Shown: positions 1 through 13,145, counted from the stretch's first letter. The stretch is DNA of 13,145 bases from a virus (IMGVR_UViG_3300005460_000112:1-13145); one strand, 5' to 3'. Numbers and translations are program-made. Notes: generated by a model from the sequence alone, not told the origin.

Positions 1-1
1 T

Positions 2-172
2 TTCCTCCAGACCTTGAAAGGCAAGGTTGTCCTGTCCGGTTATGATTCCGAGCTTTATTCCCGGCATCTGGACGGGTGGCGAAAGGAATGCAAGGTCTCC
101 CACGACACGCAGGGCGGCAAGAAAATTGAATGCCTGTGGATGAACTACAACCCCCAACTGACGCTTTTTTGA
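2..172 (+). CDS. DNA adenine methyltransferase (Dam / D12-class-like), C-terminal fragment; the 5' end lies outside the window
   Basis: Frame 2 is open from the window edge to TGA 170-172. It is absent from the ORF track because it has no start. The translation FLQTLKGKVVLSGYDSELYSRHLDGWRKECKVSHDTQGGKKIECLWMNYNPQLTLF matches my memory of the C-terminal end of Dam-family enzymes (..LSGY..ELY...L.GW ... E.LW.NY). Only 56 codons are visible and the catalytic DPPY-type motif is not in the window. Confidence 0.55.
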   Translation, partial: FLQTLKGKVVLSGYDSELYSRHLDGWRKECKVSHDTQGGKKIECLWMNYNPQLTLF

Positions 173-174
173 TT

Positions 175-699
175 ATGGCACGTAAACCAACATCTTTAAT
201 ACCGAGGACGCACCGGGAACTGTGCGAAATCGCTGAACGCTGGCTCCTTGGAACCCAACGTTGCCGGGTGGCGATTGCTGAACCGAACGTCATCGTTACG
301 GACGAACATCCCGACGCCATAGGGTTCAGCGGGGAAAAAAGTGTTCTTGTGGAGGCCAAAACCAGCCTGAACGACTTCCGGGCAGACCTCAAAAAGCCGT
401 TCCGCATCTGTCCTCAAAAGGGTATGGGGCAGGCCCGCTATTACATCTGCGAACCAGGGATCATCACGGAAGATGACCTGCCGGAACGATGGGGCTTGTT
501 GAATGTCCTCCCTGGCGGACGGGTTCGGATAGTTCGGTACAGTGGACACTTCCTCGAAGTAAATTACTTCGCTGAAAGGAGTCTTTTGACCGCGTGTTTG
601 TACATCCAGAAGCCGCTAAAAATCAATACTGTCCAAGGCAGGAAGATACAACTCTCTCCTACATTTGGAACCGAATCAAAAGAGACGGAAGGGATATAG
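175..699 (+). CDS. PD-(D/E)xK nuclease-fold protein, MmcB-like
   Basis: ATG 175 lies 2 nt after the methylase stop. The track ORF 130..699 starts at an earlier in-frame ATG inside the methylase gene. The core HPDAIGFSGEKSVLVEAKTSLNDFRADLKKPF...ARYYICEPGIITEDDLPERWGLLNV shows a D...(V)E-x-K-x-S-x-x-DF-x-x-D-x-K signature followed by a P..WGLL segment. This is characteristic of MmcB-family, restriction-endonuclease-fold proteins. Confidence 0.65.
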   Translation: MARKPTSLIPRTHRELCEIAERWLLGTQRCRVAIAEPNVIVTDEHPDAIGFSGEKSVLVEAKTSLNDFRADLKKPFRICPQKGMGQARYYICEPGIITEDDLPERWGLLNVLPGGRVRIVRYSGHFLEVNYFAERSLLTACLYIQKPLKINTVQGRKIQLSPTFGTESKETEGI

Positions 700-703
700 A
701 ATA

Positions 704-1714
704 ATGGAATACATCAATATACCACTCTACGTTATCCGCTCCAATGAGTACATAGGCGCCGATCCTACCCAGCGAGCCACGTGGCTTTCTTTGATCGCCT
801 GGTCTTGTGACCAGGAGAATATGGGGCGGATTGCCGGGGCACGGTCTTGGGGAGACCGCCGCTGGATGCAGTCTTGCGGGGTCATGGCTTCCGAGGTGGC
901 CGAATCCTGCGGCCTTTTCCGCTGGGACGGGGACGACCTTGTCATTTCTTTTTACCCTGCTGACGCCCAGCGGGAGATTGAGCGTAAAAGGGAAATCGCG
1001 CGCGCCAACGGACGGAAGGGAGGCCGGAAACCAACGCCGGAACCTATACCGGAAACCAACGTTGGTTCCGACGTAGGAACCCAACCTTGGATAGCAAATG
1101 AAGCTCCGTTGGAAAGCGAAAAGAAAGGAAAAGAAAAGAAAGGGAATATAGGGGGAGAAACTACTACGGTGGACAGTACACCGGGGGAAGAAGCGCCCGC
1201 TGCTCCTGTGCTGCCTGCCCAGTCTTTCCCGAACCGGGAACGCCTGAACGACGTCCGGGGGATGCGCTGCGCCGACAATCACGCGGATCTGGGGGCTTCT
1301 CCTGGTGCCGCCAGGTTCATGGCTGCCTGTTTGGAAATCAACCCTTCATGGTCCCGGACAATGCCAACCGCCATTGAGCAGGCAGCCGCGCTTGAGGCGT
1401 ACCAGTCCGCACAGGGCCGGGTGACGCCGCGGGATATGGAGATGTTGAGGGATTATTACGCGTCAGGACTGACGGAGGACTGCAAGAAGAAAGCTTTTTG
1501 GCGTCCGGACAGCCGCAAGAAGTTTTGGGAGTGCTTCGGGGATGTGCTCACCCACGCGGACCGCTGGGCCAAAGAGACGCGATGGAAGCCGGCATCCGCT
1601 CGGAAGAAGCCGAAGCCCGAAGAACCACGGCAGCCGGAAGGACCCATAGTGACCACCGAAGAAGCTGCAATAGAATTGGAGAATTGGAGAAAAGAATTAG
1701 GACTGGGGAGATGA
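704..1714 (+). CDS. Phage protein with two domains joined by a K/E/G/P-rich linker; possibly a replication-organiser or DNA-binding protein (function uncertain)
   Basis: ATG 704 lies 4 nt after the TAG at 697-699 and is preceded by GAAGGGA. The track start at 665 is a TTG that overlaps the upstream gene. The N-terminal ~100 aa (..DPTQRATWLSLIAWSCDQENMGRI...LFRWDGDDLVISFYP..REIERKREIARANGRKGGRKP) resembles DUF1376/DnaD-like winged-helix phage proteins. A low-complexity linker (EKKGKEKKGNIGGETTT..) follows, then a C-terminal domain of unknown family. Confidence 0.6.
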   Translation: MEYINIPLYVIRSNEYIGADPTQRATWLSLIAWSCDQENMGRIAGARSWGDRRWMQSCGVMASEVAESCGLFRWDGDDLVISFYPADAQREIERKREIARANGRKGGRKPTPEPIPETNVGSDVGTQPWIANEAPLESEKKGKEKKGNIGGETTTVDSTPGEEAPAAPVLPAQSFPNRERLNDVRGMRCADNHADLGASPGAARFMAACLEINPSWSRTMPTAIEQAAALEAYQSAQGRVTPRDMEMLRDYYASGLTEDCKKKAFWRPDSRKKFWECFGDVLTHADRWAKETRWKPASARKKPKPEEPRQPEGPIVTTEEAAIELENWRKELGLGR

Positions 1715-1740
1715 AAATCCCCCTGGAATCTCGTATAGGT

Positions 1741-1941
1741 CTATTCGTCCGGCAATCCGTGACGGGTGATTAGATTCATCAACAGCTCCATCGACGGACT
1801 CGTTTTTCTGGACCCGCCCAACCATTGCCACACCGCCATTTCCGTCACACGCAACATCTGCGCAGCCTTTTTGACAGCAGAAGTTTTGGATCGCAAATGG
1901 TATCTGGACTGGACCCAATCAACAAATTCTTGAGGATTCAT
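1741..1941 (-). CDS. Small Cro/Aca/antitoxin-like helix-turn-helix protein (66 aa)
   Basis: This is the last gene of the leftward cassette, 14 nt downstream of the 102-aa gene. SKTSAVKKAAQMLRVTEMAVWQWL is a helix-turn-helix segment, followed by SMELLMNLI. It is a paralogue of the C-terminus of the 3104..3694 product (25 of 58 ungapped positions identical by hand alignment). Confidence 0.75.
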   Translation of the reverse strand: MNPQEFVDWVQSRYHLRSKTSAVKKAAQMLRVTEMAVWQWLGGSRKTSPSMELLMNLITRHGLPDE

Positions 1942-1955
1942 ATTTGAGCATTCAA

Positions 1956-2264
1956 TTATTTAATTTGATCAAATCGCTTCCCAACAGGGCCACATCTAAT
2001 GATGTCCCACCGCTGATAACCTTCGTCGTCAATTACTTCGTAGCAATAATCATTCCAATATTTTGCTATTGCATTTAGTGCTTCTTCTTGTGTTTTGTAG
2101 GTATAATAGCATGGTTCTTCGTTGACATCTTTGATGTAGTACGCAGCCAGAACAACCGCAAATTTGTGACCTTCCGGAAATTCAATGATGCGGTCATACT
2201 TGGGAGAGGAGATATCCGACAAAGACGTATCTCCAAACTTTTGAGGGATAATATATTTTTTCAT
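1956..2264 (-). CDS. Hypothetical protein (102 aa), AT-rich gene
   Basis: Clean ATG-to-TAA ORF with 15-nt and 14-nt gaps to its neighbours on the same strand. Composition is very AT-rich (line 2041-2100 is 18/60 G+C). I do not recognise a family. Confidence 0.7.
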   Translation of the reverse strand: MKKYIIPQKFGDTSLSDISSPKYDRIIEFPEGHKFAVVLAAYYIKDVNEEPCYYTYKTQEEALNAIAKYWNDYCYEVIDDEGYQRWDIIRCGPVGKRFDQIK

Positions 2265-2279
2265 GTGTTTGGTTTGTGT

Positions 2280-2648
2280 TTAAGCTTTCTGTTCGGTCAG
2301 GTTGACAATCCCGCGGGCCCACCTAAAATCGGCGCAGTCTATGATAGCCCCGTTAAATCTGGCTCCGGTTAGATGGGCCTTGTAAAAATTGGCCCATTTC
2401 AGATTGCCCCCGGCGAAATCGGTCCCGGTTAGATTGGCCCCGGTAAAATCGGCACATCTCAAGTCGGACCCTGTGAAATCAACTCCGGAACAGTCGGCGT
2501 CCTTAAAGTCAGCCTTGATTAAGTTAGCACCCCTAAAGTCGAGCCCCCTGAGGTCGAGGTCTTCAAATTTGGCCTGAGCGCCGCCTTCTTCCTCGTTCAG
2601 CCACATTTCGTGCAGTTTGAGAATTTCTGTTAATTCGTTTTTAGTCAT
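2280..2648 (-). CDS. Pentapeptide-repeat protein (122 aa)
   Basis: About 17 consecutive A(D/N)LxX-type pentapeptides (DLRGL DFRGA NLIKA DFKDA DCSGV DFTGS DLRCA DFTGA NLTGT DFAGG NLKWA NFYKA HLTGA RFNGA ...). They follow the N-terminal helix ..ILKLHEMWLNEEEGGAQA that is typical of this family. Confidence 0.9.
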   Translation of the reverse strand: MTKNELTEILKLHEMWLNEEEGGAQAKFEDLDLRGLDFRGANLIKADFKDADCSGVDFTGSDLRCADFTGANLTGTDFAGGNLKWANFYKAHLTGARFNGAIIDCADFRWARGIVNLTEQKA

Positions 2649-2656
2649 TGTCTTGT

Positions 2657-2674
2657 TCTTTCTGATTTGGTTTT
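2657..2674 (-). promoter_or_regulatory. Conserved 18-nt 5' leader element (minus strand AAAACCAAATCAGAAAGA), 8 nt upstream of the pentapeptide-gene ATG
   Basis: It is identical to 2953-2970 and sits at the identical distance from the start codon. Confidence 0.6.
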
Positions 2675-2686
2675 ATACTTGTTATT

Positions 2687-2944
2687 TTAGTCCCAATCTA
2701 CAACCACATCGTATTCTTCCGCTTTTTCAAGGATGTCTCTCACATCAACAAAGTCTTTTACTTCTTCCGGAACATTGCCGCTGACAAGTCCATGCCTTAC
2801 GCCGTGGACTTCCCGCACCGGGCAATAAAAATTATAGGTTCTTCCTTCTTCGTCATAGTTTTTCACCACTTCTCCGGCAATAGCTATTTCATGACGGTGA
2901 AAAGTGAATATTTCTCGGACTTTGTAAGTTTTATCAGCGTTCAT
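2687..2944 (-). CDS. Hypothetical acidic protein (85 aa)
   Basis: ATG at 2944 (MNADKTYKV...). The track ORF extends to 3028, but that extension runs through the conserved intergenic element. The same 18-nt leader as the pentapeptide gene sits 8 nt upstream of this ATG. By hand count there are about 19 D/E against about 11 K/R. No family recognised. Confidence 0.7.
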   Translation of the reverse strand: MNADKTYKVREIFTFHRHEIAIAGEVVKNYDEEGRTYNFYCPVREVHGVRHGLVSGNVPEEVKDFVDVRDILEKAEEYDVVVDWD

Positions 2945-2952
2945 TGTTTTAG

Positions 2953-2970
2953 TCTTTCTGATTTGGTTTT
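2953..2970 (-). promoter_or_regulatory. Conserved 18-nt 5' leader element (minus strand AAAACCAAATCAGAAAGA), 8 nt upstream of the 85-aa gene ATG
   Basis: It is identical to 2657-2674 and sits at the identical distance from the start codon. Confidence 0.6.
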
Positions 2971-2977
2971 GGATTGT

Positions 2978-3027
2978 GTCTTCGGGAGGTCCCTTACCTC
3001 CCGTCAACAAGGTCAATATACTAAACA
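2978..3027 (+). promoter_or_regulatory. Regulatory element, copy A; same orientation as copy B
   Basis: GTCTTCGG-7nt-CTTACCTCCCGTCAACAA-GGTCAATATACTAAACA. It can be read as TTACCT (2994-2999), a 17-nt spacer and TATACT (3017-3022). Only this copy is overlapped by a 7-bp-stem hairpin, GGGAGGT(2984-2990)/ACCTCCC(2996-3002). Confidence 0.45.
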
Positions 3028-3103
3028 ATGTTTAGTGATTCAAGAGAAAAAAATGAGAAAAAGAGAATTTTTTTTCGAAGCCGCCCCTTTTTTTATTCCG
3101 GTT

Positions 3104-3694
3104 TCAGCGGGGGAGATTTTTGGTCGTCCCTCGTTCCATGATTAAATTCATCAGGAGGTTCATGGAATCCGTGGGCGCGGGTTTGGAGTCCAGCCACCTC
3201 CAGATCGTCATGGGAGTCACGCCGATGATTTCTGCGGCACGATTGACCGCCGCCGTTTTGCTGTTCAAACGGTGTGCGGTTTTCAAAAAATCCAAAAACC
3301 GGAACAGCGTGTGAAGCTCCGCTCCCCCCTCTCCTTCGATGGAGGCTCCGTAAATATAAAATCCGTTCCCGTCGCCTGTGATTGCAGAAAAAATGAGTTT
3401 GTTTTCTGTGAGCTTTTCCCGAAGTCGTTGTTCCAACAAATCAACTTTAGCTTCGGGCAGCCAGGACGCGAAATAAATTTCCAGCGAGACGTCCAGATTT
3501 TCGTAATTTTCCACGTCTTCAACTTCTTCGCAATATTCGGGGTCTTGGAAAAGCAGCATGACGCCGCCCTCGTCAAGGGCGTTCAGTTCAACGCCGTCGC
3601 ATTCATCGGTTACTATTTTTTCCCGAATCAGTTCATCTTCCAGTTCCGTTCTGATGCGGTGCAGTTTTTCTTTCAATCCTGTAGTGACTTTCAT
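3104..3694 (-). CDS. Two-domain protein (196 aa): strongly acidic N-terminal domain fused to a Cro/Aca-like HTH
   Basis: ATG at 3694 (MKVTTGLKEK...) lies 17 nt downstream of the stop of the 94-aa gene. The track start at 3811 would overlap that gene. The C-terminus SKTAAVNRAAEIIGVTPMTIWRWL...SMNLLMNLI is an HTH paralogous to the 66-aa protein. Residues ~17-72 carry about 21 D/E against 2 K/R (hand count). Confidence 0.75.
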   Translation of the reverse strand: MKVTTGLKEKLHRIRTELEDELIREKIVTDECDGVELNALDEGGVMLLFQDPEYCEEVEDVENYENLDVSLEIYFASWLPEAKVDLLEQRLREKLTENKLIFSAITGDGNGFYIYGASIEGEGGAELHTLFRFLDFLKTAHRLNSKTAAVNRAAEIIGVTPMTIWRWLDSKPAPTDSMNLLMNLIMERGTTKNLPR

Positions 3695-3711
3695 TTTTTC
3701 TCGTGGTTGGA

Positions 3712-3996
3712 TTAGAGTCCGTTTTCGATAGCGAACCAAGTCGGAAGCTCCAGGGTGAGGCCTTCCATTTTGTAGTCTAAAACTCTTTTTACGATGCTTT
3801 TCGGAATCCACATTTTTCTATCGGAAGCCCTGAAGGAAAATTCCGCGTCGATGAAGAAAGCTTTTTCCGTTTCTTTCAGAATTTGAACGTCAACTTTAGT
3901 AAGTTTCCAAGTGTCTTTAATCTTCGATCCGATGTCGTTGCGGACAATAACTTCCGGCGTTCTGATCTCAAAGGCCTGGGCAATTTTCTTATTCAT
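3712..3996 (-). CDS. Hypothetical protein (94 aa), first gene of the leftward cassette
   Basis: ATG-to-TAA ORF diverging from terS across an 88-bp intergenic region. It contains ..EKAFFIDAEF...KMWIPKSIV...LELPTWFAIENGL. This WIPKS ... P.W.a..GL pattern recurs in small phage proteins I cannot assign to a named family. Confidence 0.7.
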   Translation of the reverse strand: MNKKIAQAFEIRTPEVIVRNDIGSKIKDTWKLTKVDVQILKETEKAFFIDAEFSFRASDRKMWIPKSIVKRVLDYKMEGLTLELPTWFAIENGL

Positions 3997-4019
3997 TTTC
4001 CGACTTGGTGTTAGATTAA

Positions 4020-4067
4020 GTCTTCGGTTAGATCTTACCTCCCGTCAACAAAGCTAATCTACTATCA
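4020..4067 (+). promoter_or_regulatory. Divergent-region regulatory element, copy B; putative rightward promoter of the packaging/late operon
   Basis: GTCTTCGG-6nt-CTTACCTCCCGTCAACAA-AGCTAATCTACTATCA. It can be read as TTACCT (4035-4040), a 17-nt spacer and TCTACT (4058-4063), 21 nt before the terS ATG. An 18-nt core identical to 2993-3010 is present. Confidence 0.5.
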
Positions 4068-4084
4068 TTTTGTGAGTATGTCAA

Positions 4085-4645
4085 ATGGAAAAATCTTATT
4101 TTGACGCGCTACTAAAAAAATCTTATCTTCCCGGAAGGAAAAAGAAAACTACCACCAAAAGAAAACCGGGGCGCCCCAGCCTCTACACCGAGGAACTGGC
4201 CGCCGAAATAGCCACCCGTCTTGCCAACGGGGAAACCATGAAATCCATCTGCGCCGATGATCATATGCCGGATGTTTTAACTGTCTGGAGATGGAGACAC
4301 GAGCGGGAAGATTTTTGTAAACTCATTCAACGCGCGCGGGAAGCGCAGTCGGAAGCCATGATCGACGCGTGTCAGGAGCTGGCCGACGAAGCCGCGAAAG
4401 TCGCCCTCGACCCGGAATGCGGCTCCGCATCCGTCGCCGCCAAGAAGCTCGCCATTGAAACACGGCTGAAAGTAGCCGCGAGGTTCGCTCCAGAAAAATT
4501 CGGAGACCGGGTCCGTCAGGACGTCGCCGGAGTTCCCGGCGCACCGCTGGAACGGAAAATCACGCTGGACCCCGATCAGCTAGCTCAGCTGCAGGAAGAC
4601 GAGAAAACCGCGCTGGAAACCATCGCCGGCAAACTCCATCCCTAA
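4085..4645 (+). CDS. terS: Terminase small subunit
   Basis: KPGRPSLYTEELAAEIATRLANGETMKSICADDHMPDVLTVWRWRHEREDFCKLIQRAREAQSEAMIDACQELAD...KLAIETRLKVAARFAPEKFGDR is the N-terminal HTH plus ..D..KW.a....P.KyGd pattern of a widespread TerS family. It sits directly upstream of terL. Confidence 0.85.
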   Translation: MEKSYFDALLKKSYLPGRKKKTTTKRKPGRPSLYTEELAAEIATRLANGETMKSICADDHMPDVLTVWRWRHEREDFCKLIQRAREAQSEAMIDACQELADEAAKVALDPECGSASVAAKKLAIETRLKVAARFAPEKFGDRVRQDVAGVPGAPLERKITLDPDQLAQLQEDEKTALETIAGKLHP

Positions 4646-4735
4646 CCCGTCAGGACACGGTTACCCGTCAGCTTCTTTCTGCGCCATATCCTCCGCCTCG
4701 ACCCCTATCCCTGGCAGGTAGAGGCCATCAAGGCG

Positions 4736-6025
4736 TTGTCTCTCGGCAAGCTGACCCTGGGAGGGAAAAGCGTCGCGCTGGTCGCCCCTAACGGTTCCGG
4801 AAAGACAAGCAACTGCATCGCTCCCGCCATCCTGTACTTTCTCACCTGTTTTCCGCGGGGACAGGTCCCCGTTACGTCCTCATCGTGGATGCAGGTGGAA
4901 AAGCAGCTCTTTCCCGCGCTCCGCCGCTACATGGACACTCCTTTCTTTTCCGGCTGGACCTTCAACAAGACGGAGATCCGCACGCCGGAGGGAGGCTTTG
5001 CCGTGGGTTTCTCCACCGACAACGCGGGACGTGCGGAAGGATGGCATCCAAAAATCTCGCCCGGCGTGGACCCGGTCTTTTACGTCCTGGACGAAGCCAA
5101 AACCATTCCGGACTCCATCTTCACCGCCGTTTCCCGCTGCACGCTCTTTCACGCGTTCATCACCTCGTCGCCTGGTGCCGATTCCGGCACCTTCTACGAT
5201 TGCTTTCACAAAAATTCATCCCTTTACTACAAAATCCGCGTCAAATACGGTGATTGTCCACACATCGAAATCAACGATCCAGGCAAGGCCGAACGCCTGA
5301 AAAAAGAATACGGAGAGCAATCCTCCTTTTATCGGTCCGCCATCCTCGGCGAATTTACTGACCTTGATGGACAATCCGTCATTTCCCGGCGCTCTCTCAT
5401 GGAGCTGGTCAACAACCCGCCTCCCTTCCTGGACACCGGAGAGACCTGCGGCGGCTTTGACTTTGCCGCGGGGGGCGATGAAAACGTCTTTGCGGCGGGA
5501 CAGGGCAATCGTTTTTTCATCGCCGACCACTGGGCCGACCCGGACACCGTAGGAGCGCGCGGACGTTTCCGCCGGAAGGCCGCCGAGCTCGGCATCTCCG
5601 CCGACCGCATCTTTGCCGACGGCGACGGCCTGGGTCTCCCCATCATTGACGACTTCCGCGCCGAGGGTTTTCCGGTGCACTCCTACCGCGGAGGATTTCC
5701 GGCGGATGACACACAAGCCTTTGTCAACCTCCGCGCCCAGGCATGGCGGGCCCTGGCCCGCGCCATCGAAGAAAAAGAACTCATCCTCGACATTGACGAG
5801 GACACGATTGAACAACTGGTCGCGCCGCGGCTCCAGACGGATGCAATAGGCCGCGTCCGCATCGAAAGCAAAGAAGATATGGCAAAGCGGGGCGTTCGTT
5901 CCCCCGACCGGGCCGACGCCCTTGTCATGGCCTGGCACGCGCGCCGGAACAGCGGACTGGCGCGGACGCTGGGAGCCTGGTACGCCCGGCCCGTGTCATC
6001 AAAACGCGCTTACGGGAGATATTAG
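4736..6025 (+). CDS. terL: Terminase large subunit (the true N-terminus probably lies upstream of the track start)
   Basis: Walker A motif VAPNGSGKTS. Also LDEAK, SSPG, ..SFYRSAILGEFTD, the nuclease-domain motifs GGFDFAAGGDENVF and KRGVRSPDRADALVMAW. The track start at 4736 is a TTG. The conserved ..FFLRHILRLDPYPWQVEAIKAL segment is encoded in frame at 4673-4735 with no ATG, GTG or TTG available (see findings). Confidence 0.9.
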   Translation: MSLGKLTLGGKSVALVAPNGSGKTSNCIAPAILYFLTCFPRGQVPVTSSSWMQVEKQLFPALRRYMDTPFFSGWTFNKTEIRTPEGGFAVGFSTDNAGRAEGWHPKISPGVDPVFYVLDEAKTIPDSIFTAVSRCTLFHAFITSSPGADSGTFYDCFHKNSSLYYKIRVKYGDCPHIEINDPGKAERLKKEYGEQSSFYRSAILGEFTDLDGQSVISRRSLMELVNNPPPFLDTGETCGGFDFAAGGDENVFAAGQGNRFFIADHWADPDTVGARGRFRRKAAELGISADRIFADGDGLGLPIIDDFRAEGFPVHSYRGGFPADDTQAFVNLRAQAWRALARAIEEKELILDIDEDTIEQLVAPRLQTDAIGRVRIESKEDMAKRGVRSPDRADALVMAWHARRNSGLARTLGAWYARPVSSKRAYGRY

Positions 6026-6027
6026 GG

Positions 6028-6056
6028 TTGACAACATATCAAGATATCAATATATG
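6028..6056 (+). promoter_or_regulatory. Putative sigma70-type promoter in the terL-portal gap
   Basis: TTGACA (6028-6033), a 17-nt spacer and TATATG (6051-6056), 22 nt before GTG 6079. It lies in an AT-rich island that contains ATATCAA twice (6036-6042 and 6044-6050). Confidence 0.35.
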
Positions 6057-6078
6057 ACGATATGTAAGCAATCGCAGG

Positions 6079-7524
6079 GTGGTGAAACGGTATCACGCGG
6101 GGTTCCTGTCCCCGAATCGAAGGTCCAACTCCTTCCCCTGCAACCACCTTTTCTTTAGCCTCAGGTTTAACGCCGTCAAAAATATCCTCAACGCCCCGAA
6201 GCTGGTAGCCCAACAGGAGACCAGAATCAAGGAGCTTGAAACGGAACTCACCCGGCGAGCGTTGACGGAACAGAGCCGGAAGCCTAACCAGCCCCAATGG
6301 TACGAATACTGGGATCCGTTACAGGGAGCCGACCTTCAAACGCTTATTGACGCCCGGAACGAAGCGCGGCGTGGAGCCTTTGCCCGCCAAATGCTCATTT
6401 GGGACGAGGTCATCTACTCGGACGGGCTGCTGGGCATGCTCTACTCCCGGCTCATTGAAAGCGTCTCCATGCAGGGATGGAAGATTGACGCCGCGGACGA
6501 CAGCCCGGAAGCCCAGCGTCAGCAGAACGCGCTGGAAGAATTCTATCACTCCGTCACCGGACTTCAACAGGCCTTTGGGCAGTTGGCCTCCGCTATGTTC
6601 TACGGTTACGCCCACCTCCAATACATTGAGGACGCCTGGGGACGCCGCTTTGAATTCATCCCCCAACGCTATTGGGTCCGCCCCGGCGCGCTGAATGAAT
6701 GGCAGTTCAACCCCCAGTGCTACATTGGGGTCGACACAGGGGAAAGCGTGGAAGAAGAAACGCTCGTCGTGATGGAGCACTGGAACCCCATTCTTTTCCC
6801 GGCAACCCGCGCCTCCTTTGAGCGCAACCACGCGAAAATCACATGGGACAATCATATGGACCGCTACGGAAGCGCCCCGGTCATCATCACGGCGCCCAAG
6901 GACGCGAGCGCCGCCGTCATGGACGCGCTGGAACGGGCCTGTGAGGAACTCAAATCGGGAGCCTCCATTGTGCTTCCTCCCGGTTGCACCGCCGAACCGT
7001 TGAAAGCCTCCAACATCAACGAAAACTATTTCCTATCCCGAATCAACATGTCCGACAAGGACCAGGTGCGGTTTGTAATGGCCGGCACTCTGACCGTCCT
7101 GAATGAATCGGGTTCCGGCACGCTGGCCGGGGGAGCGCACACGGACAGCTGGAATTCGGTCGTCTCCGCGGTCTGCTCCAAAGTAGCCGAAGCTTTTAAC
7201 ACCGCCATCAGCCCGCTTGTCCTGGGAGACGGCGAACCGCTGGCCCGCCTCCACATCACCTTTGACACCGTCCAGACGCCGTTGCAGAAGGCCGAGGAAA
7301 TCGCCGCGCTTGCGGACGGAGGCGTCCGCCCCGAGAAAACCGAAATCGAAGAAAAGATCGGCATGTCCATCGATGACACGCAGGAACCCGTTCCGGTGAC
7401 GGCGTCCAACAGGGAACCGGAAAAAGCGCTCATTCCGCCCGACGCCTACGAGCAGCTTCAGCAAATGATTTACGCCGGCCTCATGAAAGGATTTACCGAT
7501 GATCAGTACGAAACAAATCAATGA
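6079..7524 (+). CDS. Portal protein, Mu gp29-like (DUF935)
   Basis: It is 481 aa and sits immediately after terL. ..ARNEARRGAFARQMLIWDEVIYSDGLLGMLYSRLIESVSMQGWKI..DDSPEAQRQQNALEEFY.. fits my memory of the DUF935 N-terminal region (..G....l..l.e.i..D.hl.s.l..R...v....w.i). The only canonical starts before the conserved region are GTG 6079 and GTG 6082. Confidence 0.8.
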   Translation: MVKRYHAGFLSPNRRSNSFPCNHLFFSLRFNAVKNILNAPKLVAQQETRIKELETELTRRALTEQSRKPNQPQWYEYWDPLQGADLQTLIDARNEARRGAFARQMLIWDEVIYSDGLLGMLYSRLIESVSMQGWKIDAADDSPEAQRQQNALEEFYHSVTGLQQAFGQLASAMFYGYAHLQYIEDAWGRRFEFIPQRYWVRPGALNEWQFNPQCYIGVDTGESVEEETLVVMEHWNPILFPATRASFERNHAKITWDNHMDRYGSAPVIITAPKDASAAVMDALERACEELKSGASIVLPPGCTAEPLKASNINENYFLSRINMSDKDQVRFVMAGTLTVLNESGSGTLAGGAHTDSWNSVVSAVCSKVAEAFNTAISPLVLGDGEPLARLHITFDTVQTPLQKAEEIAALADGGVRPEKTEIEEKIGMSIDDTQEPVPVTASNREPEKALIPPDAYEQLQQMIYAGLMKGFTDDQYETNQ

Positions 7525-8614
7525 CCTGTCCCGACCCGCCAACGGCTGGTTTCATGTCGAGAAGAGCGGAGACCATGACGTCGACTACGGCGAAGGACCC
7601 GCCCTGCTGCGCATCGACGAGCAGGCCGTCCAGGACATGGTGGACGACTTCAACGCCCGCACCTTTGACGGCCCGGGCATGCTTATCGACGGCGACCACC
7701 TGAGCCACGACCTTTCCCGCGATACGCGCGCGCTCGGATGGCTCAAGAGGCTGGACACCTACCGCGACCCTTCCGGCACGCTGGAACTCTACGGTTTCAT
7801 CGAATGGACGCCGCGCGGCCTGCAAATGCTTCAGGACAAGGAATACACGCAATCATCCACCGAATATGGCGAAGGGATGACCTTGTCGGACGGGGTCTAC
7901 CGTCCTTCGCGCCTGACCGGCTTTGCCCTGACCAACCGTCCACGCATCAAGGGAAAGCGGCCTCTGGTCAACCGACAGACTTCCCCCGCCTCTGTAGAAG
8001 AGGCCGGGGGCGAACCCAAAAGCCCCGAAGAGGGGGAAACAACCCAGAACACCAATATGGACAACGACGATAGAGAATATCCGTCCAAGGAAATGGACAA
8101 GGCCCAGCGGGCCCTGTTTGATTCCCTGCTTGACAAGCTGGATGTCGAATTTGACGGCACCGACGACATGAGCAGGGCGATCCTCGGACGCCTTGATGAA
8201 CTGCTCTCGCTGGACAAGCGCGAGAAAGACCACGTGAACGCCGAAGTGGACGACGCCGTCAGCACGTACGAAAACGCGCTGGACGAGAAAGAACGCGAGG
8301 AATTCACGGAAGAACGCCGGGAAGAGCTGAAAAACTCGCTCCGGGAAAGCCCCGCCGCGCTGAACGCTTTTATCCGTGCGCTCAACCGCCAGGCGCCCGC
8401 ACCGAAACAGGAGCAGCCGGAGCAGAAGAAGCTTCCGCAAAGGACGCCTATGAACCGCCGCGTGACTCTGAATCCCCCTGATCCGTTCCGCAAGAAGGAA
8501 TCCATTGACGGATTCAACAACCGTGTGAACGAACTCATGAAGGGAGGAATGAACCGCTATGACGCCTGCCAGAAAGCGACCGACGAAGGCTTCATTGTTG
8601 TCAACGAAAGATAA
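7499..8614 (+). CDS. Mu gpI-like head maturation protease fused to a coiled-coil scaffold domain
   Basis: NGWFHV...LLRIDEQAVQDMVDDFNAR...MLIDGDHLSHD...RALGWLKRLD...LELYGFIEWTPRGLQMLQDKEYTQSSTEY...RLTGFALTNRPRIKG matches the Mu-like prophage I protein family. The C-terminal ~190 aa is an acidic, heptad-like, scaffold-type sequence. It overlaps the portal 3' end by 26 nt. Confidence 0.85.
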   Translation: MISTKQINDLSRPANGWFHVEKSGDHDVDYGEGPALLRIDEQAVQDMVDDFNARTFDGPGMLIDGDHLSHDLSRDTRALGWLKRLDTYRDPSGTLELYGFIEWTPRGLQMLQDKEYTQSSTEYGEGMTLSDGVYRPSRLTGFALTNRPRIKGKRPLVNRQTSPASVEEAGGEPKSPEEGETTQNTNMDNDDREYPSKEMDKAQRALFDSLLDKLDVEFDGTDDMSRAILGRLDELLSLDKREKDHVNAEVDDAVSTYENALDEKEREEFTEERREELKNSLRESPAALNAFIRALNRQAPAPKQEQPEQKKLPQRTPMNRRVTLNPPDPFRKKESIDGFNNRVNELMKGGMNRYDACQKATDEGFIVVNER

Positions 8615-8634
8615 CCACTAACCGCTAAAAACCA

Positions 8635-9066
8635 ATGCCATCAATCAACATCACCCAAACAGACGCCGAAGTCTACTTCAACGCGCCGGAAGGCGTTGAC
8701 CTGTCCGCCCTGGAAGGATGCGTCGTCGCGCTGACCGGAAACCCGGATATTCCCGAGCTGATCGGAACCCCGCTGACGGCTCTTCCCACCCAGGACCAGC
8801 TGCTAGGGCTCGTCACTCAAATTCAGCCCGACCGTGGCACCTGCTGCGCCGTGCTGGTCGGCATGTTCGCTGGTCTGGCCAAAGCGTCTCTTGCCGAGAC
8901 TCCCGGAACGATCAGCGTAGGAACGCCGGTGACCATCACCGCCAACGGGACCTGGAAAGCCGCCGCTAGCGGAGAAACCGTCTATGGACGAGCCATCCAT
9001 AACCGTTGGGAGCCGGGGAAAATAGAAATCGGGTTTGTCGCTCAATACCAGGTTGCAGCAGCCTGA
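8635..9066 (+). CDS. Head decoration / DUF2190-like protein
   Basis: It is 143 aa and lies between the protease-scaffold and the capsid gene. ..LEGCVVALTG...LLGLVTQI..GTCCAVLVGMFAGLAKA...ISVGTPVTITANGTWKAA.SGETVYGRAI... fits the G..V.l...G ... G.A....G...V.v.G pattern of DUF2190 proteins. Confidence 0.55.
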   Translation: MPSINITQTDAEVYFNAPEGVDLSALEGCVVALTGNPDIPELIGTPLTALPTQDQLLGLVTQIQPDRGTCCAVLVGMFAGLAKASLAETPGTISVGTPVTITANGTWKAAASGETVYGRAIHNRWEPGKIEIGFVAQYQVAAA

Positions 9067-9081
9067 AATCACCTCTAACCA

Positions 9082-9110
9082 TTAGAAAGACCAACCACAA
9101 GGGCTAATCT
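9082..9110 (+). promoter_or_regulatory. Putative promoter upstream of the major capsid gene
   Basis: TTAGAA (9082-9087), a 17-nt spacer and TAATCT (9105-9110). The GCTAATCTA string is shared with the terS promoter region (4053-4061). Confidence 0.3.
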
Positions 9111-9186
9111 ATTTTATTCAGCTTATCAGTTCACGGACGTCCTGACCTCTTTCTCCGTTGGCGCGGGGAATACGGAACGGGATTCC

Positions 9187-10023
9187 ATGATCAACCGCAT
9201 CGCTCCGCTTGTTCCGGTTTACGATATTTCCTTCCAGTATATGGTTTGGGATACGCCGGCCGCGTTTACGGTGGAGCCCATCCAGGTCGCGCCGGGCGAA
9301 CCGCCCCGCCAGACTTCCATGCTCGGAAGAAACGAAACCGACACGCTTCAGGGGTACGCGCTGACGGATCCGATTCCCGATATTCTGCTGGGGGTCAACA
9401 AGGAGAAGGCGCAGGCGATTCTGCTGGCCCATGCCCGGTTCCTGGAATCGAAATTCGTCACGTCGTACGAATACCAACGCGCCAAGCTCATCGAAAGCCA
9501 GGTTCCGGCAGCGTCCGGTTATGGCGATTGGGACAATCCGCAGAAAAACCCGCTGACGGATTTGGACAACGGGATCCGCGCCATCAATGCCACTGCCGGG
9601 AAAATGCCGACTACTATTGTTTTCGGCGCCAATGCCTGGGCCCGTTTCCGGGCGAACCCGCTGGCAAGACAGGTAGTGTCGTATAACAGCGTCGGCCTGT
9701 TCGACGAAGATTTGCTGAACAGAGCGTTGTATACGCGGATGAAGGAAATCTTCGTCAACAATATGCCTTTCTACGACCCCACCGGTCAAGGGAAGACGAT
9801 GATGGAAGACGACGTCTACATCCTCTACAAGGAAGATTCCCCGACGCAGTTTGATGCCTCGGCTATCAAGACCTTTGCGCTTAATGGACAATTCCGGCGG
9901 GAAGTAACGACGGAATACTTCCCGACCAACAAGGAGACAAAGGTGACCAACCGGGTCTACTCGCTGACCAAGCTGACCAACCCCGGAGCCATCATCCGCA
10001 TCAACACGGCCTCCTCCGATTAA
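9187..10023 (+). CDS. Major capsid protein (N-terminus uncertain)
   Basis: Position after protease-scaffold and decoration genes. It has a long leader typical of a highly expressed late gene. Sequence features recall HK97-fold capsid families: ..IAPLVPV.. near the N-terminus, ..YEYQRAKLI.., ..WDNPQKNPLTDLDNGIRAINATAGKMPTTIVFGANAWARFRANP.. . At 278 aa it is short, and the frame stays open 36 codons upstream without a canonical start. Confidence 0.75.
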   Translation: MINRIAPLVPVYDISFQYMVWDTPAAFTVEPIQVAPGEPPRQTSMLGRNETDTLQGYALTDPIPDILLGVNKEKAQAILLAHARFLESKFVTSYEYQRAKLIESQVPAASGYGDWDNPQKNPLTDLDNGIRAINATAGKMPTTIVFGANAWARFRANPLARQVVSYNSVGLFDEDLLNRALYTRMKEIFVNNMPFYDPTGQGKTMMEDDVYILYKEDSPTQFDASAIKTFALNGQFRREVTTEYFPTNKETKVTNRVYSLTKLTNPGAIIRINTASSD

Positions 10024-10042
10024 CCCCAACCCCGCCTCCATC

Positions 10043-10519
10043 ATGTCCGCCTTTCCTGCCTGGTCCACGATTTCCACCGACGAAGCCGATCGGCTGCTTG
10101 GCCTCAACACCGCCGAACGCGACGCCCTGGTGACCGCCGGGGAGCAGCGCAGCCTGGACTATCGGGACGTCATGATGGAGGCGGTCAACGATGTCTGCAT
10201 GACCATCCGCGGGGCGCTGGCCAACAACCTCGCCCTGCGGCAATCCCTACAAAACAGCGGCATATACGACATTCCGCAAAGCATGCGGTCCCTGGCATGG
10301 CCGCTGATCATCCGGCAGCTCTACCTGCGCTACCAGATCAACCTGACCGAGACGCGCCAGAAGGCCGCCGAATCGGCGGACGCGATGCTGGCGCTCTACG
10401 CCAAAGGGGACATGCTGCCCGAAAGCGTGGACGGCTCCGCGCCCGCGGATCCCGCCTACATGATGCCGCGCTACACGCGCCGCCCCTGGTTCAACCCCAT
10501 GCGAAGCACCTACAGATGA
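10043..10519 (+). CDS. Head-tail connector / Mu gp36-like (DUF1320-like) protein
   Basis: It is 158 aa and lies directly after the capsid gene. ..EADRLLGLNTAERDAL...MMEAVNDVCMTIRGAL...IPQSMRSLAWPLIIRQLYLRY...TRQKAAESADAMLALYAKGDM fits the DUF1320 / gp6-like adaptor pattern. Confidence 0.55.
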   Translation: MSAFPAWSTISTDEADRLLGLNTAERDALVTAGEQRSLDYRDVMMEAVNDVCMTIRGALANNLALRQSLQNSGIYDIPQSMRSLAWPLIIRQLYLRYQINLTETRQKAAESADAMLALYAKGDMLPESVDGSAPADPAYMMPRYTRRPWFNPMRSTYR

Positions 10520-11652
10520 TGACCGCCGCCCAAATGGAAATGATTGCCAACGACTACGCCGAGCGCGCCTTCTTCGTGTCCGGGGTGGAACCCGGCGTCA
10601 TCCTGTCCGATTTTGAGGACAAGGCGTCACAGGCGGCCTCGGGAGCCTTGAGCTACGAGGAAGCGCAGCGGGCCATCCGCGAAACCCTGCGCCAGCAGGG
10701 CTACCGTCCCCCGGCGACGGGGCAGGGAGGCATTCAGGATTTATCCTCCTGGGTCCGCATCCAGGTCGTCATGGAAACCAACGCGGCCATGGCCCACGGC
10801 TACCGAAACTGGTACGACTGGACGATGGACGACGACACGGCCGCCTTCAAATTTTACCGCTCCCAGGGGCGGGAAGACCCGCGCTACTGGGCCGAACGCT
10901 GGAACCGTGCCCGGGCCGGGCTGGAAGAAGAAGCCACGGAAGCGGTATCATCCGGCTTCATCCGCGGCGAGATCGTCGGCTATGCGCTGGCGGCCTCCGA
11001 TATCTGGATCCGCCTTTCGCGGTTCGGCACGCCTTACCCGCCCTTTGACTACCTGTCGGGCATGAACATTGCCCCCGTGGGCGCCGAAGAAGCCCGCGCG
11101 GCGGGGCTGGACGTGTCGCGCGTCCGTCCCGCTCCCGCCAGCTTCAACGCCACGCTGGAAAGCAACGCCAAAGGCGTGACGGAATCCAACAGGAACAAGA
11201 TCCGCCGCATCCTGAAAGACGCCGTGCGCGTCAAGACCGGGAACGACGGCAATACTACCTTTGCCTACACGGACCCGAACGGGACGCGCCCTTACACGGA
11301 CGCGGAACTGGCGGACGTCCTGTCCGGGGATTTCCCGGAAGAGATCCCCTTGCGGCAGGCCCAGGCCTTCCGCCTGGCGGCAGCCGGGGGCGCCGTGGCC
11401 GGAACGCTGGCGGCCCTCTACCTGGACCGACTGCTGGACCGCCTGTTCTCCGAGCCGGAAGGCGTCTGGTACGCCCGGCCCGCAGACGTGGCCGCCGCGT
11501 CCTCCCGCCAGTATATCCCCGTTTCCCAAAAAGAAGAGGGGGAATTTACCTGGCGCCTTAATTCCGGGCACGTCAAGAAAGTGGAAGACGTTGCCGGAGC
11601 CCTCCGCGTGGAACTGCCCACCCCTTACGTTTTACCCTCCAAATGGCTGTAA
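10516..11652 (+). CDS. Mu F-like (SPP1 gp7 family) head morphogenesis protein with an unassigned C-terminal half
   Basis: ATG 10516 overlaps the upstream TGA (ATGA coupling). The track start at 10297 adds an Arg/Ala-rich segment that overlaps the gp36-like gene. ..YAERAFFVSGVEPGVILSDFEDKASQAASGALSYEEAQRAIRETLRQQGY...RIQVVMETNAAMAHGYRNWYDW...FGTPYPPFDYLSGM matches the Mu F pattern (fF.vaGv...l..d....l..a...G.s..ef....L...G ... TN...Ay..G ... PP). The remaining ~190 aa belong to no family I recognise. Confidence 0.7.
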   Translation: MMTAAQMEMIANDYAERAFFVSGVEPGVILSDFEDKASQAASGALSYEEAQRAIRETLRQQGYRPPATGQGGIQDLSSWVRIQVVMETNAAMAHGYRNWYDWTMDDDTAAFKFYRSQGREDPRYWAERWNRARAGLEEEATEAVSSGFIRGEIVGYALAASDIWIRLSRFGTPYPPFDYLSGMNIAPVGAEEARAAGLDVSRVRPAPASFNATLESNAKGVTESNRNKIRRILKDAVRVKTGNDGNTTFAYTDPNGTRPYTDAELADVLSGDFPEEIPLRQAQAFRLAAAGGAVAGTLAALYLDRLLDRLFSEPEGVWYARPADVAAASSRQYIPVSQKEEGEFTWRLNSGHVKKVEDVAGALRVELPTPYVLPSKWL

Positions 11653-12308
11653 CCGTCCACATCGACCAGACCGAGATTGACCGGGCGTTTGCCGACATGG
11701 AACCGTCCGCGGCCCGGCACAAAACCGCCATCCGCAAGTCCGGCGTCGCCTTGAGCCTGCTCATCCAGGAAACCCTGAGACAGCAGGGCAAGGACTACTA
11801 CGACGGCGCGGCGGACGCCACGACCATGGAAGAAACCGCCGAGGGCGTCAGCGTCTCCATCGCCTGGCGCGGCATCGGTCTTCACTGGATCGGCACGCAG
11901 GGTTATCTGGGCGGGCCGCTTCGCCCCACCGGGCGCACCTCGGAAATCACCGGGAAGCCGATTCAGAACCTGGCTATCCCCACCATCAACGCCCCCCGCG
12001 GCCATGGCGGGGCCCGCAGCATTTACAGCGCCGGCTTCCGCAAAGAGGACTTGCAATTCATCCCCTCCAAGAACGGAGGACGCAACGGCAATGTGACCGG
12101 CGTCCTCATCCTCAAGACGGCGCAATCATCCACCGGCAAGAAAGCGGCCCGCAAGCTGTTCCGGCAGGGAGCCAGAACGGGCGACGTGCTCTACGTGCTA
12201 TGCCGCGAAGTCACGATCCCGCCCACGCCGGGAATTCTCCCGACGATGGACCGGATGGCGCAGCGCGCCGCGGAAACCTACCTCGCCAACATCGGAAACG
12301 AACCATGA
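11643..12308 (+). CDS. Virion morphogenesis protein, Mu G-like (tentative)
   Basis: It is 221 aa and overlaps the Mu F-like 3' end by 10 nt. In Mu, gene G follows F. ..VSVSIAWRGIGLHWIGTQGYLGGPLRPTGR...IQNLAIPT.. loosely resembles the ..hqfGg...i.p....L.iP segment of the virion-morphogenesis / tail-completion family. Confidence 0.5.
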   Translation: MAVTVHIDQTEIDRAFADMEPSAARHKTAIRKSGVALSLLIQETLRQQGKDYYDGAADATTMEETAEGVSVSIAWRGIGLHWIGTQGYLGGPLRPTGRTSEITGKPIQNLAIPTINAPRGHGGARSIYSAGFRKEDLQFIPSKNGGRNGNVTGVLILKTAQSSTGKKAARKLFRQGARTGDVLYVLCREVTIPPTPGILPTMDRMAQRAAETYLANIGNEP

Positions 12309-12832
12309 TCCCCTCCATCGACCAAACCATATGCCGGCGCCTCATTGAACGCCTCAAGAGCCTGGGAGCGCTGAACTGCCACATCTTTGAACGGCCCTTC
12401 GACCCACAGTACGCCGCCAACGACATCATCATGTCGGCGATGGGCAACAACGGCGTCGTTCTGGTGTGTCCCGGAGAAGCCGCCGAATACCAGGACGGGC
12501 ACGGACAGACCGCCGTCCCGACCATGTGGCGTCAGTATTTCATCATCGCCGCCATTTATCACAACGCGTCCCTGTTCCCGAAAGAATGCCTGACGCCGGA
12601 TTACTATCTGCGCGCGCTGGGCGACCTGATTGAGGAAACCCTCTGGGACTGGAATCCTTTTCCCTTTGCCGCTTCCGCCTCCATGAAAGGAAAGGTCAAG
12701 GGCCGCTTCGCTTCCTCCGCCCGCATTGACGGCGAGGAACGGCAAATGAACGTTTTGACCGTGGACTACCGCGTCCCGGTCAACATCAACATAAGAAACC
12801 ATCCGCAATTCCATGAACACATCCAAAACTGA
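12305..12832 (+). CDS. Neck / tail-completion-like structural protein (Mu gp37/DUF1834-like or DUF3168-like, tentative)
   Basis: ATG 12305 overlaps the upstream TGA (ATGA). The track start at 12200 lies inside the upstream gene in another frame. The N-terminus MIPSIDQTICRRLIERLKSLGALNCHIF resembles the start of Mu gp37-type proteins. The position is consistent with that call. Confidence 0.5.
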   Translation: MIPSIDQTICRRLIERLKSLGALNCHIFERPFDPQYAANDIIMSAMGNNGVVLVCPGEAAEYQDGHGQTAVPTMWRQYFIIAAIYHNASLFPKECLTPDYYLRALGDLIEETLWDWNPFPFAASASMKGKVKGRFASSARIDGEERQMNVLTVDYRVPVNINIRNHPQFHEHIQN

Positions 12833-13145
12833 CAAGAAGGCCGTGCGGAAGAACGTCCCCAAACCGGACGAACCCCGCGAAACCGCCGACAAAACGCCGG
12901 CAACGCCGGACGAAAAGAAGAAAACCACTGACAAGAAGGCCGTGCGGAAGAGCGCCCCCAAACCGGACGAACCCCGCGAAACCGCCGACAAAACGCCGGC
13001 AACGCCGGACGAAAAGAAGAAAACCACTGACAAGAAGGCCGTGCGGAAGAGCGCCCCGAAGCCGGACGAATCTTCCGAAACCGCCGGCAAAACGCCGTCC
13101 GCACCGGACGAGAAGAAGAAAACAACTGACAAGAAGGCCGTGCGG
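12813..13145 (+). CDS. 5' part of an ORF encoding 33-aa K/P/D/E/T-rich tandem repeats; the 3' end lies outside the window
   Basis: ATG 12813 is in frame 3 and overlaps the upstream gene by 20 nt. The frame is open for 111 codons to the window edge, so it is missing from the track. Translation: MNTSK[TDKKAVRKNVPKPDEPRETADKTPATPDEKKKT][TDKKAVRKSAPKPDEPRETADKTPATPDEKKKT][TDKKAVRKSAPKPDESSETAGKTPSAPDEKKKT]TDKKAVR... Confidence 0.7.
   Translation, partial: MNTSKTDKKAVRKNVPKPDEPRETADKTPATPDEKKKTTDKKAVRKSAPKPDEPRETADKTPATPDEKKKTTDKKAVRKSAPKPDESSETAGKTPSAPDEKKKTTDKKAVR
12828..13145 (+). repeat. 99-bp perfect-phase tandem repeat, at least 3.2 copies, continuing past the window edge
   Basis: Units lie at 12828-12926, 12927-13025 and 13026-13124, with a partial unit at 13125-13145. 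Units 1 and 2 differ at 2 of 99 nt. Units 2 and 3 differ at 13 of 99 nt (hand alignment). The period is a multiple of 3 and is in frame with ATG 12813. Confidence 0.95.

Follow-up and report, generated by a model that had tools for sequence, protein, structure and literature searches.

The reading we favour, to which we give a probability of about 0.5, is that positions 1741-3996 of a 13,145-nt stretch of viral DNA (the window) hold two tandem accessory operons that are independently self-regulated in an Aca-like manner, occupy a hypervariable slot and carry cargo probably devoted to counter-defence or host take-over. The host phage is a temperate Akkermansia muciniphila phage, integrated beside the host ThiS and MutL genes and carrying an integrase gene. 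The region is filled by six minus-strand genes (66, 102, 122, 85, 196 and 94 aa), and all other credible genes in the window are on the plus strand, so that the cassette runs against every one of them, as the initial annotation had reported. It lies just upstream of the DNA-packaging genes, with replication genes on one side and terS on the other, and has a G+C content of 44.6%, below the 55.2% of the left and the 59.9% of the right flank. We recovered all six open reading frames of the initial annotation at the following coordinates, and in public contigs that contain the identical arrangement the gene calls gave the same genes on the same strand.

1741-1941, minus strand: p66, basic HTH protein of 66 aa that closes operon B; predicted to be an autorepressor with a type-1 operator
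1956-2264, minus strand: p102, 102-aa cargo protein from a small uncharacterised family of ~90-aa phage proteins
2280-2648, minus strand: p122, pentapeptide-repeat cargo protein (PF00805, E 7e-24)
2687-2944, minus strand: p85, 85-aa acidic cargo protein (net -8), first gene of operon B
3104-3694, minus strand: p196, acidic N-terminal domain plus C-terminal HTH, last gene of operon A; predicted autorepressor with a type-3 operator
3712-3996, minus strand: p94, first gene of operon A, a basic cargo protein of 94 aa that matches phrog_8389 (E 1.5e-7, function unknown)

The mechanical open reading frames of the 85-aa and 196-aa genes reach TTG 3028 (113 aa) and GTG 3811 (235 aa), respectively; the ATG starts originally chosen for them were right, as the homologues (15 close clusters only for p85, 23 close clusters only for p196) are mostly 85 aa and 196 aa long. 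Recounting also reproduced exactly the four sampled G+C values (18/60, 26/60, 35/60 and 41/60) and the gaps of 17 nt between the 94-aa and 196-aa genes and 14 nt between the 102-aa and 66-aa genes, the remaining gaps being 15, 38 and 159 nt. The 85-, 102- and 196-aa products, described earlier as net acidic, have computed charges of -8, -3 and -14, and the pentapeptide protein has -6; the 94-aa and 66-aa proteins are basic, at +3 each.

One structural claim had to be redrawn. The repeated unit had been taken as a small gene with an HTH gene behind it, occurring as two pairs, which misplaces the operon boundaries: the unit that repeats is a promoter-operator-leader region followed by 1-3 cargo genes and an HTH gene, and the region therefore comprises two operons. 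Operon A consists of a promoter, p94 and p196, and operon B of a promoter, p85, p122, p102 and p66. A paralogous promoter-leader unit of ~100 nt, with a -35/-10 match on the minus strand, opens each operon, and each closes with a gene for the same HTH domain, which had already been recognised in the 66-aa and 196-aa proteins and which we aligned at 44% identity between p66 and p196 residues 133-189 (E 9e-17). The elements of the two units are as follows.

2945-3052, minus strand: operon B promoter-operator-leader unit (promoter scan; repeat families D1, D2 and D4)
3043-3038, minus strand: operon B -35 element, TTGAAT
3036-3020, minus strand: operon B operator palindrome, ACTAAACA-T-TGTTTAGT
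3020-3015, minus strand: operon B -10 element, TATATT
3010-2993, minus strand: operon B conserved 18-mer, TTGTTGACGGGAGGTAAG
Running to the ATG at 2944, minus strand: operon B leader, ~64 nt
3997-4084, minus strand: operon A promoter-operator-leader unit (promoter scan and repeat analysis)
4084-4079, minus strand: operon A -35 element, TTGACA, abutting the terS ATG at 4085
4077-4061, minus strand: operon A operator, ACTCACA-AAA-TGATAGT, an imperfect palindrome
4061-4056, minus strand: operon A -10 element, TAGATT
4051-4034, minus strand: operon A 18-mer
Running to the ATG at 3996, minus strand: operon A leader, ~53 nt

The promoters are predicted to be sigma-70-like, the -35/-10 calls being consensus matches only, since Verrucomicrobia promoters are poorly characterised. 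Both units hold a 17-nt palindrome between the -35 and -10 elements, with 5/7 matching positions in the left arm of the operon A copy, and each operator was found once in the window, at its own promoter only. The 18-mer occurs in 2 copies in the window against 0.01 expected.

We compared the locus with ~50 related Akkermansia phage contigs, among which 39 loci were complete with both flanks. In 12 of these 39 the slot that separates the replication genes from terS was empty; the other 27 held 1.0-2.8 kb there, with 1-2 promoter units, in at least 11 operon architectures that all share the same promoter unit and HTH family; the HTH gene was terminal in all related cassettes that extend to one. 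Module A alone, module B alone and module B without p85 all occur, and the boundary between the two modules falls inside the repeated promoter unit (3052/3997). The cassette is thus not strictly conserved, and the earlier proposal of a non-core variable island with conserved flanks held on alignment of the relatives, the island being absent from DTMo-2021a and 11 other relatives and modular in the rest. In DTMo-2021a, which is deposited as a complete phage record, the flanks are joined by 65 bp and align in pieces of 83-94% identity (88.6% overall), and its homology to the window delimits the two junctions.

1715-1740: left junction of the island; the 349-aa replication-region gene stops at 1714 on one side and p66 at 1741 on the other
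4085-4135, plus strand: right junction, the first 17 terS codons, which vary with cassette state

On the left, homology to the cassette-free DTMo-2021a ends at 1715, and in cassette-bearing relatives with a different upstream gene homology begins at 1721. On the right, DTMo-2021a homology picks up again at 4136, and terS aligned from residue 1 only where the adjacent promoter unit is the same, other loci aligning from residue 18-32.

The slot has the properties of phage accessory hotspots and morons, in that it is empty or holds alternative genes, has its own promoter and deviates in G+C. A reading that takes this literally would have the cassette transcribed from the resident prophage, with HTH feedback steadying the level of products that serve the lysogen, be it by superinfection exclusion, by defence against other phages or by effects on host physiology. 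The cassette lies on the integrase strand, opposite to all lytic genes, an orientation that fits prophage-expressed morons better than early lytic genes and counts against our favoured reading; each cassette has its own promoter and low G+C, steady-state expression would also fit negative autoregulation, and P2/P4-like hotspots of this kind, variable slots between conserved genes, hold antiviral systems (PMC9122126). We nevertheless regard expression for the lysogen as a somewhat doubtful account, given that none of the PADLOC defence models matched the cassette and that the products, at 85-196 aa and mostly acidic, gave no enzymatic-domain match in Pfam, PHROG or NCBIfam. Known proteins of defence and exclusion are for the most part larger enzymes or reside in membranes, unlike these small products, in which we saw no hydrophobic segment on inspection by eye. 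The pentapeptide protein and A107, an acidic protein (net charge -20) that is the commonest cargo in relatives, resemble binders or mimics rather than effectors.

The promoter units of the relatives argue for an HTH dimer that autorepresses the promoter of its own operon. The 21 distinct promoter copies that we aligned carry a 17-nt palindrome in the interval from -35 to -10, and three operator types, with half-sites ACTAAAC/GTTTAGT, ACTATAA/TTATAGT and ACTATCA/TGATAGT, track three HTH subtypes; both half-sites change symmetrically, and the cargo in between varies. A copy of p66 (90-98% identical) is always found downstream of an ACTAAACA-N-TGTTTAGT operator regardless of cargo (at least 12 distinct loci), and p196 is always downstream of an operator of the ACTATCA-N3-TGATAGT type. 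In loci with variant p94/p196 genes the position of the operon A operator is taken by a perfect palindrome, ACATACTATC-N5-GATAGTATGT in L015 and L022 and ACTATCA-ATT-TGATAGT in L050. Because the operator and the HTH gene are only 0.4-1.1 kb apart, part of this covariation could be linkage.

Three operator/HTH specificities also resemble immunity types, and the HTH proteins might instead be life-cycle regulators (of immunity, the lysis-lysogeny decision or late genes next to terS), with the small genes being ordinary early genes. The operon A operator does sit 8-24 nt upstream of the terS start codon, and the HTH proteins weakly resemble repressor, Cro and late-activator PHROGs. We judge this unlikely, as in the 12 empty loci the entire cassette is missing together with its HTH gene, even in a phage deposited as complete; moreover, the operators in the window are confined to the operons' own promoters, and a gene, c4, separates the cassette promoter from terS in 21 loci.

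By profile, p66 gave weak matches only, which were Cro/YdaS/HTH_23-like (YdaS_toxin at 14.9 bits against a cut-off of 30, HTH_23 and P22_Cro), and faint HigA/MqsA-like matches were seen for the HTH proteins. Neither HTH protein fell in a described Aca family, with sub-threshold generic HTH matches in Pfam and nothing in NCBIfam or PADLOC. In the AF2 model of p196 (pLDDT 72.6, pTM 0.51) the C-terminus is a four-helix HTH (~residues 125-188), preceded by an alpha/beta domain (~residues 1-120, net -19), and the model had no fold match in the PDB. The protein may be a bifunctional effector-repressor fusion.

The four products other than the repeat protein and the 66-aa HTH protein had been left unassigned, and profile and structure searches gave no known family or fold for the cargo. 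For p94, beyond its match to phrog_8389, we found only 3 clusters among 5.8 billion proteins, no PDB match and none in 50,697 GenBank phage records; a 93/94-aa variant, 42-46% identical, takes the same position in L005, L015 and L050. Searches with p85 gave no Pfam, PHROG, NCBIfam or PDB match, and the gene comes and goes independently of its neighbours (L005 is without it; L035 pairs it with A107). Nothing matched p102 in Pfam, PHROG, NCBIfam, PADLOC or the PDB; a phmmer search of 1.84 billion representatives found 25 relatives, with D24, R25, Y43, T55 and G82 conserved, and its AF2 model (pLDDT 78.7, pTM 0.72) had no fold match in the PDB or BFVD. Relatives of p102 are held in antisense accessory slots of unrelated phages, one in an operon with a terminal RHH (ribbon-helix-helix) gene and another directly upstream of terS with an N-terminal extension that looks RHH-like by eye (no Pfam match). 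The pentapeptide assignment of p122 was borne out, as it passed the Pfam gathering score for PF00805 (83.4 bits versus 20.2). Its matches fell far under the NCBIfam equivalog cut-offs for Qnr (31.3 bits versus 240) and MfpA (27.3 versus 360), and the PHROGs that match it are of unknown function; it is predicted to be a beta-helix and is a possible DNA mimic.

The initial annotation had offered toxin-first type II toxin-antitoxin pairs as one explanation, in which p94 would be a toxin and p196 its antitoxin (the N-terminal domain neutralising and the C-terminal HTH repressing, as in MqsA or HicB), with p102 and p66 as a second pair. The tight 17- and 14-nt gaps, the predicted autoregulation, the HigA/MqsA-like matches and the combination of a basic p94 with an acidic p196 ending in an HTH would suit such pairs, as would the co-occurrence of p94-type and p196-type genes in every locus with either. 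The reading was not supported for the 102/66 pair, since p66 is an HTH domain only and its copies directly follow p102, acidic A107, a 201-aa fusion or a 239-aa fusion, depending on the locus; a specific neutralising antitoxin should not follow unrelated genes in this way. No toxin family in Pfam, NCBIfam or PADLOC matched p94, p102 or p85, operon B has 3 genes upstream of the HTH gene instead of one, and the alleles of p94 and p196 reassort despite the constant co-occurrence of the two genes: p94 proteins that are 42-46% identical go with nearly identical p196, whereas a p94 of 96% identity goes with a p196 of 75%. We consider toxin-antitoxin pairs very unlikely here.

The other explanation offered, an acr/aca-like island, stood as to its operon grammar (small cargo, a terminal HTH gene and a core-promoter inverted repeat covarying with HTH subtype) and found no backing in homology, as neither cargo nor HTH proteins matched known Acr, Aca, anti-restriction or anti-defence families in Pfam, PHROGs, NCBIfam or PADLOC. 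In the self-regulated accessory operons that we propose, a portable ~100-nt promoter-operator-leader unit would be followed by 1-3 small, mostly acidic cargo genes and then the HTH gene. The promoter would fire without the HTH protein, for example when phage DNA enters, until the accumulating HTH dimer occupied its own operator and blocked RNA polymerase, a feedback that would cap expression as Aca repressors do for acr operons. Operons A and B would be expected to be insulated from each other, as their operator and HTH specificities differ. Recombination would swap the cargo, with the promoter-leader unit as one junction and probably the HTH gene as the other. The cargo would most likely be stoichiometric inhibitors of host proteins, that is, counter-defence or host take-over factors, with the pentapeptide protein and the very acidic domains acting as DNA mimics. 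Further points against our proposal are that p94 is basic, not acidic, that the operon A operator is an imperfect palindrome and that pentapeptide DNA mimics tested elsewhere (McbG and QnrB) did not inhibit BREX (PMC7261183). More tentatively, it is possible that Akkermansia phages carry a general cassette-exchange platform, in which the promoter-operator-leader and its cognate HTH gene bracket interchangeable cargo, at least three orthogonal specificities allow tandem stacking, and the cargo (p85, p94, p102, the p196 N-terminal domain, A107 and a short pentapeptide DNA mimic) represents several new defence-inhibitor families, the p102 family being used by unrelated phages, antisense next to terS, with RHH regulators.

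Akkermansia muciniphila counts among the key commensals of the human gut and is a candidate probiotic, and to our knowledge very little is known about how its phages handle host immunity. If the cargo were defence inhibitors, this one locus would supply several new families, and the conserved promoter-operator unit or the HTH family would provide a search rule for Verrucomicrobia phages; if the cargo acted in the lysogen, the genes would be candidates for traits that a phage confers on a bacterium relevant to health. Genetic tools for this host are few, and the three matched operator/HTH pairs would give it a set of orthogonal repressors; natural phages with 0, 1 or 2 cassettes form a ready experimental comparison set.

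Among known systems, the locus resembles phage morons and P2/P4 antiviral hotspots in offering low-G+C, independently transcribed alternatives, or nothing, in a fixed slot between core genes (PMC9122126), but differs from P2/P4 hotspots in that the slot holds small proteins bracketed by a predicted repressor/operator pair and no recognisable defence systems. It shares with HigBA, MqsRA and HicAB the order of a small gene and then an HTH gene, narrow gaps and a predicted autoregulation; unlike them it showed no toxin homology, its p66 has no neutralising domain and a promiscuous upstream neighbour, and operon B has three upstream genes. Like Qnr, MfpA, McbG and AlbG, p122 has clear pentapeptide repeats and is net negative, whereas it is phage-borne, is 122 aa long versus ~180-220 aa and scores 27-31 bits against Qnr/MfpA cut-offs of 240-360. 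Acr-HTH fusions exist (PMC10901769, PMC9638941), and p196 is like AcrIIA1, AcrIIA15 and AcrIF24 in joining an HTH autorepressor-type domain to a strongly acidic domain in an accessory locus (PMC10901769, PMC9638941). Its domain order is reversed relative to AcrIIA1 and AcrIIA15, with the HTH C-terminal, and unlike these bifunctional fusions it has no homology or fold match and is preceded by a separate cargo gene, p94; that its N-terminal domain is an inhibitor is speculation.

The closest comparison is with acr-aca operons, such as acrIF1-aca1 of the Pseudomonas Mu-like phage JBD30 and acrIF8-aca2 of Pectobacterium phage ZF40, whose regulators make up families Aca1-Aca14. On comparison of sequences, the Akkermansia cassettes showed no relationship to known Acr or Aca proteins. 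Unlike acr-aca operons, the Akkermansia operons are antisense to the whole phage genome, their ~100-nt promoter-leader unit stays conserved even where the first genes of the cassettes are unrelated, and their HTH family also takes the form of 4-fold tandem arrays and of multi-repeat proteins of 434-491 aa. In both, however, a single operon runs from one or more small cargo genes to a small DNA-binding gene (PMC9410906, PMC6765145, PMC13551039), and the Akkermansia operons have an inverted repeat in the core promoter, as is the case for Aca families, which repress that promoter (PMC9410906, PMC6765145). An RHH-type regulator, Aca14, exists as well, and Aca-regulated operons hold unannotated candidate anti-defence genes (PMC13551039). 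In both, too, the cargo varies, the regulator is conserved and operons can stand side by side; by analogy, the layout of swapped, stacked or absent cassettes, putatively self-regulated, is that of known phage counter-defence operons.

The six minus-strand genes of the cassette lie between the replication genes and terS, and we refer to their products by length in residues:

1741-1941, minus strand: p66, ORF
1956-2264, minus strand: p102, ORF
2280-2648, minus strand: p122, ORF; pentapeptide-repeat protein (PRP; PF00805, E-value 7e-24)
2687-2944, minus strand: p85, ORF
3104-3694, minus strand: p196, ORF
3712-3996, minus strand: p94, ORF
Left flank, plus strand, stop at 1714: 349-aa gene
Right flank, start at 4085: terS (Sf6_terminase, E-value 2e-29)

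Longer ORFs were considered for p196 (from GTG 3811) and p85 (from TTG 3028). We rejected the first because p196 homologues are 196 residues long, and the second because p85 homologues have 85 residues and the extension would cross a promoter-leader. The G+C content of the cassette is 44.6%, against 55.2% in the left flank and 59.9% in the right. The gene gaps and sampled G+C counts of the initial annotation were all correct on recount, as were its charge claims when we computed net charges, and the pentapeptide gene it had named is p122. Its proposal of a common helix-turn-helix (HTH) domain also held: p66 matches residues 133-189 of p196 with 44% identity (E-value 9e-17), and the p196 HTH domain has four helices in an AF2 model.

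Two gaps share paralogous sequence of repeat families D1, D2 and D4 (70-90% identical): the one separating p196 from p85 (159 nt, 2945-3103) and the one separating p94 from terS (88 nt, 3997-4084). A promoter scan placed a sigma-70-like site in each gap:

3043 to 3015, minus strand: operon B site, TTGAAT-17-TATATT
4084 to 4056, minus strand: operon A site, TTGACA-17-TAGATT

Located 3' of both sites is an identical 18-mer, TTGTTGACGGGAGGTAAG, with two copies in the window versus 0.01 expected. The transcription starts predicted for the two promoters are near 3008 (operon B) and 4049 (operon A), both on the minus strand. Since each gap has a paralogous promoter and the 18-mer, the region is two operons: operon A consists of promoter, p94 and p196, and operon B of promoter, p85, p122, p102 and p66. 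The earlier description of a small gene followed by an HTH gene, occurring twice, is thus true of the 3' ends of the operons, and mapping of the promoter-leaders showed that it had missed the rest of the units. In operon A, the -35 element directly adjoins the start codon of terS. A perfect hairpin of 8 bp (CGGGAGGT-AAGGG-ACCTCCCG; 2975-2998, minus strand) is present in the window's operon B leader and absent from relatives. A candidate RNA element in the leader was dropped, as the 5' hairpin in single-sequence folds was unconserved and RNAalifold returned no consensus pairs. The sole match in an Rfam scan was a sub-threshold DUF805b (23.1 bits versus a gathering score of 35.6) within the p94 coding region (3782-3813, minus strand), probably by chance.

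Alignment of 21 distinct promoter copies revealed that the 17 nt separating the -35 and -10 elements form a palindrome, which came in three versions, each found with its own HTH types:

Operator type 1: ACTAAAC-A(T/A)T-GTTTAGT, with p66-type HTH (helix VTEMAVWQWL) and a 77-aa variant
Operator type 2: ACTATAA-ATT-TTATAGT, with HTH subtypes VTEDAVWKWL, VSEITIWKWL and VSEHTI...
Operator type 3: ACTATCA-N3-TGATAGT, with p196-type HTH (VT(P/R/H)xT(I/V)WRWL)

Type 1 was paired with the p66-type HTH in at least 12 distinct loci, including operon B of the window. The type 3 operator is imperfect in operon A of the window (ACTCACA-AAA-TGATAGT) and perfect in relatives, as a 10+5+10 palindrome in L015 and L022 and as 7+3+7 in L050 (L numbers denote loci from public contigs). 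Changes between types are mirrored in both half-sites, as would be predicted for a site bound by a symmetric dimer. The pairing of operator and HTH is kept despite differing genes in between; because linkage contributes to it, it counts as indirect evidence for autoregulation. Each operator has only one copy within the window, and since operons A and B have different operator types, we predict that they should be regulated independently.

To compare relatives we retrieved about 50 contigs using terS as anchor, of which 39 had both flanks visible. The slot was essentially spacer-free in 12 of these and filled in 27, by an antisense cassette of 1.0-2.8 kb with one or two promoter units. In the cassette-free Akkermansia phage DTMo-2021a, which is 88.6% identical to the window over 78% of the window length, positions 1716-4135 are replaced by 65 bp. 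Operon A occurs alone in L002 and L004, operon B occurs alone in L006 (joined exactly at 3052 | 3997), and L005 has operon B without p85 plus a diverged operon A. With empty slots and separable modules, the comparison supported the initial suggestion of a variable island between conserved flanks. A core regulatory role for the cassette is unlikely, because 12 relatives are missing it entirely. The right junction falls within terS, whose first 17-31 codons vary with cassette state: the terS of the window (codons 1-17 at 4085-4135) matches from residue 1 only beside the same promoter unit, and elsewhere from residues 18-32. In 21 loci (L032, 5881-6396, and 20 others) the cassette promoter is separated from terS by a minus-strand gene for a 171-aa Cys-rich, basic protein that we call c4. 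The window lacks c4, which is related to the zinc-ribbon portion of PHROGs for HNH endonucleases (phrog_1271, E-value 5.6e-10).

The six-gene arrangement is widespread in exact form (the exact p102 sequence occurred in 66 index blocks) and was found in prophages integrated in Akkermansia contigs beside the host ThiS and MutL genes. These prophages encode an integrase, RecT/YqaJ, a D12-class methyltransferase, replication genes, terS/terL and a Mu-like portal and protease, and all genes except the integrase and the cassette run in the lytic direction. This shared orientation, opposite to the lytic genes, together with the likeness of the slot to described hotspots (PMC9122126), fits the main rival to a counter-defence function, namely a moron expressed from the prophage and acting in exclusion or defence; against it, we obtained no matches to defence models, and the cassette proteins are small. 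Elsewhere in the window, a tandem repeat of 99-nt period (12828-13145; 3.2 copies, 93% matches) starts just past a 210-aa plus-strand ORF, reaches the right end of the window and probably encodes a 33-aa repeat of a structural or tail-region protein. Over about 40-64 nt, the start of a 189-aa gene (115-179) is 93-95% identical in L002, L004, L005 and L007, which differ in the surrounding genes. This stretch also matches Akkermansia phage Chambord, which is otherwise unrelated, and it may be a junction or a regulatory element that has been conserved.

Walking downstream from every promoter unit found gave the following operon architectures:

[p94][p196]
[p85][PRP][p102][p66]
[PRP][p102][p66]
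[p85][A107][p66]
[A107][p66]
[201-aa N-domain-A107 fusion][p66]
[239-aa PRP-A107 in-frame fusion][p66]
[291-aa protein][77-aa HTH]
[A107][434-491-aa HTH multi-repeat protein]
[A107][311-aa protein, four tandem HTH copies]
[A107][p66-like, 62% identical]

The frame is constant: the promoter-leader unit opens the operon on the 5' side, and an HTH gene from a single family closes it. The commonest cargo in relatives, not found in the window, is A107, which has 107 residues, a net charge of -20 and a pI of 4.05. The 239-aa fusion (L043, 706-1509, minus strand) is a single in-frame ORF from its ATG. In some relatives the HTH family is expanded (L025, 4403-5707; L049, 4781-5716): the 434-491-aa protein has an N-terminal p66-like HTH followed by about eight HTH-like repeats of about 45 residues (phrog_323, E-value 3e-26), and the 311-aa protein has four p66-like HTH domains in tandem. 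The protein P0023 (141 aa) has two HTH domains, the second of which is chimeric, joining the N-terminal part of p66 to the C-terminal tail of p196 (...MERGTTKNLPR); this points to recombination within HTH genes. The toxin-antitoxin alternative put forward for p102/p66 fared poorly and is a weak explanation, as p66 follows unrelated genes and has no neutralising domain. That p94 and p196 form such a pair is only marginally viable: the two are always found together, but with alleles that reassort. Frameshifted or truncated p196 genes (108-136 aa; P0015-P0022) are present in several public assemblies, and p196 remnants (L088, 3001-3327; L090, 3001-3455) lie in another Akkermansia element (about 36 kb) that has neither p94 nor the promoter unit. 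The frameshifted variants P0016 and P0022 were uninformative as a toxin-antitoxin test, being remnants in this other element without p94.

Searches of the six products and two flanking genes against Pfam, PHROGs, PADLOC and NCBIfam were uninformative for the cargo families, yielding the pentapeptide assignment, weak generic HTH matches and one PHROG of unknown function; a PDB sequence search with single proteins and profiles gave nothing usable for the cassette products. A deep homology search found only close Akkermansia relatives of p196 (23 clusters), p94 (3) and p85 (15). The AF2 model of p196 (pLDDT 72.6) combines the HTH with an N-terminal alpha/beta domain that is acidic; its best PDB match, to YajQ (E-value 0.04, TM 0.28), was treated as noise. 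Only p102 had distant relatives: it belongs to a small family of proteins about 90 residues long (25 representatives among 1.84 billion), in which D24-R25, Y43, T55 and G82 are conserved. Its AF2 model (pLDDT 78.7) had no fold match (PDB best E-value 1, TM < 0.35; BFVD best E-value 0.1), and tblastn of p102 and p94 against 50,697 GenBank phage records found no matches. One p102 relative (L069, 71-1859) is part of an antisense operon of five genes, the last of them a RepB-RCR_reg ribbon-helix-helix (RHH) gene; this operon is convergent with the O/DnaC/Dam/NinB/NinG/Q genes of a phage of lambdoid type. Another (L072, 5001-5417) belongs to an unrelated phage, where it stands alone and antisense immediately upstream of a Terminase_2 terS; it has an N-terminal extension that appears RHH-like by eye and has no Pfam match. 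The genomic settings of these distant relatives are suggestive. RHH regulators of anti-defence operons were recently described (Aca14; PMC13551039).

For the cargo we prefer a function as counter-defence or host take-over inhibitors, because the products are small, mostly acidic and without a recognisable enzymatic domain, cargo turnover is rapid, the cargo sits in Aca-like regulatory brackets, p196 resembles an effector-HTH fusion, and the cargo includes a predicted pentapeptide beta-helix, such proteins having been suggested as DNA mimics (Shah and Heddle, as cited in PMC7261183). For architecture and regulation, we put the probability of two autoregulated accessory operons in a hotspot at roughly 0.8.

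New here are an HTH family that comes with three types of operator, a promoter-leader unit that is portable and conserved and forms a junction for recombination, two orthogonal cassettes stacked in tandem, and several orphan families of cargo, in a group of phages whose host is a gut bacterium of medical relevance. As a kind of system, accessory or anti-defence operons bracketed by a regulator are already known from phage hotspots, and the operator-HTH pairing matches the rule for Aca proteins, in which an inverted repeat within the core promoter is repressed by the cognate Aca (PMC9410906, PMC6765145).
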